Source: Dehalococcoidia bacterium (lineage in GTDB: Bacteria; Chloroflexota; Dehalococcoidia; UBA2979). Taken from it: a DNA stretch of 64,000 nucleotides. The DNA is taken from positions 160,001-224,000 of the forward strand of contig OZ244720.1 in the NCBI GenBank assembly GCA_965219085.1, written 5' to 3'. Under the pieces are notes generated by a model that ran no database searches, was not told the origin of the DNA, and was given only the letters and a program-made list of their open reading frames with translations. The position numbers were made by a program, and so were the translations under genes. Every line of letters starts with the position of its first letter. Position 1 is the first letter of the stretch. Shown here in pieces: positions 1 through 64,000 of this stretch.

Positions 1-405
1 GCGGCTGTGGATGACGACGGGCAGCTCGGCCTCGCGCGCGAGTTCGAGCTGGAAGCGGAACGCCTCGTACTGGATGTCCTGCGGCGACAGGTTGCGATAG
101 AAGTCGAGCCCCATCTCGCCAAGGCCGACGAAGCGCCCGCTGAGCGCCTGATCACGCAGTCGATCGCGCTCCTGCGGCAGGTCCTTCGCGCTGTGCGGGT
201 GGAGGCCGGCGACGGCGTGGATGCGCTCGTCGCGGGCGGCGACGGCGTACGCCTCCTCGCTGCTCTCGGCGCTGCCGCCGACCTCGACGACGGCGACGAG
301 GCCGGAGAGCCAGGCACGCTCCATTACCTCGTCGTAGTCATTGCGGAACGCCCGCGACCACGTGTGCGAGTGCGCGTCGACGATCGGTGCGTCGAGTGGG
401 CTCAT
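1..405 (-). CDS. tatD: TatD family deoxyribonuclease (partial, runs off the left edge)
   Basis: Minus-strand translation from ATG 405: MSPLDAPIVDAHSH...GLHPH...GEMGLDFYRNLSP...FRFQLELAREAELPVVIHSR, containing the TatD DxHxH, GxHP, GExGLD and IHSR motifs. Directly downstream of metG. Confidence 0.92.
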   Translation of the reverse strand, partial: MSPLDAPIVDAHSHTWSRAFRNDYDEVMERAWLSGLVAVVEVGGSAESSEEAYAVAARDERIHAVAGLHPHSAKDLPQERDRLRDQALSGRFVGLGEMGLDFYRNLSPQDIQYEAFRFQLELAREAELPVVIHSR

Positions 406-442
406 GGCGTGGTCCTCCGTACTGGCGACCGATCTGGGGCCT

Positions 443-2110
443 TCACTGGCCCAGCCTCGCCTCCTCCTCCTCGACGAGCGAGTCGTCGAGCTTGCGGAAC
501 AGCGGCGCGGGCTCCGGCAGCGGCGTGCCCGCCGCGATCGGCGTGCGCTGCCAGCCGGCGGCCTGGATATCGCCCTCGCACCCGGCGAGCGCCCACGCGC
601 GCGGCGAGGTGAACGGCAGGAACGGCTGGAACAGCGTGGCCAGCCCCGCGATCGCGTGGATCGCCGTCGACAGCGTCTCCGCCGCCGAGTCGCGATCCTC
701 GCGCACGGCGACCCACGGCGCGCGCTCGTCGAGGTAGCGGTTCGCCTCCTGCGCCACGCTCATCGCCGCCTGCAACCCGGCTCGCAGGCGCAGCGCGTCG
801 ATGTGCCCGCCAACCTCGTCGAAGGCCGCGTCGACGCGCGCGAGCAGCGCGGCCGACTCGGGCGCGAGCGTCGCAGGCGCCTCGGGCATGCGCGCGTCGA
901 AGTGGCGGCGGGTGAGCGTGAGCACGCGGTGGACGAGGTTCCCCCAGCGCGCGACCAGCTCGTCGTTGTTGCGGCGCACGTACTCGGCCCACGTGAAGTC
1001 GGTGTCGGAGGTCTCGGGCATCATCGCGGTCAGCGCGTAGCGCAGCGGGTCCGGGTCGTGGCGGTCGAGGTAGTCCGGCATCCAGATCGCCCAGTTGCGC
1101 GACGACGATGCCTTCGAGCCGGAGATGGTGACGTACTGGTTGGCGGGCACGTCGTAAGGCAGGTTGAGGCCGCCGTAGCCGAGCAGCATGGCCGGCCAGA
1201 TCGTCGTGTGGAACGGGACGTTGTCCTTGCCCTGGAAGTAGACGATGCGCGACGCGGGGTCCTTCCACCACGCCTCCCACTCGTCCGGCTCGCCCGAGAT
1301 CTGCGCCCACTCCTTCGTCGCGGAGAGGTAGCCGATGACCGCCTCGAACCACACGTAGATGCGCTTCTCGTCCCAGCCGTCGAGGGGCACCGGGACGCCC
1401 CACTCGATGTCGCGCGTGATCGCGCGGTCGTGCAGGCCCTCGCGCAGCAGGCCGAGCGTGAAGTTGCGTACGGCCGGTCGCCAGTGCTCCAGCGGATCGA
1501 CCCACGCGAGCAGTTCGTCGTTGAAGGCGGTGAGGCGCAGGAAACAGTGGTTCGTCCGGCGCGGCTGCGGCGTCGAATCGGACAGTCGCGAGCGGGGATC
1601 GATGAGTTCGAGGGCGTCCATCGTGCGGCCGCACTGGTCGCACTGGTCGCCGCGCGCGTCGGTGTAGTCGCAGTACGGGCAGGTGCCCTCGACGTAGCGG
1701 TCGGGCAGGAAGCGTTCGGCCTCGGGGTCGAACAGCATCGTCATCTCGGCTTCGTAGATGTGCCCTTGCTCATGGAGGCGCAGGAACATGTCCTGCGTCA
1801 CCTCCGCGTGGTTCGGGGTGCCGGTCGACGTGAACAGGTCGAAAGAGATGCCGAAGCGCTCGAACGTGTCGAGGAACGACGCGTGGTTGGTCGCGATCAC
1901 TTCCTGGGGCGTGACGCCCTGCTGCTCGGCGCTGATCGTGACGGGCGTGCCATGCACGTCGGAGCCGGAGACCATGAGCATGCGGTCGCCGCGCATGCGG
2001 TGGTAGCGCGAGAAGATGTCGGCCGGCAGGTAGGCGCCGGCGATCTGGCCCGCGTGCAGGGCGCTGTTCGCGTATGGCCAGGCGACGGCGGCGAGGACGG
2101 TTTCGGGCAT
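443..2110 (-). CDS. metG: Methionine--tRNA ligase (no C-terminal appended tRNA-binding domain)
   Basis: AWPYANSALHAGQIAGAYLPAD, GSDVHGTP, zinc knuckles CPYC/CDQC, YVWFEA, GKDNVPFH, KASSS (KMSKS equivalent). Start taken at ATG 2110. Confidence 0.96.
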   Translation of the reverse strand: MPETVLAAVAWPYANSALHAGQIAGAYLPADIFSRYHRMRGDRMLMVSGSDVHGTPVTISAEQQGVTPQEVIATNHASFLDTFERFGISFDLFTSTGTPNHAEVTQDMFLRLHEQGHIYEAEMTMLFDPEAERFLPDRYVEGTCPYCDYTDARGDQCDQCGRTMDALELIDPRSRLSDSTPQPRRTNHCFLRLTAFNDELLAWVDPLEHWRPAVRNFTLGLLREGLHDRAITRDIEWGVPVPLDGWDEKRIYVWFEAVIGYLSATKEWAQISGEPDEWEAWWKDPASRIVYFQGKDNVPFHTTIWPAMLLGYGGLNLPYDVPANQYVTISGSKASSSRNWAIWMPDYLDRHDPDPLRYALTAMMPETSDTDFTWAEYVRRNNDELVARWGNLVHRVLTLTRRHFDARMPEAPATLAPESAALLARVDAAFDEVGGHIDALRLRAGLQAAMSVAQEANRYLDERAPWVAVREDRDSAAETLSTAIHAIAGLATLFQPFLPFTSPRAWALAGCEGDIQAAGWQRTPIAAGTPLPEPAPLFRKLDDSLVEEEEARLGQ

Positions 2111-2165
2111 CGGCGCGATCGTAGCACCTGCGCCCCGCACGGCCACGCACGGCCGGCGCCCCGCC

Positions 2166-2904
2166 ATGCGGTACGCTGCATCCCCGAGGACCTCACCATC
2201 ATCATCCCCGCCTACAACGAGAGGGCTTACCTCGCCTCCACCCTCGACGCCATCGCGGCCGCCGTCGCGCACCTCCGCGCGAGCAGCGGCGTCGAGGTCG
2301 AGACGATCGTCGTCGACAACCACAGCGGGGACGCGACCGCCTCGATCGCCCGCTCGAAGGGCGCGACGGTGAACCGGTGCAGGGCATCGGCCGCGCGCGC
2401 AATGCGGGCGCGCGCGCCGCGCGCGGCGAGGTGCTCGTCTTCATCGACTCCGACGTGATCGTGCCGCGCACGCTCCTCGATGCCATCCACAACGCGATGC
2501 GCGACCCGGCGTGCGTCGGTGGCGCGGTCGATGTCGACTACCGCCCACAACGGCGCTCGATGCGGCTCTACCTGCGCGCGTGGCGGCTGCTCGCACGCGT
2601 CACGGGCATGGCGCAAGGCGCGGCGCAGTTCAGCCGCGAGCGCGCGTTCGAGGACATCAGAGGCTACGACGAGCAGGTGTGGATCGGCGAGGACGTCGAC
2701 TTCTACTGGCGCCTGAAGCGCCTGGCGAAGCGCTCGAACGGCTCGACGCGCTTCATCTGGCAGCCGCGCGTGCGGCCGTCGTCCCGGCGGTTCGACCGCT
2801 GGCCGCTGTGGCGCGTGCTGATCTGGACGAACCCGCTCTTCATCGCGCTGCTGCGGCGCTGGAAACGGGCCTGGAGCGGCTGGTATGCGGACCCGGTGCG
2901 GTAG
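2166..2904 (+). pseudogene. Frameshifted glycosyltransferase family 2
   Basis: LTIIIPAYNE...IVVDNHSGDAT is in one frame; QGIGRARNAGARAARGEVLVFIDSD...GYDE...GEDVDF is in another (2377-2904). Break near 2370, with a probable second shift near 2190. Confidence 0.8.
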
Positions 2905-3030
2905 GCGGGCGAGGGGCCGGTCCTCGCTACGGCGTGGTCCGGCACGGATCGCATCAGAAGTCCTGTCACCAGGCGAGGGGATGGGCGTCACGAGTCCTGC
3001 CGACGCGCAACGCGCAAGGCGCATGTCACC

Positions 3031-3052
3031 GTAATGCAATATGCATTACAAT
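3031..3052 (+). promoter_or_regulatory. -10 element TACAAT overlapped by an 8-bp inverted repeat (putative TA operator)
   Basis: GTAATGCA-ATA-TGCATTAC (3031-3049) overlaps TACAAT (3047-3052), which ends 6 nt before ATG 3059. Confidence 0.65.
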
Positions 3053-3058
3053 CGCAGC

Positions 3059-3334
3059 ATGCCGACGCGGGTGGCGCTCATCATCGAGGCGCGCGGCGAG
3101 CTGTTCCGCTTCTACTACGATCTGGAAGCGCCAGAAGTGCTCCACATCACGCTGCGGCACGGCGCCACGCCCCAGGACGCCATCCGCGCGTTCTTCGAAG
3201 GCGAGGGCGGATCGTGGGATGAGGCCAGGCAGCGATTCGAGACCATGAGCGAGACACACGGCCTCTACTGGACGCGCCACGCGCACGACCGCTCGGTGAT
3301 CGTAATCAGTTGCTTTGAACGGGAGAGGGAATGA
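3059..3334 (+). CDS. Putative BrnT-like toxin
   Basis: About 91 aa with HITLRHG...DAIRAFFE and C-terminal VIVISCF, loosely matching the BrnT pattern. Stop overlaps the antitoxin start. Confidence 0.55.
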   Translation: MPTRVALIIEARGELFRFYYDLEAPEVLHITLRHGATPQDAIRAFFEGEGGSWDEARQRFETMSETHGLYWTRHAHDRSVIVISCFERERE

Positions 3335-3657
3335 TGGCCAATCCACGAAAGCCCCTCGACATGAAGGTCGTCTCCGAGCGCGTCGAGGAGGACGCTCACG
3401 TTTCTGAGCTCGTCTCGCGCCTTGAGGCGGAGGCAGACCGCGAACTCGGAACAGGCAGCGTCAGCCTCCGTTGGGGCAAGGGGCAGATCGCCGTCGTCAA
3501 GCGAGCAGCCGCCATCCTCGGCGTGCCCTACCAGACCTATCTCAAGCAAGTGGTCTTCCGCCAGGCGCTCGCCGACATCGAGCAAGCCACGGCAGTGTTC
3601 GCCTCGGAGCGGCAGGAGCAGGACCCTGGCTGGCGATCCCGGTCGCGCACGAGTTGA
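3331..3657 (+). CDS. CopG/BrnA-like ribbon-helix-helix antitoxin
   Basis: SVSLRW...VVKRAAAILGVPYQTYLKQVV is typical of CopG-type antitoxins. ATGA overlap with the upstream ORF. Confidence 0.75.
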   Translation: MMANPRKPLDMKVVSERVEEDAHVSELVSRLEAEADRELGTGSVSLRWGKGQIAVVKRAAAILGVPYQTYLKQVVFRQALADIEQATAVFASERQEQDPGWRSRSRTS

Positions 3658-3812
3658 CGTGGCGCCTGCGGGCGCCCTGCAACGCCTGGTTCGCGTCTCT
3701 CCACAAGGCGCACCGGCCGCTCGCGCAGTCACACCGAGGAGGGCCGGCAGTTCACCATGACCTGCGGCTGCCCTCCGCCCGGTAGCAGGTACTGTTGATG
3801 CACTACGCAGCG

Positions 3813-3841
3813 TTGACCCTCGATCCCGCTGGTTCTACCAT
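3813..3841 (+). promoter_or_regulatory. Sigma70-type promoter of the IMPDH-family gene
   Basis: TTGACC (3813-3818), 17-nt spacer, TACCAT (3836-3841). Confidence 0.7.
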
Positions 3842-3846
3842 TCACA

Positions 3847-3950
3847 AAAGCAGGGTGACCGTGGCGGGACCCATGCGACAGCCTGGCAACCGATCGTCCC
3901 GGGGTGTATCCCGGGCCAGACCCCTCCCGAGTGGCGGGGTCTTCGTGTAT
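3847..3950 (+). ncRNA. Candidate cis-regulatory leader RNA (riboswitch-like, unclassified)
   Basis: Interrupted hairpin 3851-3885 whose loop CGGGAC is complementary to GTCCCG at 3896-3901; competing hairpin 3898-3915; terminator-like stem AGACCCC/GGGGTCT at 3918-3942. Confidence 0.55.
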
Positions 3951-4044
3951 CCGCACCCCCGGATGCCATCCCCCAGCCGCCGTCTTCGCCGCCTGACGCC
4001 GATGGACCACGTGTGATCACGACGGAAGAGGGGATCCGGAGATG

Positions 4045-5190
4045 ATGGCCGAACGCAAGAGCCTCGAGCGCGCGTGGGGGTTCGACGATGTCGCGATCGT
4101 CCCCGGCGCCGTGACCACGAACCCCGACCTCGTCGAGCCCACCTTCACGCTGGGCGAGCACACCTTCGAGTTCCCGATCCTCGCCTCGGCGATGGACGCG
4201 GTCGTCGACCCATCGTTCGCAGGCGACCTCACGCGGGCCGGCGGCCTCGCCGTCCTCAACCTCGAGGGCCTGCAGACGCGCTACGAGGACACCGCCGCCG
4301 TCCTCGACGAGATCGCCGCGGCCACCCTCGAGCACGCCACCGAGATCATCCAGCACGTCTACTCCCAGCCGATCCGCGACGACCTCGTCGGCCGGCGCGT
4401 CGAGGAGATCCGCGAGCGCGGCGGCATCGCGGCCGTCAGCGCCACTCCGGCGAACACGAAGCGCCTCGCGCCGATCGCCAGGGACGCCGGCGCGAGCTTC
4501 TTCGCCGTGCAGTCCACCGTCACCACCGCGCGCCACGTCTCGCGCTCGCTACGCGGCCTGCAGCTCGACGAACTCGTCGAGCAGATCGCGCCGCTCCCGG
4601 TGCTCGTCGGCAACACGGTCGACACCGGCGCGGCGGTGGAGCTGATGGAGACCGGCGTCCACGCCATCCTCGTCGGAGTGGGGCCGGGTGCGGCGTGCAC
4701 CTCGCGCGAGGTGCTCGGCATCGGCATCCCGCAGGTCAGCGCCACCCTCGACACCGCCTACGCGCGCGACCTGTACTACGAGCGCACGGGCCGCTACGTC
4801 CCGATCATCACGGACGGCGGCATCCGCACGGGCGGCGACCTCTCGAAGTCGATCTGCGCGGGCGCCGACGCGGTCATGATCGGCTCGCCCTTCGCGGCGA
4901 CGAAGGAGGCCCCGGGCCGCGGCTACCACTGGGGCATGGCGACGCCGCACGCGGAGCTGCCGCGCGGCGTGCGCGTCCACGTCGGCCAGCCGCGCACCCT
5001 CGACACACTGCTCTTCGGCCCGACCTCACGCACCGACGGCACCGAGAACCTCGTCGGCGCGCTCCGCACGTCGATGGCGACATGCGGCGCGTCGACGATC
5101 GCCGAGTTCCACGCGGCGCGGATGGTGATCGCCCCGTCGATCAAGACGGAGGGGAAGATCTACCAGATGGCCCAGCGGACGCCCGGGTAG
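4045..5190 (+). CDS. guaB: GuaB3-family IMP dehydrogenase-related protein (no CBS domains)
   Basis: GFDDVAIVP, ILASAMD, VGVGPGAACTSR (catalytic Cys loop), IITDGGIRTGGD, AVMIGS, HWGMA, IAPSIKTEGK. Confidence 0.92.
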   Translation: MAERKSLERAWGFDDVAIVPGAVTTNPDLVEPTFTLGEHTFEFPILASAMDAVVDPSFAGDLTRAGGLAVLNLEGLQTRYEDTAAVLDEIAAATLEHATEIIQHVYSQPIRDDLVGRRVEEIRERGGIAAVSATPANTKRLAPIARDAGASFFAVQSTVTTARHVSRSLRGLQLDELVEQIAPLPVLVGNTVDTGAAVELMETGVHAILVGVGPGAACTSREVLGIGIPQVSATLDTAYARDLYYERTGRYVPIITDGGIRTGGDLSKSICAGADAVMIGSPFAATKEAPGRGYHWGMATPHAELPRGVRVHVGQPRTLDTLLFGPTSRTDGTENLVGALRTSMATCGASTIAEFHAARMVIAPSIKTEGKIYQMAQRTPG

Positions 5191-5204
5191 GCAGGGGCAC
5201 CCTG

Positions 5205-6026
5205 GTGGCGGAAGACCGATGGCTGCCACTGAGCGTCCGGAACGATCCGGAACGTGCGAGGGCGTTTGATGTTCTTCATAAGGGTGTGCCGGACTGGCTG
5301 CGAGGCGAATTCCTTAGGTGGATCGTCGATACCAGTCACCATCCTAGCTGGCGAGACCAGATGGATTCGCGGATCCGGGAGCCGATGCAGCTTGCCCTGC
5401 GTACGGTCATCCCCTCGTACTTCAGTCAGATCTCGGTCGAGTTGTATCTCGATGTGATCGACTACCTCCTCCACCATGCACGCGTCCCTGAGTACCGCAT
5501 TGGGGATCTCGAGCGCGTACTCTCGGACGGGGGCTCGGCGTGGCGCGCGACACCCCGAGGTCTAGAAGGCCGAGTCGACGAGACGCTGCAGGGCATCGCC
5601 GAGTCGGTCTTCGCGACGGACAGCCGCCCGGCGGACTACTTGAGGAGCGCGTGGCACAAGGCGTGGGGCCGAGAGCCCGATCCCACCGGTGCCTACCGTG
5701 AGGCTGTCCGTGCCGTCGAAGCGGCCTTCGCGCCCACTGTCTCGCCGAATAATGGACGGCCGACGCTCGGTACCATCATTGCCGATATCAACAACAAGCC
5801 GTCCAAGTTCTCTGTAAGGCTTCAGGCGGACACGCCCAACGCGAACGTCGAGCGGATCGTCGGCATGCTGCGGATGCTCTGGAAGTCGCAGCTCGACCGC
5901 CATGGGACTGCGGATGAATCTGTCCCGCTCAACGTGACCCTCGACGAGGCGCGGGACGCCCTCGCGCTCGCGACCACGCTCGTGCACCTCGCGCAGCAAG
6001 GCGGTTTCTCGGCGAACGGGAACTGA
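5205..6026 (+). CDS. Hypothetical protein, possibly with an abortive-infection/HEPN-like C-terminal domain
   Basis: GTG start 14 nt after the guaB stop. C-terminus DPTGAYREAVRAVEAA...TLG...QLDRHG...EARDALALATTLV resembles Abi_C/AbiJ-like domains (recognised by eye). Confidence 0.55.
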   Translation: MAEDRWLPLSVRNDPERARAFDVLHKGVPDWLRGEFLRWIVDTSHHPSWRDQMDSRIREPMQLALRTVIPSYFSQISVELYLDVIDYLLHHARVPEYRIGDLERVLSDGGSAWRATPRGLEGRVDETLQGIAESVFATDSRPADYLRSAWHKAWGREPDPTGAYREAVRAVEAAFAPTVSPNNGRPTLGTIIADINNKPSKFSVRLQADTPNANVERIVGMLRMLWKSQLDRHGTADESVPLNVTLDEARDALALATTLVHLAQQGGFSANGN

Positions 6027-6291
6027 GCGCTACCCGAGCAAGCTGACCACGGCCGTCACCAGCGCAGGTGTCGCTCCTAGGCGGGAAGTCCGAGGCGTCA
6101 AAACTGCACACCTGCTATACTTGTTGTGTCAAATACATGACGGATAGCAGGAAGTGTTCCCATTCCGGTAGAGAACCACGCTGACCCCACGCCCGATACG
6201 TGCGACATCTGCATGTATGCGGTCGAGCACCCGGGGACGGATCTTCGCTATGAGCGCGGGCTCGTCAATCTGGCAGGGGATCTCTAATGGG

Positions 6292-6490
6292 GCCCGACCA
6301 GCGGCCAGAGGTTCTCTGGCAGACTGGTTCTGGACCCTGCCAGCCGGTGAGCTCTCAGCTGATCCCTGCGGCTTCTGGACCGCTTCACGAAGACCGAGCC
6401 CCTGCTGGTATTCCGGGTTGTTCTGCAGCACTCATGGGGTGTCGTGCCATCGAGCACTGATCCATTAGGCCGTCGCAGGAACCAACCCGC
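6292..6490 (+). ncRNA. IS110 bridge RNA with target-binding and donor-binding loops
   Basis: TGGGGTGTC (6435-6443) and CCATTAG (6462-6468) match the donor junction. CACGAAGA (6386-6393) and CAGCTGATCCCT (6356-6367) match the target site. Each guide pair flanks a 4-bp hairpin within a closing stem. Ends approximate. Confidence 0.8.
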
Positions 6491-6535
6491 CGGGTCGCAC
6501 CGAGCAGCGCGAAGCGGGAGAGGAACTGAAACACG

Positions 6536-7759
6536 ATGGCCTTGTACCTGGGCGATGACTGGTCCGAAGACCACCACGACGTCCATCTCATGAACGACGC
6601 GGGCGAGCGGCTCGCCGCCCGGCGTCTGCCCGAAGGGGTGGAGGGCATCACTGCCCTGCACGGACTGGTCGCCGGGTACGCCTCAGGGCCGGGTGAGGTG
6701 ATCGTCGGCATCGAGACGGACCGCGGCCCCTGGGTCGCGGCACTGCTCGCGGCCGGCTACCACGTCTACGCCATCAACCCGCGCTCGGCGTCGCGTTACC
6801 GCGACCGCCACCACGTCGGCGGCGCCAAGTCCGACGCCGGCGACGCGAAGCTGCTCGCCGACCTCGTCCGCACCGACCGGCACAACCACCGGGAGGTCGC
6901 CGGCGACAGCGACGAAGCCGCCGCGGTGCGCATCCTCGCCCGCGCCCACCAGCAGTTGATCTGGGACCGCGTCCGCCAGACCAACCGGCTGCGCAACGCG
7001 CTCAGGGAGTACTTTCCGGGTGCGCTGGAGGCCTTCCCCGACCTCGCGCACGACGACGCGGTGGGCGTGCTGGCGACAGCGCCTGGCCCGCGCGAGGCGG
7101 CGCGGCTGAGCATCACCCAGATCCGCTCCGCGCTGCGCCGCGGCGGCCGCCGGCGCAACATCGAGCGGCGCGCCGCCGAGGTCCGCGACGCGCTGCGCTC
7201 ACCGCAGCTCGAGGCTCCGCCCGCGGTGAGCAAGGCATTCGCCGCGAGCACCAGTGCGGCAATGAGGGTGATCGGCGAGATCAACCGTCAGATCAAGGAG
7301 CTCGAGGCCGAGCTCGCGAGCCATTTTGAGCAGCACCCGGACGCCGGTATCTACCGTTCCCTGCCCGGTCTCGGCGTGGTCCTCGGCGCCCGGGTGCTTG
7401 GCGAGTTCGGGGATGACCCCGAACGCTACGAGTCGGCGAAGTCCCGCAGGAACTACGCCGGCACGTCGCCGCTGACGGTAGCATCCGGCCGCAAGCACAC
7501 CGTGAAAGCCCGCTTCGTCCGCAACCGGCGCCTCTACGACGCAGTCGACCAGTGGGCGCTGTGCTCCCTGCAGGCCAGCCCCGGCTGCCGCGAGTTCTAC
7601 GATCGGCGGCGCGCCGCGGGCGACCTCCACCACCAGGCGCTCCGCGCCCTCGGCAACCGTCTCGTCGGCTACCTACATGGCTGCCTGAAGCGCCGCTTGC
7701 CCTACGACGAGACGACCGCCTGGGGACACCGTTACACCCACGAGGACCTCGCTGCTTGA
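6536..7759 (+). CDS. IS110-family recombinase (DEDD RuvC-like plus Tnp domain)
   Basis: GDDWSEDHHD, GIETD, AINP, AKSDAGDA, SLPGLG, YAGTSP-x-ASG, ALRALGNRL. Confidence 0.96.
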   Translation: MALYLGDDWSEDHHDVHLMNDAGERLAARRLPEGVEGITALHGLVAGYASGPGEVIVGIETDRGPWVAALLAAGYHVYAINPRSASRYRDRHHVGGAKSDAGDAKLLADLVRTDRHNHREVAGDSDEAAAVRILARAHQQLIWDRVRQTNRLRNALREYFPGALEAFPDLAHDDAVGVLATAPGPREAARLSITQIRSALRRGGRRRNIERRAAEVRDALRSPQLEAPPAVSKAFAASTSAAMRVIGEINRQIKELEAELASHFEQHPDAGIYRSLPGLGVVLGARVLGEFGDDPERYESAKSRRNYAGTSPLTVASGRKHTVKARFVRNRRLYDAVDQWALCSLQASPGCREFYDRRRAAGDLHHQALRALGNRLVGYLHGCLKRRLPYDETTAWGHRYTHEDLAA

Positions 7760-7954
7760 CCCCTTAGCGTCCTGGGGTGTCTTCGTGGATGGTCTCGCCA
7801 ATGCTGGAGACGAGCCGCTCATGCTCCGCTCGCTGGCAGTCAGCACTGTGGGCGTCGAGCCCGGCCCCGTGCATCGAATGGAGCCGCGGCACTGGTACTG
7901 GGCCATCTGGCATGAACGCGACGTAGTGTTGTCCCTGCGGAAGAGGTACAGACG

Positions 7955-8296
7955 ATGAAGGCCGGAGCAATGCTACGCGAAGCCTATCAGGAGTACCTCG
8001 AAGGCAAGCGCTCGCTCGATGAGGTGCTCGAGCTCGCAGAGCGGATGCGGGAGTCCATCCACGCCAGCCTGCCTCGTACCCCCGAGCCGACCCCCGAGGA
8101 GATCGAGGCCGAGGAGGCGGAGTGGGCACGGATGCGGGCGCGGAGCCGCGCGGCGCCGCTGTGGAAAGCCTACCAGCGCTACCTTGACGGCGAGTGCTCA
8201 CTCGATGACGTGCTCGACCTCGCCGACCGGATGCGCGCCGAGCGGCTCCGCGCCGACGTTCCCGCCGGCGAGGAGACTCAGCGCGTCTCGAACTGA
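7955..8296 (+). CDS. Hypothetical protein with an internal two-fold helical repeat
   Basis: LREAYQEYLEGKRSLDEVLELAERMR and LWKAYQRYLDGECSLDDVLDLADRMR. GAGG RBS upstream. Confidence 0.7.
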   Translation: MKAGAMLREAYQEYLEGKRSLDEVLELAERMRESIHASLPRTPEPTPEEIEAEEAEWARMRARSRAAPLWKAYQRYLDGECSLDDVLDLADRMRAERLRADVPAGEETQRVSN

Positions 8297-8478
8297 AGCG
8301 CGGTGAGGTTCAGCCCGGGGGAGCGCTTCGAGAGGCCGAGCAACACGACACCGACTACTTCGTTGGACGCGTTGTAGTCCAGCACGACGCCCGGCGAGAC
8401 CTCCTCGGACTCGACGATGGTCGAGTCGTCGAGCCCCAGGTAGAGGGCGTCGGCCTTCTGGTCCACGCGCAGCTTCAC
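8278..8478 (-). CDS. DUF2283 domain protein
   Basis: VKLRVDQKADALYLGL...ESEEVSPGVVLDYNASNEVVGV is the typical DUF2283 pattern. Confidence 0.85.
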   Translation of the reverse strand: MKLRVDQKADALYLGLDDSTIVESEEVSPGVVLDYNASNEVVGVVLLGLSKRSPGLNLTALQFETR

Positions 8479-8494
8479 AGGGTGAGCCACGGCC

Positions 8495-8741
8495 CTATCC
8501 AAGCAGGCTGACGACCGCAGTTACCGCCGTCACGAGCGCAGCACTCGCGCCGAGGCTCCCGAGCACGATCCCGAACATCCACTTGATGAGACGAGCCTCG
8601 CTGCGCTCGAGCTCGGAGCGCAGGATGTCGCGTGTGACGAACGGGCTCAGCCTCGACGATGCCCTCCGCCTGTCGCTCAGTATGTCCCGCATCCCGCAAC
8701 CTGCGCACCGTGCCATGCGTGTCGAACGTATCCGAGGCCAT
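8495..8741 (-). pseudogene. Frameshifted DUF1640/CCDC90-like coiled-coil membrane-anchored protein
   Basis: FDTHGTVRRLRDAGHTERQAEGIVEA shifts near 8650 into LSPFVTRDILRSELERSEARLIKWMFGIV. Confidence 0.75.
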
Positions 8742-9077
8742 GACGCACTTGTCCCCTCAAACCATTGTGTGCCGCAGGTGGGAGCGGTTGGCCTGAGCGG
8801 CAGTCTACCTCAATACCCCCGCCGCACCTCGAACACCCGCCGGTTCCCCGCCAGGTCCCCGACGCATCTCCGCCTCCCGCCGCCCACCGCCGCCGTCACC
8901 CAGCCGCCGACGACGCCGGACTGGCCGCCTCGAACAGTGGCAGACCTTGCAGCAACGACCGACGCGGGAATTCCGCCTGACCAACTGCTCTCATTCCGCC
9001 CCGCCACACCGCCACATTGGGTACGCTGGATGTGTGGCTGATCGATATGCAGTCGCAACAACCGAGAGGAGCCGCAG

Positions 9078-10076
9078 ATGGCCATGACCACAGTGCTACC
9101 TCCAGATCGCGCCGACAGGCTCCGGCGCCTGTTACTCATCCTCGGCGGATTGGTCGGGCTGGCGACCGCAGCCTTTCTGCTGAGCAGCCAGCCCACGATC
9201 GACTTCCTGCGCGAGGGCCCCGCCCGCCTCCTGCCCTTCAAGGGCGACGCAGCACGCCTGGTGCTCGGCATCGGCGCGGGCATCGCGTCGATCGTCGGGG
9301 TGGCCGCGCTCTGGCGCGGCGTGACGATCACCTCACTGATCGTGGCGGCGATCGCGCTGGGCGCGGGGTTCTCGCTCGTCCACGTCGTGTTCACGCCGAC
9401 GCTCGGCCTCGTCGTGCTCGCCGTGGTCGTCGACCTCGCCGGCAGCGTCCAGCGCGCCCAACTGGCCGAGTTGGGACCGCGCCGGTACCCCGCTCGCTGG
9501 GCCGCGGGCGCGGTCGTGGGCGTGATCGGGCTGGTCGCGTTCGCCGCGATCTCGTGGTGGCTTGCCTCGCCCCTGTTCGACGAGGGCGAGCGCGTCGAGG
9601 AGGGCCTCGGCTTCCAGGTCGCCGGGATGCCTGCGACCGCGACCCCAACGCAGACGCCCGCCACCGCCGAGGCGAGCGACGACGCGACGGCCACACCCGC
9701 CGCGGCCACCACGACCCCGGACGCGGCGCAGTCCAGCGGCACCGGCGAGTTGATCGCGATGGGCGATCTCGAGGGCTCCGACTCGTTCCACACGGCGAGC
9801 GGTCAGGTGCTCCTCGTGCGCAGCCCGGAGGGCGACCTGGTTCTGCGCTTCCAGGACTTCGAGGTGCGCAACGGGCCGGACCTGTTCATCTACCTCACGC
9901 CCGACCCGGACGGTGATGTGCACGTCGACGGCGCCATCAACCTGAGTGAGATCAAGGCCACGAGCGGATCCGTCAACTACGAGGTGCCCGCGGACGTGGA
10001 CGTGGAGTCGTTCCGCTCCGCCGTCGTGTACTGCAAGGCGTTCTCGGTGATCTTCGCCACCGCCGACCTGCAGTAG
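9078..10076 (+). CDS. Membrane protein with a C-terminal DM13 domain
   Basis: Several hydrophobic segments, an Ala/Thr/Pro linker, then HTASG...LRFQDFEVRNGPDLFIYL...GSVNYEVP...VVYCKAFSVIFATADL. Confidence 0.85.
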   Translation: MAMTTVLPPDRADRLRRLLLILGGLVGLATAAFLLSSQPTIDFLREGPARLLPFKGDAARLVLGIGAGIASIVGVAALWRGVTITSLIVAAIALGAGFSLVHVVFTPTLGLVVLAVVVDLAGSVQRAQLAELGPRRYPARWAAGAVVGVIGLVAFAAISWWLASPLFDEGERVEEGLGFQVAGMPATATPTQTPATAEASDDATATPAAATTTPDAAQSSGTGELIAMGDLEGSDSFHTASGQVLLVRSPEGDLVLRFQDFEVRNGPDLFIYLTPDPDGDVHVDGAINLSEIKATSGSVNYEVPADVDVESFRSAVVYCKAFSVIFATADLQ

Positions 10077-10099
10077 CGGCAACAGTACAGCCGCAGCAC

Positions 10100-10130
10100 C
10101 ATCGAGGCGGGCCCCAGGCCCGCCTCGATG
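10100..10130. terminator. Perfect 14-bp hairpin between convergent genes
   Basis: CATCGAGGCGGGCC-CCA-GGCCCGCCTCGATG; no U-tract. Confidence 0.6.
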
Positions 10131-10153
10131 CGTGTGTGCCGGGGTGGTCGGGG

Positions 10154-10570
10154 TTACTCGCTCTTCGTCTCCGAGCGCTCGGCGAGCCTGCGGCCGCGCG
10201 ACTTGGAGCCCCTGGCGCGCTCGCGCACCTCGAGGGGCGGCGGGGCGCCGGCCGCGATCTCCTCGGGCGTGAGCTGCGTGCTCGCACGCCGCACTTTGTC
10301 CTCCTTGACGAGGAACGGCTCGATCTTCTTGAGGTCGCTGCTCGTCATGGGCTTCGTCGACTGGCCCTTGGTGGTCCAGAACAGGCCCTGGTCGGGGATA
10401 CGGCGCGGCATGCCGCCTCGTATTGTGAAGGCGTGGACCTGCGTCGGCATGAGGCGCTCGCCGTCGCCGTCGCAGACGGGACAGGGTTGCGAGTCCGAGG
10501 ACCGGCTGACCGGCCGGATCAACTCGAAGATGCCGTCGCAGGGTTCGCAGTAGTACTCGTACAGCGGCAT
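10154..10570 (-). CDS. FmdB-family zinc-ribbon protein
   Basis: MPLYEYYCEPCDGIFE...CPVCDG. Confidence 0.85.
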   Translation of the reverse strand: MPLYEYYCEPCDGIFELIRPVSRSSDSQPCPVCDGDGERLMPTQVHAFTIRGGMPRRIPDQGLFWTTKGQSTKPMTSSDLKKIEPFLVKEDKVRRASTQLTPEEIAAGAPPPLEVRERARGSKSRGRRLAERSETKSE

Positions 10571-10600
10571 GGTGCCTCAGCTCCCCATATGCCCCGAAGC

Positions 10601-11446
10601 CTAGAGTGACTGTCGCTGAGTATACGTTACGTCGTCGGCAAGAGATTCCACTGCGTCCGCCGCCTCCCCGGTCTCGTCCGGGCGGGTGTGTCGCACCGCG
10701 GCGAGGAAGCGCGCGCTGCCGAGGTCGCGCTCGGCCATGGCGCGCACGAGGTCGTGCATGACGCCCTCCATGCCGGCGGCGACGCGCTGGTTGAGCCGCA
10801 CGCGTGCGGCCTCCTCGTACGGCGCGTCCTGGATCAGCCGCAGCACCTTCACGACCAACACGTCGATCGGCTCCGCCTCGGGGTGCGACTCGCGGCAGCG
10901 CTCGCAGAGCAGCCCGCCAGCCAGCGGCGACCACACAAGGCGGTCCGCGGTCACGTCGCTGCGACACGCGGCGCAGCGCTGCCACTCGGGGCGGAACCCC
11001 GTCGCTTCGAGCAGCGCGAGCTCGAAGCTGCGCACGAGCAGTTGCTGGCCGTCGCCGCGCAGCAGGCGCAGCAGCGCGGTCAGGAGCAGCACGTACGCGG
11101 CGTCCGCCTCGGCCTCCTCGACGGTGAAGCGGTCGGCGAGTTCGAGCAGATAGAGCCCGGCGCTGAGCCGTTCGAGGTCGTCGCGCAGCGCCGCGAACGG
11201 CTCGATCGTCTGCGCCTGCGTCACGATCCCGAGCGTGCGCCCGTGCGCCAGCACCACCTCGACGTGCGTCATCGGCTCGAGGTGGCCCCCGAGCTTGCTG
11301 CGCGGCCGCAGCGCGCCCTTCGCCACCGCTTCCAGTTTGCCGCGCGCGGGGGTGAGCAGCGTGACGATGCGGTCCGAGTCGCCGAAGCGGCGGCGCTTCA
11401 GCACGACCGCCTCGGTCTTGGTTACGCGCGGGACGCGGGCGGGCAT
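10601..11446 (-). CDS. recO: DNA repair protein RecO
   Basis: EAVVLKRRRFGDSDRIVTLLT...GKLEAVAKGA, zinc finger CAAC/CERC. Confidence 0.95.
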   Translation of the reverse strand: MPARVPRVTKTEAVVLKRRRFGDSDRIVTLLTPARGKLEAVAKGALRPRSKLGGHLEPMTHVEVVLAHGRTLGIVTQAQTIEPFAALRDDLERLSAGLYLLELADRFTVEEAEADAAYVLLLTALLRLLRGDGQQLLVRSFELALLEATGFRPEWQRCAACRSDVTADRLVWSPLAGGLLCERCRESHPEAEPIDVLVVKVLRLIQDAPYEEAARVRLNQRVAAGMEGVMHDLVRAMAERDLGSARFLAAVRHTRPDETGEAADAVESLADDVTYTQRQSL

Positions 11447-11451
11447 CGTGT

Positions 11452-12081
11452 CTACTCGACCGACTGCCGGAAGGTGAGCGCCCGTTCGAGCGTGACGTTG
11501 TCGACGTACTCGAGGTCGGCGCCGGCGGGCAGCCCCCGCGCGAGCCGCGTCACGCGCAACCCCAGCGGCTCCAGCAACCGCGCGAGGTACATCGCCGTCG
11601 CCTCGCCCTCGAGGTTCGGGTTGGTGGCGACGATCACCTCCGACACGGTATCCGTGTCATCGCCGCCCTCGGCGCCCAGGCGGGCGAGCAACTCGGAGAT
11701 CTTGAGATCCTCGGGCCCCACGCCGTCGGCGGGTGAGATGACGCCGTGCAGCACGTGGTACAGGCCGTGGTAGCCGTTCGTGCGCTCGATGGCGACGAGG
11801 TCGAGCGGCTCCTCGACGACGCAGATCATGGTGGGGTCGCGCTGGGAGTCGTCGCAGATCGCGCACGGGTCGGTGTCGCTGATCTGCTGGCAGGACGCGC
11901 ACAGCACGGCGCGCTGTTTCACGTCGAGCAGCGCCTCGGCGAGGGCGCGCGCCTCCGCCTCGGGCGCGCGCAGCACGTGGTAGGCGAGGCGTTGCGCCGA
12001 CTTCGGCCCGATGCCCGGCAGGCGGTGAAACGACTCGACGAGGCGAGTGATGGCCGAAGAGCCGTGCGGCGACTCGTTCAC
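11452..12081 (-). CDS. recR: Recombination protein RecR
   Basis: LPGIGPKSAQRLA, CASC/CAIC, CVVEEP, YHVLHG, ATNPNLEGEATA. Confidence 0.97.
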   Translation of the reverse strand: MNESPHGSSAITRLVESFHRLPGIGPKSAQRLAYHVLRAPEAEARALAEALLDVKQRAVLCASCQQISDTDPCAICDDSQRDPTMICVVEEPLDLVAIERTNGYHGLYHVLHGVISPADGVGPEDLKISELLARLGAEGGDDTDTVSEVIVATNPNLEGEATAMYLARLLEPLGLRVTRLARGLPAGADLEYVDNVTLERALTFRQSVE

Positions 12082-12117
12082 GGGACCGATCCCCGAGGGT
12101 GGGCGGCGCGCAGCGGT

Positions 12118-13899
<1,782 letters not shown>

Positions 13900-14015
13900 G
13901 GATACCCCAGGACCCGTCGGAGGAGCGCGACGGGGCCGCATGGCGCAGTGTACCAGCGGCGCGATGCGCCCGCCCCCGCCGGGGGCGTTCACGGGCCGCC
14001 GAAACGGGTGGGAGG

Positions 14016-14306
14016 TTACATGGAAGCGAGAATGGCGGTCGAGATCGCCATCGCTGCGAGGATGAGCGCGGTCGCGGTCGCGATCATGGCCCCTACCCGA
14101 ACGTTCACGTAGTGCTTCAACCGCTCCTCAAGGCGCTCCATCTGCTCTTCGAAGCGTTCTTCGAGGCGATCCAGGTCTTCCTTTGTTGCGACGCGCGGAG
14201 CCATATCGTCAGCGAACGCACCGACGATGGCCTCCGCTTGCCGCTCGTTGAAGCCGCCCTCGTCGCGGAGGCGCTGAGATGCCCTCAATGTGTCAAACAT
14301 CGCCAT
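14016..14306 (-). CDS. DUF1640/CCDC90-like protein, copy 1
   Basis: FDTLRASQRLRDEGGFNERQAEAIV...ATKEDL, coiled coil, C-terminal hydrophobic anchor. Confidence 0.8.
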   Translation of the reverse strand: MAMFDTLRASQRLRDEGGFNERQAEAIVGAFADDMAPRVATKEDLDRLEERFEEQMERLEERLKHYVNVRVGAMIATATALILAAMAISTAILASM

Positions 14307-14312
14307 GCCCCG

Positions 14313-14341
14313 ATGCTAGTGAACGGCGTCACAATTTGCAA
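14313..14341 (-). promoter_or_regulatory. Sigma70 promoter with an internal TGTGA-N6-TCACT box (leaderless transcript)
   Basis: Minus strand TTGCAA-17-TAGCAT, 6 nt before ATG. Copy 2 has TTGCAG-17-TAGCAT with the same box arms. Confidence 0.6.
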
Positions 14342-14487
14342 TCAGCGAACGTGATCTTCCTGGCCGTGGCCGCCCGCGGCGTGGATGCCGGGGCCGAGCA
14401 TGGCTTCCTCGCGCTCGCCCATCACGAGGGCGTCCGAGGCGTCCTCGTGGTCGTAGGGCTCCGCAGACGGCCGAGGAGAGGGGGAGG

Positions 14488-14745
14488 CTAGCTGGAAGCG
14501 AGAATGGCGGTCGAGATAGCCATGGCCGCGAGGATGAGCGCGGTCGCTGCCGCGATCATGGCCCCTACCCGAACGTTCACGTGGTGCTTCAGACGCTCCT
14601 CGAGGTGATCGAGGTCTTCCTTCGTAGCAAGGCGCAGAGCCATGTCCTCAGCGAACGCGCCGGCAATTGCCTGCGCCTGCCGCTCGTTGAAGCCGCCCTC
14701 GTCGCGCAGGCGCTGGGATGCCCTCAATGTGTCAAACATCGCCAT
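14488..14745 (-). CDS. DUF1640/CCDC90-like protein, copy 2
   Basis: Near-identical to copy 1 but 11 aa shorter in the coiled coil. Confidence 0.8.
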   Translation of the reverse strand: MAMFDTLRASQRLRDEGGFNERQAQAIAGAFAEDMALRLATKEDLDHLEERLKHHVNVRVGAMIAAATALILAAMAISTAILASS

Positions 14746-14781
14746 GCCCCGATGCTAGTGAACGATGTCACAATCTGCAAA

Positions 14782-15270
14782 TCAGCGAACGTGATCTTCC
14801 TGGCCGTGGCCGCCCGCGGCGTGGATGCCGGGGCCGAGCATGGCTTCCTCGCGCTCGCCCATCACGAGGGCGTCCGAGGCGTCCTCGTGGTCGTAGCCGA
14901 GGAGGTGGAGCAGCGCGTGCAGCACCACGTGACGGAGCTCCTCGTCGAACGTCAGCCCGGCGTCGGCCGCCTGTCGCCGCACGATCCCGACCGAGACTGC
15001 GATGTCGCCGAGGTACGGCAGCTCCTCGTCGTCGCCGATGGGGAACACGTCGCCGGCGGCGGCGGGGAACGCGAGCACGTCGGTCAGCATATCGAGGCCG
15101 CGGTGCTCGCGGTTGAGGCGGAACAGCATCTCGTCGCCGGCGAGCAGCAGCGACACCGCGGCGTCCTCGACGCCGTCGGCTACGAGCGCTTGCTCGACGA
15201 AGGTGACGAGGGGGTCGGGGTCGACGGTGCGCGCGATGCCGTCGAGCTCGATCGAGATCTCGTAGGTCAT
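14782..15270 (-). CDS. ybeY: rRNA maturation RNase YbeY
   Basis: LNREHRGLDMLTDVLAFP, YLGDIAVS, HALLHLLGYDH. Confidence 0.95.
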   Translation of the reverse strand: MTYEISIELDGIARTVDPDPLVTFVEQALVADGVEDAAVSLLLAGDEMLFRLNREHRGLDMLTDVLAFPAAAGDVFPIGDDEELPYLGDIAVSVGIVRRQAADAGLTFDEELRHVVLHALLHLLGYDHEDASDALVMGEREEAMLGPGIHAAGGHGQEDHVR

Positions 15271-15478
15271 GGAGTGAAGGTACGCGATGATCAAGGCAGG
15301 GGCAGCAGCACCAGATCCAGTGCGAGCCTCCGTGATTCATAACGTGATTTGATTATTGCTACTATGGGTTCGATACTTCCACCGCGAGTGAGCGCTTCGG
15401 CTTCATGGGTGCCCTGCGCGCCAGCATCGAGGCGGCAGCCGCGAACCACGAGGCCGCCGAGCGCGAGGTGGTGCCAAC

Positions 15479-15841
15479 GTGACCCCAATTTATCGCTGGC
15501 TGGGCGTCATTGCGGTCGTAGCCGGTACCGTAATCTACTTCGCCACCGGCGGCGGAGACGGTCCGATAAGCTTCCTCGCCCGGGAATTGCTAGGCGTGAC
15601 CGAGCCAACCCCGACGCCAGCCGATGTGGTCGGTGCCAAGATTGGGATCGCGTTCACTGAGATCGAAGCCTGCGACTTCATGACCGGGGTCATGACAGCG
15701 GCCCTAGATCGCCATGGGGGCGACGTGGATCGCGCCTTCGGGTCCGTCGTGGCGACCTTCGCGCTAGACGGGGTCACCAGACCCGAACTGCTCGCAGTGA
15801 TGAACCGCTGCATCGAGTTGGGGGAGTGGGTTCTACCATAA
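15479..15841 (+). CDS. Hypothetical protein with an N-terminal membrane anchor
   Basis: GTG start with GAGGTG RBS, hydrophobic N-terminus, PTPTP linker. Confidence 0.6.
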   Translation: MTPIYRWLGVIAVVAGTVIYFATGGGDGPISFLARELLGVTEPTPTPADVVGAKIGIAFTEIEACDFMTGVMTAALDRHGGDVDRAFGSVVATFALDGVTRPELLAVMNRCIELGEWVLP

Positions 15842-15979
15842 CCTCGATCATTGAGCCTATCGAGGAGGTCAGTCCGGCGCGATCGCCCCCGGCGATGATA
15901 ACCGAGGCATTCGACTGACCTAGCACGGGACCGGTGAGCCCGCGGCGCGAGGTGTGGCGAGGAGCCTCTGTTGCGAGGG

Positions 15980-17443
15980 CTACAGCAGGTTCTCGGCTGC
16001 CCGCTGCGCCGCCTGTAGCAGCGGCGCCGGCCACAGGCCGAAGAACAGCACGCCGAGGGCGGCGAGGCCGAGCAGGCCCTGCACCGGCGTCGACGCGCGG
16101 AACGGCGTCTCGTCCACGGGCTCGTCGAGCACCATCGTGCGCGCCCACCGCAGGTAGTAGAAGGCCGACACCGCCGAGTTGAGCACCGCGACCGCGACGA
16201 GCACGACCATCCAGTCGAGGCCCGTCTGCACCGCGCTGTTGAACACGTACAGCTTCGCGAAGAACCCCGCCGTCGGGGGGATGCCGGTCAGCGAGAGCAA
16301 GCACAGCAGCAACACCACCGCCACCGCGGGCGAGCGCCGCAGCAGTCCCGCGTAGTCGGCGAGCCGCTCGGAGCCGATGCGCTCCGAGACCACGATCACG
16401 CACAAGAACGCGCCGAGGTTCGTCGCCGCGTAGGTGGCGAGGAAGAACAGCACCGCCGACGGCCCCGCCGCACCGCTCGCAGCAACCGCCGCGAGCCCGA
16501 CCGCGACGTTGCCGGCCTGGGCGATCGAGGAGTAGGCGAGCAGCCGCTTCACGTTCGTCTGGAGGATCGCGGCGGCATTCCCGAACGTCATCGACACGCC
16601 GGCGAGGACGGCGAAGAGGGCCGCCCAGTGATCGGCGATGAACGTCCCGTCGCCGCCGAGGCCCGTGTAGAAGAGGCGCAGCGCGATCGCGAACCCCGCG
16701 GCCTTCGAGGCCACCGACAGGAAGCTCGTGACCGTCGTCGGCGCGCCCTCGTAGACGTCGGGGACCCACGCCTGGAATGGCGCGATCGACATCTTGAAGC
16801 CGAGCCCGGCCGCCACGAGGACGAAGCCGAAGATCAGCGCGAGTTCGGTGCCCTGCGAGCCCGCGGCGACGAAGGTGGCGATGCCGGCCAGCGAGGTGGT
16901 CCCGGACAGTCCGAACAGGAACGCGAACCCGTAGAGCAGCACGGCCGCCGCCACGGCCCCGGCGAGCAGGTACTTCAGCCCCGCCTCCGACGACCGGTCA
17001 TCGCGGGCGATCCCGGCGAGCACGAACTGCGAGATGGAGGTGGTCTCCAGGAACACGAAGATCGCGATCAGGTCCTGCGCCTGCGCCAGCAGCACCATCG
17101 AGCCCGCCGAGGTGAGCAGGAGGGCGAAGAACTCGGGGCGCGGCTCGACGCGCGAGAGCCCCTCGGCGGTCGCGATCACGACCGCGGCGGTGACGCCGAT
17201 CAGCAGGAATGTGAAGAACAGTGCGAACTCGTCGACCACGACCGCGCCGGCGACGGCCGGCCCGCTCGTCCCCGTGATGACCTGCAAGATCGCCCACAGG
17301 AAGCCCGCGAGGAGGGAGAGCAGCGTCAGCGTCAGGACGGGCGCGCGCCCTGGCCGGATCAGGTCGGCGCCCATGACCACGCCCGCGCCGAGCAGCAGCG
17401 CGAACGCCGGGCCGATGTAGTGGATCTGGTCGAACCAGTTCAT
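15980..17443 (-). CDS. nuoN: NADH-quinone oxidoreductase subunit N
   Basis: SSEAGLKY, GFKMSIAPFQAWVPDVYEGAP, KRLLAYSSI, GIPPTAGFFAK. Confidence 0.95.
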   Translation of the reverse strand: MNWFDQIHYIGPAFALLLGAGVVMGADLIRPGRAPVLTLTLLSLLAGFLWAILQVITGTSGPAVAGAVVVDEFALFFTFLLIGVTAAVVIATAEGLSRVEPRPEFFALLLTSAGSMVLLAQAQDLIAIFVFLETTSISQFVLAGIARDDRSSEAGLKYLLAGAVAAAVLLYGFAFLFGLSGTTSLAGIATFVAAGSQGTELALIFGFVLVAAGLGFKMSIAPFQAWVPDVYEGAPTTVTSFLSVASKAAGFAIALRLFYTGLGGDGTFIADHWAALFAVLAGVSMTFGNAAAILQTNVKRLLAYSSIAQAGNVAVGLAAVAASGAAGPSAVLFFLATYAATNLGAFLCVIVVSERIGSERLADYAGLLRRSPAVAVVLLLCLLSLTGIPPTAGFFAKLYVFNSAVQTGLDWMVVLVAVAVLNSAVSAFYYLRWARTMVLDEPVDETPFRASTPVQGLLGLAALGVLFFGLWPAPLLQAAQRAAENLL

Positions 17444-18921
17444 ACGGCCGCCTGTACCAGCAGCGCGACGATGGGCTCGACGCCGCTCTCAACCACATCG
17501 GTGAGCAGTCGCGGGTAGACGCCGACGCCGACGATGAAGATGAGCATGGCGGCCATCGCCGCGTACTCCCACCACTGGTCCGCGTCGGTGAGCCCGGTCC
17601 AGCGCTCGTCGGGCGGCCCCATGAAGACCCGCTGGACGGCCCAGAGGATGTAGCCCGCGGCGAGCACGACCCCGAAGACCGCGAGGATCGTCGCGGCCGG
17701 GTGCACCTGCAGCGTGCCCGCAAACACGGTGAACTCGGCGACGAACCCGCTCAGCGCCGGCAGCCCGAGCGACGCGAGGCCAGCGACGATCATGACCACG
17801 CCGAGGATCGGCATGCGGTGCAGCAGTCCGCTCATGTCGGCGATCTGCCGCGTGTGCGTACGGTCGTAGATGAGCCCGACGACGATGAAGAGCAGGCCGG
17901 TGATCGTGCCGTGCGTGAACATCTGGAGCGCCGCGCCCGACAGTCCGACGGCCCCCAGCGCCGAGACGCCGAGCAGCACGTACCCCATGTGCGACACAGA
18001 CGAGTACGCCACGAGTCGCTTCAGGTCCTTCTGCTGGAGCGTGAGGATCGCGCCCCAGATCACGGACGCGACCGCGATGATGGCGAGGATGACACCGAAG
18101 TCGCGCGCCTGCTCCGGCATGATCGGCAGCGCGATGCGCAGGATGCCGTAGCCGCCCATCTTCAGCAGCACGCCGGCCAGCATCACCGACACCGCCGTCG
18201 GCGCGTCGGTGTGGGCGTCGGGCAGCCAGGTGTGCAGTGGGACGACCGGCAACTTCACGAGGAACGCCGCCATGACCAGCCAGAACACGATCGAGAGCGG
18301 GATCACGGCATCCGCCGGCCGGCCCGCCTCGGTGGCGAGCACGGCGATGTCGAACGTCCCGGCCGTGAGCCCGAGCACGAGGAAGCCGACGAGCATGAAC
18401 GCCGAGCCGCCCATGGTGAAGAGCAGGAACTTCATCGCGCTGTAGCGCGGCCGTCCCGATCCCCAGACCGAGATGAGCATGTACATCGGGAGCAACTCGA
18501 GTTCCCAGAAAAAGAAGAACTGGATGAGGTCGAGCGAGAGGAAGACGCCGGCCACGGCCGTCTCGAGCACGAGCAGCCACGCGAAGTACTGCTTGCGCCG
18601 CAGCTCGATGTTCCACGACACGAGCACGGCGGCCAGCGAGAGCAGGCCGGTGAGCAGCACCAGCGGCGCCGACAGCCCATCGACGCCGAGCGCGTACTGC
18701 ACCGTGAACCCGGTGTCGGCCCCCTGGATCCACTCGAAGCGGTCGACGAACTGGTAGCCCGGGTTGTCCGGGTCGAAGCGAATGAAGATCGCGATCGAGA
18801 GGATGAACGTCAGGGCGCTGTAGAACAGCGCGACCCAGCGTGCGTCGCCCTCGCGCTCACGCGGGAGCGTCAGCAGCGTGAGGGCTCCGACGAGCGGCAG
18901 CAGCAGGAACACCGACAGCAT
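17440..18921 (-). CDS. nuoM: NADH-quinone oxidoreductase subunit M
   Basis: GVDGLS, FFWELEL, PLHTWLPDAHTDAP, LLKMGGYG, DLKRLVAYSSVSHMG. Confidence 0.96.
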   Translation of the reverse strand: MLSVFLLLPLVGALTLLTLPREREGDARWVALFYSALTFILSIAIFIRFDPDNPGYQFVDRFEWIQGADTGFTVQYALGVDGLSAPLVLLTGLLSLAAVLVSWNIELRRKQYFAWLLVLETAVAGVFLSLDLIQFFFFWELELLPMYMLISVWGSGRPRYSAMKFLLFTMGGSAFMLVGFLVLGLTAGTFDIAVLATEAGRPADAVIPLSIVFWLVMAAFLVKLPVVPLHTWLPDAHTDAPTAVSVMLAGVLLKMGGYGILRIALPIMPEQARDFGVILAIIAVASVIWGAILTLQQKDLKRLVAYSSVSHMGYVLLGVSALGAVGLSGAALQMFTHGTITGLLFIVVGLIYDRTHTRQIADMSGLLHRMPILGVVMIVAGLASLGLPALSGFVAEFTVFAGTLQVHPAATILAVFGVVLAAGYILWAVQRVFMGPPDERWTGLTDADQWWEYAAMAAMLIFIVGVGVYPRLLTDVVESGVEPIVALLVQAAV

Positions 18922-20862
18922 CTAGCGCTCCAGTACGTCCGTGCCGAGGACCGCGATGGCGATGATCGCGATCACGACGCCTGCGAGGAAGAGTGAGGTG
19001 TAGCCCTGCACGTAGCCGGCCTCGACGCGTCGCATCGCGTCGCCCGCTCGCCGCACGCTCTCGGCGAACTGGTCCACGGCGAAGTCGATGATGTAGGTGT
19101 CGACGAGCTGCGCGGCGCGCTGGATCACGCCGTTCAGGATCCAGCGCACGATCAGCGTCTCGGCGACGAAGTCGAGGTAGTACTTCGCCTCGACGACCTT
19201 CGGCAGCGGGCCGAGCCGCGCGCGGATCTCGGAGGCGGCGGGCCGGCCGTAGTGATAGATCGCGCCTGCGACGCCGATGCCGCCGAGGGCGAACACCAGC
19301 GAGACCGCGACGATGCCGCCGGAGATGTCAGCCGCGCCGTGCCGGAGTTCCGCGGGCAGCGCGCCCTCGACGAGGTGCGAGAAGCCGCCGCCGATGTTGA
19401 AGAAGCCCGCGATCACGGCTGGCACGGCGAGGATCAGCAGCGGCAGCGCCATCGAACGAGGCGACTCGTGCGGCTCCCCGTGGATCTCGGCGTTAGCGTC
19501 CTCGGGCTCCCCGCCACCCTGGTACTGGCCCCAGAAGGTCAGGAAGATCGCCCGGAACATGTAGAGCGCGGTCATGCCCGCAACGAGCGCCCCGACCACG
19601 AACAGCGCCTTCTCGTGGTTCCACGCGTCGAGCAGGATCTCGTCCTTGCTCCAGAAGCCGGCGAGCGGGAACACCCCGGCCAGCGACAGCGAGCCGATCA
19701 CGAACGTCCAGTACGTGATCGGCATGTAGTTGCGCAGCCCGCCCATACGGCGCATGTCGAAGGTGCCGGTCGCGTGGTTGACGGAGCCGGCGCCGAGGAA
19801 CAGCAGTGCCTTGAAGAACGCGTGCGTGAACAGGTGGAAGATCGCCGCCGCGAACCCGAACACGCCAAGCGCGAGCACCATGTAGCCGATCTGCGAGATC
19901 GTCGAGTACGCGAGCACGCGCTTGATGTCGGTCTGCACGAGGCCGAGCGAGGCGGCCAGCAGCGCCGTGAACCCGCCCGTGTACGCGACGAGGTCGAGCA
20001 CCTGCGCCGGCGCCGACTCGAAGCTCGGGAAGAAGCGCGCGATCAGGTACACGCCGGCGACAACCATCGTCGCGGCGTGGATGAGCGCCGAGACGGGGGT
20101 GGGGCCCTCCATCGCGTCGGGCAGCCAGATATGCAGCGGGAACTGCGCGGACTTGCCGACCGCGCCGGAGAACAGGCCGAGCGTGAAGCCGGTCAGCACC
20201 GCGCTGCCGATCATGCCGTGGATGGCGAGGTCGTTGATCTCGGCGATGCCCAGCACGCCGGTCTTCGACCAGATCAGCAGCACCGCGAGCAGGAACGCGA
20301 AGTCGCCGAACCTGGTGACGATGAACGCCTTCTTCGCCGCCGCCGCCGCCGACGGCCGGTCGAACCAGAACCCGATCAGCAGGTACGAGGCGAGACCGAC
20401 GAGCTCCCAGTGCACGAACAGCTGGAGCAGGTTCGAGGCGAGCACGAGCCCGAGCATCGCCGCCGTGAACAGCGACATCGACGCGAAGTAGCGCGCGTAT
20501 CCGCGGTCGCCCTCCATGTAGCCGACCGAGTAGATCTGGATGAGTAGCGAGACGCTCGTGACGACGAAGACCATGATGCCGGCCAGGCCGTCGATGTGGA
20601 CGCCGACCGTGACATCGAGGTCGAACAGCGTCACCCACATGTGGGGCGCGAACCCAAGCGACTCGCCATCGTGGCCGATGGCGCTGTCTAGCGCCCACAG
20701 CGAGGCGAGCCACGCGATGCCGATCGCCGCGATGGTGATGCGGCCGGCCCACTCGTCCTGGAACCACGGCGCGCGGTGCAGCGCCACGATCAGCACGAAC
20801 GAGATCACCGGGGCGAAGTAGATCGCCCAGACGGCGGCTTCCGGGATCGTGCCGAGGATCAT
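18922..20862 (-). CDS. nuoL: NADH-quinone oxidoreductase subunit L
   Basis: WELVG, GKSAQFPLHIWLPDAMEGPTPVSALIHAATMV, HAFFKALLFL, GFWSKDEI. Confidence 0.96.
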   Translation of the reverse strand: MILGTIPEAAVWAIYFAPVISFVLIVALHRAPWFQDEWAGRITIAAIGIAWLASLWALDSAIGHDGESLGFAPHMWVTLFDLDVTVGVHIDGLAGIMVFVVTSVSLLIQIYSVGYMEGDRGYARYFASMSLFTAAMLGLVLASNLLQLFVHWELVGLASYLLIGFWFDRPSAAAAAKKAFIVTRFGDFAFLLAVLLIWSKTGVLGIAEINDLAIHGMIGSAVLTGFTLGLFSGAVGKSAQFPLHIWLPDAMEGPTPVSALIHAATMVVAGVYLIARFFPSFESAPAQVLDLVAYTGGFTALLAASLGLVQTDIKRVLAYSTISQIGYMVLALGVFGFAAAIFHLFTHAFFKALLFLGAGSVNHATGTFDMRRMGGLRNYMPITYWTFVIGSLSLAGVFPLAGFWSKDEILLDAWNHEKALFVVGALVAGMTALYMFRAIFLTFWGQYQGGGEPEDANAEIHGEPHESPRSMALPLLILAVPAVIAGFFNIGGGFSHLVEGALPAELRHGAADISGGIVAVSLVFALGGIGVAGAIYHYGRPAASEIRARLGPLPKVVEAKYYLDFVAETLIVRWILNGVIQRAAQLVDTYIIDFAVDQFAESVRRAGDAMRRVEAGYVQGYTSLFLAGVVIAIIAIAVLGTDVLER

Positions 20863-20896
20863 GCGGCCTCACTCGCGTGCATGCGCATCCGGCGGC

Positions 20897-21085
20897 TCAA
20901 ATCTTGTTCAGCACTTCGCGCGCCACGTGGGTCTTGCCGTCGGGCACCCACAGCTCGCGCGGGTCCGACATCGCGCCGATCTCGAGGGGCGGGACGATGC
21001 GCACCGAGACGGCCTCGGTCATGAACAGCTCCCACCACGTCGAGGCGGCGTAGCCGTCGGGCACATCCATGAACTTCACCCACAT
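20897..21085 (-). CDS. Small protein, DUF2007-like, between nuoK and nuoL
   Basis: 62 aa, MWVKFMDVPDGYAASTWWELFMTEAVSVRI...ELWVPDGKTHVAREVL. Co-oriented and fills the intergenic gap. Confidence 0.7.
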   Translation of the reverse strand: MWVKFMDVPDGYAASTWWELFMTEAVSVRIVPPLEIGAMSDPRELWVPDGKTHVAREVLNKI

Positions 21086-21098
21086 CGTGCGCGACCCC

Positions 21099-21425
21099 CT
21101 ACCACCGCAGCAGGTTGATGCGATCGAGGTCTACGGTCTCGCGGCGACGGTAGATCAGCACCGACAGCGCCAGCGCCACGGCCGCCTCGGCCGCCGCGAC
21201 GGTGAGCACGAACACCACGAAGACGTGCCCGTCCAGCGGCTCGTCCTTCACGGCGAACGCGGCCGAGAAGCGCGAGAACGACAGGAACGAGAGGTTGACC
21301 GCGTTCAGCATCAACTCGATGCCCATCAGCACCGCGATCGCGTTGCGCTTCGCCAGCGCGATGGCGATGCCGACGCCGAAGAGCAGGCCGGAAACGGTCA
21401 GGTAGTGCACCAGGTCGACGCTCAT
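21099..21425 (-). CDS. nuoK: NADH-quinone oxidoreductase subunit K
   Basis: LMGIELMLNAVN, VAAAEAAVALA. Confidence 0.95.
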   Translation of the reverse strand: MSVDLVHYLTVSGLLFGVGIAIALAKRNAIAVLMGIELMLNAVNLSFLSFSRFSAAFAVKDEPLDGHVFVVFVLTVAAAEAAVALALSVLIYRRRETVDLDRINLLRW

Positions 21426-21937
21426 GCGGGCTCATCCTCCCGCACGAGCACGATCGCGCCGATCAGTGCCGCCAGCAGCAGCACCGAGGCGACCTCGAAC
21501 GCCAGCACGTAGCGCCCGACGAGCGCGTCGCCGATGACGTCGGCGGTGGTCGCGAAGTCGCGCTCGGCCAACAGGCGGCCGGAGAGCGCGTTCCACTCGA
21601 CGTCGGCGGCGACGAACGCGACCGTCACGGCCACGGCAGCGCCGATCGCCAGGCCGGGCACGAGGAAGAGGCCATTGCCGTTGTTGCGTGCGGAGAGGGG
21701 CGCGAGCATGACCGCAAAGATGATGAGCACGGGGATGCCGCCTGCGTGGATCAGGATCTGCGCGACGGCGATGAAGTCGGCCGACAGCGTCACGAACAGC
21801 CCGGCCGTCGCCAGCAAGGAGAGCACGAGGAAGGCGAGCGCCCGGATCAGGTCGCTCGCGAGGAACACACCGATCGCCCCGCCGACCGCGATCGCGGAGA
21901 GCAGGTAGAAGGCGACGATGATGCCCAGCGAGTCCAT
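21422..21937 (-). CDS. nuoJ: NADH-quinone oxidoreductase subunit J
   Basis: ADFIAVAQILIHAGGI, FEVASVLLLAALIGAIVL. Confidence 0.93.
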   Translation of the reverse strand: MDSLGIIVAFYLLSAIAVGGAIGVFLASDLIRALAFLVLSLLATAGLFVTLSADFIAVAQILIHAGGIPVLIIFAVMLAPLSARNNGNGLFLVPGLAIGAAVAVTVAFVAADVEWNALSGRLLAERDFATTADVIGDALVGRYVLAFEVASVLLLAALIGAIVLVREDEPA

Positions 21938-23359
21938 CTAGGTCGCGGTCCCCATCCGTTCGGCTGCCTGGATGCCACCGACCTCCTGCGTCAGCTCGGC
22001 GCGGCGTGGTCCGCCCGCGTCGGGCTGGTAGCCGATGCGGCGCGCCCAGTCGCGGAACAGCACGATCGCCGCGCCCCAGTTCACCACCGTGAAGAGCCCG
22101 AGGCTGAGCAGCCCCGGCGCGTCCCAGCGCGCCAGCAGCGACGTCTCGACGGCGACGATGAGCAGGTTGAACAGCGAGAGTGGGATGAGGTACTGCCACG
22201 CGAAGCGCATCAGCTGGTCCAGGCGGAAGCGCGGCAGCGTGCCTCGCAGCCACACGAGCACGAAGTACGCGGCCGAGAGCTTGCCGAAGAGGATGAGGTA
22301 GCCGGGGATCCACTCCTCGAGGCCGAACAGCGACCACCCGCCGAGGAAGAACGTCGCGACGAGCGTCGACACGAGCAGTGCGTTGCCGAGCTCGACGGCG
22401 TAGAACAGCCCGAACTTCATCCCCGAGTACTCGGTGTGGAACCCCGCGACGATCTCGGACTCGGCCTCTGCAATGTCGTTGGGCGTGCGGTTCAACTCGG
22501 CGGTCGAGGAGAAGAAGTAGGTCAGCACCGCAATCGGCAGCAGCGCCGCGAGCCACAGGTTGTGGTCGGCCTGCCACTGCACGATCTCGGAGAGCTGCAT
22601 CGAGCCGGTGATGAGCACGACCGACAGGAGCGCGATCGAGAGCGGGATCTCGTAGGAGATCATCATCGCCACGGTCCGCATCGAGCCGAGCAGTGCGTAG
22701 TGGTTGTTGGACGACCACCCCGCGAGGAATACGGCGAGCGTCGTCAGCGAGCTGACGGCGATGAGGTAGAGCACCCCGACGTTGATATCGAGGTAGGCCA
22801 TGTTCGGGGCCCACGGCACCGGTCCCCACGCCGTCATCATCGGGATGAAGATGATCGCCGGTGGGAGCAGGAAGAGGATGCGATCGGCCCCATCGGGCAT
22901 CAGCACCTCCTTCTGGATGAGCTTGATGGCGTCGGCGACCGGCTGCAGCAGCCCGTACGGCCCGACGCGGTTCGGGCCGCGGCGAATCTGCATGCGCCCG
23001 ATGAGCCGCCGCTCGACCCAGATCAGCACCAGCAACATGCCGCCGATGAACGACAGGATGCCGATCGCGCCGATCAGCGCGCCGGCGGCGTACGACATCC
23101 AGTGCTGGCCGACGATGTCGTCGAGGAACGTCGGCTGCCTCGCGTTGATGGTGTCGAGCTGCACGCGCAGCTCCTCGACGGCGATGCCGAGGTCGCGGAT
23201 GTCGTACCACTGGCCGTCGAGGCGGCCGTCGATGACCACGTAGCCGATCGCGGCGTTCGCGGCGAGGAACCCGAGCGCAAAGACGGCGCCCACGATCATC
23301 AGCAGCAGCGGAACCCGCCGCGCCGGTCGCCTGCGGCCTTGCCGCAGGGTTGCGCTCAT
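21938..23359 (-). CDS. nuoH: NADH-quinone oxidoreductase subunit H with N- and C-terminal extensions
   Basis: ERR...[50 protein letters not shown]; 473 aa. Confidence 0.94.
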
Positions 23360-24459
23360 CGGTCGATCTCCCCGACCACGATGTCGACGGAGCCGAGCGC
23401 GACGATGGCGTCCGGCAGCGACGCGCCGATGGCCATCTCACGCAGCAGCGAGAGGTTGATCAGCGAGGGCGCGCGGATGTGGAAGCGGAACGGAGCCGAG
23501 CCGCCGTCAGACACCACGTAGAAGCCGAGCTCGCCGCGCGGGCCCTCGACGCGCCCGTAGGCCTCGCCGGGCTCGGGCCGCAGCGCGAGCGGGGTCTCGG
23601 TCTTGTGCGGCCCCGCGGGCAGGGCGTCGAGCGCCTGGCGGATGATGCTCGTCGACTGGCGCACCTCCTCGAGGCGCACGAGGAAGCGGTCGTAGGCATC
23701 GCCGTTGCGGCCGACGGGGATGTCGAAATCCATGCGGTCGTAGACGCAGTACGGCTCCGCCTTCCGGAGGTCCCACGGCACGCCCGAGCCGCGCAGCATC
23801 GGCCCGGCGAGCGAGCCGTTGATGGCGTCCTCAGCGGTGATCACGCCGACGCCGCGGCTGCGCGCGAGCAGGATCTCGTTGTCGATCAGCAACTCGGCGT
23901 ATTCGCCGATGCGCTCCGGCATCTCGTCGATGAGCGAGTTGATGGCGGGGAAGAACTCCGGCGGCGGGTCGAACGCGACGCCGCCGATGCGCATGTAGTT
24001 CGTCGTCAGCCGCGCGCCGCCGGTCATCTCGAACAGGTCGAGGATGCGTTCGCGCTCGCGGAACATGTACATGAGCGGCGTCTGCCACGCGCCGGCGTCG
24101 TTGACGAACGTGCCGTTCGCCATCGAGTGGCTGGCGATGCGCTGTAGCTCGGCGAAGATCACGCGCAGGTACGACGCTCGCTCCGGCACCTCCACGCCCG
24201 CGAGGCGCTCCACGGCGAGGCAGTAGCCGAGGTTGCCGCTCATCGCGGCGAGGTAGTCGGCGCGGTCGGTGAACGGGATGTTCTGGGTGTAGGTGCGCTC
24301 CTCGGCCAGCTTCTCCATCGAGCGGTGGAGGTAGCCGACGACCATGTCCATGTCCTGGATGCGCTCGCCGTCCATGACGACGCGCAGGCGGAAGACACCG
24401 TGTGTCGAGGGGTGCTGTGGCCCGATGTTGAGGATGTATGGCTCGGTGGCGGTGGTCAT
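23356..24459 (-). CDS. nuoD: NADH-quinone oxidoreductase subunit D
   Basis: [46 protein letters not shown]. No NiFe-binding CxxC motifs. Confidence 0.95.
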   Translation of the reverse strand: MTTATEPYILNIGPQHPSTHGVFRLRVVMDGERIQDMDMVVGYLHRSMEKLAEERTYTQNIPFTDRADYLAAMSGNLGYCLAVERLAGVEVPERASYLRVIFAELQRIASHSMANGTFVNDAGAWQTPLMYMFRERERILDLFEMTGGARLTTNYMRIGGVAFDPPPEFFPAINSLIDEMPERIGEYAELLIDNEILLARSRGVGVITAEDAINGSLAGPMLRGSGVPWDLRKAEPYCVYDRMDFDIPVGRNGDAYDRFLVRLEEVRQSTSIIRQALDALPAGPHKTETPLALRPEPGEAYGRVEGPRGELGFYVVSDGGSAPFRFHIRAPSLINLSLLREMAIGASLPDAIVALGSVDIVVGEIDR

Positions 24460-24971
24460 CGCGCCTGCACCCCCGGCTCCTCGAACGGGAACTTGGGCAG
24501 ACCGGGGTGGTGGTCGGGAATCTGGAGGAAGTCCTTGCGCAGCGGGAAGCCCGGATAACCCTCCCACAGGAACATGCGACGCAGGTCCGGGTGCCCCTCG
24601 AAGCGGATGCCCATCAGGTCGTAGACCTCGCGCTCCTGCAGCAGCGCGCCCTTGTAGACGGGGTACGCGCTCGGGAGCGCCGGCTCCTCGTGGTCGCCGA
24701 CCACGGCCTTGATCACGATCTGGTGGTTCCGGTCCATCGACTGCAGGTGGTAGACGACCTCGAAGCGGTCGTGTCGGTCGACGGCGCAGAGGTTGGAGAG
24801 TTGCCTGGCGTCGAACTCGGCGTCGTCGTGGAGCCAGCGCAGCACCTCGAGGACGCGCTGCGGCTCGACCTCGACCCACTCGGCCGTGGCGCTCGCGACT
24901 ACGCCGGGGAGCGCGCCCGAAAGCGCCGAGGCGACGGTGTCGCCGGTCAGCTGGCGCGGTCCGGCCGGCAC
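24456..24971 (-). CDS. nuoC: NADH-quinone oxidoreductase subunit C
   Basis: FEVVYHL, EREVYDLMGIRFEGHPDLRR, GFPLRKDF. GTG start 1 nt after the nuoA stop. Confidence 0.93.
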   Translation of the reverse strand: MPAGPRQLTGDTVASALSGALPGVVASATAEWVEVEPQRVLEVLRWLHDDAEFDARQLSNLCAVDRHDRFEVVYHLQSMDRNHQIVIKAVVGDHEEPALPSAYPVYKGALLQEREVYDLMGIRFEGHPDLRRMFLWEGYPGFPLRKDFLQIPDHHPGLPKFPFEEPGVQAR

Positions 24972-24972
24972 T

Positions 24973-25347
24973 TTAGCGCCAGTCCAGCGCGCGGCGGCGC
25001 CACGCATAGGCGAGCCCGAAGGCGAGCACGCCGACGAAGATGCCCGCCTTGAACAGCGCGTCGGTGTTGAGGTTCAGGTGCTCGACGGCCCACGGGTAGA
25101 GGAAGACGACCTCGACGTCGAAGATGACGAAGCCGAGCGCGAAGGGGTAGTAGCGGGCGTTGAACTGGCCCCAGGCATTGCCCTCGGCCTCGACGCCGCA
25201 CTCGTAGGTGGCGCTCTTGACGGGGTCGGGGTTCTCCGGCCGCAGCTTGAGCATGTAGAAGGCGTACGAAGCGACGAGCGGAATCGCGGGGAAGACGATG
25301 CCGAACAGGACGAGTACGCCGACGCGGCCGTACAGCTCAGGAATCAC
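24973..25347 (-). CDS. nuoA: NADH-quinone oxidoreductase subunit A
   Basis: KSATYECG, FVIFDVEVVFLYPWA, YAWRRRALDW. Confidence 0.95.
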   Translation of the reverse strand: MIPELYGRVGVLVLFGIVFPAIPLVASYAFYMLKLRPENPDPVKSATYECGVEAEGNAWGQFNARYYPFALGFVIFDVEVVFLYPWAVEHLNLNTDALFKAGIFVGVLAFGLAYAWRRRALDWR

Positions 25348-25535
25348 CCGGTGAGCTCCTCAGCATCCGTCGAGGCGGCCCGCCGCGCTTGCGGCCCAGC
25401 GTCGCGCCTCTGCGTGGGCGATGCGAGCGTACGCCACCGCCGGGCCCGATCGAGCCGGAATGTAGCACGGGCCTATACCCCGGACAATGCAACCAGCGCT
25501 GTGCCGGAGCTGGGACCGGTCGCGGGCCGCTGGCG

Positions 25536-25727
25536 TCACCCCAGCCGCGAGCGTCGCCACCGCCACAGCAGCACGCCGCCGAGGAGCATGAGCGCACTCA
25601 GCCCCGCGTCATCGAGCTCCGCGCGCACGAACGCTGCGATCACCGCGACGATCCCCACGAACACCAGGGCCACACCGAGCGTGAGCAGGAAATCGCGCTG
25701 GCGCCGACTCGGCCCGGGCTCGCTCAT
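25536..25727 (-). CDS. Small two-helix membrane protein
   Basis: MSEPGPSRRQRDFLLTLGVALVFVGIVAVIAAF...; ATG overlaps the upstream GNAT stop. Confidence 0.6.
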   Translation of the reverse strand: MSEPGPSRRQRDFLLTLGVALVFVGIVAVIAAFVRAELDDAGLSALMLLGGVLLWRWRRSRLG

Positions 25728-26305
25728 GCGCCTCGCTCCGCCTCGCCGTTGCGTTCCGCCTCGAGCCACTCGTCGAGCTCCTCGCGCGAGATCTCCATGC
25801 GCTCGAACTGGTACCCGTCGCGTCGCACCTGGCGGGTGCGGCGGAACCCGGCGTTCTCGAACGCGCGCTGCGCCCGGATGTTGGACGTGAGCGTGTGGAG
25901 GTACATGCGCCGCAACTCCATCTCCTCGAACGCGTACCCGAGGAGCGTGCGCACGGCGTCGGTGCCGTACCCCCGGGCCCAGTAGGCGCGGACGCCGATC
26001 GTGATCCCGAGCTCCGCCTCGCGCAGCAGTGAGTCGTAGCCGTAGTACATGACGTTGCCGATGTGCGTCCCGCCCTCGATCTCCTCGATGGCGTACGTGC
26101 GGCGGTACTTCGAGGGACGGCGGAGTTCCTCCGACATCGTCTTCAGGAAGGTCTTGTAGCTCATCGTGATCGGGCGTGTGGCGTCGTAGGCGGCGAGCTC
26201 GATGTCCCTGCGCCACTCGTAGTCGCGCGGTGCGTCCTCCGCCTGCTTCTCGCGCAGCCGCACGAGCCGCCCCACGGCCACCACCCGCGGCGCCGTCGCC
26301 GTCAT
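25724..26305 (-). CDS. GNAT (RimJ/RimL-like) N-acetyltransferase
   Basis: HIGNV, AELGITIG...YWARGYGTDA, NIRAQRAFENAGF. Confidence 0.9.
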   Translation of the reverse strand: MTATAPRVVAVGRLVRLREKQAEDAPRDYEWRRDIELAAYDATRPITMSYKTFLKTMSEELRRPSKYRRTYAIEEIEGGTHIGNVMYYGYDSLLREAELGITIGVRAYWARGYGTDAVRTLLGYAFEEMELRRMYLHTLTSNIRAQRAFENAGFRRTRQVRRDGYQFERMEISREELDEWLEAERNGEAERGA

Positions 26306-26775
26306 GAGGCGGCCACGCCGTCCGTGAGCATCAGACCCGCCCGTTCGACGATGCCGCGCTCGTTCGAGTAGGTCATGCGCTTCGTGGCCTCGTGGATGTC
26401 GTACCAGTCCACGAGGTCGTGCTCCGCGTCGTGGTGCGCGACGTCTCCGCCGAGGGCTCGCATGAGGAAGTGGTGCACCTCCTTGCGCACGCGCGGGACA
26501 CCGTCCGAAGCACCACCGTAGCGGTAGCTGATCGAGCCGATCCGGCCGTCGTCGCCGTTGCCGGCGTCGATGATGACCTCTAGGCCGGTCTCCTCGGCGA
26601 CCTCGCGCAGTGCCGTCTCCTCGACGGACTCGCCCGCGTGCGGCTTGCCCTTCGGCAGCGCCCACAGCCCCTCATCGGTCCGGGCGACGAGCACGATCTC
26701 GATGTGGCCCTCGGCGCGCCGGTACACGACGCCGCCCGCGGCCCAGACGTGACGATGCGCCTTCCGCTTGCTCAC
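26302..26775 (-). CDS. NUDIX hydrolase
   Basis: AAGGVV, WALPKGKPHAGESVEETALREVAEETGL (Nudix box). Confidence 0.92.
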   Translation of the reverse strand: MSKRKAHRHVWAAGGVVYRRAEGHIEIVLVARTDEGLWALPKGKPHAGESVEETALREVAEETGLEVIIDAGNGDDGRIGSISYRYGGASDGVPRVRKEVHHFLMRALGGDVAHHDAEHDLVDWYDIHEATKRMTYSNERGIVERAGLMLTDGVAAS

Positions 26776-27821
26776 TGGAGCGCCTCCGCCTGGAAGTCGA
26801 CGGACATCATCTGCAGTTCCTCGATGGCGAGCTCGGCGGCCTCCGCGATGTATGGCTCGTCGCTCTCCAGCAGCCGCACGAGGATCGCCTCGGCCTCCTC
26901 GCCGCCGATCTCCCCCATCGCGCGGATCGCGGCGACCTGCACCTCCGGCTCCTGCTCCTCGTCCAGGAGCAGCGTGAGCGGCTGAATGGCCGCCTCGAGG
27001 AGCAGCTGACCGGCGGAGGTCGCCGCCACGGACCGCACTTCGTCATCCTCGTCCTCGAACGACTGGATCAGGATCGGCAGCCAGTCGTCGGAGCCGTGGC
27101 GGCCCATCGCCACCACCGACGCAACGCGCATGCGCGTGTTTCCGGTCTCGTACTGCTCCGCGATCAGCTCCGCGACCCACTCCTCAGAGGAGGCGCCCGC
27201 CGCCTCCAGGGCCACGCCGCGCACCTCGTCGTCCTCCGTCACGTCCTCGACGCGGTCGCGCAACGCCTCGGCGATGCGCTCGGCAAGCTCCGTCGGGACC
27301 ATGCCGAACTCGATACCGACCACGAACCCGCCGAGCCCGGCGGCCGCCTCGGCGCGGACAGCCCCGACCGGGTCGTCGGCGACGATGCCGCTGAGCAGCT
27401 CGGCGTACTCGAGGCGGTCGTGCTCGCGCAGGCCGTGCATCGCGAGGATGCGCGTCGCCACGTCCCCGTCGAGCAGGGCGGCGAGGTGGATGCGGTCGAA
27501 GTCGAGCGTGACGCTGTCCTCGACAAGCTGCTGCAGCGCGGCGAGCAGGTCGCGGCGGCGCTGCGCCGTGAGCTGCGGCAGCAGCGCCATCACCCGCCCA
27601 ACGACGCGGTCGTCGGGCGCGCTCAGCGCGGGCAGATCCGCGAAGGGCAGCCCGAACGCCTCGTCGGCGACAGCGTCGAGCACTTCGCCGGGAGGTGGCA
27701 AGCGGCGCGGCTCCTCGAGGCCGGGCGCCCCTGCTTCGAGGTCGCCCGCGGCGTCGTCGGGCAGTCCGCCGTTACCGCGTTCAGGCATATCAGCATCGCC
27801 GGTGTCTGAGGCGTGGGGCAT
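26772..27821 (-). CDS. HEAT-repeat protein
   Basis: Repeated VR-x-AA-xx-LG units (VRAEAAAGLG, MRVASVVAMG, VQVAAIRAMG). Start uncertain. Confidence 0.85.
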   Translation of the reverse strand: MPHASDTGDADMPERGNGGLPDDAAGDLEAGAPGLEEPRRLPPPGEVLDAVADEAFGLPFADLPALSAPDDRVVGRVMALLPQLTAQRRRDLLAALQQLVEDSVTLDFDRIHLAALLDGDVATRILAMHGLREHDRLEYAELLSGIVADDPVGAVRAEAAAGLGGFVVGIEFGMVPTELAERIAEALRDRVEDVTEDDEVRGVALEAAGASSEEWVAELIAEQYETGNTRMRVASVVAMGRHGSDDWLPILIQSFEDEDDEVRSVAATSAGQLLLEAAIQPLTLLLDEEQEPEVQVAAIRAMGEIGGEEAEAILVRLLESDEPYIAEAAELAIEELQMMSVDFQAEALQ

Positions 27822-27857
27822 CGGCGGTGAGTGTAGCAGGCGCGCCCCGAACGGCGA

Positions 27858-28886
27858 TCAGTCCCGCGCCTGCGAAGGGGTCGAGGAAAGCTCTGTCGTC
27901 GGGTCGCGCTCGAGCAGCGCCTCGGCCGCCTTGCGCGGCGGCACGCCGTGGTGGAGCACGCGGTCCAGCGCCTCGGCGATGGGCATCTCGACGCCGACGC
28001 GGGCGGCGAGGCGCAGCGCCGCGGGCGTCGTCGTGGCGCCCTCGGCGGTCTCGCCGATCTCGGCCAGCGCCTCGTCGAGCGAGCGGCCGCGCGCGAGCAG
28101 TTCGCCGAGGCGCCGGTTGCGTGACAGCGGGCTGTACGACGTGGCGATGAGGTCGCCGACGCCGGCCAGCCCCTGGAAGGTGAGCGGGTCGGCGCCGACC
28201 GCCACGCCGAGCCTCGAGATCTCGGCGAGCCCGCGCGTCATGATCGCGCCCTTCGCGTTGTCGCCGTAGCCGAAGCCGTCGACGAAGCCGGCGGCGATCG
28301 CGACGATGTTCTTGAGCGCCCCACCGAACTCGACGCCGACCACGTCGCGGCTCGTGTAGACGCGCAGCAGCGGGCCGTGGAACGCAGCGCGCAGCGCTTC
28401 GATCGGCGCGTCGCGCGAGGCGATCACGGTCGTGCCGGGCAGCCCCGACGCCACCTCGCGCGACAGGTTGGGGCCGGAGAGCGCGGCTGTCGGACGGCCG
28501 GGCAGGGCAGCGGCCAGCACCTCGGTCATGCGGCGGCCGGAGTCGTGCTCGATGCCCTTGGAGCCGCTCAGCACGATGGCGTCGGCGTCCACGGCGCCGG
28601 CGACCGCGCGGGCGTTCGCGGCCATCGTCTGAGAGGGCACGACGAAGCACACGAGTTGCGACCCGGCCAGACGCTTCGGGTCGGCGCTTGCCTCGAGTGC
28701 GGGCGGGAACGCGATATCCGGCAGCCGCCGACCGTTGCTTCGATCCGCCTCGAGCTGCGCCGCCTCGGCGGCGTCGCGCGCGAGCAGCGTGACGCGCACG
28801 CCGTTGCGGGCGAGCAACACCGCGAGTGTGGTCCCCCACGCGGTCGTCCCGACGACCGCTGCCGTCTCGATCGCGTCGCCGCTCAC
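27858..28886 (-). CDS. gpsA: NAD(P)H-dependent glycerol-3-phosphate dehydrogenase
   Basis: VVGTTAWGTTLA, SKGIE, LSGPNL, GGALKNIVAIAAG, GLAGVGDLIAT, SRN. Confidence 0.96.
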   Translation of the reverse strand: MSGDAIETAAVVGTTAWGTTLAVLLARNGVRVTLLARDAAEAAQLEADRSNGRRLPDIAFPPALEASADPKRLAGSQLVCFVVPSQTMAANARAVAGAVDADAIVLSGSKGIEHDSGRRMTEVLAAALPGRPTAALSGPNLSREVASGLPGTTVIASRDAPIEALRAAFHGPLLRVYTSRDVVGVEFGGALKNIVAIAAGFVDGFGYGDNAKGAIMTRGLAEISRLGVAVGADPLTFQGLAGVGDLIATSYSPLSRNRRLGELLARGRSLDEALAEIGETAEGATTTPAALRLAARVGVEMPIAEALDRVLHHGVPPRKAAEALLERDPTTELSSTPSQARD

Positions 28887-28893
28887 GGGCCTG

Positions 28894-29514
28894 CTAGCTT
28901 CCGGCGCTCGAGGCGCCGCCTTGCCCGAGCTTCGGCTCGACGCCGCGCAGCAGCCTGCGGATGTTCGGGAGGTGGTTCAACTCGATCGCGAGCGTCGCGG
29001 CGGCGCCGAACAGGAGGTAGTGCGGCGCCAGCCATCCGACCGCGACCGAGATGGCGATGAGCACGAACGCCACGGCAGTCGCAGTCATCGACATCACGGA
29101 GACGTAGCGCGTGATCGCGAGAACCGTGCCGCCGGCGATCAGCACCGCGACCGCCGGGCCTGGCGCGATCGCGATGAGCGCCCCGAACGCCGTCGCTACC
29201 CCTCGGCCGCCCCGGAAGCCAGCGAACACCGGGAACGTGTGCCCGATGACGGCCGCGACGCCGGTCAGCGCGGCCGCCCACGGGTCGTCGAACACGAGAC
29301 GCGCGATCAGCACGGGCGCGGCGCCCTTGGCGAGATCGGCCACGAGCACCACGATCGCCGCGCCCAGACCGAGCGATCGCAGCGTGTTCGTGAACCCCGT
29401 CTTGCCTGAACCCTGGTCACGCACGTCGACGCCGCGATACACGCGGCTGACGATCAGGCCCGATGGAATCGAGCCGAGCAGGTAGCCACCAACGACCATG
29501 AGTGCGGCGATCAT
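28894..29514 (-). CDS. plsY: Glycerol-3-phosphate acyltransferase PlsY
   Basis: YLLGSIPSG, GSGKTGFTN, GH-x-FP...FRGGRGVAT, H-x-NI-x-RL. Confidence 0.94.
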   Translation of the reverse strand: MIAALMVVGGYLLGSIPSGLIVSRVYRGVDVRDQGSGKTGFTNTLRSLGLGAAIVVLVADLAKGAAPVLIARLVFDDPWAAALTGVAAVIGHTFPVFAGFRGGRGVATAFGALIAIAPGPAVAVLIAGGTVLAITRYVSVMSMTATAVAFVLIAISVAVGWLAPHYLLFGAAATLAIELNHLPNIRRLLRGVEPKLGQGGASSAGS

Positions 29515-30890
29515 GCGGGCGCCCCCACCCCCTCGGCCTGCTCAACCGGCTCGTCCGTCCCGCCTCGGGCGCGGAAGCGCAGCCGGATCGCGGCGCCCTC
29601 GAAAGCGAACGCGTCGCGGATGCGGTTCTCAAGGTAGCGACGATACGCGAAATGGAGCAGCTCCGGATCGTTGACGAAGAACACAAACGTCGGCGGCTGC
29701 ACCTCGGCCTGTGTGACATAGAGCAGCTTGAGACGCCGCCGTCCCACCGACCGCGGGGGGTGCTGGACGAACGCGCGGTGTAGCACGCGGTTGAGCTCCG
29801 AGGTCTGCACGCGGCGGCGGCGCACTTCGTCGACATGGACGGCGAGCTGCAGGAGGTCCGGGATGCCCATGCCGGTGAGCGCCGAGGTGAAGTGCACGGG
29901 CGCCCACGGCGCGAAGCGGTAACGGCTGTCGATCCCGCGCGCGTACGCGCCGCGCTCGGTGCCCGGCGGTGCGAGGTCCCACTTGTTGACCACGAGCACC
30001 ATGCCCTTGCCGAACTCCACGATACGGCTGGCGATGTGCATGTCCTGCGCCGCCGTCGGCTCGGACGGCTCGATGAGCAGGAACACCACGTCCGAGCGCG
30101 CGATGGCGCGCTCCGCCTGCTGCACCGAGTGTCGCTCGACGCCCCGGCCGATCTTGCCACGCCGCCGGATCCCGGCGGTGTCGACGAGCACCATCTCGTG
30201 ACCCTCGAACGCGAACAGGCTGTCGATGGCGTCGCGGGTCGTGCCCGGCAGGTCCGAGACGATCGTGCGCTCCTCGCCCAGGATCGCGTTCGCGAGCGAG
30301 GACTTCCCGACGTTGGGCCGCCCGACGATGGAGATCCGAATCGGCTCAGTGCGCTCCGATTCCTCGTTGCCCCCGGGGTCGGGCAGGCGCTCGACGACGT
30401 CGTCGAGCAGCTCGCCGGCGCCGAGCCCGTGGTAGGCGGAGATCAGGATCGGCTCGCCGAGGCCGAGCGCGTGCAGCTCGTGCACGTTCTCGCCCGCCTC
30501 ACGGCGGTCGGCCTTGTTGGCGACGACCAGCACGTCGCGTTCGGCGCGCCGTAGCTGATCGGCGAGCGCCTCGTCCGAGGAGGTCAGGCCAGCGGCGGCG
30601 TCGACGACGAACAGCAGCAGGTCGGCCTCGTCGAGCGCGAGTTCCACCTGCTCGCGGACCGGGTCGGCGAACGGCGCGCCCGCGAAGTCGTCGGGGCCCT
30701 CGAGGCCGCCGGTGTCGACGACGCGGAAGCGGCGCCCGCCCCAGCGGCACCAGCCGTACTGGCGGTCGCGCGTCGTGCCGGCGAGGCGCTCGACGAGCGC
30801 GCGGCGCGAGCGTGTCATGCGGTTGAACAGCGCAGACTTGCCAACGTTGGGCCGCCCAACGATGGCGACGAGCGGAGGTGGGGCGCTCAT
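29511..30890 (-). CDS. der: Ribosome biogenesis GTPase Der
   Basis: Two GRPNVGKS P-loops, DTGG/DTAG, NKAD/NKWD. Confidence 0.97.
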   Translation of the reverse strand: MSAPPPLVAIVGRPNVGKSALFNRMTRSRRALVERLAGTTRDRQYGWCRWGGRRFRVVDTGGLEGPDDFAGAPFADPVREQVELALDEADLLLFVVDAAAGLTSSDEALADQLRRAERDVLVVANKADRREAGENVHELHALGLGEPILISAYHGLGAGELLDDVVERLPDPGGNEESERTEPIRISIVGRPNVGKSSLANAILGEERTIVSDLPGTTRDAIDSLFAFEGHEMVLVDTAGIRRRGKIGRGVERHSVQQAERAIARSDVVFLLIEPSEPTAAQDMHIASRIVEFGKGMVLVVNKWDLAPPGTERGAYARGIDSRYRFAPWAPVHFTSALTGMGIPDLLQLAVHVDEVRRRRVQTSELNRVLHRAFVQHPPRSVGRRRLKLLYVTQAEVQPPTFVFFVNDPELLHFAYRRYLENRIRDAFAFEGAAIRLRFRARGGTDEPVEQAEGVGAPA

Positions 30891-32182
30891 CCTTCATCCC
30901 CTGTCGGTAGAGGCGTGAGCGTAACGGAGAGCAGCGCCGGTCGCCATTCGCGGATGGTGATGTTGCGTGGCGCCACCACGACCACCTCGGCCAACCCGGA
31001 CTCGTCGCCGTCAAGCGCGCCGACGTCGACCTCGGCCACCACGTCCCCGGGCTCAAGCCCGTTCAGCGCCGGCAACGGTCCCTCGAGCACCACTGTGACG
31101 ATCTGGTCGCCCAGGTCCGCGACCATGCCGTCAGGGACGCCGTCCACCGCGGGCACGACGGTGAGCACGGTCGTACCCAGCACCGCCTCGACAGCGACGA
31201 CGACGCGCGCTGAAGAGCCGTCCGTCGCGGTGACCCCCGCGGGCAGCGTCGCCACGAGCGACAGCCGGATGTCGCCGTCGGCGCCGTCGAGCCGCACGAA
31301 GCCGAGACGCAGCTGCTCAAGGTCCTGCAAGACTTCCAGCGGGCCTTCGATGCGGGCGACGGCTGGACTGATGGTGACACCAGCGACGCGGTAGCCCCGC
31401 GACGGCTCGCCAAGCAATTCCACCGACAGCGGCACGATCTTCGAGACGGTGCTCTTCTGCACGTCCACGGTGACGCTGACGGAGGAGGGCTGCACGGACA
31501 GCCCCCGGATGCGACCGTCGCTCGCCCCGCGCGGGACCAGCTCGACGACCTGCTGGAACCCGACGGTGATCCCGGTCACGTTGATCTCGGCCACCGCGCG
31601 CTCGGCCAGCTCGACGAGCGACTCGGGCCCCGATATCTCGACGGTGACACGCTCGGGGACGGTCTGGACGATCTCGAACCCGCTTGGGGGCGCGCCCAAC
31701 AGCCGAGGCTCGACGGGGATGATCCTCGACACGACCTGCTCGAGGTTCACGGTGATCGCCGGCGGCTCGACCGCGAGGATGCGCACGCCGCGCGTCCCGG
31801 ACACGTCGACCCGCACCGGCACGGACTGCTCGCGCGCGGTGAGCCCGGCGAGGTCCACCGTGGCCTCGAAGTTCGCGGCGGTGAGACCTTCCCAGCGATC
31901 CTCGGACGCCTCGATGCGCAGGTCGACGGCGCCGAGGTTGTTGGCTACCGCGAGCTGGTCGCCGACGTTCACGAACGTCACGGGGATCTGGTTCGGGAAC
32001 ACCCCCGCAAGAGAGGGGTTCTCGTCTTCGGTGACGAAGACCCACAGCGCGATGCCGAGGATGATCGACAGCGCCAGGAGCGGCAGCGTGCGCCGGACCG
32101 TGGTGATGGTGCGGCCCCAGAGCGCTGTGATGAGGTCGAGCGTGTTGCCCGCCGGGTTCCCCCCGAGCCTCGAGCCGGACAT
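30887..32182 (-). CDS. cdaR: CdaR/YbbR-repeat protein
   Basis: N-terminal TM (LALSIILGIALWVFV) followed by YbbR-like beta repeats; directly follows cdaA. Confidence 0.85.
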   Translation of the reverse strand: MSGSRLGGNPAGNTLDLITALWGRTITTVRRTLPLLALSIILGIALWVFVTEDENPSLAGVFPNQIPVTFVNVGDQLAVANNLGAVDLRIEASEDRWEGLTAANFEATVDLAGLTAREQSVPVRVDVSGTRGVRILAVEPPAITVNLEQVVSRIIPVEPRLLGAPPSGFEIVQTVPERVTVEISGPESLVELAERAVAEINVTGITVGFQQVVELVPRGASDGRIRGLSVQPSSVSVTVDVQKSTVSKIVPLSVELLGEPSRGYRVAGVTISPAVARIEGPLEVLQDLEQLRLGFVRLDGADGDIRLSLVATLPAGVTATDGSSARVVVAVEAVLGTTVLTVVPAVDGVPDGMVADLGDQIVTVVLEGPLPALNGLEPGDVVAEVDVGALDGDESGLAEVVVVAPRNITIREWRPALLSVTLTPLPTGDEG

Positions 32183-33027
32183 CAGGGTGCCTGCCGCCCG
32201 GCGCGTGCCTCGCCGCCGGCGGTAACGGTGCCCGGCTCGCTGTCACGCAGTCCATCGCCGAACGCGAACATGCGCCGCAACCGCGCGCGGACCTGGCCCT
32301 CGTCGAGGTTCGGTCGCATGCGCCCCTGGGCGGCGAGCCCCATTGAGCCGCGCTCCTCGGAGACGACGATCACGACCGCGTCGGTGCCCTCGGTGATGCC
32401 CACCGCCGCGCGGTGGCGCATGCCCAGGTCGGCCTGCAGGGGCGAGTCGGTCAGCGGCAGCGTGCAGCCGGCCGCGACGATCTGGTCGCCGCGCACGATC
32501 ACGGCGCCGTCGTGGAGTGGCGTGTTCGGCATGAAGATGCTGCCGAGCAGTTCCGCCGAGAGCCCCGCATTCAGCTCGATGCCCGTGTCGATGACCTCCT
32601 GCAGCCCCGTCTCGCGCTCAAACACGACGAGCGCGCCATACCGCTGGCGCGCGAGCCTGGTCGCCGCGCGCACGGCCACGTCAATGGTCTGTTCGTGGTC
32701 CTGGCGGACGAGGGCGAGCTGCCAGCCCGTCCGCCCCAGACGGTCGAGCACGCGCCGGATCTCCGGCTGGAAGACCACGATCACGCCGATGACGAGACCC
32801 GTGACCATGTTCTCGAGCATCCAGTTCACGACCTGCAGGTCGAAGGAGCGCGCCAGCAGGAATGCGCCAACGAGGAGCAACGACACGCCTCGCAGGACGG
32901 TCCACGCGGTGGTTCCGCGGAGCAGCAACAGCAGCCAGTAGATCGCGAGCGAGATCAGCAGGATGTCGAGCACCGCAACGGCGTCGATGCGTTCGAAGAC
33001 ATCCCGCGCCACGTCCGGCAACTGCAC
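32182..33027 (-). CDS. cdaA: Diadenylate cyclase CdaA
   Basis: Three TM segments, FQPEIRR, PLHDGA, LGMRHRAA, VVSEERG. Confidence 0.95.
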   Translation of the reverse strand: MQLPDVARDVFERIDAVAVLDILLISLAIYWLLLLLRGTTAWTVLRGVSLLLVGAFLLARSFDLQVVNWMLENMVTGLVIGVIVVFQPEIRRVLDRLGRTGWQLALVRQDHEQTIDVAVRAATRLARQRYGALVVFERETGLQEVIDTGIELNAGLSAELLGSIFMPNTPLHDGAVIVRGDQIVAAGCTLPLTDSPLQADLGMRHRAAVGITEGTDAVVIVVSEERGSMGLAAQGRMRPNLDEGQVRARLRRMFAFGDGLRDSEPGTVTAGGEARAGRQAP

Positions 33028-33090
33028 CGGAACCCGCCTTTCCGGCTGAGCGCCGGCGGCGCCGGACGTCAGCCGCCTGGTTCGTTCACC

Positions 33091-33996
33091 CTAGCCGAGC
33101 AGGCTCCGGAGCACCGCCTGCGCCGTGTGCAGCCGGTTCTCTGCCTGGTCGAACACGACCGACCGGTGCGACTCGATCACCTCGTCGGTGATCTCCTCGC
33201 CGCGGTGGGCCGGCAGATCATGCATCACGAGCGCGTCGGATGGGGCCGACGCCAGCAGCGCGGCGTCGAGGCGGAACGGCCCGAAGGCCGCGAGGCGGCT
33301 CTCCAGCATGTGCTCGTCGCCCATCGACGCCCACACGTCGGTGTAGACGGCCGAGGCATCGCGCAGCGCCTCGTGCGGGTCGTCGGTCTGCGTCACCGAG
33401 CCCGGCCCCGCGGCCCCGCGAGCCGCATCGAGGTCACCCTCACTCAGCCCGTACCCGGACGGCGAGGCGCAGCGGAAGTCGATGCCCGCGAGCACCGATG
33501 CGATCGCCAGCGCGCGCGCGACGTTGTTGCCTTCGCCGAGGTAGGCGAGGCGCAAGCCGTGCAGCGAGCCGAAGCGCTCGCGCAGCGTCAGCAGGTCGGC
33601 GAGCGCCTGGCAGGGGTGCTCCACGTCGCTGAGCGCGTTGACGACGGGAACCTCGGACCACTCGGCGAAGTCGTCGACGGTCTCGTGCGCGAAGGTGCGC
33701 ACGGCGATGCCGTGCGCCATGCGCGAGAGCACGCGCGCGATGTCGCGTACGGGCTCGCGCGTGCCGGCGCCCACCTCCTGCGGCCCGAGGTAGACCGCGC
33801 GCCCGCCGAGGCGGTGCATGGCGACCTCGAACGCGAGGCGCGTGCGCAGCGAGGGCTTCTCGAACACCAGCGCGAGCACCTGCCCGGCCAGCTCGGGCCC
33901 GCACCCGTCGCGCTTGATCGCGAGCGCGGAGTCGAGGAGTTCGCCGAGCTCGTCGGGCGACAGGTCAAGCATCGATCGGAAGTGACGAGGCGGCAC
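33091..33996 (-). CDS. argF: Ornithine carbamoyltransferase
   Basis: FEKPSLRTR, HPCQALAD, YTDVWASMG, MHDLPAHRGEE, QAENRLH. Confidence 0.95.
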   Translation of the reverse strand: MPPRHFRSMLDLSPDELGELLDSALAIKRDGCGPELAGQVLALVFEKPSLRTRLAFEVAMHRLGGRAVYLGPQEVGAGTREPVRDIARVLSRMAHGIAVRTFAHETVDDFAEWSEVPVVNALSDVEHPCQALADLLTLRERFGSLHGLRLAYLGEGNNVARALAIASVLAGIDFRCASPSGYGLSEGDLDAARGAAGPGSVTQTDDPHEALRDASAVYTDVWASMGDEHMLESRLAAFGPFRLDAALLASAPSDALVMHDLPAHRGEEITDEVIESHRSVVFDQAENRLHTAQAVLRSLLG

Positions 33997-34093
33997 GGCT
34001 GGGGTCTCCGCTGCTTTGTGGATTACTGGATGTGCTGCGGGGCAGCATGTTCAGTATAGCCGCCCTGGAACCCGCGTCGCCCGCGGTTATGTA

Positions 34094-34759
34094 TCACATC
34101 AAAACCACACGATAGCGGGCCAACAGCTCTTCGATGTAGATCCGACCGGAACCCGGCGCGAGGTTCCGCTCTCCAAGTCGCAACGGCAGCCCATCTGCGG
34201 CCTCCTCGAGGCTCCCTTCGCGGCAGCGGTCACCGAATAGCACGAATGCAAAGCCCTCTGGTTCGCGGCGCGAGCGCCACGTGAGACCTTGACCCCACGG
34301 TGCCCACCCACGAATCGCTGTGGCCCAGCGTCGCGTCATCTCATACTGATCCGCGGAGGCGGTCGTGAGCCAAGGGTCCTGGCCGACGGCGGCGAGATCC
34401 GCGCCCGAACGGAGGCTGACCAACTGGAGTTCGTGGCTCGTCCTGAGCCAGCCGATCCGCAGTCCGTGAAGGCGTGTTGTCAGCAGCGCCCGCACCCCCC
34501 GATCGTCACTCTGGATGTCACGAAGTAGCGCCTCGGAGACGGCCGTCGCATCGTCACTCGCCGCGTAGAGGAACGTGTACTCGTCTTCAGGTGTCCCATC
34601 GAAGCGTCCGCCCTGGATCGCGTCCTCGGCCACGGTCGGGTTGAAGTCAGTGACTTCGAACTCCGCGCTGTGGAGCCGCGTAAGCACCCTCCCCGCCGGG
34701 AGTCGGAAGAGGCTCGGCGTCCCCTCGTATCGGGTAGGCGGAAACTGGCTCGGCGGCAC
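34094..34759 (-). CDS. RES-domain toxin (NAD+ phosphorylase-like)
   Basis: TRLH, GGRFD, LYAA...AVSEALLRD, GLTWRSRR, VLFGDR. Confidence 0.88.
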   Translation of the reverse strand: MPPSQFPPTRYEGTPSLFRLPAGRVLTRLHSAEFEVTDFNPTVAEDAIQGGRFDGTPEDEYTFLYAASDDATAVSEALLRDIQSDDRGVRALLTTRLHGLRIGWLRTSHELQLVSLRSGADLAAVGQDPWLTTASADQYEMTRRWATAIRGWAPWGQGLTWRSRREPEGFAFVLFGDRCREGSLEEAADGLPLRLGERNLAPGSGRIYIEELLARYRVVLM

Positions 34760-35476
34760 CTATCCGATAGGCTCCAGCGCTGCGGCGGCAGCCTTGAGCA
34801 GGTCGTCCGCACGGTCGGTGCCTACGAGGTCGGCGGGGCGGGCACCCAGCCGGGCGTGCGTGGAAATCCACCACGAGGCAACGCCCCACGGATCGCCGGC
34901 AGCGTCGAGCCGCTCGTTCACCGCCCTCACCTCGGGGAACACGTCGCGGCGCTCGGCGTCGAACTGGAATGCCGGGTAGAGGTAGCCTCCACCGGAGGGG
35001 AGACCGACCAGCCACGAGCGTTCGCGATGACGGCGGACCTTCTCCCGGTTCGACTTGCGCGCTCCGAGCGCGACCGCCGCGGCAGCGGGCGTCAGCATGG
35101 GCTCCTGCCAGATGGTCCGCATCACTTCGCCGCGAAGACGCGCCTGCTCGACCATGGACTGCTCGAGGTCATCGAGGATCCGAGCGGGTGCGCCGGCGAC
35201 GGCGCGAGTCATCTCGCTACGCCGAGCGAGCAGTCCCAGCCAACTTCTGAGTTCATCCTCCTCGCCAACCAGCGCTTCGTAACGGGCCGCGAGCGTGGCC
35301 GCAGCGTCGAGGGGCTCGGAGGCCTTGAATTGCCAGCCAACGATGAAACGCCGCAGCAGCCGCGTACCGCCGCCCGCATGGCGGAACGCAAGTACAAGAA
35401 GCGCCTCCTCAAGGTCTTCTTCACTGAACTCGCGGCTCAGGGCCTTGATGTGTTCATCGAGTGTTGGATTCGCCAC
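34760..35476 (-). CDS. Antitoxin with a C-terminal MbcA/Xre-like toxin-binding region
   Basis: YLYPAFQF, WGVASWW...RLGARPADL. Stop abuts the RES gene start. Confidence 0.75.
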   Translation of the reverse strand: MANPTLDEHIKALSREFSEEDLEEALLVLAFRHAGGGTRLLRRFIVGWQFKASEPLDAAATLAARYEALVGEEDELRSWLGLLARRSEMTRAVAGAPARILDDLEQSMVEQARLRGEVMRTIWQEPMLTPAAAAVALGARKSNREKVRRHRERSWLVGLPSGGGYLYPAFQFDAERRDVFPEVRAVNERLDAAGDPWGVASWWISTHARLGARPADLVGTDRADDLLKAAAAALEPIG

Positions 35477-35489
35477 GTGAACTCCCGAT

Positions 35490-35522
35490 GTGACGCTGTC
35501 CGATGTATTATACGAGCGTCAC
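35490..35522 (-). promoter_or_regulatory. TATAAT -10 flanked by an 8-bp inverted repeat (putative operator of the RES TA operon)
   Basis: GTGACGCT (35490-35497) and AGCGTCAC (35515-35522) surround ATTATA (35507-35512), which is TATAAT on the minus strand. Confidence 0.65.
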
Positions 35523-35541
35523 GATCGTCACAGCAAAGAGT

Positions 35542-36855
35542 CTACTTCGCCGCCACTCCCTCTACCACCGGCTCCACCCACCCCGCCACCTCCAACAACG
35601 CCTGGTCCCCCCCATGCCGCCCCACCAGCTGCGCGGCCAGCGGCAGCCCCGACGCGTCGAGGCCGGCGGGGACGGCGAGGCAGGGGAGGCGGAGCAGCGT
35701 CCAGCTGCGGTTGAACAGCGGGTCGCCGGTCGAGTCGAGGCGCTCCGGGGCGACGCCGCCGGTGGCCGGGGTCAGGAACGCGTCGAAGTCCGCGAAGAGC
35801 TCCGAGACCAGCGCGCGGCATTGCAAGGCGACCGCCTCGGCGGCGGCGCGCTCCGGCGGGGTCAGCGCGTGGCCCTGCTCGATGAGGCTGCGGATGTGGT
35901 CGCCCATGCGGTCGCGGTGCTCGGCGTACTCGGGGGCGAGGGCGCTCGCCGCGCCGGCGGCGATCACCGCCTCCCACGCCGTGCCGAGGTCGTTGCACTC
36001 CTCGGGCCACTCGACCTCGGCCACGCGGCATCCGGCGTTCGCGAGGGCGTCGGCGACGCCGTCGATGGCGCCTCGTACATCCGGCGTGGCGCGCTCCCAG
36101 TCGGCGGTGCGGACGATGCCGATGCCCGGGGGCCCGGCGAGCGGCCGCAGCTCGGCGTCGATCAGCGGATGCAGCACCGAGCCGAGCAACGCGAGGTCCT
36201 CGACGTTGCGGGCGAACCAGCCCGCGGTATCGAGCGCCATCGCGAGCGGGCGGACGCCGTCGATGTTCACGAAGCCGAACGTCGGCTTGAAACCGTAGAC
36301 GCCGCAGTAGGCAGCCGGACGGATCGTCGAGCCGCCCGTCTGCGAGCCCATGGCGAGCGGGACGTGGTAGTCACCGACGCCGGCGGCCGATCCGCTCGAG
36401 GAGCCGCCGGGGCTGCGCGCGAGGTCGTACGGGTTCCGCGTCGGGCCGGGCGTGAGGTAGGCGAACTCGGTCGTCACGGTCTTGCCGGGCACGATCGCGC
36501 CCGCCGCGCGCAGCGCCGCCACCGGCGCGGAGTCGAACGCCGGGCGATGCCCCTCGTAGAGCACCGAGCCGTACGCGGTGGGCAGGTCGGCGGTGTCGTA
36601 GATGTCCTTGATGCCGACGGGGATGCCGTGCAGCCGGCCCCTCGGCGGCTCCGCGTCGCGGGCGCGGGCCTCGGCGAGCGCGGCTTCGGCGTCGAGGTGC
36701 ACCCACGCGCGCACCTCGGGGTCGCGCTCGGCGATGCGTTCGAGGCAGGCCGCGACCAGCGCCTCCGAGGTGAGCGTGCCCGCTGAGATGCGCCGAGCCG
36801 CCTCGGCGGCGCCGAGGGCGGCGGGGCTGTCGGGTGCGCCCGGTTCGTTGCTCAC
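35542..36855 (-). CDS. Amidase signature family protein
   Basis: LHGIPVGIKD, PGGSSSGSAA, GSQTGGSTIRPAAYCG. Confidence 0.93.
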   Translation of the reverse strand: MSNEPGAPDSPAALGAAEAARRISAGTLTSEALVAACLERIAERDPEVRAWVHLDAEAALAEARARDAEPPRGRLHGIPVGIKDIYDTADLPTAYGSVLYEGHRPAFDSAPVAALRAAGAIVPGKTVTTEFAYLTPGPTRNPYDLARSPGGSSSGSAAGVGDYHVPLAMGSQTGGSTIRPAAYCGVYGFKPTFGFVNIDGVRPLAMALDTAGWFARNVEDLALLGSVLHPLIDAELRPLAGPPGIGIVRTADWERATPDVRGAIDGVADALANAGCRVAEVEWPEECNDLGTAWEAVIAAGAASALAPEYAEHRDRMGDHIRSLIEQGHALTPPERAAAEAVALQCRALVSELFADFDAFLTPATGGVAPERLDSTGDPLFNRSWTLLRLPCLAVPAGLDASGLPLAAQLVGRHGGDQALLEVAGWVEPVVEGVAAK

Positions 36856-36997
36856 GGTGGCTCCGTCCGTTGCTTGCACAGGTCGGGGGAAGGATAGCCG
36901 TCGAGGCCCGGCGACGGGCGCTATGCTAGGGGTGCGTGGGTGTCGGCCGTCGGCGCCTGCGCGAGCCCGGCGCATGCCGGGTAGAGGGAGGCGCCCC

Positions 36998-37300
36998 ATG
37001 CCCGCCCGCCGCATCCCGCGCCCGTTCAACCTGCTCTGGGGCAGCGGCAAGATCATCGAGGAAGCCGCGATCGAGGGTGGCCTGCACGCCCCGTCGATCC
37101 AGCTCATGCGCTACGAGAAGGGCGAGAAGAAGGGCCAGATGGCCATCCGCTTCGCCGCCTACGGCGTGCAGAGCGACCTCGAACGCCGCCCGCTCATCAT
37201 CAACGAGCGCGAACTGCGCCCGCTCAAACGCGAAATAGACCGCTCCCCCCGCCTCAAGGCCCTGCTGCGCAAGCTCGTCGAAGAGGAGGACGACGCGTAA
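36998..37300 (+). CDS. Small basic hypothetical protein upstream of comEA
   Basis: ATG with GGGAGG RBS, 100 aa, genome-typical codon usage. Confidence 0.75.
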   Translation: MPARRIPRPFNLLWGSGKIIEEAAIEGGLHAPSIQLMRYEKGEKKGQMAIRFAAYGVQSDLERRPLIINERELRPLKREIDRSPRLKALLRKLVEEEDDA

Positions 37301-37318
37301 CGCAGCCCTGACGACGGC

Positions 37319-37867
37319 ATGCCGCGCATCCCGCTGCGGGCGCTTCGCCCGAGCCGGGCGACCACGCTCCGAATCGCCCTCGGCGCGGCGGCTGCGCTTG
37401 CGCTCGCCATCCTCGTGCTCCGCGCCGACGAGAACCCCGGCATCGAGGTACTCCGACTCGAACCGCCGCCCGGCGTCGACGAGATCCGCGTCGAGGTCGC
37501 CGGCGCGGTCGCGCAACCCGGCGTCGTCACCGTCCGCCCCGGTGACCGCGTCGCCGACGCGATCGCGCTCGCGGGCGGCCTCGATCCCGACGCAGACCCG
37601 GCCGCGCTGAACCTCGCGCTGCGGCTGCGCGACGAGGATCGCGTGGCCGTGCCGCGCCTCGGCGAGCGGTCTCCGCTGCTCGACATCAACACCGCGACGG
37701 CCGAGGAGCTCGACGAACTGCCGGGCATCGGGCCCGTCTACTCGGCGGCGATCGTCGAGGCGCGCGAGCGGGGCGGCCCCTTCGCCACCACCGACGCGCT
37801 CGTCGAGCGCGAGGTGATCCCCGAGCACGTCTACGCGCGCATCCGCCAGCTGATCACGGCGCGTTGA
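37319..37867 (+). CDS. comEA: ComEA DNA-binding protein
   Basis: TM, SLBB domain (VEVAGAVAQPGV...DAIALAGG), HhH (INTATAEELDELPGIGP). Confidence 0.93.
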   Translation: MPRIPLRALRPSRATTLRIALGAAAALALAILVLRADENPGIEVLRLEPPPGVDEIRVEVAGAVAQPGVVTVRPGDRVADAIALAGGLDPDADPAALNLALRLRDEDRVAVPRLGERSPLLDINTATAEELDELPGIGPVYSAAIVEARERGGPFATTDALVEREVIPEHVYARIRQLITAR

Positions 37868-40173
37868 TGGAACGCGCGAGGGCCGAGACGCGCGCGCTGC
37901 TGCCCGCGCTGCCGCTGGTGGCAGCGAGCTTCATCGCGGGGACGGTGGGCGGTGCGCTGCTCGGCGGGCCATGGTGGGCGACGGCCCTCGTCGCCGTGCT
38001 CGCAGCGCTCGTCGCCGCCGCTGTGGCAGGACGGCGCGCCCTCGGCGCGCCGCTGCTGCTGCTCGTCGCCATCGTGGCCGTCGCCGCTGCCGGGCACGCG
38101 CGCGTCGAGGAAGCCGAGTCGCGCCCGCCGCCCCCGCTCGCGAGCCTCGTCGGCATGCACGACGTCGTCGGCGTCGTGCGCTCGGACCCGCGGCTGTCCG
38201 GCACGCTCGCCCGCCTCGACCTGCGCGTCGAGACCATCGACGGCGTCGAGCGCGGCGGCGGGCTGCGGTTGACAATGCCCGCGCCGCGCGAGCCGCTGCG
38301 CGAGGGCGACCGCATCGCGGTGGCCGCGGAGATCGAGCGCGCGCCCCGGTTCGATGACTTCGACTACGCGGCGTTCCTGCGCTCGCGCGGCATCCACGCC
38401 GTCGCCGCCTTCCCCGAGCGGTGGGAGCTGCTCGAACGCGACGCCGGCAACGACATCGCCGACGCGCTGCGCCGTCTGCGCGGCTGGGCGCTCGACAACG
38501 TCGAGCGCGCGCTGCCGGAGCCGGAGGCATCGCTGGCGGCGGGGATGCTGCTGGGTCGCCAGCGCACGATGCCCGCCGGCCTCGAGGAGGACCTGCGGCG
38601 CACGGGCACCACGCACCTGCTCGTCGTGTCCGGGCAGAACGTCGCGCTGCTGCTCGGCACCGCCGTGGCGCTGCTGACGGTCGTGATGTCGAGGCGTCGC
38701 GCGGCGCTGCTTGCCCTCGCACTGCTGCCGGGGTACATCGTGCTCGTCGGGGCCGAGCCGCCGGTGGTGCGGGCGGCGATCATGGCCGTGGGCATCGCCC
38801 TCGCGGCGGTGACGGGGCGGCGCACCCCGGGCTGGATCTACCTCGCGTACGCCCTCGCGATCATGCTCGCGCTCGAGCCGCTGCTCGTGCGCGACGTGGC
38901 GTTCCAGCTGAGCGCCACGGCGACGGCCGGCGTGATGCTGATCGCACCGCCGCTGCGCGACTGGGCCGCCGGCCGCCTCCGCCTGGCGAGCGAGGGCGCG
39001 ACCTCGGCGGTCGTCGAGGCGGGCGCGATCGCCCTCGGGGCGGCGCTCGCGGTGCTGCCGGTGCAGGCCGCGAGCTTCGGCACGGTCTCGCTCGTGCAGG
39101 TGCCCGCGAACGTGATCGTGGCGCCGATCTACGAGGCGACCCTGCTCGTCGCCGTCGCGGCCGCACTGCTCGGCTGGCTCGAGCCTGCGTCAGCGTTCCT
39201 GCACCTCGCCGGCGTGTACGCGCCGGCGGCGTTCGTAGCCGCCGTCGGCGTGCTGGCTGAGCTTCCCGCCGCAGTCGTCGAGGTACGCGCGCCGCTCGCC
39301 GTCGGGGCGACGTGGTACGCCGCGCTGGCGGCAGCCGCATGGGCCCTCGGACGCCGCGAGCCGGCGCAGATCCAGCCGGGCGGCGCACGTTCCGGCTTCG
39401 CCGGCGCGGTCGCGCTCCGCCTGGCAGTCGCCGGGCTATGGGTCGCCGTGCTCACGCCGAGCGACGACCTCGCGAGCGTGACGGTGCTCGATGTGGGGCA
39501 GGGCCAGGCCGTGCTCGTGCGCGACGGCGGTGCGGCGGTGCTGATCGACGCCGGCCCACCCGACGGCGCCGTACTGCGCGCGCTCGCACGCGTGACGGAC
39601 GCCAGGAGCCTCGATGCCGTCGTGCTCAGCCACGACGACGCCGACCACGCGGGCGGGCTGCGCGAACTGGAGCGCCGCCTGCGCGTCGGCGTGGTGCTCG
39701 GCGACGGGATCGCGGGAACCGCGCCGCTCGACATCGGCGACCGCATCCGCCTCACCGAACGCACCTCGATCGAGGTGCTCTCGCCGCCCGTGGTGACGGC
39801 GGGGCGCGCGCACCGCAGCGACAACAATCGCTCGCTGGTGCTGCTCGTGCGTATCGGCGAGGTGCGCGTGCTCGTCCCGGCCGACATCGAGGCGCCCGCC
39901 GAGGAGTGGCTCGTCGGCAGCGGGCTGAGCCTGCGTGCCGACGCGCTGGTGCTGCCGCACCACGGCTCGAAGAGCTCCTCGTCGCCGGCGTTCATCGAGG
40001 CGGTGCGGCCAGGTGTCGCGATCGCATCGGCTGGCGCGGGCAACCGTCACGGCCACCCGCACCCCGATGTGCTCGCTCGCTACGAGGACGTACTGTTGTT
40101 CCGCACCGACGAGCACGGCGACGTGACGCTGCGCTCCGACGGGGTGCGCTTGTGGGTGCGGAGCGCGCGCTGA
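37867..40173 (+). CDS. comEC: ComEC/Rec2 DNA uptake channel
   Basis: [52 protein letters not shown]. Confidence 0.95.
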
Positions 40174-40208
40174 CCTCGTGCTACGGTGATCTGCGGCAGG
40201 GAGGCGCG

Positions 40209-40949
40209 ATGGTTGCACGAGCGCGCGGGCGCGGGATGAACGAGTTGCGGCCGGTCGAGATCGAGGCCGGGACGCTGCGACACGCGGAAGGATCGGCGCT
40301 GATCAGCGCCGGCGACACGCAGGTGCTCTGCGCCGCCAGCGTCGAGGTGGGCGTGCCGCGCTTCCTGCGCGGCACCGGCTCGGGCTGGGTCACTGCCGAG
40401 TACGGCATGCTCCCACGTGCAACCCACACGCGCTCGAACCGCGAGGCCCGGCAGGGCCGCCAGAGCGGCCGCTCGCAGGAGATCCAGCGCCTCATCGGGC
40501 GCTCGCTGCGTGCTGCCATGAACCTCGACGCGCTGGGCGAGCAGACCATCACCGTCGACTGCGACGTGATCCAGGCCGACGGGGGCACGCGCACCGCAGC
40601 TGTCACCGGCGGCTGGGTCGCGCTCGCGATGGCGATCGACTGGCTACAGCGCGGCGGCGCGCTCGCGACCGACCCGCTGCGCACACAGGTCGCCGCGATC
40701 TCGGTCGGCATCAGCGGCGGCGAGGCCCTGCTCGACCTCGACTACACCGAGGACTCGCAGGCCGAGGCCGACTTCAACGTCGTGCAGCTCGGCACCGGCC
40801 AGCTCGTCGAGGTGCAGGGCACGGCCGAGCGCGCCCCCTACTCGCGTCGCGACCTCGATCGCGTGCTGAGCCTCGCCGAGGCGGGCATCCGGCAGCTCAT
40901 CGAGATCCAGCGCGAGGCGATCGGCGAGTGGCGGTCGAGCCAAGCCTAG
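40209..40949 (+). CDS. rph: Ribonuclease PH
   Basis: [56 protein letters not shown]. Confidence 0.96.
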
Positions 40950-41012
40950 CAAGCTGCGGCGGCCCCCGGCTCCTCGCTACGATGCCGCCATGAACAGGCT
41001 GACGATGAGTCG

Positions 41013-41540
41013 ATGAACTGGATTGACCTGGCGATCATTCTGATCGTGGCCGGCGCCGGCTACTGGGGATACGTCAACGGGTTCGTGAAGCTGGCGGAGC
41101 CCTCGATCTTCATCGTCGTGGGCGTGGCCATGGCGAGCCACTTCGTCGCTCCATTCGCGAGTGCGGTCATCGCGATCCTGCAGGACCTGGAGGACGGCAG
41201 AGAACCGATCGACGCGATTACCGCACACTCGGCCGGGATCGAGAGGGTCGTTCTCGCCGTCATCGCAGTGGGAGCGCTGTACTTCATCGGCAGATCATTG
41301 CTATCGCGCGTTCCCTACCCCGAGGGGACGAACGAACGGCTGGGGTTGGTATTGGGCGTGCTGAGCGGCGTGCTGCTGCTCTCGGTCATCTTCGGGTTGC
41401 AGGCATACCCGGGCGAATATCGTCCGAGGGTTGAGGGATCCCCGCTGGCGGGGCTGCTGGCCGACAATTTCGAGGCGGTGATTCGCGGAGTGATCGTCCC
41501 CGAGCGCTGGGCTGGGGAGTTGTCGCAACTCCAGCAGTAG
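41013..41540 (+). CDS. CvpA (colicin V production) family membrane protein
   Basis: MNWIDLAIILIV...GYVNGFV, NERLGLVLGVLSG, S-x-L. Confidence 0.75.
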   Translation: MNWIDLAIILIVAGAGYWGYVNGFVKLAEPSIFIVVGVAMASHFVAPFASAVIAILQDLEDGREPIDAITAHSAGIERVVLAVIAVGALYFIGRSLLSRVPYPEGTNERLGLVLGVLSGVLLLSVIFGLQAYPGEYRPRVEGSPLAGLLADNFEAVIRGVIVPERWAGELSQLQQ

Positions 41541-41551
41541 CCCGCGGCGCC

Positions 41552-41911
41552 CTACCAGCCCTTCGGGTTCACGTAGTCGCCGAGGAACGTGCCACCGAGG
41601 ATGTGGATGTGGGCGTGCTCCTGGGACTGCTTCGCGTCCCAACCCAGGTTCGAGGCGAGCCGGTAGCCATTGGGGCAGTGCGCGCGACCGACCTCCGAGG
41701 CGATACGCCCGAGTTTGCCGAGCAGTTCGCCTTCCCACAGGTCGGCCTGGGTCATGTGCTGCTTCGGGCTCGCGAGCAGCATGATCGGGACCCAGCGCAG
41801 CTGGTTGCGGAAGACGATGAAGTTGTCGTCCTCGTAACGGATGTCCGCCGGCGAGCGCTTGGTGATGATCTCGCAGAAAATGCAGTAGCGCTGCTGATCC
41901 ATCGCGGCCAT
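41552..41911 (-). CDS. HIT family protein
   Basis: CIFCEI, PKQH, QSQEHAHIHILGG. Confidence 0.92.
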   Translation of the reverse strand: MAAMDQQRYCIFCEIITKRSPADIRYEDDNFIVFRNQLRWVPIMLLASPKQHMTQADLWEGELLGKLGRIASEVGRAHCPNGYRLASNLGWDAKQSQEHAHIHILGGTFLGDYVNPKGW

Positions 41912-41997
41912 GCGCGCCTTCCCTTGCTCGCGGCCCCGGCGCCGCTGTCGCAGCCTAAACGCACGCCGCCGCAAGCGGCTAGCCGAGGAGCACTCCC

Positions 41998-43275
41998 ATC
42001 GTCACGATCGCCCCGTTCCGCGGCCTTCGCTATGACCCGGCTCGCGTCGACGCGAGCGCCGTGATCGCGCCGCCCTACGACGTCGTCGGAGAGGATGCCG
42101 TCGCCGCCCTGCACGCCAGGTCGCCGTACAACGTCGGGCACGTCGAGTCGCCCCGCGCCGCCGACGGCGGCGACCGCTACGCCCACGCCGCAGCGCTCCT
42201 CGACGCCTGGCAGCGCGAGGGCGTGCTCATCCGCGAGGAGGCCCCTGCGTACTACGTCTACGAGCAGCGCACGGCCATCGGCGGCGAGCGCGTCGCGCGG
42301 CGCTGCTGCTTCGCGCGCATGCAGCTCTCGCCGTTCGAGGACGGCGTGGTGCGCCCGCACGAGCACACGATGTCAGGCCCGAAGGCGGACCGGCTCGCGC
42401 TGCTGCGCGCCACGCGCGTCAACATCAGCCCGCTGCTCGTGATGTACCGCGACGCATCGGGCGCGGCGGCCAGGGTCATCGAGCAGGCGACCACAGGCGA
42501 GCCCGTCTACAGCGCCACCGACGACCGCGGCGACGAGCACCGCCTGTGGATCGTCGACGACCTGGCGGATGTCGACGCGCTGACCGCCGCCGCGGCCGGC
42601 TCGACCGCGACCATGGCCGACGGCCACCACCGCTACGAGACCGCCCTCAACTACCGCGCCGAGCGCGGCGGCCCCGACGGCGGGGACGAGGCCGCCCGCT
42701 GGGTGCTCGCCGGCCTCGTGGCGGAGGACGAGCCCGGGCTCGTCGTGCTGCCGACGCACCGCTTGCTGCCCAACGCGCAGGCCCCCGGCGACTTCGCCGC
42801 CCGCCTCGCCGAGCTCTACGAGGTCGAGGCGGTCGACGGCATCGAGGAGCTGTGGTCGCGGGTGCAGGCGGGAGCGTCGGAGCCCGGCACCTTCGGGCTG
42901 CTCGGCCTCGGCGGCTCGGGCCTGCACCTACTGCGCGCTCGCTCGGCCGGGGCGCTCGACGCGCGCATGCCGGCCGAGTGGTCGCCCGCCTCGCGCTCGC
43001 TCGACGTGCTGATCCTCAACGAGACGATCCTCGGCCCCCTGCTCGGCCTCGATGACGCCGCGTTCACCGCGGGCCGCGTCGAGTTCAGCGAGGACGTCGA
43101 GGAGGCGTGGGAGTGGACCCAGGCCGCGCCCGGGCGGCTCGCGTTCCTCGTCAACTCGACGCGCGTCGACCAGGTCGTCTCGGTCGCCGACGCGGGCGAG
43201 GTGATGCCGCAGAAGTCGACGTTCTTCTACCCGAAGCTCGCTACAGGGATGGTGCTGAACCCGCTCGACGAGTAG
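41998..43275 (+). CDS. DUF1015 family protein (start probably non-canonical ATC)
   Basis: TIAPFRGLRY, APPYDV, PHEHT, ADGHHRYETA, MPQKSTFFYPKL. Confidence 0.9.
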   Translation: MVTIAPFRGLRYDPARVDASAVIAPPYDVVGEDAVAALHARSPYNVGHVESPRAADGGDRYAHAAALLDAWQREGVLIREEAPAYYVYEQRTAIGGERVARRCCFARMQLSPFEDGVVRPHEHTMSGPKADRLALLRATRVNISPLLVMYRDASGAAARVIEQATTGEPVYSATDDRGDEHRLWIVDDLADVDALTAAAAGSTATMADGHHRYETALNYRAERGGPDGGDEAARWVLAGLVAEDEPGLVVLPTHRLLPNAQAPGDFAARLAELYEVEAVDGIEELWSRVQAGASEPGTFGLLGLGGSGLHLLRARSAGALDARMPAEWSPASRSLDVLILNETILGPLLGLDDAAFTAGRVEFSEDVEEAWEWTQAAPGRLAFLVNSTRVDQVVSVADAGEVMPQKSTFFYPKLATGMVLNPLDE

Positions 43276-43284
43276 CGGTCGGCG

Positions 43285-44868
43285 TTACGTCAAGTCGATC
43301 AGTCGCGCTGAGGAAATGTCGTCGATGGCGGCGAGCTGCGCGCGCTCGTCGGCGGTCAGCGCGCGGGTGATGCCGAGCGCCATCAGCGCCCTGCCCTCGA
43401 TGCTCCCGGCGACGGAGGACATGGAATTGACGTTCACGCCCCACTCGCCGAGCAGGCTGCCCACGCGCCCGATCATGCCGGGGCGGTCGACGTTCTCGAT
43501 CGCCAGCACGAAGGGGGCCACGCCGGGCGCGATCTCCACCTCGTAGTCGTCGACGCCGACGATGCGCACGCCCTGCGGCGTGTGCGTGGCGGCGATGCTC
43601 GTCTCCCCCGCGTCGGAGCGCACGTGCACGACAACGAGGTTGGCGTAGGGCTCGCGCGCCATCCCGCGGTCCTCGTCAACGGGGAGGCCGTGCTCCTCCG
43701 CCACCTGATCCGCGTTGACGACCGTGACCTTCGCGACCGATACGGGCTCCAGCACACCGACGATGGCGGCCGCGCGCAGCGGGCCCGTCTCGTGGTTCGC
43801 GATCTCGCCGAGGTACTCGATGCGCATGCCCTGGAGCTGCCCGCCCTCGAGCTGCGAGGCGACGCGGGCGGCGACCTCGACGGCCTCGATGTACGGGCCG
43901 ATCACCATCATCGTCTCGGCGTCGACCGGCGGGGCGTTGACGGCGAACTGCGGCTGGCGGCCGTTCAGCACATCGAGCACCTGCGCGACGGTGTCCACCG
44001 CCGCGCGGTCCTGCGCCTCGGCCGTCGATGCCGCGAGGTGCGGCGTGACGACGATGCGGTCGGAGGTGGTGAGGATGTTCCCGACGGCCGGCTCCTCGCT
44101 GAACACGTCGATGGCCGCGCCCGCCAGGCGGCCGCGGGTGACCGCGTCGTACAGCGCCTGCTCGTCGATGAGCGCGCCGCGGGCGGTGTTGATGAGGTAC
44201 GCCGTCGGCTTCATCAGCCCGAACTGCTCCGCGCTGATCAGGCCGCGCGTACCCTCGTGCAGCGCGGTGTGCAGCGTGACGAAGTCGGACTGCGCCAGCA
44301 GCTCCTCGAGCGTGCACAGCTCGACGCCAATCGAGTTCGCACGCTCCGTCGAGACGAAGGGGTCGTAGGCGACGACGCGCATCTCGAACGCCCGCGCGCG
44401 GATCGCGACTCCGGAGCCGATGCGCCCGAGCCCCACGACACCGAGCGTGCGCCCGGCCAGCTCGACGCCCTGCAGACGGCCGCGCTCCCAGCGCCCGTCG
44501 CGCAGCGAGGAGTCGCCGCGCGTGACGTTGCGCGCGGCGGCGAGCATGAGGGCGAAGGCGTGCTCGGTCGCCGACATCGTGTTCGCGAGCGGCGCGTTGA
44601 CGACGATCACCCCGCGCGCCGTCGCCGCCGCGACATCGATGTTGTCGACGCCCACACCCGCGCGGCCGATGACCTCGAGGCGCGGCGCGGCCTCGATGAC
44701 CCGCGCGGTCACCCGCGTCTGGCTGCGCACGACGAGGCCGGCGATGTCGGCCACGGCCTCGACGAGCTCGTCCTCGGACAGCCCGGCCTGGACGGTGACG
44801 TCGTGGTCTTCGCCGAGCATGGCGACGCCCTGCTCGGCGATCTGGTCGGCGATGAGGATGCGGGCCAT
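43285..44868 (-). CDS. serA: D-3-phosphoglycerate dehydrogenase (with ASB and ACT domains)
   Basis: GRAGVGVDNID, GLGRIG, INTARG, DVFSEEP, TPHLAAST, DRPGMIGRVG. Confidence 0.96.
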   Translation of the reverse strand: MARILIADQIAEQGVAMLGEDHDVTVQAGLSEDELVEAVADIAGLVVRSQTRVTARVIEAAPRLEVIGRAGVGVDNIDVAAATARGVIVVNAPLANTMSATEHAFALMLAAARNVTRGDSSLRDGRWERGRLQGVELAGRTLGVVGLGRIGSGVAIRARAFEMRVVAYDPFVSTERANSIGVELCTLEELLAQSDFVTLHTALHEGTRGLISAEQFGLMKPTAYLINTARGALIDEQALYDAVTRGRLAGAAIDVFSEEPAVGNILTTSDRIVVTPHLAASTAEAQDRAAVDTVAQVLDVLNGRQPQFAVNAPPVDAETMMVIGPYIEAVEVAARVASQLEGGQLQGMRIEYLGEIANHETGPLRAAAIVGVLEPVSVAKVTVVNADQVAEEHGLPVDEDRGMAREPYANLVVVHVRSDAGETSIAATHTPQGVRIVGVDDYEVEIAPGVAPFVLAIENVDRPGMIGRVGSLLGEWGVNVNSMSSVAGSIEGRALMALGITRALTADERAQLAAIDDISSARLIDLT

Positions 44869-44895
44869 CGGTTGTTCGCGCGCGCTTTCTGCGCG

Positions 44896-45993
44896 CTAGC
44901 CGCGCGCGGGCACGGCGTGGCCGAGCCGAGCGAGCGCGCCTTCGATGGCGCCGAGCGCTCCGTTGATGTCCTCGTCCGTGGTGTAGCCGAGGTGGCCGAA
45001 GCGGAAGATCTTGCCGCCCAGGGTGCGCTGGCCGCCGGCGAACACCGTGTCGAACTCCTCGCGCGCGATCTTGCGCAGCTCGTCGGCGGCGACGCCCTCC
45101 GGCGGCAGGATCGAGGTCACGGTGTCGGACCGCACGGACTCCTCGGCGAACAACTCGAGGCCGAGGTCCTGCACGCTGGCGCGCACGCGCGCGGCGGTGG
45201 CGTGGTGGCGCTCCCACACCTGCTCGACGCCCTCCTCGCGGAGCAGCGCGAGCGCGCGATCGAGCTGGTAGAAGATAGAGACGGCCGGGGTCCACGGCGT
45301 CTGGCCGTTGGCGGCGGCGTTCTTCGCGCGGCGCAGATCCAGGTACACGCGCGGCGTGGTGCACTGCTCCTGCACCTCCCACGCACGGTCGCTGACGCTC
45401 ACGAACGAGAGCCCGGGCGGAAGCATCCAGCCCTTCTGCGAGCCGGACACGACCACGTCGAGCCCCCACGCGTCCGTCTCGACCGGGATCGAGGACAGCG
45501 ACGAGATGGCGTCGACGATGAGCAGCCGGTCGCGGCCCTTCACGACGCGCGCGATCTCCTGGAGCGGGTTCGTCGCGCCGGTCGAGGTCTCGTTGTGGGT
45601 GACGAAGACGGTGCGGATGTCGTCGTTCGCGGCCAGCGCCTCGTCGATGGCGTTCGGGTCGGCGCCGGTGCCGTACTCGAAGGCGAGGTGGACGGGGTCA
45701 CCGCCGTAGATGCGGATGAGGTCCAGGAAGCGCTCGCCGAAGACGCCGATGGTGACGACGAGGACGCGCTCCTCCGGGCTGACGTGGTTGACGACCGCTG
45801 ACTCCATGCCGCCCGTTCCCGAGGCGGTGAGGATCGCGACGTGGTTCTGCGTGCGGTAGACCTCCTTGAGGCCCTCCTCGCAGCGCGCGAGCATGGCGGC
45901 GAACTCCGAGCCGCGATGGTTCATCATCGGGGCGGCGCCAGCCTCGGCGACCTCTTGCGGCACGGGGATCGGGCCGGGCGTGCGCAGGTTCAA
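44896..45993 (-). CDS. Class V PLP aminotransferase (alanine-glyoxylate type; probable phosphoserine aminotransferase role)
   Basis: TTG start with GGAGGAG RBS; LRTPGP, HNETSTG, VDAISS, SGSQKG, FRFGHLG. Upstream of serA. Confidence 0.9.
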   Translation of the reverse strand: MNLRTPGPIPVPQEVAEAGAAPMMNHRGSEFAAMLARCEEGLKEVYRTQNHVAILTASGTGGMESAVVNHVSPEERVLVVTIGVFGERFLDLIRIYGGDPVHLAFEYGTGADPNAIDEALAANDDIRTVFVTHNETSTGATNPLQEIARVVKGRDRLLIVDAISSLSSIPVETDAWGLDVVVSGSQKGWMLPPGLSFVSVSDRAWEVQEQCTTPRVYLDLRRAKNAAANGQTPWTPAVSIFYQLDRALALLREEGVEQVWERHHATAARVRASVQDLGLELFAEESVRSDTVTSILPPEGVAADELRKIAREEFDTVFAGGQRTLGGKIFRFGHLGYTTDEDINGALGAIEGALARLGHAVPARG

Positions 45994-46177
45994 CTGCTCC
46001 TCCTGGGCATGGAATGCGCCTGCGGTCGCAGGCAATCCGGATCGTAGGGTGAGCATTTCCGTAGCGTCAATGAATCGGCCCTCGATCCGGGCATCGATCC
46101 GCTGCTCCGACGGGCCACCGCACGCGCGTGCAACCGGCTCGGCTGTCGCGGCCCCTCCCACGTACAATCGACCCACG

Positions 46178-47569
46178 ATGCCGGAAGCGCAAAACCCCTA
46201 CCGCGGCCTGCCCGCCATCGATCGGCTGCTCGCCGACGAGCGGGTAGCGCCGCTCGCCGAGCGCCACGGCCACGACGCGCTCGTGAGCATCAGCCGCGCC
46301 GTCCTCGACGAGTATCGCGCCGAGATCGACCGCGCCGGTGAGGCGCCAGGCCGCCCACCCGCCGAGGCGGTGGCCGAGCGTGCGCGGGCGCTCGAACCCT
46401 CGCTGCGGCGCGTGATCAACGCCACCGGCGTGGTGATCCACACCAACCTCGGCCGCGCCCCGCTTTCGCGCGCGACGATCGAGGCGATGGCCGCGGCGTC
46501 TGAGGGCTACTCGAACCTCGAGTTCGACCTCGACAGCGGGGGGCGGGGCTCGCGGTTCAGCCACCTCTCGGAGCTGCTGTCACGCGTCACCGGCGCGGAG
46601 ACGGGGATCGCGGTCAACAACAACGCGGCGGCGCTGCTGCTGGCGCTCTCGGCGCTATGCGCGGGGCACGAGGTGGTGATCTCGCGCGGGCAGCTCGTTG
46701 AGATCGGCGGCGGGTTCCGCATCCCCGATGTGATGCGCCAGTCCGGCGCGCGCCTCGTCGAGGTCGGCACGACGAACCGCACCTACCTGCGCGACTACGC
46801 CGAGGCGATCACGGAGGAGACGGCGGCGCTGCTGCGCGTGCATGCATCGAACTTCCGCGTCGTCGGCTTTACCGAGGCCGCCCCGCTCGACGGCCTTGCG
46901 GCGCTCGCGCGCGAGCGTGGGCTGCTGCTCATCGACGACCTCGGCAGCGGCGCGCTGCTCGACACGCGCCCGTACGGACTCGCGCCCGAGCCGATGGTGC
47001 AGGAGTCGGTCGCCGCGGGCGCCGACGTGACGCTGTTCTCCGGCGACAAGCTCCTCGGCGGCCCGCAGGCCGGCATCGCCGTCGGCTCGGCCGACGCGAT
47101 CGCGACAATGCAGCGCCACCCGCTGGCGCGCGCGATGCGGCTCGACAAGGCCGCGATCGCCGGCCTCGCCGCCACCCTCGAGCACTACGCGCGCGGCGAG
47201 GCGATCGAGGCGGTCCCGGTGTGGCAGATGATCGCCGCGCCGCTCGACAGCGTGCGCCGCCGCGCCCGCCGCTGGGCGCGCGCCTGCGGTGACGGCGTGG
47301 CCGCCGAGGTCGTCACGGGCCGGTCGATGGTCGGCGGCGGCTCGCTGCCCGGCGAGGGCGTCGAGACGGCGCTGTGCGCGATCGCCGAACCACCCGGCGG
47401 CGCCGACGCGTTCACCACGGCGCTACGCGCCGTCGACCCGCCGATCATCGCGCGCATCGAGCGCGACCGCGTCCTCCTCGACCCACGCACCGTCGAGTCC
47501 TCCGACGACCGCCTCATCGAGGAGGCGCTGCGCGCGGCCTGCGTGCCGGGAGGCCCCGCTGGACGATAA
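46178..47569 (+). CDS. selA: L-seryl-tRNA(Sec) selenium transferase
   Basis: VINATGVVIHTNLGRA, VNNNAAA, SRGQLVEIGG, EVGTTN, DLGSG, FSGDKLLGGPQAG. Confidence 0.96.
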   Translation: MPEAQNPYRGLPAIDRLLADERVAPLAERHGHDALVSISRAVLDEYRAEIDRAGEAPGRPPAEAVAERARALEPSLRRVINATGVVIHTNLGRAPLSRATIEAMAAASEGYSNLEFDLDSGGRGSRFSHLSELLSRVTGAETGIAVNNNAAALLLALSALCAGHEVVISRGQLVEIGGGFRIPDVMRQSGARLVEVGTTNRTYLRDYAEAITEETAALLRVHASNFRVVGFTEAAPLDGLAALARERGLLLIDDLGSGALLDTRPYGLAPEPMVQESVAAGADVTLFSGDKLLGGPQAGIAVGSADAIATMQRHPLARAMRLDKAAIAGLAATLEHYARGEAIEAVPVWQMIAAPLDSVRRRARRWARACGDGVAAEVVTGRSMVGGGSLPGEGVETALCAIAEPPGGADAFTTALRAVDPPIIARIERDRVLLDPRTVESSDDRLIEEALRAACVPGGPAGR

Positions 47570-49934
47570 GGCCCTTGCCGTCATCGAGTTCCCCGCAGTG
47601 CGCGAGCGCCTCGCGCGCCACACGACGTTCTCCGCCGGCCGCGAGGCCGCGCTGTCGCTGCGCCCGTCCTCGGACCGCCACACGGTCGTGCGGCGCCAGC
47701 GCGAGACCGCCGAGGCGGTCCACCTGGCGGCGGCCCGCGTGAACGTGCCGATGGGCGGCATCCACGACGTGCGGCCGATGGCCCGCGCGGCGGAACGCGG
47801 GCACACGCTCACCGCGTCCGAGCTGCTCGAGGTCGGGTCGCTGGGGCGCGCCGTCGGTCGGGTGCGGCGCGCGTTCGCGCGCATCGAGGACGAGACGCCG
47901 CTGCTCGCGACGCTCGTGCGCGGCCTCGCCGACCTCGAGCCGCTGCATACGTTGATCCGCTCCGTGTTCAATGACCGCGGCGAGGTGCTCGACAGCGCCA
48001 GCCCCACGCTCCAGTCGATCCGCCGCGAGCGCGCCGAGGTGCACGGGCGCCTGCAGCAGCGGATGGAGTCGCTCGTGCGCTCGCCCGCCGTGCGTGGGGC
48101 GCTGCAGGACGCCATCGTCACGCTCCGCGAGGGCCGCTACGTGCTGCCCGTGCGCTCCGAGGCGCGCAGCGCCGTGCCGGGCATCGTCCACGACTCGTCG
48201 GCCTCCGGCGCGACGGTCTACGTCGAGCCCATGGCCGTCGTCGACCTCGGCAACCGCTGGCGCGAGCTGGAGGCGCAGGAGCGCCACGAGATCGAGCGCA
48301 TCCTGCGCGAGATCACCGAGGCCGTCGGCGACGCCGCCGACGACCTCGCCGACGCCGTCGACCGCCTCGCGCAGCTCGACCTCGCTCTGGCGAAGGCGCA
48401 ACTCGCCGACGAGCTCGACGCGACGGCGCTGGCCGAGCGCGGACGCGACGTGCCGTGGCTGGTCCCCACGCCTGCCGAACTGCTGCTCGTCGAGGCGCGG
48501 CACCCGCTCCTCGATGGCGAGGTGGTGCCGGTCACCATCGAGGTGGGCGGCTCGGCGCGGGCGCTGCTCATCACCGGGCCGAACACCGGCGGGAAGACCG
48601 TGGCGCTCAAGACCGCCGGGCTGCTGTGCGTGATGGCGCTCGCAGGGCTGCCGCTCCCGGCAGCCGAGGGCTCGCGCGTCCCCGTGTACGACGCCGTCTT
48701 CGCCGACATCGGCGACGAGCAGTCGATCGAGCAGTCGCTATCGACGTTCTCGGGGCACATCACCGCCATCATCGACATCCTCGAACGCGCGGACGCCGGC
48801 TCGCTCGTGCTCCTCGACGAGCTGGGGGCGGGCACCGACCCGACTGAGGGCGCCGTGCTCGCGATCGCCATCGTCGAGCAGCTCGTCGCGGCTGGCGTGA
48901 CGCTCATCGCGACGACGCACCACAGCGAGCTCAAGCTCTACGCCCACAACCACGATGACGTCGCGAACGCGTCCGTCGAGTTCGACGTCGAGACGCTCGC
49001 GCCGACCTACCACCTGCGCATCGGCATCCCCGGTCAGTCGAACGCGCTCGCGATCGCCACGCGGCTGGGCATGCCCGCCGACGTGATCGAAGCGGCCGGC
49101 GCCGGGCTCTCCAGCGAGCAGCGCGACCTCGAGACCGTGCTCGCCGACCTGCGCGACCAGCTCGCCGCCGCCGAGGACCGCGCCGAGCGTGCGGCCGCCG
49201 ACCGCGACGCCGCCGAAGCGCTGCGGCTCGACCTCCAGCGGCAGCTCTCCAGCCTCGCCGATGAGAGTGCGCAGCTGCGCTCCGACGCCCGCGATCGCGT
49301 CCGCGAGGAGGTCCGCGACGCCGAGCGGCTGCTGCAGCGCGTGCGCCGCGAGGTCGAGTCGGCGCGGCTGGAACAGGCCGCCGAGGACCTCGAACGCGCG
49401 CGTCGGGCAGCGGCGGCGCTCGCGCCGGCGCCGTCTGCCGAAGTAGCGCCCTCGCCCGCCGTGCGCACGGCGCAGACGCTGCCGGCCCCGGAGGTGGGCG
49501 CACGGGTATGGCTGCGCGGCGTGTCGGTACCCGGCGAGGCGCTGAGCGAACCGAACGCGGCCGGTGAGTTCGAGGTCCAACTCGGCGCGCTACGCACCCG
49601 CGTGCGGCTGCCGCAGGTCGAGCGCATGGAGACCCCCGACGGCGAGGTGACCCTGCCGATCGCGATGCCGCCCGTGCCCGAAGCGCCCGAGGAGGTCGAG
49701 GTGCGCGGCCGCCGCGTCGAGGAAGGCCTGATAGCCGTCGAGTCGTTCATCGACGATGCCTCGCGCGCCGGGCGGGAGCGCGTGCGCATCATCCACGGCC
49801 GAGGCACCGGCGCGATGCGGCAGGCCGTGCGCGGCCTCCTCGACGACCACCCGCTGGTCGTGAAGTACGAGGGCGGCGGCACGCGCGAGGGCGGCGAGGG
49901 CGTCACCATCGCCTACCTCGCCGGCGCCCCGTAG
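47559..49934 (+). CDS. mutS2: Endonuclease MutS2
   Basis: GIVHDSSASGATVYVEP, ITGPNTGGKT, DIGDEQSIEQSLSTFS, TTHHSELK, Smr domain IIHGRGTG. Probable CTG start at 47559. Confidence 0.95.
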   Translation: MDDKALAVIEFPAVRERLARHTTFSAGREAALSLRPSSDRHTVVRRQRETAEAVHLAAARVNVPMGGIHDVRPMARAAERGHTLTASELLEVGSLGRAVGRVRRAFARIEDETPLLATLVRGLADLEPLHTLIRSVFNDRGEVLDSASPTLQSIRRERAEVHGRLQQRMESLVRSPAVRGALQDAIVTLREGRYVLPVRSEARSAVPGIVHDSSASGATVYVEPMAVVDLGNRWRELEAQERHEIERILREITEAVGDAADDLADAVDRLAQLDLALAKAQLADELDATALAERGRDVPWLVPTPAELLLVEARHPLLDGEVVPVTIEVGGSARALLITGPNTGGKTVALKTAGLLCVMALAGLPLPAAEGSRVPVYDAVFADIGDEQSIEQSLSTFSGHITAIIDILERADAGSLVLLDELGAGTDPTEGAVLAIAIVEQLVAAGVTLIATTHHSELKLYAHNHDDVANASVEFDVETLAPTYHLRIGIPGQSNALAIATRLGMPADVIEAAGAGLSSEQRDLETVLADLRDQLAAAEDRAERAAADRDAAEALRLDLQRQLSSLADESAQLRSDARDRVREEVRDAERLLQRVRREVESARLEQAAEDLERARRAAAALAPAPSAEVAPSPAVRTAQTLPAPEVGARVWLRGVSVPGEALSEPNAAGEFEVQLGALRTRVRLPQVERMETPDGEVTLPIAMPPVPEAPEEVEVRGRRVEEGLIAVESFIDDASRAGRERVRIIHGRGTGAMRQAVRGLLDDHPLVVKYEGGGTREGGEGVTIAYLAGAP

Positions 49935-50018
49935 CGCGCCCGGCCGTCACACGAGTCACTCCAAGGTAGGGCGATGACCTCGAGCAGCAGGAGGAGTCTG
50001 GAGCCGGTCAGGATCGGC

Positions 50019-51710
50019 TCAGTCAGCTAGGCGAATTGAATCCACAATCGGGTCAAGTCGCGGACTTGCATCACGCGCGAATACCTCGCCTGTTCCGGGA
50101 CTGATCTGAAGACGAGCCCCCGTTTCTTCGTCTATGAGGGTCACTCCGCTAGCTATGTAGGTGCGGTAACTGGAATTACGAAGGTACTCCGGACTAGCTA
50201 CAATCCGCATTCCCGCAGGTACATCGACAAGGTATCGAGATCCGGGCGCAATCCGATACGTACCCTTCCCTGCTGGCTCCCATGCAATGAGCGTGCGTAT
50301 GCCACCCTCGCCGACACGTCCAGGCGGAACGAGCCACGCGAAGTCAACATCCTTCGCTGCTGCCGGGTCGTTGATAGCGTCTCCGCATCGCCCCCCATAT
50401 ACAGTAACCCAGTCAACGCCGTAGCTCCGCGGGACAGACGAGGCCGTGGGAACGCTCGTCACTCTGAAGCGGAATACGCAGTCGAGGCCATTCATCCGGT
50501 ACTCGAACGCGTCCCCGATCTCGACAATGTCGTAGACGGCGGCGCGGGACTGTCCGGTCGCATCTGTAGGGTGGATGCGCAACTCGACGCCGCGGGCCGG
50601 GCGACCACCGAAGTTATTGATCGCGCTCGTTGCGTCTCCTGCGGTTTGGAGGAATGAGTAGCTGCCCGGAGCCGTGGCAGCGCCGGTCGTGTCGAGCAGG
50701 TTGTAACGGAACGTCGGCACGGAGAACACAGTCGTAACGACCGTGTCGCCGAGCACGGGCTCGTGGTTGGGCCGGATTGGATGGGGCCTCGCTGCCGTCA
50801 GGTCGAACGTGATGAGGGTGGGTGCGGCCTCGTCGTTCGTCACCGTGAACGTGTAGGTCGTCCCCACCGGCTGGATGAGCTGCGACGCCGAGACCGGCGG
50901 TGGTGTCCCCAACGGCGTTCGCTGCAGGTCGAAGCGCGTGTACCCCGCGGGTAGCCGTGCCGCCGTTACCACCGTCACCTGCTGCCCGCGCCCGACGTAG
51001 TAACGGCCGTCTGACGCGGGCCTGAGAAGCATCTCGGAGGGGACGGCCGCCACCTGCGCATAGTCGTCGGGCGCACCTACATACACCGCGACGATACAGT
51101 CGGCCTCCGTCGGCGCGGCGCAACGGCCGGGCGCAGCCGCCCGGGGAGCCGACTGTGGGGGGACCGGCGTTGGTGTGGGCCTGAGCGTGGCGGTGGGCGA
51201 TGGAGCGGGTGACGGCTCGAGGTCGGCCGCGGGTGGCGCCGCCGGAGACACCGGGGCGGCCGCTGGCTCGCGCTCCGGTGTTGGAGTGGGCGGAACGGTC
51301 CCAGTGACGACCAGCCGGTTGACTGCCGGCGGGTCGCCGTTCCCCTCCAACGCCACCTCGAGCACCACCAGCGCCACGACCACCGCGACGACCCCGGCCA
51401 GCACGGCCACACCCGCCCCGACCCACATCAGCGGGCGAGCGAACGAACCGAGGACGGCCGGAAGCGCGAACAGCGCGCGGAGCCGCCCTCGCGTGCCATC
51501 GGGGTGCCAGGCCGCGAGCTCCTCGCGGCTCCGGAGCTCCAGCTTTGCCAGCATGCTCGAGACGTGGGACTTGACCGTCTCGGCGCCGATGCCGAGACGC
51601 GACGCGATCTCGGCGTTGGTGCCGCCGCGGCGCAGCTCCTCGAGGACGCGCCACTCCGCCGGCGTCAGGATGTCGGGATGGCGCGGGCGACCCCCTCGAT
51701 GGTGCTCCAT
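50019..51710 (-). CDS. LuxR-type HTH fused to a TM helix and a large C-terminal putative extracytoplasmic region
   Basis: LTPAEWRVLEELRRGGTNAEIASRLGIGAETVKSHVSSMLAKL, TM (VGAGVAVLAGVVAVVVALVVL), Pro/Thr-rich linker, beta-rich C-terminus. Confidence 0.85.
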   Translation of the reverse strand: MEHHRGGRPRHPDILTPAEWRVLEELRRGGTNAEIASRLGIGAETVKSHVSSMLAKLELRSREELAAWHPDGTRGRLRALFALPAVLGSFARPLMWVGAGVAVLAGVVAVVVALVVLEVALEGNGDPPAVNRLVVTGTVPPTPTPEREPAAAPVSPAAPPAADLEPSPAPSPTATLRPTPTPVPPQSAPRAAAPGRCAAPTEADCIVAVYVGAPDDYAQVAAVPSEMLLRPASDGRYYVGRGQQVTVVTAARLPAGYTRFDLQRTPLGTPPPVSASQLIQPVGTTYTFTVTNDEAAPTLITFDLTAARPHPIRPNHEPVLGDTVVTTVFSVPTFRYNLLDTTGAATAPGSYSFLQTAGDATSAINNFGGRPARGVELRIHPTDATGQSRAAVYDIVEIGDAFEYRMNGLDCVFRFRVTSVPTASSVPRSYGVDWVTVYGGRCGDAINDPAAAKDVDFAWLVPPGRVGEGGIRTLIAWEPAGKGTYRIAPGSRYLVDVPAGMRIVASPEYLRNSSYRTYIASGVTLIDEETGARLQISPGTGEVFARDASPRLDPIVDSIRLAD

Positions 51711-51775
51711 CCTCCCATGCTAGAGCGGCGGTCGGGGAGGTTTCCTCCCCCGACCGGGCCGGCGCCCCGTAGGGC

Positions 51776-52543
51776 TCAGTCCTCGATCGCCTGTCCGGGG
51801 TTCGCGCGGCCGAGGAACACGTCGGTCAGGATGGTGCTATCGCGGACGGACTGTGGTGTGCCTTCGTGCGCGATGGTGCCCTTGTCGAGCACGTAGGCGC
51901 GGTCCGCGATGTCGAGCACGCCCCTGATGTTGTGCTCGACGACCATGATCGTCGTGCTCAGCCGCTCGCTGATCTCGCGCACCTTCTCGAACACCTCGGT
52001 CACGACGATGGGCGCGAGGCCCAGCGTCGGCTCGTCGAGCAGCAGCAGGTCCGGGTCGGCCATGAGCCCGCGCCCGAGCGCGAGCATCTGCTGCTGTCCG
52101 CCGGACATGGCGCTCGCGGGGTCGTTGCGCTTCGGGTAGAGGATGGGGAAGAGCTCCATGACTGCCTCGAGGCGGCGAGCCTGCTCCGCGTCGTCGTGCA
52201 GGTAGAGGCACCCCATCTCGAGGTTCTCCGCGATGCTGAGGTGCGTGAACACGCGCCGCCCCTGCGGCACGAACGCGATGCCCTCCTGCACGATCTCGTG
52301 CGTCGCCGCGGACAGCCGGCTCCCGCGCCAGTGCACCTCGCCGGCCACGACCGGCGCGAGGCCCATGATGGCCTTCAGCACGGTCGACTTCCCGGCGCCA
52401 TTCGGCCCCATCAACGCGACGACCTCGCCGCGACGCACGTCGAGCGACACGCCGTCGAGGGCCACCACCGCGCCGTAGTGCACGGCTATGCGGGTGAGCC
52501 GCAGTAGCGGGCCGTTCGTCGCCTGTTCCGAGGGCTCCATCAA
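51776..52543 (-). CDS. livF: Branched-chain amino acid ABC transporter ATPase (LivF-like)
   Basis: GPNGAGKS, VPQGRRVF, MSGGQQQMLALGR, LLLDEP. Confidence 0.9.
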   Translation of the reverse strand: MMEPSEQATNGPLLRLTRIAVHYGAVVALDGVSLDVRRGEVVALMGPNGAGKSTVLKAIMGLAPVVAGEVHWRGSRLSAATHEIVQEGIAFVPQGRRVFTHLSIAENLEMGCLYLHDDAEQARRLEAVMELFPILYPKRNDPASAMSGGQQQMLALGRGLMADPDLLLLDEPTLGLAPIVVTEVFEKVREISERLSTTIMVVEHNIRGVLDIADRAYVLDKGTIAHEGTPQSVRDSTILTDVFLGRANPGQAIED

Positions 52544-52569
52544 CGCTTCCCCCTGCTACCTGCCCCGTC

Positions 52570-53340
52570 CTACGTACCGAGGTATGCCTCGATCACCTCT
52601 TCGCGGCTCAGCACGTCCTGCACGTCTCCCTCGGTGAGGAGCCTGCCGCTGTCGAGCACGATGAGGTGGTCCGGCAACTCGCGGACGATGTCCATGTTGT
52701 GCGAGATGAAGATGATCGTGCGGCCGCGGTCGCGCAGGTCGCGCACGAGGTCCTTCACGGGCTCGATCATCTGCGGGAACAGCCCCGCGAATGGCTCGTC
52801 GAACATGTAGATCTGCACGTCGAGCGCGAGCGCCCGGCCGATCTCGAGCAGCTTGCGCTGGCCGTACGAGAGGTCCATGGCGAGCGAGTCGCGCTTCTCC
52901 CACATGCCGACGAGCTTGAGGATGCGCTCGGCCTCCTCGCGGTGGGCCTGCTTCGTCCGCTCGAGCAGCGCGGGGAGCAGCCGCCGGCTGGTGAGCACGA
53001 CCATGATGTTGTCCCACACGCTGATCTGGTCGAAGAGCCGCACCTCCTGGAACGTGCGCGTCGCGCCGTGCGAGGGGACGTCGTGCGCATGCACCACCCG
53101 CAGCGAGACACCGTCCAGGATCACCATGCCGCCGTCGAGCGGCAGCACGCCGCTCAACAGGTTGACGAACGTCGACTTCCCGGAGCCGTTCGGCCCGACG
53201 ATGCTCGTGATGCCCTGACGCGGGATCGAGACGCTCAGCTCGTGCACCGCCCGCACCGCGCCGAAGTGCTTCGAGATGTCGATCGTCTGGACGGCGTAGT
53301 CCTCGGCGATGTCGGGGCGGTCGGTGTGCCCGGTGGTCAT
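52570..53340 (-). CDS. livG: Branched-chain amino acid ABC transporter ATPase (LivG-like)
   Basis: GPNGSGKS, RTFQ, LSYGQRKLLEIGRA, VIEAYLG. Confidence 0.9.
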   Translation of the reverse strand: MTTGHTDRPDIAEDYAVQTIDISKHFGAVRAVHELSVSIPRQGITSIVGPNGSGKSTFVNLLSGVLPLDGGMVILDGVSLRVVHAHDVPSHGATRTFQEVRLFDQISVWDNIMVVLTSRRLLPALLERTKQAHREEAERILKLVGMWEKRDSLAMDLSYGQRKLLEIGRALALDVQIYMFDEPFAGLFPQMIEPVKDLVRDLRDRGRTIIFISHNMDIVRELPDHLIVLDSGRLLTEGDVQDVLSREEVIEAYLGT

Positions 53341-54362
53341 AGCCGGTACTTCCCCACCAGGCCCTGCGGCCTGAACAGCATCAGCAGCACGAGGAGCACG
53401 CCAAGCACGATCTGCCGCGCCTGCCCAACGTACTCGGACGGGATGAACGGCAGGAAGCGCATCCCCTCCTCCATCAGCACGAACGTCATCGCCCCCAGCA
53501 GTGAGCCCCAGATCGTCGCGAGCCCGCCGAGGATCACGATCGAGACGAGCAGCATCGACTCCAGCAGGATGAACGAGTTGGGGTCGATGAAGCTCGTCCA
53601 GCTCGCGAACAGCCCTCCGGCGAGGCCCGCCATCATCGCGGAGATCACCCACACCGCCAGCTTGTAGTGCGTCACCCGGTAGCCGAAGACGGCGATCGCC
53701 TCCTCGTCCTCCCGGATCGCCGTCAGCACCCGCCCGAACGAGGACGTGACGACGAGCCACGAGATGAGCACGACGAAGGCGAGCACGGCGAGCGAGAAGA
53801 GCAGGAACTCAAGCTCTCCGTCGATCACCCACCCCCCAATCGACGGTCGCTCGATCTGGTGAATGCCGAATGCCCCGCGGGTAACGCCGCGCAGGTTGAG
53901 GAAGGTGTTGAAGGCGATGATCGCGAAGCCGAACGAGACCAGCACGAAGATGTCGTCGCGGAACCGATTGAACGCGACTCCCACCACGATCGCCACCAGC
54001 CCGGTGAGCGCGACGCTGACCGGGAGCGCCGCGAAGAACGGCCACCCGTAGGTCGGGATCGCGTCGGTGCGGGAGAGCTCGTACGAGGCGTTCGACGTGA
54101 GGATCGCCGTCGCGTACGCGCCGATGCCGAAGAAGCCGATGTGGCCCACTGAGAGCAGGCCGGTGAAGCCGACGACGAGGTTGAGGCTGACGGCGAGGAT
54201 CGCCCAGATCGCGAACACGGTGCCGATCGTGATCGCGAAGCCCGTGCCCTGCCACACCATGAACACGATCGCCCACGTGATGACCAGGAGGTTCGCCCAC
54301 AACTCGATGTTGCCGCGCGCGAGGGCAGCTACGTCGCCGGCGTTCCGCGGGAGCATCGACAC
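53337..54362 (-). CDS. livM: Branched-chain amino acid ABC transporter permease (LivM-like)
   Basis: SLNLVVGFTGLLSVGH, FGRVLTAIREDE, ILGG, FRPQGLVG. Confidence 0.88.
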   Translation of the reverse strand: MSMLPRNAGDVAALARGNIELWANLLVITWAIVFMVWQGTGFAITIGTVFAIWAILAVSLNLVVGFTGLLSVGHIGFFGIGAYATAILTSNASYELSRTDAIPTYGWPFFAALPVSVALTGLVAIVVGVAFNRFRDDIFVLVSFGFAIIAFNTFLNLRGVTRGAFGIHQIERPSIGGWVIDGELEFLLFSLAVLAFVVLISWLVVTSSFGRVLTAIREDEEAIAVFGYRVTHYKLAVWVISAMMAGLAGGLFASWTSFIDPNSFILLESMLLVSIVILGGLATIWGSLLGAMTFVLMEEGMRFLPFIPSEYVGQARQIVLGVLLVLLMLFRPQGLVGKYRL

Positions 54363-54365
54363 TGG

Positions 54366-55703
54366 TCAGCTCCTCGGCAGCAGGCCCTTGGGCCAGAACG
54401 ACAGGAAGAGGATGAGCACGACGAACGACACCACGTCGCGCCACTCACCGGCGAGGTCCCAGATCCCGAACTGCTCGATCATGCCGAGCACGAACCCCCC
54501 GACGATCGCCCCGTAGAGGTTCCCGATGCCACCCACGACCGAGGCGATCCAGCCCTTGAGCAGGAGCAGCAGGCCCATCCTCGGCTGAATCGCCGTGTCG
54601 TGCCCGCTCAGGATGCCGGCGAGGGCGGCGTAGACGGCGCCGATGAAGAACACGGCGGCGATGATGACCGTGGTGTTGATGCCGACGACCTTCGAGACCT
54701 CCTCGTCGTCGCCGACGGCGCGCACCGCCTTGCCGAACGAGGTGCGGCGCAGCAGCAGCCAGAGGCCGGCGAACCCGACGAACGCCATCGCAATGGCGAA
54801 GACGTTGAAGCCCTTGATGGTCGCGCCGCCGATGGTCCACGGGTCGCTGCCGAACGCCTCCGGCAGCGGGCGGGGCGTCGCCTCGAAGACGATCGTGGTC
54901 GCGGCGGTGAGGGCGAGGAGCACGCCGAGCGAGGCGACGAGCATGATCAGCGGCGACCGCGCACGCTCCAGCATGTAGATGTAGAGCCCCCGGTACAGCG
55001 CGACTCCGACCGCGCCTGCCAGCAGACACGACACGCCCCAGCTGAGGTACAGCCGGGACCCGGGCGCGCCGGCCACGAGGATCGCGAGGTAGCCGCCGAC
55101 CCCGACGGCGATGACGGCTGCGAGGACGGCCACGGCTGTGGGCGCGTCGGCGCCGAACGAGCGCCGGATCGCGCCGAATACGGCCAGGGCCACCACCACA
55201 CCGAGGGCCGGGCTCAGCAGGACGTTGAGCTCGGTCGGGAAGGTGACCAGGACCGCCGTGTAGACGCCGGCAGCCGCCGCGAGCAGCCCTCCGGCGAGCA
55301 TCACCGTGCGCGGATCGTAGCGGCGGCTCCAGCTTCGGTAGTACCTCGTGTGGAGCGCCCAGGCGACAACGCCGGCGGTGACGATGGCGAACGCGATGTT
55401 GAGGAGCGGCTGGTTGACCTCGTACTGCCCGCCCAGCGCCTCCTGCGACCGCAGGTAGTACACGCCGTACGCGCCGATGGCCGCCGCCGCGCCGTAGTAC
55501 AGGTCGAAGAACCACACCGTGCTGTAGACGAGGGTGAAGCCCATCGCCAGCAGCGCGTACACGGCGCCCACGGACGCGCCGTTGAACGCGAACTGGAGCG
55601 CCTGCTCCGGCGATTCACTGACCTTCCAGCCCAGGTAGGCAACCGTCGCCGCCGCCAACGCGATCGCCAGCAGCGTGCTCTGGCGATCGCGGTATTCGAG
55701 CAC
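54366..55703 (-). CDS. livH: Branched-chain amino acid ABC transporter permease (LivH-like, with a long internal insertion)
   Basis: GAVYALLAMGFTLVY, TSFGKAVRAV, VVGGIGN, WPKGL; 445 aa. Confidence 0.85.
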   Translation of the reverse strand: MLEYRDRQSTLLAIALAAATVAYLGWKVSESPEQALQFAFNGASVGAVYALLAMGFTLVYSTVWFFDLYYGAAAAIGAYGVYYLRSQEALGGQYEVNQPLLNIAFAIVTAGVVAWALHTRYYRSWSRRYDPRTVMLAGGLLAAAAGVYTAVLVTFPTELNVLLSPALGVVVALAVFGAIRRSFGADAPTAVAVLAAVIAVGVGGYLAILVAGAPGSRLYLSWGVSCLLAGAVGVALYRGLYIYMLERARSPLIMLVASLGVLLALTAATTIVFEATPRPLPEAFGSDPWTIGGATIKGFNVFAIAMAFVGFAGLWLLLRRTSFGKAVRAVGDDEEVSKVVGINTTVIIAAVFFIGAVYAALAGILSGHDTAIQPRMGLLLLLKGWIASVVGGIGNLYGAIVGGFVLGMIEQFGIWDLAGEWRDVVSFVVLILFLSFWPKGLLPRS

Positions 55704-55758
55704 TGGGCCACCTCCGAGCCGCCACGGAGCCGGACGCGCCCGCTCCGCTCACGAGCGG

Positions 55759-55790
55759 TCCGGCCCGGCCGATCGGGTGGCCGGGCCGGA
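55759..55790. terminator. 12-bp GC hairpin after the substrate-binding protein gene (mRNA stabiliser or partial terminator)
   Basis: TCCGGCCCGGCC-GATCGGGT-GGCCGGGCCGGA. Confidence 0.5.
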
Positions 55791-55801
55791 ACCCGTGGGT
55801 C

Positions 55802-57001
55802 CTACTCGCTCGGCGCGGGGCCGAGGACGCGGTAGCCGTGGTTCTCCTCGTTCTGCTCCGCCGGTGGCAGCACCTCGATGACGACGTTGGCCAGGCCGAC
55901 CACCTCGCCGTTCTCGTCGAAGGTGTAGTTGTCGCCGATGGCGCCACTCCACGTGATCCCGTACAGGCAGTCGCGGAACCCGTTGGCGTCCTGGTCGTCA
56001 CCCGTCTGCTTGAGGCATTCGGCCGTGATGTAGATATCGTCGTAGACCGAGCCGATGTACCACGGCAGCGTGACGTAGCCGTAGTTCGCCCGGAACCGCT
56101 CCAACACACCCTGGCCGAGCGTGTTGGCGGGATCGAGGTCCGTGATGATCGCCTTCACGCCCGTCGCGGCGTCTCCGGCGATCTCAAGCGCGGTCGTGCC
56201 GACAACGACGATCTCGCCGTAGATCGGCCCGTCGTAGCCGAGCTCGCGCGCCTGCTTCACGATCGTGCCGCCCGCGAACTCGGACTGCGCCGCGACGTGC
56301 AGAGCGTCCGGATCCGCTTCGATCAGCTTGGTCAGCTGCGTCCGGAAGTCGGTCGTGTCGGAGGGGTAGCGCTCCTCGCCGACCACCTCACCGCCGCGCT
56401 TCTCGAACTGCGCGACGGAGGTGCGACGCACGCCTTCGGCGTAGTCGGTCGACTCGGTCATGGTGGCGAGCGAGCGGATACCGTCGGCCCACAGCACGTT
56501 GCCGGTGTCGATCCCGAGCTGCGCGTCGCTCAGCGCGGTGCGGAAGATGTAGTCGCCCGCGTCGGCGATGTCCGGGTTCGTCGCGAGCCCGGAGAACAGC
56601 ACCACGCCGTCACGCTCGGCGAGCGGCGCCGCGCCGAGCATCGCGCCGCTGCACGACGTGCCGAGGATGATCTTCACACCGTCGACGTCCGTGAGCTTGT
56701 TGTACGCGGTGATCGCGTCCTGGGCGTTGCACTTCGAGTCCTCGACGACGAGTTCGAGCATGCGCCCGTTGATCCCGCCTGCCGCGTTGATCTCGTCGAC
56801 GGCCATCTGCTTGGCCTGGATCGCGACGCGCCCGTAGGTCTCGCCGGGACCCGTCGCCGACTCCATCACGCCGATCCGCAGCGGTGGCTGTGCGTCGTCC
56901 CCTGTGGCCTCTTCCTCGTCGCTCGGGCAGGCGGCCGCGAGGGGTAAGACGAGGGCCGCCAGACCAAGGAACAGGGCTCGCTTCCACCAGGACACTCGCA
57001 T
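55802..57001 (-). CDS. ABC transporter substrate-binding lipoprotein (LivJ/K family)
   Basis: Lipobox LAAAC, MAVDEINAAGGINGR, EDSKC, YIFRT, TDFRTQLTK. Confidence 0.9.
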   Translation of the reverse strand: MRVSWWKRALFLGLAALVLPLAAACPSDEEEATGDDAQPPLRIGVMESATGPGETYGRVAIQAKQMAVDEINAAGGINGRMLELVVEDSKCNAQDAITAYNKLTDVDGVKIILGTSCSGAMLGAAPLAERDGVVLFSGLATNPDIADAGDYIFRTALSDAQLGIDTGNVLWADGIRSLATMTESTDYAEGVRRTSVAQFEKRGGEVVGEERYPSDTTDFRTQLTKLIEADPDALHVAAQSEFAGGTIVKQARELGYDGPIYGEIVVVGTTALEIAGDAATGVKAIITDLDPANTLGQGVLERFRANYGYVTLPWYIGSVYDDIYITAECLKQTGDDQDANGFRDCLYGITWSGAIGDNYTFDENGEVVGLANVVIEVLPPAEQNEENHGYRVLGPAPSE

Positions 57002-57154
57002 CACGCCCCCCAGACCGCCCAACTCACGTCGGGCGATCGTGATATTAGCCGATGCGGAGCCGCTTGCGGCGGCGGACTCCATCCCGAGCCGGCAGGGACC
57101 AGGATCACCGATATGGCAACCGAGCCGCCGGGGGCTGCTCGCAACCGCGGACGC

Positions 57155-58238
57155 CTACCGTGCGCCATCGACCTCCACCGTGACAACGTCGATGCCGTGA
57201 TACTTCTGATGCTGCGCGGACGAGGCGTGGTATCGGAGGAGCCTGTACGAGATCTCGCGCTCGTCCGGACCCGGCGGCAACTCGGCGAGGTACGCGAGGT
57301 GATCCTCGATGTTCTCGCCGTGGTACGCCGTCACGAACTCGACCCCCGCCGAGGAGCCCTCGAGCCGCGCTGCCACGGACAGGCGCTTCGCCCCGCTCCC
57401 CCGCGGGATCCCCGGCGTCGTCCGCCTGGAGCCGGATGGCCAGTGTCTCCTCGCCGGCCGAGGCGAGCCGGTCCGAGGAGGCGGCGTCCCCACCTCGGCG
57501 CGACACGGCATCTCGCAGGAACTCGTCGATCGCCGGGCAGGGCATCCATCTCGAGTGGCACGTGGAGCTGCCGGCGCCGGGGCCGCGTGAGCTCAACGAA
57601 CGCCGTCATGATCACCGCGGCGAGCGCTCCCGAGGTCATGCCGCCGCCCAGCAGCACCCCGGCGAAACCGCCGAGCAGGTCCGCGAAGATGACGTTGTCC
57701 TGGAAGCCGACGCCGATCCAGAACGCGATGCCCGCGACCGCCGCCTTGCGGTGATCGAGCCCGTCCTGCACCACCATCCTCATGCCCTGCACGAACAGCA
57801 GCGCCGGCAACACCGTGATGTGGCCGCGGCCACCGGCCCGGGAATCGCGATCAGTAACGCCGCGACCTTGGGGAAGAACGCCAGCGCCACCGTAATCACG
57901 CCGATCGCGATCCCGACCCGGCGTGCGGCGATCCCGGTCACCTCGGTCAGGGAGATGCTGGACGAGTAGGCGGTGTTGGGCAGTGTGCCCGTCAGGCCGG
58001 ATAGGAGGTTGCCGACCTCGTCGGCGTTCAGCGCGCCCTGCACGACTCGGAAGTCGGTCGCGTGGTGCTCCCGCCGCGAGACCCGCTGGACCGCGATGCC
58101 GTCGCCGACGGTCTCGACCGCCCTGACCGGGGTGACCACGACGAACGCGGGAAGCAGCGCCCGGAACGCGTGACCCGGTGTGATGTCGAACCCCGGCCAC
58201 CCGCCGAGCGGCACGCCGACCCAGGCTGCGTCGACCAC
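57155..58238 (-). pseudogene. Truncated, multiply frameshifted xanthine/uracil (NCS2) permease with a C-terminal soluble domain
   Basis: ETVGD, GALNADEVGNLLSGLTGTLPNTAYSSS...TGIAARRVG...FFPKVAALLIAIPGPV. Continuation is spread over three frames and the 5' half is absent. Confidence 0.8.
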
Positions 58239-58414
58239 CGGTTGCAGGTCGCATCGTCCGGCACGTCGTTGAGCGTGTCGACGATGATCGGCATCACGGT
58301 GGCGGTGATGAGCCGGCCACGAGCGGAGTCCGGGTCGCCATCGCGGATTCGGTCACCCTCGCGGGCATTGGCGGAAGGATTCAAACAGCGCTCGCGACGG
58401 AGTGCGGCTGCGCA

Positions 58415-59050
58415 TTACTCGCGCGCGAGCCAGGGCTCCGTCGCGATCTCGCCCAGCTCACGCAGGTGGCAGACCTCGTTGAGCGTCTCGATCGCCGTGC
58501 GATCATCCATGCCTCGTCGCAGCGTGGTGATGCCGCAGTTCGTGCTGTAGATCTGCGCGTAGTCACTGTCATCGAGGCCCATCAGCCGCGACACGAGCGC
58601 GCCGACGACCCCGCCGTGCACGACGGCGATGGCGACGTCCGAGGCGTGGCGCTGTGCCAGCTCCTCGATCCGCCGTTCGACGCGATCGCGGAAGGCGGTC
58701 GTGCCCTCCTCGCCCGGGATGCCGCCCGTGCCCCAGTTCCGTCCAACGAGCCCGAAGCGCTCCTGCGCCTCGGACCACAACAGGCCTTGCGCCTCACCGA
58801 AGCGGTATTCGCGCAGGTCCGGCAAGTCGAGGATCTGTAGGCCGGTATGGCCGGCGACGATCACGGCGGTGTCGCGCGCGCGGCGCAGCGGGCTGCTGTA
58901 GAGCGCGACCGCGCCGGCGTCAGCGAGGTACCGGCCGGCGGCCTCGGCCTGCTGCCGGCCCAGCTCCGTCAGTCCGTGGTCGGACCATCCCTGGATGCGG
59001 CGCGTCGCGTTGCCCTCGGACTCGCCGTGGCGGAGCAGCAGCAGCGTCAC
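58415..59050 (-). CDS. Histidine phosphatase family protein
   Basis: LLRHGESEGN, YSSPLRRARDTA, LREYRFG, VVHGG. Confidence 0.92.
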   Translation of the reverse strand: MTLLLLRHGESEGNATRRIQGWSDHGLTELGRQQAEAAGRYLADAGAVALYSSPLRRARDTAVIVAGHTGLQILDLPDLREYRFGEAQGLLWSEAQERFGLVGRNWGTGGIPGEEGTTAFRDRVERRIEELAQRHASDVAIAVVHGGVVGALVSRLMGLDDSDYAQIYSTNCGITTLRRGMDDRTAIETLNEVCHLRELGEIATEPWLARE

Positions 59051-59646
59051 CGGCCAGGCCACGCGTCCCCGGTCGGCAGCGGCTCGGCGCCCACCGCCGG
59101 GCCGATGAGCCGCACGAAGCGATCGATGACCCGCGCCGTCGCACCGAAGATCAGGTGCTCGCCGTGGCGGAACGCGGGTATCCGCATCCCAGGCCGCGGC
59201 TCGGTCCACTCGAGCGCCTCGCCGGAGAGCAGCCGGCTCAGCGGCACCTCGAGCAGCTCGGCAACCTCGATCTCGGCGAACTCGAAGGGGTAAGGGCCGG
59301 GGGCGGTGATCGCGCCCACGAACGGGCTCATGACGAAGTTCGAGCGCGTCGGCGTGTCGTCGAGCTGGCCGTAGATCTCGATGTCGCTCTGGGCGACGCC
59401 GATCTCCTCTTCGGTCTCACGCAGCGCGGTCATGAGCAGCGTGCCGTCCTCGGGGTCCTGCGCGCCGCCGGGGAGGCTGATCTCGCCCTTGTGGTGCTCG
59501 ACGTGGTGCGTGCGGACCTGGAACAGCAGGTGCTCCTCGCCGTCGCGCTCGTAGAGCAGCACCATCACGGCAGCGGGGACGAGCGACTCGCCCTCCATGC
59601 GCTGGGGCTCGTACCCCTCGATCACTTCGCGGACGCTCTCTCGCAT
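59047..59646 (-). CDS. CoA pyrophosphatase (NUDIX, NudL-like)
   Basis: AAVMVLL, HKGEISLPGG...TALRETEEEIG, IFGATA. Confidence 0.9.
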   Translation of the reverse strand: MRESVREVIEGYEPQRMEGESLVPAAVMVLLYERDGEEHLLFQVRTHHVEHHKGEISLPGGAQDPEDGTLLMTALRETEEEIGVAQSDIEIYGQLDDTPTRSNFVMSPFVGAITAPGPYPFEFAEIEVAELLEVPLSRLLSGEALEWTEPRPGMRIPAFRHGEHLIFGATARVIDRFVRLIGPAVGAEPLPTGDAWPGR

Positions 59647-59829
59647 CGGGACACCGCCTCTGGTCGGGGTTCAGGTCGTGGCGCAGCCTACCGCAATCTC
59701 GCGTATGCGCCGCAGGCCGGGCCAGCGGGCGCACGAGCAGGGCGGGGATCGTGGACAGAGTGCACAGCCTGCGGACAACGATGTGCGCAACGGGCACACA
59801 TGCCCGTCGGGAGTGCCTAGAGTGTTACT

Positions 59830-59955
59830 CAGCCAAGCGGGGGTGCCCAGGCAGCCAAGTTCCGGTCCGCTGGACGGCTTCCATGGGTAGCGGAAACCTG
59901 AGCGAGGCGAGAGACCGCGCAGTTCCGGGCAACCGGGAATGCGCGGTTTCGTTTT
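59830..59955 (+). ncRNA. Candidate orphan small RNA
   Basis: TAGAGT -10-like hexamer (59818-59823), interrupted hairpin 59844-59889, and a + strand intrinsic terminator with no + strand gene upstream. Confidence 0.45.
59911..59955 (+). terminator. Intrinsic terminator
   Basis: GAGACCGCGCA...TGCGCGGTTTC 11-bp stem with an inner GCAA-capped stem, followed by GTTTT. Confidence 0.7.
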
Positions 59956-59963
59956 GCCTGGCG

Positions 59964-60972
59964 CTACGGGTTGTCCGCGGCGCCGTCTCGCGATGCGCTC
60001 GCGCGACGCGCATCCCGCCACCAGTCGGCGATCTCGGACGACATGCGGAACACACGCTGGTCACCATCCGGGTAGCCAGGCCACTGGTACTCAATGGGCC
60101 AGTTGCTTCGCCCGAAATGCCGACGAGACCGGCGTGTGAGCGCTCTCAATTGGTGGCGAGGGTCTGTCTCCTCGAGACCAACCCTGACCTCGCGCCACGT
60201 CACCCCCGTGTCAGGGGTGGCCGCACACGCATCAAGGATCCCGAGGATGACGGGGTGCGTGAGTTGCCGTGCCAACCGCGCGATCTCCTCGCGCGTCCAC
60301 GGAACATCAGGTGAATCGTGGCCGTCCTGCTCGGCCTCGCGGTCTCGGATGCGAACCATGTAGTCGCGAGCCTCTGGGAGCGGGATCAGCTGCGTCACGT
60401 CAAGCAGGGAGGTCGTCGCCGAATCTGTACGGGAGGAGGCGCACGCAGCGGATGTCGAGGCCGGCGCCGTTGAGCCACAGCACCGAGGTGGTCAATTCCT
60501 GAGAGAAGTCGCGAGCCGCGAGCACGATGCGCGGGCGGGCACTGTCGACTTCGGGTTCTTCGGCATCCTCCCCGCCGAGGTGCCGGAGGACTCGCGCACG
60601 GGCATCGCCGGGAAGCTGCCTCCGCACTAGGTAGCGTGCGTGTGCGTCCACGGCTTGCGCGAACGTCATGTGCGCCACAAGAGCGGCGTAGCGGAGCGCC
60701 TGCAGGTCCATGAAGGCACCTTCATCCCGCTTTAGCTCGATGACGACCAGGCGCCCGTCGCCGTCCAGAGCGAGGAGGTCGATGCTGCGGCCGCTGTCGG
60801 CCCAGTCGCTGTACTCCTCGGTGAGCACGAACAGGTCCGGCTCCAGCACGCCGGGGTGATCGCGCAGCCAGCGCTGGAGGTCCCCGCGTTCCCGCTTGCC
60901 CTCGCCGGAGAGCGAGGTCTCAGGAATCCCGCTCAGGGACGCCTCGCCCTCGTCGACTCGATATAGAGCCAC
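59964..60972 (-). pseudogene. Frameshifted NucS/DUF91-like PD-(D/E)XK endonuclease
   Basis: E-x-DLQRWL, SIDLLALD...LVVIELKR, QALRYA. Removing one C near 60409 fuses YRFGDDL-LLDVTQLIPLPEARDY, joining ORFs 60400-60972 and 59964-60398. Confidence 0.8.
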
Positions 60973-60979
60973 GCGAGCC

Positions 60980-62119
60980 TCAGCGCCCCTCGACCGGCAC
61001 GTACTCGCGGTTCAGGGGGCCGACGTAGTGGAGCAGCGGGCGGAGGAGGATGTTGTTCTCCATCTGCTCCAGCACTTGCACCGTCCACCCCGGCACCCGC
61101 CCCACCGCGAAGATCGGCACGAACAGGTCCTGCGGGATGCCGTGCAGGTAGTAGATCACCCCCGCGAAGAAGTCGACGTTCACGTTCACGCCCAGGCGGC
61201 CGTAGGGCCGCATCGCCTCCTGCACGGCCTCGAGGATGGCGTACCACTTCGGCTCGCCCTTCTCCGCGCTCAGCCGCTGCACGCCCTCGCGCAGGTGGCG
61301 CGCCCGCGGGTCCTCGGCGCGGTAGACCCGATGGCCGAAGCCCATGATCGGCTCGCCGCGCGATCGCAGCTCCTTGACGTAGTCGGCCGCGCGCTCCGGC
61401 TCCTCGATCTCGCGCGCCATCTGCATCACGTTCTCCGCCGCCCCGCCGTGCGAGGGGCCGGACAGCGCAGCGATCGCTGCGGTGATCGAGCTGTGCAGGT
61501 CGGCCTGCGTGCCGGTGACGACGCGCGCGGTGAATGACGAGGCGTTGGAGCCGTGCTCGGCGTGGAGGATGAAGTCCTTGTCCATCAGCGCCGCCGCGTC
61601 GCCGCTGGGCTCGTCGCCGTCGAGCATGTAGAGGAAGTTCGCGGCGTGGGAGAGCGTCGGGCTGGGCTCGATGGGGTCGCGGCCTTCGCGGATGGCGTGG
61701 TGGGCCGTGACGATCGTCGGCACCTGCGAGGTGAGCCGCAGGCCCTTGCGCAGCGTCGCGTCGTGCGACTTGTCGGCGGTCTCCGGGTCGGTCGCGGCGA
61801 GGGCTGAGACGGCGGTGCGCAGCACGTCCATCGGGTGTGCGTCCCGGACCAGCCGGATCACGTCGAGGATCTTGCCGGGCAGCATGCGCGCGGACTTGAG
61901 TTCGGCGTCGAAGGCGTCGAGTTGCGCGGGCGACGGCAGCTCGCCGTGGAAGAGCAGGTACGCGGTCTCCTCGAAGGTGGAGCGGGTGGCGAGGTCGTCG
62001 ATGGAGTAGCCGCGGTACTGGAGCTTGCCGGCGCGGCCGTCGATGAAGCAGGTCTCGCTGCGGTCGAAATAGACCTCCTTGAGCCCGCGGTGGATCGCGA
62101 TCTCGGCGGTGTTCGTCAT
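60980..62119 (-). CDS. Citrate/2-methylcitrate synthase
   Basis: LQYRGY, HPMD, LHAEHGSNAS, GPSHGGA, MGFGHRVY, DPRA, NVDFF. Confidence 0.95.
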   Translation of the reverse strand: MTNTAEIAIHRGLKEVYFDRSETCFIDGRAGKLQYRGYSIDDLATRSTFEETAYLLFHGELPSPAQLDAFDAELKSARMLPGKILDVIRLVRDAHPMDVLRTAVSALAATDPETADKSHDATLRKGLRLTSQVPTIVTAHHAIREGRDPIEPSPTLSHAANFLYMLDGDEPSGDAAALMDKDFILHAEHGSNASSFTARVVTGTQADLHSSITAAIAALSGPSHGGAAENVMQMAREIEEPERAADYVKELRSRGEPIMGFGHRVYRAEDPRARHLREGVQRLSAEKGEPKWYAILEAVQEAMRPYGRLGVNVNVDFFAGVIYYLHGIPQDLFVPIFAVGRVPGWTVQVLEQMENNILLRPLLHYVGPLNREYVPVEGR

Positions 62120-62269
62120 GGGGCATCTCCTCGTACCGCGCGGCTGCGGCAAGCGCAGCGCGCGGATCGAGGCCGCCCGTGAGGGCGGCCCCGGTGTGTG
62201 CTCAGCCTCGTTCCGGCGCGACGAGCGAGCGGGGGCAGCCTTGCGCAGCCGACGGCATCGCAGCGCGCG

Positions 62270-64000
<1,731 letters not shown>

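Follow-up and report, generated by a model that had tools for sequence, protein, structure and literature searches.

A conserved, unclassified putative cis-regulatory leader with a terminator-type hairpin upstream of guaB3 in Dehalococcoidia

Introduction

In the pyrBI and pyrE attenuators of Escherichia coli, RNA polymerase is coupled to a ribosome translating the leader in a way that is sensitive to nucleoside triphosphates. The leader described here, upstream of the IMP dehydrogenase gene guaB3, resembles them in that a promoter-proximal open reading frame (ORF) without regulatory codons reaches or spans a putative intrinsic terminator before a nucleotide-biosynthesis gene, an arrangement that needs no antiterminator, and in that a hairpin and then a nucleotide-biased tract precede the terminator in most genera of the family. 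It differs in that the tract is an alternation of pyrimidine and G (Y-G) rather than a U-run and is missing between hairpin H2 and the terminator in the genus of the sequence analysed, and in that it belongs to the phylum Chloroflexota and the GMP pathway. The trp, his, leu and ilv leader-peptide attenuators likewise belong to biosynthetic genes whose leaders carry a short ORF with its own Shine-Dalgarno (SD) sequence and, beyond it, a terminator. The guaB3 leader, in contrast, has no runs of regulatory codons, encodes peptides that are unrelated between clades, has no conserved 2:3 antiterminator, and has an ORF whose end lies not before segment 2 but at, within or past the terminator; the clustered regulatory codons and conserved antiterminator of an amino-acid-sensing attenuator were not found in it. 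The purine-pathway riboswitches in Rfam comprise the purine/guanine, ZTP, xanthine/NMT1 and 2'-dG riboswitches and the PRPP and ppGpp subtypes of ykkC. These share with the guaB3 leader a position upstream of a purine nucleotide gene and a terminator-type expression platform, but at E ≤ 10 none matches its strand, any of 20 family leaders or any of 20 leaders from other families of Dehalococcoidia, and it has no conserved aptamer core.

IMP dehydrogenase catalyses the committed step toward guanine nucleotides. In most bacteria the enzyme is tuned allosterically via a CBS/Bateman domain. This domain is absent from GuaB3-type enzymes (PMC13273366, PMC9790621). The cyanobacterial GuaB3 (PDB 8p4q/8p37; PMC13273366) aligns with the protein studied here over residues 5-379, and the latter is apparently the sole IMP dehydrogenase of its genome, as is the case in Synechococcus; this likeness concerns the regulated gene and not the RNA, and the available text of PMC13273366 describes no comparable leader for cyanobacteria. 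Nor was such a leader found described in the literature on guaB3, on guaB leader-peptide attenuation, or on Chloroflexi riboswitches and IMP dehydrogenase. To our knowledge, almost nothing is known about RNA-level regulation in Chloroflexota. A conserved attenuator leader before GuaB3 across an uncultured Dehalococcoidia family would demonstrate a shift of control from the enzyme to the leader of its mRNA.

A conserved leader upstream of guaB3

The window is a 64,000-nucleotide stretch of contig OZ244720.1 from a Dehalococcoidia bacterium (assembly GCA_965219085.1), and all features described lie on its forward strand. It encodes a CBS-less IMP dehydrogenase of the GuaB3 family at 4042-5190 (Pfam IMPDH, 2.3e-46). 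The protein scores 391.1 bits against TIGR01304 (cut-off 342.1), Pfam detects the IMPDH barrel alone and no CBS pair, and the alignment to the PDB entries 8p4q/8p37, annotated as 'IMP dehydrogenase subunit' (E = 1.8e-115), retains the GPGAACTSR loop. GuaB3 gives the only PF00478 match above the Pfam cut-off and appears to be the sole IMP dehydrogenase of the genome. The guaA leader is short and plain, and a common regulon of guaA and guaB3 was rejected on that basis.

The promoter comprises a -35 hexamer TTGACC (3813-3818), a 17-nt spacer and a -10 hexamer TACCAT (3836-3841), as proposed in an initial annotation made from the sequence, and is the only promoter-like site found in a scan of 3300-4300, where shuffled sequences give 0.1. 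Both hexamers are kept in 16/16 same-genus loci that extend that far upstream (17 loci were counted including the window itself, and L004 does not reach the promoter). Of the 84 family loci, 74 contain TTGAC[N]-16..18-(T/G/C)AnnnT. Transcription probably starts at ~3847-3849, in an A-run, which would give a leader of ~194 nt up to the guaB3 ATG at 4042, in agreement with the approximately 195 nt first estimated. A candidate PurBox-like CCGAAC lies close to the start site in some genera. Reiterative transcription at the A-run and G-quadruplex formation are further, purely conjectural ideas.

On comparative grounds, the region upstream of guaB3 is a real, conserved and unclassified cis-regulatory leader with a terminator-type hairpin. 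The promoter, a ~45-nt 5' domain, a covarying hairpin and a terminator-like hairpin precede guaB3 in 17/18 genomes of the genus, and a recognisably related leader is found at 71/84 family loci. The leader occurs once per genome and always 5' of guaB3 (genus covariance model (CM) and nhmmer; 17/18 genus genomes), and the genes 5' of the promoter vary among same-genus genomes. Across 17 leaders of the genus, the 5' domain is 0.94-0.96 identical and the terminator with its tail 0.93; because this far exceeds the 0.75 at four-fold degenerate sites of guaB3, the leader is conserved beyond chance. A search with 4227 Rfam models returned nothing in 3813-4044; the best match, AdoCbl-II, is on the opposite strand and falls well below its cut-off (16.3 versus 36.5 bits, E = 0.8). 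Twenty leaders of the family and 20 from other Dehalococcoidia families gave no credible Rfam match. Every sequence feature listed in the initial annotation was located exactly where it had been placed, and its view of the region as an unclassified cis-acting leader with its own promoter and terminator-type hairpin is borne out.

Thermodynamic stability does not distinguish the leader as a whole: the segment 3845-4050 folds at -82.7 kcal/mol, compared with a shuffle mean of -86.2 (z = +0.72), and 158/200 shuffles are at least as stable. The genus CM (R1) recovered no leader from another genus and no second copy, and its two weak matches (E = 8e-4 and 3e-3) were rejected as false positives, one inside a coding region and one at the 3' terminator of a gene. 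Metatranscriptome contigs (0.05 share of query words) match conserved parts of the guaB3 ORF at 90-95% identity and nothing over 3600-4209; as ORF pieces of relatives, they are uninformative on expression and on transcript starts or ends.

Hairpins and the Y-G tract

Hairpin H2 (CCCGGG-GUGUAU-CCCGGG, 3898-3915) shows compensatory changes within the genus, where columns 65/79 are C-G in 6, U-G in 6 and U-A in 5 sequences and columns 66/78 are C-G in 11 and G-C in 2, at a sequence identity of 0.73-0.76. Directly downstream, the terminator-like hairpin has the stem AGACCCC/GGGGUCU (3918-3942; in full, AGACCCC-U-CC / GG-C-GGGGUCU) followed by UUCGUGUAU, and with its tail UUCGUGUAUCC it extends to 3953. 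Across the family, three layers of this stem outside the C/G core covary: layer 1 is paired in 69/70 sequences (A-U 53, G-C 10, G-U 4, U-G 2), layer 2 in 69/70 (G-C 33, A-U 24, G-U 9, C-G 3) and layer 3 in 57/70. These are anchored counts, which replaced a MAFFT/RNAalifold analysis of 65 segments in which the C-run register was misaligned and four pairs were invariant. Tails of the same kind (TTCGTGTATCCC, TTTGCGTGTGCC) follow other strong hairpins of the genome, and a simple consensus terminator scan did not call the hairpin at 3918-3942. The hairpin may terminate transcription. A reading of it as a dispersed repeat was rejected (CCCCTC..GAGGGG hairpins at 8 genome loci, 16 when both strands are counted, versus 2 and 2 for controls).

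Read by eye from the leaders rather than computed, the distance between the terminator's end and the guaB3 start is ~20-35 nt in many other genera; because this leaves no room for a separate promoter after the terminator, guaB3 would be transcribed through the hairpin in those genera. A (YG)n tract is enriched across the family, with a mean longest run of 6.92 against 4.99 ± 0.40 in background sets, a value attained by 0/2000 of these sets. The tract stops 8-13 nt short of the terminator C-run in 15/25 clusters, and a hairpin lies directly 5' of it in 21/21 tract-bearing clusters, the stem sequences being unrelated. No such tract lies between H2 and the terminator in the genus of the window.

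The 5' domain and the leader ORF

The conserved 5' domain (3845-3890) can hold either the interrupted hairpin at 3851-3885 reported initially, which is present and part of the minimum free energy fold, or an alternative helix GCAGGGU/ACCC-A-UGC (3850-3856 with 3869-3876). Its single compensatory change, U3856-A3869 to C-G in L018, favours the alternative helix. Within the genus the domain does not vary, even at positions predicted to be unpaired. No fold is shared across genera: consensus folds made clade by clade disagree, and a C/U-rich strand paired with the SD is the sole structure in several of them. Nor are 5' domains more stable than shuffles, as the mean z over 25 clusters is 0.03 and 0/25 fall below -2. 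A family-wide closing helix P1 was tried and dropped, the duplex energies of own-strand and other-leader-strand pairings not differing significantly (p = 0.21).

Within this domain, the SD-like run GGCGGGA (3863-3869) pairs with the 3' end of the genome's own 16S rRNA (GGAUCACCUCCUUUCU) at -5.3 kcal/mol and is followed at short spacing by a start codon (GGCGGGA-CCC-AUG) that is paired in both alternative folds (P = 0.96). Pairing of -5.0 kcal/mol or lower in the 18 nt upstream of the start is found in 20/25 clusters, compared with 33% of random 18-mers (binomial p = 2e-6, for clusters that are not independent); one clade has a weak SD (-2.5 to -3.4 kcal/mol). A start codon is present in 71/74 promoter-bearing family leaders (68 ATG and 3 GTG), 31-64 nt past the -10 box. 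The leaders thus have the conserved SD and early start codon expected of a leader-ORF attenuator, and, judged across the sequences compared, the family-wide constants of the leader are the SD-like run and AUG, that is, a translation start.

In the window, the candidate upstream ORF (uORF) runs from AUG 3873 for 47 codons to UGA 4014-4016, spans both hairpins and leaves 25 nt to the guaB3 AUG. Across the 25 clusters the leader ORF extends as far as the terminator: the AUG frame has no stop more than 26 nt ahead of it in 25/25, compared with 11/25 and 23/25 for the other frames. In the AUG frame, 13/25 clusters have their first stop in the interval from 26 nt before the terminator to the terminator end, against 1/25 and 2/25 in the other frames, this interval having been chosen post hoc after inspection of the data; in the remaining 12/25 the ORF runs through the terminator without stopping at it. 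Despite heavy divergence, uORF length is gap-free within clades (78 nt in 7/7, 51 nt in 7/7, 63 nt in 5/5 and 60 nt in 3/3), with a UAG-to-UAA stop swap in the 51-nt clade, and an RNA spacing constraint could be another cause of this pattern. Peptides are unrelated between clades and contain no codon runs. There is no coding signal in the uORF, variable columns being flat across codon positions; this is expected of a purely regulatory ORF, yet is not positive evidence for one. The frame is not strictly kept in the genus of the window, where L001 and L007 differ by a 1-nt indel and L005 and L012 are frame-shifted, and three members have their stop just past the terminator. Because all three frames are mostly open there, frame openness is uninformative in this genus. 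Taken across the family, the uORF may be translated.

A putative translation-coupled attenuator

The guaB3 5' leader may attenuate transcription in a manner that is coupled to the translation of a short ORF within it, a tentative reading to which we assign slightly less than an even chance. Under this scheme, the sigma-70-type promoter at 3813-3841 would start an RNA at ~3848, and the SD-like run (3863-3869) and AUG 3873 within the 5' hairpin would open a leader ORF whose peptide sequence is irrelevant. The ORF would traverse H2 (3898-3915) and the intrinsic terminator (3918-3953), such that a first ribosome close behind RNA polymerase would block the terminator hairpin and allow read-through to guaB3. 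That ribosome would, in the window's genus, additionally open up a candidate anti-SD/SD pairing before guaB3 (described below). With the ribosome absent or lagging, the terminator would form and the transcript would end at ~3945-3953. Ribosome-polymerase coupling would thereby decide read-through. In E. coli, terminators a few base pairs past a stop codon are repressed by the ribosome, whereas terminators located up to 100 bp into an ORF still function (PMC4824070). The signal might be guanine-nucleotide supply acting on polymerase speed or pausing, on initiation, or on both; this is a guess held with low confidence, made because GuaB3 appears to be the sole IMP dehydrogenase, has no allosteric Bateman domain, and is preceded in most genera by a (YG)n tract before the terminator. 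Several observations count against the coupled attenuator: the inconstant uORF frame in the window's own genus, the short SD-AUG spacing, the paired AUG, the clade with a weak SD, the clusters in which the ORF passes through the terminator, the lack of a conserved antiterminator and the failure of the consensus scan to call the hairpin. If the coupling model is true, the leader would be to the guanine pathway what the pyrBI/pyrE attenuators are to the pyrimidine pathway.

Among the alternatives, the one that survives best, although still unlikely, is a structured 5' untranslated region with no sensor, in which a leaky terminator or stabilizing hairpins fix low expression and the AUG frame is incidental or weakly translated. 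Folds no more stable than shuffles, the absence of a conserved alternative structure, the unconserved peptide and the long open frames expected in DNA so GC-rich all agree with it. Against it, the 5' domain and the terminator are under strong purifying selection, and the enrichment of SD and AUG and the in-frame stops at the terminator are hard to explain if the frame has no function. Were the leader merely structured in this way, the finding would be ordinary.

A PyrR- or TRAP-like attenuator, in which an RNA-binding protein on a G-rich motif sets terminator formation or leader-ORF translation, ranks next and is improbable. It is suggested by GUGGCGGGACC (3860-3870), which recurs near-exactly as the terminator 3' arm GUGGCGGGGUC (3931-3941), and by the L043 and L082 lineages, in which, by eye, one GGCGGG precedes the AUG and another lies in the 3' arm, an internal mismatch being kept at the same place; a 5' domain invariant within the genus and divergent between genera would also fit co-evolution with a protein. 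However, the repeated motif is missing in many clades, G-rich repeats are common in so GC-rich a genome, and no candidate protein has been identified.

A riboswitch of a new class, in which the 5' domain (3846-3890) serves as a small aptamer, specific to a purine or guanine nucleotide, that controls the terminator directly or gates leader-ORF translation, follows as a doubtful reading. Its position before the sole IMP dehydrogenase gene with a terminator downstream is suggestive, as is the invariance of the 5' domain in the genus even where it is predicted to be unpaired, and with no Rfam match such a riboswitch would be new. The initial annotation had reached a similar view from a pseudoknot and a switch architecture. 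The loop CGGGAC (3865-3870) is indeed complementary to GUCCCG (3896-3901), but the pairing is not conserved, as changes accumulate in the partner of a loop that is invariant in the genus: 72.5% of cells pair, there are no compensatory changes, and two of the six pairs are mostly broken (paired in 6/17 and 3/17). The alternative partner proposed for the terminator 5' arm, GGGGUGU (3901-3907), is present in the window, but most relatives read GGGCGCA. The two hairpins of the supposed switch, CCCGGG/CCCGGG and AGACCCC/GGGGUCU, are likewise present, but they adjoin rather than overlap and hence do not compete. No conserved antiterminator, and no mutually exclusive terminator/antiterminator pairing or expression platform built on one, was found among the leaders; the SD-like run paired with the terminator 5' arm was considered as an antiterminator but gives only 4-6 pairs and is not general.

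A riboswitch aptamer is expected to keep one core across genera. The guaB3 leaders show no family-wide core with covarying helices among distant members; helices are invariant within the genus apart from the one compensatory pair, and some clades have an SD-pairing C/U-rich strand as their sole structure. The stability of the 5' domains and the closing-helix test also weigh against an aptamer, as do the single copy, the single gene target and the plain guaA leader, and the SD and AUG account for the family-wide constants. The proposed new purine-sensing RNA class is therefore not upheld, its pseudoknot being unconserved, its 5' domains no more stable than shuffles and a common core lacking across genera, and the leader looks more like a short-ORF, ribosome-coupled attenuator than a pseudoknotted riboswitch. 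More specifically, and with a probability lower again, the 45-nt domain at 3846-3890 might be a tiny new-class aptamer for GTP, ppGpp or a GMP precursor that, on binding, makes the leader ORF's SD and AUG accessible or inaccessible; if so, the riboswitch would act on the terminator through the translating ribosome, and a Bateman-less IMP dehydrogenase would gain the feedback control that its protein is without. Very improbable is an independent small RNA of ~100 nt (3848-3950) acting in trans via the C-rich terminator loop, since, although promoter, RNA and terminator form a self-contained unit and the loop CCCCUCCC could pair with SD sequences, the unit is always linked to guaB3, and in many genera the terminator adjoins the guaB3 ribosome-binding site with no promoter room (by eye), so the transcript would also be the guaB3 leader.

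The guaB3 ribosome-binding region

The ribosome-binding region of guaB3, GGAAGAGGGGAUCCGGAG (4024-4041), is conserved in the genus. Upstream of it, the C-rich AUCCCCC (3968-3974) is complementary to GGGGAU (4030-4035) and is a candidate anti-SD to the guaB3 ribosome-binding site; by eye, relatives have CCUCUUCC opposite GGAAGAGG, or C(C/U)CUCCCC opposite GGGGAGGG. A small hairpin (CGUG-UGAU-CACG, 4010-4021) lies just 5' of the guaB3 SD and holds the uORF stop. In relatives, GGUCAC/GUGACC or GGUCGG/CCGACC is seen by eye in the same place, a compensation at the level of the helix.

Conservation of the guaB3 leader within the genus

Every feature that the initial annotation had named upstream of guaB3 is present in the window: a TTGACC-17-TACCAT promoter (3813-3841, +), the sole promoter-like site in 3300-4300 (shuffles give 0.1); an interrupted hairpin (3851-3885, +), also within the minimum-free-energy fold; a CGGGAC loop (3865-3870) and, complementary to it, GUCCCG (3896-3901, +), read in the sequence; a hairpin, H2 (3898-3915, +); and a terminator-like stem (3918-3942, +) followed by UUCGUGUAU. 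The fold of 3845-4050 was no better than shuffles (z = +0.72), and a simple terminator scan made no call on the leader. Its unclassified status held, as Rfam matched neither this leader at gathering thresholds nor the related leaders. Relaxing the limit to E ≤ 10 gave three weak matches, each antisense to the leader; the strongest of them (E = 0.8) overlaps the promoter.

All 16 other fully extractable genus leaders, and one partial leader (locus L004; L numbers denote guaB3 loci of related genomes), can be aligned to the window over the whole span that starts with the -35 box and finishes with the terminator tail, and the genes further upstream of the promoter vary. Compared with a mean pairwise identity of 0.75 at four-fold degenerate guaB3 sites, identity is 0.94-0.96 in the 5' domain (3845-3890), 0.73-0.76 in the linker and H2, and 0.93 in the terminator and its tail (3918-3953). 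Pairing in H2 is kept by compensatory changes, one pair being C-G in 6, U-G in 6 and U-A in 5 sequences and a second C-G in 11 and G-C in 2. A genus covariance model gave exactly one match in each of 17 of the 18 genus genomes, always at guaB3; a contig end cuts guaB3 in the 18th. Two weak matches elsewhere were false. The window's genome carries a single copy of the leader (nhmmer). Judged by its conservation, the leader is a real, functional element. In contigs of three sequencing runs of unrecorded kind, breaks fall at the 5'-domain edge (3851-3863) and summed depth doubles over 3844-3904, as expected if co-occurring relatives share the invariant stretch. None of the RNA contigs reaches the leader.

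Leader modules across the family

Of 84 family loci, a set enlarged with upstream sequence from 60 additional genomes, 74 have a TTGAC[N]-16..18-(T/G/C)AnnnT promoter. The ten without it are L004, cut by a contig end; L031, L035 and L057, from a neighbouring genus; and L085-L090, six low-GC, small-genome members in which no comparable leader was seen. L031 and L035, of the genus closest to the window's, have a longer leader with two terminators and no TTGAC -35 box by regular expression; the first hairpin is GGGACCCC...GGUGGGGUCC with the same UCGUGUAUCUG tail, and the second terminator, of canonical form (GGCCCCCGCCAGCGGGGGCC with a U-rich tail), precedes the SD.

The module order is promoter, start region (often GGAAAUC), purine/G-rich run (often GGCGGGG), AUG, a hairpin with a clade-specific stem, an alternating run of (YG)n, a strong hairpin whose core is CCCC(C)UC/GAGGGG(G), and the tail YGCGUU. 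The bases predicted to be transcribed first (window 3846-3852) are conserved: many genera, and two loci of other families (L025 and L028), have GGAAAUC at this place, one genus has CCGAACAU, and the window reads CAAAAGC. They might be a start-site signal, a protein site or part of a helix at the 5' end. Three layers of base pairs in the strong hairpin, outside its C/G core, covary (A-U, G-C, C-G, G-U) and are paired in 69/70, 69/70 and 57/70 leaders. Since other strong hairpins in the window's genome have similar U-rich tails, such as TTCGTGTATCCC and TTTGCGTGTGCC, the leader hairpin looks like an ordinary intrinsic terminator of this organism.

Of the 74 leaders, 71 have a start codon 31-64 nt past the -10 box (ATG in 68, GTG in 3); the others are L024 and L084, which lack the terminator, and L037, with no obvious start. 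These 71 leaders form 25 clusters at 70% identity. In 20 of the 25, the anti-SD (the 16S rRNA 3' end of the window's genome is GGAUCACCUCCUUUCU) forms a duplex of ≤ -5.0 kcal/mol with the 18 nt preceding the start codon, against 33% of random genome 18-mers (binomial p = 2e-6, overstated because the clusters are related). Leaders without GGCGGGG have GAGG, AGGG or GGUGAG 5-8 nt before the AUG. In all 25 clusters the AUG frame stays free of stops up to the last 26 nt before the terminator (+1 frame, 11; +2 frame, 23), and its first stop falls between 26 nt before the terminator and the terminator's end in 13 (+1, 1; +2, 2), an interval picked after seeing the data; in 12 of the 25 the ORF continues through the terminator. 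ORF length is gap-free within clades (78 nt in 7/7, 51 nt in 7/7 with a UAG-to-UAA swap, 63 nt in 5/5 and 60 nt in 3/3), the peptides vary freely and no codon position is favoured among the variable columns. The candidate ORF of the window's genus (3873-4016, +) spans H2 and the terminator hairpin. Its frame is imperfectly preserved there, each of the three frames is largely free of stops, little space separates the SD-like run (3863-3869) from the AUG, and the predicted fold places the AUG in a helix.

No common 5'-domain fold was found across clades: in some the SD is paired with a C/U-rich strand, and in others it sits in a hairpin loop abutting the AUG. A closing helix shared by the family gained no significant support when tested (p = 0.21), and shuffled sequences folded as stably as the 5' domains (mean z 0.03; 0/25 below -2). 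As far as sequence comparison goes, the family-wide constant of these leaders is thus the translation start and not an aptamer.

Rfam had no family matching 20 diverse family leaders, where one microRNA match (E = 0.074) was noise, and none matching 20 guaB3 loci of other Dehalococcoidia families (about 2.5 kb each, with 700 nt upstream). Leaders in those families differ again. About 100-250 nt upstream of guaB3, L110, L113, L121 and L136 have a conserved leader of another kind in common: GGGCGTATACT...GAAT..., followed by GCGG(C/A)(G/A)AATTCGTAA, with CGGCTTGTAACCGATGTGAGGAG later in two of them and no Rfam match at E ≤ 0.1. It seems that guaB3 repeatedly carries lineage-specific long leaders.

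A candidate translation-coupled attenuator

Our preferred reading, held tentatively, is that the leader acts as a translation-coupled attenuator; a model in which a ribosome on the leader ORF reaches the terminator hairpin would be the simplest that uses all conserved parts. With the ribosome close behind the polymerase, the hairpin could not form and guaB3 would be transcribed; with no close ribosome, the transcript would end at about 3945-3953. In the E. coli pyrBI and pyrE attenuators, a close ribosome blocks the terminator hairpin, and the same logic is proposed here. Because the ORF in the window's genus passes a C-rich segment complementary to the guaB3 SD (3968-3974, +, by eye), that ribosome might free the guaB3 ribosome-binding site as well; a small covarying hairpin lies at the ORF end, 25 nt before the guaB3 AUG (+, by eye). 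The attenuator model agrees with the measured rule in PMC4824070, by which terminators a few bp past a stop codon are repressed and those lying within an ORF's first 100 bp remain active.

The hairpin and (YG)n tract, present in most genera, could form a GTP-sensitive pause module. The longest (YG)n run averages 6.92, against a genome background of 4.99 ± 0.40 (0 of 2000 background sets reach 6.92); in 15/25 clusters, 8-13 nt separate the end of the tract from the terminator's C-run, and a hairpin lies directly 5' of it in 21/21 clusters with a tract. Guanine-nucleotide sensing by this leader, if shown, would raise the interest of the finding.

Alternative readings, in descending order of probability, begin with a fixed structured UTR, which we consider unlikely. 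Protein-mediated attenuation is rather improbable. A small aptamer or protein site keeps some probability because the near-invariance of the 5' domain in the genus exceeds the needs of an SD and AUG, and the near-repeat of GUGGCGGGACC (3860-3870) and GUGGCGGGGUC (3931-3941) also favours one. A new riboswitch is improbable, since the pseudoknot partner drifts and the 5' domain lacks a fold common to the clades. Comparative tests went against the riboswitch with pseudoknot and switch. The loop is invariant and its partner reads GUCCCG, AGCCCC, CCCCCG, GGCCUC or GACCUC; pairing holds in only 72.5% of cells, with zero compensated changes in the covariation check, and C3865-G3901 and A3869-U3897 are held in only 6/17 and 3/17 sequences. 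H2 and the terminator adjoin and are able to form together, in conflict with the switch architecture first proposed, and the supposed alternative partner GGGGUGU (3901-3907) reads GGGCGCA in most relatives. The 5' hairpin (3851-3885) survives as a nearly invariant genus feature, but the pairing drawn for it is less favoured than a GCAGGGU/ACCC-A-UGC helix, given the lone compensatory change, U3856-A3869 to C-G in the genus locus L018. An independent sRNA is very improbable; in many genera the guaB3 SD and start, by reading, lie only about 20-35 nt past the strong hairpin, too near for a further promoter to fit between, and transcription of guaB3 must therefore pass through that hairpin. What probability remains falls to something else.

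The guaB3 gene and its neighbourhood

The ORF at 4042-5190 (+) encodes an IMPDH-family protein without CBS domains (Pfam) that belongs to the GuaB3 family TIGR01304 (391 bits; cut-off 342). Residues 5-379 align with the solved 'IMP dehydrogenase subunit' 8p4q/8p37 (E = 1.8e-115), and the GPGAACTSR loop is kept. It is the sole Pfam IMPDH match over cut-off in a genome 92.7% complete. The gene was detected in 41/41 relatives and, at E ≤ 1e-100, in 92/99 family genomes; the closest named loci (91-92% identity) are Dehalococcoidia or Chloroflexi MAGs. PMC13273366 describes GuaB3 of Synechococcus elongatus as the essential, Bateman-less IMPDH, and PMC9790621 gives mycobacterial guaB3 as of unknown function and in an operon with guaB2, whereas the window's guaB3 stands alone behind its own promoter. 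In the same genome, guaA (about 3010294, - strand) is preceded by a TTGACC...TACGAT promoter and only a plain, roughly 35-nt leader that lacks an ORF-plus-terminator module; the candidate attenuator is specific to guaB3.

Apparent accessory DNA flanks guaB3 on both sides. Two small overlapping ORFs (3041-3334 and 3331-3657, +; 97 and 108 aa) separate a family-2 glycosyltransferase gene from the promoter and look inserted, because that gene directly abuts the promoter in several same-genus genomes. The second weakly resembles a CopG antitoxin (E = 0.0064, short of the cut-off), and the two may be a toxin-antitoxin pair. Directly 3' of guaB3, an ORF (5190-6026, +; about 278 codons), with no Pfam match even at E ≤ 1, precedes an IS110-family transposase gene (6536-7759, +; DEDD_Tnp_IS110 and Transposase_20). 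The window's only Rfam gathering match, 'Actinobacteria sRNA Ms_AS-4' (63.9 bits; 7360-7441, -), is antisense inside this gene and, the host being a Dehalococcoidia genome, most likely reflects IS-element conservation and not an actinobacterial sRNA. In several loci (L019, L021, L022, L032, L037, L038 and others) a divergent gene starts about 150-250 nt upstream of the guaB3 promoter; its start (CAT on the guaB3 strand) lies 5-12 nt from a conserved ATCGTAGCA, by eye TGCTACGAT on the other strand, a -10-like box immediately before the start codon that suggests a leaderless mRNA for the divergent gene.

What the first reader, a model, noticed from the sequence alone, without database searches (positions are those of the whole stretch)
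6284..6490. Decodable IS110 bridge RNA: all four guide segments match this element's own donor junction and insertion site
Seen: joining the right end to the left end gives the donor CCTGGGGTGT-CT-AATGGGG. The non-coding left end contains TGGGGTGTC (6435-6443, identical to the left donor) and CCATTAG (6462-6468, reverse complement of CTAATGG). They flank hairpin GTGC/GCAC inside stem GGGTTG-TTCTGC / GCAGGA-CAACCC. The empty target reads CAGGGGATCT-CT-TCGTGG. Upstream, CACGAAGA (6386-6393) is the exact reverse complement of TCTTCGTG, and CAGCTGATCCCT (6356-6367) matches CAGGGGATCTCT at 9/12. These flank hairpin GCGG/CCGC inside stem CCAGC..GCTC / GAGC..GCTGG. Established: IS110 recombinases such as IS621 use a bispecific bridge RNA ordered 5' stem, target loop, donor loop. 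Inference: this is an RNA-guided recombinase ortholog from a high-GC lineage, with 7-8 nt right guides and a mismatch-tolerant left target guide.
Basis: partly seen in the sequence, partly recalled or inferred. Interest (0 to 1): 0.85.

Follow-up and report, generated by a model that had tools for sequence, protein, structure and literature searches.

The report
IS110 insertion sequence with decodable bridge RNA
This is a 1.5-kb jumping gene of the IS110 family whose non-coding left end encodes a "bridge RNA" that reads both the element's own joined ends and its insertion site, a mechanism known since 2024, so it is a clean new example and not a new kind of system.

Summary
Window 6286-7780, flanked by CT at 6284-85 and 7781-82, is an IS110-group insertion sequence. 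It has a DEDD+Ser recombinase ORF (6536-7759), a 250-nt left end and a 21-nt right end. There are six near-identical copies in the 3.3-Mb genome.

Three exact matches are individually rare in shuffles (RTG 7 nt, LDG 9 nt, RDG 7 nt). None of 5000 shuffles reached two of them at once.

The left target guide is not significant for this copy alone (6/9). Its register is fixed by relatives. In 13 independent guide groups, 115 of 156 non-core guide positions match their own flanks; permuted pairings average 54.6, and 0 of 20000 reach 115. An unbiased column-by-position scan picks out exactly the LTG and RTG columns.

The other five copies share one site inside an IS5-like element. That site fits the guides better: RT 5/5, LT 5/7 strict or 7/7 with U·G.

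Empty alleles exist in two same-genus genomes and in one public run. Expression and activity were not shown.

Verdict: a new member of a known kind (IS621-type bridge recombinase). Interest is modest.

The parts
6277..6283 (+). Left target arm (LT, 7 nt GGGATCT) of this copy's insertion site
   Evidence: Flank diverges from the other copies here. Colinear with the empty orthologous sites. Matches the LTG at 4/7.
6284..6285 (+). Left copy of the CT core dinucleotide
   Evidence: All six copies, and the relatives' loci whose left end could be aligned, begin CT-AATGGG.
6286..6535 (+). Left end (LE), non-coding, 250 nt; encodes the bridge RNA
   Evidence: Lies between the core and the ATG. Conserved scaffold with variable guide columns in 25 sequences.
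6297..6328 (+). 5' stem-loop of the bridge RNA
   Evidence: Outer helix 93% of cells paired; inner helix 67% in the MAFFT alignment.
6339..6409 (+). Target-binding loop module (closing stems, internal loop, hairpin)
   Evidence: Helices 4-6 are 99-100% paired and 6 of their pairs change on both sides. RNAalifold recovers it independently.
6359..6367 (+). Left target guide (LTG) CUGAUCC-CU, same sense as LT+core
   Evidence: Columns 6361-6364 are among the top same-sense covarying columns with target positions -5 to -2. Matches: 6/9 to this site; 7/9 strict or 9/9 with U.G to the IS5-like site.
6386..6392 (+). Right target guide (RTG) CACGA-AG, complementary to core + TCGTG
   Evidence: Columns 6387-6390 are complementary to target +4..+1 in 15-16 of 17 representatives. 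Exact 7-nt match.
6393..6394 (+). Candidate target-loop handshake guide (AC), complementary to donor GT (7779-7780)
   Evidence: A6393 is invariant and C6394 is C or U in 25 relatives. Role inferred from IS621 (PMC11208158, passages read).
6415..6488 (+). Donor-binding loop module (closing stem, internal loop, hairpin 6444-6457)
   Evidence: A closing stem forms in 25 of 25 relatives, with different sequences. The hairpin is invariant.
6435..6443 (+). Left donor guide (LDG) UGGGGUGUC, same sense as the last 8 nt of the right end + C of the core
   Evidence: Exact 9-nt match, reached in 13/5000 shuffles. In three actinomycete lineages the G->A change is matched in both guide and right end.
6462..6468 (+). 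Right donor guide (RDG) CCAUU-AG, complementary to core + AATGG
   Evidence: Exact 7-nt match, reached in 15/5000 shuffles. Invariant in relatives, as is the LE start.
6469..6469 (+). Candidate donor-loop handshake base G, pairs with the target base 5' of the core
   Evidence: G with target C at 42 distinct sites, G with T at 3, and C with G at 2 (one lineage).
6536..7759 (+). Recombinase gene, 407 aa (DEDD RuvC-like domain + Tnp domain with Ser)
   Evidence: D8, E60, D100, D103 and S317-G318 correspond to IS621 D11, E60, D102, D105 and S241-G242; D8, D100, D103 and S317 by the alignment (my count, chain offset 2), E60 by my reading of the IE-TG motif where that alignment has a gap; roles taken. 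The frame is open in all six copies.
7756..7761 (+). TTGACC, -35-like hexamer overlapping the stop codon
   Evidence: TTGAC is present in 24 of 24 distinct right ends. It lies 17-18 nt before the hexamer TCTAAT, which forms only when the right end, core and left end are joined.
7760..7780 (+). Right end (RE), 21 nt; its last 8 nt are the left donor arm
7781..7782 (+). Right copy of the CT core
7783..7787 (+). Right target arm (RT) TCGTG
   Evidence: Identical at both site types in this genome. Present in the empty allele of run X5.

Best explanation
Window 6284-7782 is an intact, recently mobile insertion sequence of the IS110 group. It works like IS621.

Proposed mechanism:
1. After excision the right and left ends join at the CT core.
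2. The junction places a conserved TTGAC box 17-18 nt upstream of a newly formed TCTAAT hexamer. Transcription is expected to start near 6295.
3. This yields a ~195-nt bridge RNA (about 6295-6490) and probably the recombinase mRNA.
4. The RNA's first internal loop holds the target guides, LTG 6359-6367 and RTG 6386-6392.
5. Its second loop holds the donor guides, LDG 6435-6443 and RDG 6462-6468.
6. A DEDD/Ser recombinase tetramer uses the RNA to pair the circle junction GGGGTGT-CT-AATGG with a genomic site of the form (C)(Y)GA(Y)CC-CT-TCGTG, and exchanges strands at CT.

Shown here: the element's borders, copies and empty sites; the conserved RNA architecture; guide-flank covariation for the target loop; conserved catalytic residues.

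Inferred from IS621: that the RNA is made, that it is bound by the protein, that it directs recombination, and the handshake role of 6393-94 and 6469.
For: Borders and mobility
- There are six copies: three 100% identical over 1500 nt, two at 99.93% and one at 99.87%. All start CT-AATGGGG and end at the right-end G-run, TGT and CT.
- Flanks are unrelated between the window copy and the other five.
- The flanks are colinear in the empty orthologous sites of same-genus genomes G007 and G014 (ungapped in G007, short gaps in G014).
- A contig of run X5 skips 6285-7782.

Protein
- Pfam DEDD_Tnp_IS110 and Transposase_20.
- The only PDB hit is the IS621 transposase, E 5.6e-08.
- The DEDD residues and the Ser-Gly are in place.

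RNA architecture
- On 25 left ends, 85.4% of cells pair in the named structure, against 31-56% when partners are slid.
- 14 pairs change on both sides, against a shuffled mean of 9.0; 0/500 shuffles reach that.
- The target-loop helices are 99-100% paired.
- RNAalifold recovers the target module on its own.
- The donor closing stem forms in 25/25.

Guides
- Exact matches are above chance.
- In 43 distinct guide-site pairs the own-flank match averages 5.05/7 (LT) and 4.56/5 (RT). Across guide classes it averages 2.16 and 1.70.
- In 13 independent groups 115/156 positions match. The permuted maximum is 89, and 0/20000 permutations reach 115.
- The unbiased scan ranks 6387-6390 (complementary, +4..+1) and 6361-6364 (same sense, -5..-2) at the top of 1680 column-position pairs.

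Second site
- The five other copies sit at CCGACCC-CT-TCGTG inside an IS5-like transposase gene. This gives RT 5/5 and LT 5/7.
- No unoccupied CT site in the genome scores above 10/12.

Promoter
- TTGAC is conserved in 24/24 distinct right ends.
- No sigma-70-like site was found inside the integrated element.
Against: - No RNA evidence. The two metatranscriptome runs gave contigs only over the ORF, with 0-11 differences each in the 16 listed pieces. Those contigs may come from relatives, or from DNA in the library.
- No circle junction was seen in the four runs laid.
- The junction hexamer TCTAAT has C at the usually invariant second position. The promoter scanner's rule would reject it, and I could not scan the joined sequence.
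- The donor loop is almost invariant among relatives. Donor pairing is therefore supported by one matched G->A change in related actinomycete lineages, and otherwise by analogy.
- The LDG covers only the first core base; the next RNA base is G where the core has T.
- This copy's own LT arm matches the LTG at only 4/7. 114 unoccupied sites in the genome score as well, at 9/12. The guides therefore do not by themselves predict this insertion.
- Counting U.G wobble raises cross-class matches (2.16 to 3.08) as much as own matches (5.05 to 5.91). Wobble tolerance is not shown.
- The MFE of the single sequence is not unusual: z = -1.21.
- No Rfam family matched the left end.
Confidence: 0.9

Rival explanations
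1. The element is a true IS110 with a true bridge RNA, but the window copy is a near-cognate 'half-match' insertion. It would have been driven by the right target arm plus the core, with the left arm largely unpaired. The cognate site would be the one in the IS5-like element. This refines the best explanation rather than replacing it.
For: - Window site: RT 5/5 and core 2/2, but LT 4/7. IS5-like site: RT 5/5 and LT 5/7, or 7/7 with U.G.
- Five of six copies are at the IS5-like site.
- A 2026 preprint reports that IS621 can insert where only one arm plus the core match (10.64898/2026.08.31.748434; abstract and section 8 read).
Against: - 4/7 is above the cross-class mean of 2.16, so the left arm is not unpaired.
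- There is one site only, with no kinetics.
- In the IS621 re-analysis RT-only events could not be scored.
Confidence: 0.45
2. The conserved left-end structure is a leader that regulates recombinase expression or binds the protein. Site choice would be made by the protein, and the guide-like matches would be by-products of a conserved target preference.
For: - The donor-loop strings and both element ends are nearly invariant, so they could equally be protein-binding repeats.
- No RNA was detected.
Against: - The target-loop columns change together with the flanks in 13 guide groups, in the exact parallel (LTG) and antiparallel (RTG) registers expected for pairing. A protein-read site would not track RNA-loop sequence.
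- The recombinase is homologous to IS621, for which RNA guidance was shown experimentally (PMC11208160 and PMC11208158; passages read).
Confidence: 0.04
3. The copies are inactive relics spread by duplication of larger segments or by movement of the IS5-like carrier. On this view the guides say nothing about present activity.
For: - Copies c4, c5 and c6 share the same further nested element. Their right flanks are 99.8-99.9% identical over 2.2 kb, so they are probably one event multiplied.
- Two copies carry an extra G inside the left donor arm.
Against: - Copies c1, c2 and c3 are 100% identical over 1500 nt. Yet the c2 and c3 flanks are only 96.4% (249 nt) and 93.7% (683 nt) identical. That argues for separate recent insertions.
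- The window site is occupied here and empty in a run from another study.
- All six ORFs are open.
Confidence: 0.05

Closest known systems
IS621 of Escherichia coli (IS110 group) and its 177-nt bridge RNA (Durrant et al. 2024, PMC11208160; Hiraizumi et al. 2024, PMC11208158)
   Same: - DEDD RuvC-like domain plus a Tnp domain with Ser-Gly.
- CT core on both sides.
- Long left end and short right end.
- RNA order: 5' stem-loop, target loop, donor loop.
- LTG of 7+2 nt, same sense as LT+core; RTG complementary to core+RT.
- Handshake-type bases directly 3' of the core-pairing bases.
- A promoter split across the RE-LE junction.
   Different: - Protein similarity is low (phmmer E 5.6e-08, two short stretches).
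- The RTG is 2+5 nt here and 2+4 nt robustly across the family. IS621 has 4 nt in all.
- The RDG is a contiguous 7 nt. IS621 has a discontiguous 9-on-7 pattern.
- The LDG reaches only the first core base.
- The scaffold is G+C-rich, and the host is an uncultured Dehalococcoidia-type genome.
Other IS110-group elements with predicted bridge RNAs that insert into repeats or other mobile elements (ISPpu9 and ISPpu10 in REP sequences; search listing only)
   Same: Multi-copy targets: here an IS5-like transposase gene, and in the relatives a repeated G+C-rich sequence.
   Different: Here the target lies inside another IS's coding region. I read no text of those papers beyond the abstracts in the listing.
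IS1111 group / seekRNA elements
   Same: The same recombinase family and the same principle of RNA-guided site choice.
   Different: Those carry the RNA in a long right end and have 7-17-bp subterminal inverted repeats (PMC11208160). Here the RNA is in the left end and the right end is 21 nt.

Membership tests
IS110-group bridge recombinase system (IS621 type) | Recombinase with a DEDD RuvC-like domain and a Tnp domain carrying the catalytic Ser | tested here: met
   Pfam PF01548 at 128.4 bits and PF02371 at 43.5 bits, both over their cut-offs. D8, D100, D103 and S317-G318 align with the IS621 residues. E60 sits in the IE-TG motif, where HMMER's alignment is 2 residues off (my reading).
IS110-group bridge recombinase system (IS621 type) | Element flanked by the same core dinucleotide on both sides, with no long terminal inverted repeats; long LE and short RE | tested here: met
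   CT at 6284-85 and 7781-82. LE is 250 nt and RE 21 nt. Simple insertion of body + CT confirmed against empty sites. Inverted repeats were not searched for with a tool.
IS110-group bridge recombinase system (IS621 type) | Structured non-coding RNA gene in the LE with a 5' stem-loop and two internal loops, each closed by a hairpin | tested here: met
   Pair counts and compensatory changes, RNAalifold, donor closing stem in 25/25. This shows the structure only; a transcript was not shown.
IS110-group bridge recombinase system (IS621 type) | The first loop's two strands covary with the left and right target flanks, core included | tested here: met
   115/156 matches against a permuted mean of 54.6; 0/20000 permutations reach 115. 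Diagonal registers in the unbiased scan.
IS110-group bridge recombinase system (IS621 type) | The second loop's two strands match the RE-core and core-LE of the joined ends | tested here: met
   Exact matches of 9 nt and 7 nt, reached in 13 and 15 of 5000 shuffles. There is almost no variation to test covariation; one matched G->A change was seen.
IS110-group bridge recombinase system (IS621 type) | Promoter reconstituted across the RE-LE junction of the circle | tested here: inconclusive
   TTGAC is in 24/24 distinct right ends, 17-18 nt from the junction hexamer TCTAAT. That hexamer has C at position 2. The joined sequence could not be scanned. No promoter-like site was found in the integrated copy.
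IS110-group bridge recombinase system (IS621 type) | The RNA is expressed and bound by the recombinase | not testable with these tools
   The public RNA runs gave no cover of the LE. That is no evidence either way.
IS110-group bridge recombinase system (IS621 type) | Reprogramming a loop changes target or donor specificity | not testable with these tools
   Needs a recombination assay.
IS1111 group (seekRNA in the RE) | Long RE holding the RNA, and subterminal inverted repeats of 7-17 bp | tested here: not met
   The RE is 21 nt and the structured RNA lies in the LE.
Any Rfam 15 family | A match of the LE to a curated covariance model | tested here: not met
   No hit on 6286-6535 beyond chance-level rows at E 2 to 5.3. 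Whether Rfam 15 holds a bridge RNA family I do not know.

The most novel reading that the evidence does not exclude
The genome may record RNA-guided targeting acting in nature in three ways.

1. A half-match-like insertion: this copy has a perfect right arm and core but only 4/7 in the left arm.
2. A dependence on the CT core. The empty allele in another population reads CC where the occupied allele has CT on both sides, as does the aligned position of the orthologous site in same-genus genome G007.
3. Escape by another mobile element. All 5 IS5-like copies with GACCC-CT-TCGTG are occupied. All 7 with GCTCC-CT-TTGTG are empty and keep an intact transposase gene.

If the third point is causal, one IS family is being culled by another through a bridge RNA and is evolving guide-contact mutations in response.
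Probability: 0.3. Interest if true: 0.45.

Novelty: new member of a known kind. Interest (0 to 1): 0.3.

Why it matters
It adds a well-resolved natural bridge-recombinase system from an uncultured, G+C-rich lineage. The system comes with a family of relatives whose target guides differ while the scaffold and donor stay fixed, which makes a ready natural series for studying guide rules:
- a 5-nt right arm;
- 0-3 left-arm mismatches at natural sites;
- handshake positions.

It could also be mined as a compact recombinase orthologue.

It shows that a reader can decode such an element from raw sequence. It does not change what is known about how these systems work.

Tried and rejected
- **Rfam scan of 5800-8200 at E<=10.** Nothing for the left end. 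The only real hit is Ms_AS-4, antisense inside the ORF.

- **Single-sequence MFE fold.** z = -1.21, so it is uninformative on its own. It fills the guide loops with pairs that relatives do not support.

- **My named donor-loop closing stem on the MAFFT alignment.** It scored only 65% paired because bulges are placed differently in relatives. I rechecked each sequence with duplex folding. The stem formed in 25/25, but its energy beat nearly all shuffles in only some cases (0-31 of 200 shuffles as good in 24 sequences; 87 of 200 for L085).

- **RNAalifold on the donor loop.** It pairs the two donor guides with each other. Those columns are invariant, so the call neither supports nor excludes that pairing.

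- **Wobble-tolerant scoring.** The gain is the same for own and foreign flanks, so I make no claim.

- **Public runs.**
  - RNA runs X21 and X22 held 0.11 and 0.09 of the words. When laid they gave contigs only within 6648-7764, with 0-11 differences each in the 16 listed pieces. There was none on the left end and no circle junction.
  - Absence of cover is not evidence.
  - Two minor joints in DNA runs (6354 to 6425 and 6448 to 6559, sides of 20-21 nt) were not interpreted.

- **Promoter and terminator scan of the integrated element.** 0 and 0.

- **Pfam on the interrupted small ORF's intact orthologue and on the downstream ORF.** No family for the first. For the second, only a sub-threshold HTH_NPRL3 row.

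- **Literature search for this lineage.** The 12 papers listed of 631 included none on bridge RNAs in Dehalococcoidia or Chloroflexota. That is a listing only, not proof of absence.

- **Supplements of the papers.** Closed and not seen. Durrant et al.'s supplementary tables of orthologues may already list relatives of this element.

- **The search of earlier findings.** Closed.

- **Rows dropped before the counts:**
  - L036 and L050: the left end was not alignable.
  - L071: partial ORF at a contig start.
  - L061: right end not found.
  - L078-L081 (the whole Smaragdicoccus family): flanks cut by contig ends. One search shows what remains of them: L078 LT 8/9, and RT 5/5 to 7/7 where readable.

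- **Register shift.** For L057-L059 I shifted the LTG register by one base by hand, after seeing the alignment offset. The representative used in the 13-group test was L057, which scores only 2/7.

- **Choice of representatives.** The 17 representatives and the 13 groups were chosen by me from 80 loci (the best 80 of 251 relatives).

Full report
**What is there**

Window 6286-7780 is bounded by CT at 6284-85 and 7781-82. It holds one long ORF, 6536-7759, of 407 aa. The ORF matches Pfam DEDD_Tnp_IS110 (E 2.7e-37) and Transposase_20 (E 4.1e-11), both over their curated cut-offs.

The only solved structure found by sequence is the IS621 transposase, 8WT6, at E 5.6e-08. Counting along that alignment, with the chain numbered two ahead of the native protein:
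- D8, D100, D103 and S317-G318 fall on IS621 D11, D102, D105 and S241-G242.
- E60 sits in the IE-TG motif, where HMMER's alignment is two residues off.

The catalytic roles of those IS621 residues are taken from passages of PMC11208158.

**Copies and borders**

The 3.3-Mb single-contig genome holds six copies. Three are 100% identical over 1500 nt, two are 99.93% and one is 99.87%. There is also an 83%-identical truncated relative. All six recombinase frames are open.

Every copy begins CT-AATGGGG and ends at the G-run, TGT and CT. The flanks of the window copy are unrelated to those of the other five.

The five other copies all sit at one position, CCGACCC-CT-TCGTG, of a ~1.3-kb repeated element. 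Its ORF carries DUF772 and DDE_Tnp_1 domains, making it an IS5-like transposase. The site lies inside that ORF.

Seven further copies of the IS5-like element are empty. They read GCTCC-CT-TTGTG at the same place, with exactly one CT.

For the window copy, same-genus genomes G007 and G014 carry the left and right flanks side by side, with no gap at the junction in G007. A contig of run X5, from a different study than X1, joins 6284 to 7783.

So the insertion is the body plus one CT and nothing else. The site is polymorphic between populations.

All are where stated. Results against 5000 dinucleotide shuffles of the left end:

| Guide | Exact match | Shuffles reaching it |
|---|---|---|
| RTG | 7 nt | 150 |
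| LDG | 9 nt | 13 |
| RDG | 7 nt | 15 |
| Two or more of the above together | | 0 |

The left target guide fails this test for this copy. Its exact match is only 5 nt, lies elsewhere, and is reached in 1714 shuffles. In the proposed register it matches at 6/9.

**Relatives settle the register**

A scan of one genome per species found 251 relatives, of which the best 80 loci were kept. Nearly all are in records titled Dehalococcoidia MAGs (76-86% identity). A few are in actinomycete records at 66-69%.

Their left ends align from the same CT-AATGGG start. The scaffold is strongly conserved and there are two short variable blocks.

Reading those blocks against each locus's own flanks gives the following:
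- In 43 distinct guide-site pairs the own flank matches 5.05 of 7 left-arm positions and 4.56 of 5 right-arm positions.
- Between guide classes that differ at 4 or more positions, the figures are 2.16 and 1.70.
- Collapsed to 13 independent guide groups, 115 of 156 non-core positions match.
- With flanks permuted among groups the mean is 54.6 and the maximum 89. None of 20000 permutations reaches 115.

A scan that assumes no register compared every variable left-end column with every variable flank position, same-sense or complementary, over 17 representatives and 1680 pairs. It put these pairs at the top:
- 6389, 6388 and 6387, complementary to +2, +3 and +4 (16 of 17 each);
- 6390, complementary to +1 (15 of 17);
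- 6364, same sense as -2 (15 of 17).

Columns 6362, 6363 and 6361 follow for -4, -3 and -5 (13, 12 and 12 of 17). The background mean is 6.1 with sd 2.2.

These are the antiparallel and parallel diagonals expected for an RTG pairing the top strand and an LTG pairing the bottom strand, as defined for IS621 (PMC11208160; passages read).

**Structure**

When the partners are slid, 31-56% pair. Fourteen pairs change on both sides, against a shuffled mean of 9.0; 0 of 500 shuffles reach that.

- The three helices of the target module are 99-100% paired and include six pairs with two-sided changes.
- The donor hairpin is invariant.
- RNAalifold recovers the target module unaided.
- The donor closing stem scored poorly on the MAFFT columns (65%). 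It forms in each of 25 sequences when the arms are folded against each other, with different sequences in different lineages.

**Donor side**

The donor guides and both element ends barely vary, so covariation cannot be tested there.

The one informative change is TGGGATGTC in the loop, together with TGGGATGT-CT at the right end, in three related actinomycete lineages. L088 has an unmatched change.

The base after the core-pairing AG of the RDG (6469) is G where the target base before the core is C (42 sites) or T (3 sites). It is C where that base is G (2 sites, one lineage).

A6393-C6394, after the AG of the RTG, are complementary to the donor's GT before the core.

Both observations fit the handshake guides described for IS621. 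That role is inferred.

**Promoter**

TTGAC overlaps the stop codon and is present in 24 of 24 distinct right ends. It lies 17-18 nt from the hexamer TCTAAT, which exists only when right end, core and left end are joined.

The integrated element has no sigma-70-like site by the scanner. This parallels the split promoter of IS621.

Two caveats apply. The hexamer has C at its second position, and I could not scan the joined sequence.

**How good are the sites**

Scoring every CT in the genome against the guides (336,593 positions), no unoccupied site exceeds 10 of 12. Eleven score 10 and 114 score 9.

- The IS5-like site scores 10 strict. Both of its left-arm mismatches are U opposite a bottom-strand G.
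- The window site scores 9.

So the siblings occupy a top-ranked site and the window copy a second-rank one. A preprint reports that IS621 can insert where only one arm plus the core match. The window copy resembles that, but its left arm still matches above background.

**Independent events**

Copies c2 and c3 are identical to each other. Their IS5-like flanks are only 96.4% and 93.7% alike. Copy c2 and the c4 group show the same contrast.

Copies c4, c5 and c6 share a further nested element and near-identical flanks. They are probably one event multiplied.

I count at least four insertion events at two site types. The split of 5 occupied and 7 empty IS5-like copies follows the site variant perfectly. 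The copies are kin, though, so no statistic is offered.

**Expression**

Not shown. The only RNA runs that share words with the element gave contigs over ORF parts, with 0-11 differences each among the listed pieces.

**Verdict**

This is a correct decoding of an ordinary IS110-group bridge RNA. It is a new member of a known kind.

Noticed in passing
window 6284-6285 / 7781-7782; run X5; L091: The empty allele of this insertion site in run X5 has one letter C between 6284 and 7783, so it reads CC where the occupied allele has CT on both sides. The aligned position of the orthologous empty site in same-genus genome G007 also reads CC. Either the T arose first and created the core that the element needs, or the core was converted on insertion.
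   Followed up: partly
genome copies at C1:1202645-1204145 and C1:3276651-3278151 (L005, L004): Two of the six copies carry an extra G in the G-run of the right end, inside the 8 nt that match the left donor guide. This might weaken donor recognition of those copies.
   Followed up: no
L097 (G000:C1:875500-877250), ORF 290-1366: The carrier of five copies is an IS5-like element (DUF772 + DDE_Tnp_1, 358-aa ORF). A second, different IS110-family element (368-aa frame) is nested at another position of the same carrier in several copies. The genome has 27 DEDD_Tnp_IS110 matches in all.
   Followed up: partly
window 7360-7441, minus strand: The Rfam family Ms_AS-4 (RF02464, 'Actinobacteria sRNA') matches at 63.9 bits, above its gathering score of 50. 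The match is antisense to the recombinase's Tnp-domain coding region, and many of the aligned pairs are non-canonical. It looks like conserved coding sequence of IS110 transposases rather than a structured RNA.
   Followed up: no
window ~6150-6283 and 7783-7957, plus strand; intact orthologue L091 1626-1868: The element interrupts a small conserved plus-strand ORF. The orthologue is 80 aa and has no Pfam family. Its stop overlaps the start of the next ORF (window 7955-8296; 113 aa, internally repeated, no family over cut-off).
   Followed up: partly
loci L014-L020, L031-L052, L063-L077 (flanks): Most relatives sit in one repeated G+C-rich target...CCCCTCACCCCCGCC-CT-CTCCCGC..AGGGGA, found many times per genome. 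It looks like a REP-type palindromic repeat. Their guides read CGCC-CU and GGGAG-AG accordingly.
   Followed up: no
G000:C1:893433-894622 (L007): An 83%-identical relative of the recombinase gene, without the left end, abuts a copy of the IS5-like element.
   Followed up: no
window 6356-6358 and the loop 6355-6367: The 5' strand of this element's target loop is two bases longer than in all 24 aligned relatives. Whether they pair with the target is unknown.
   Followed up: no
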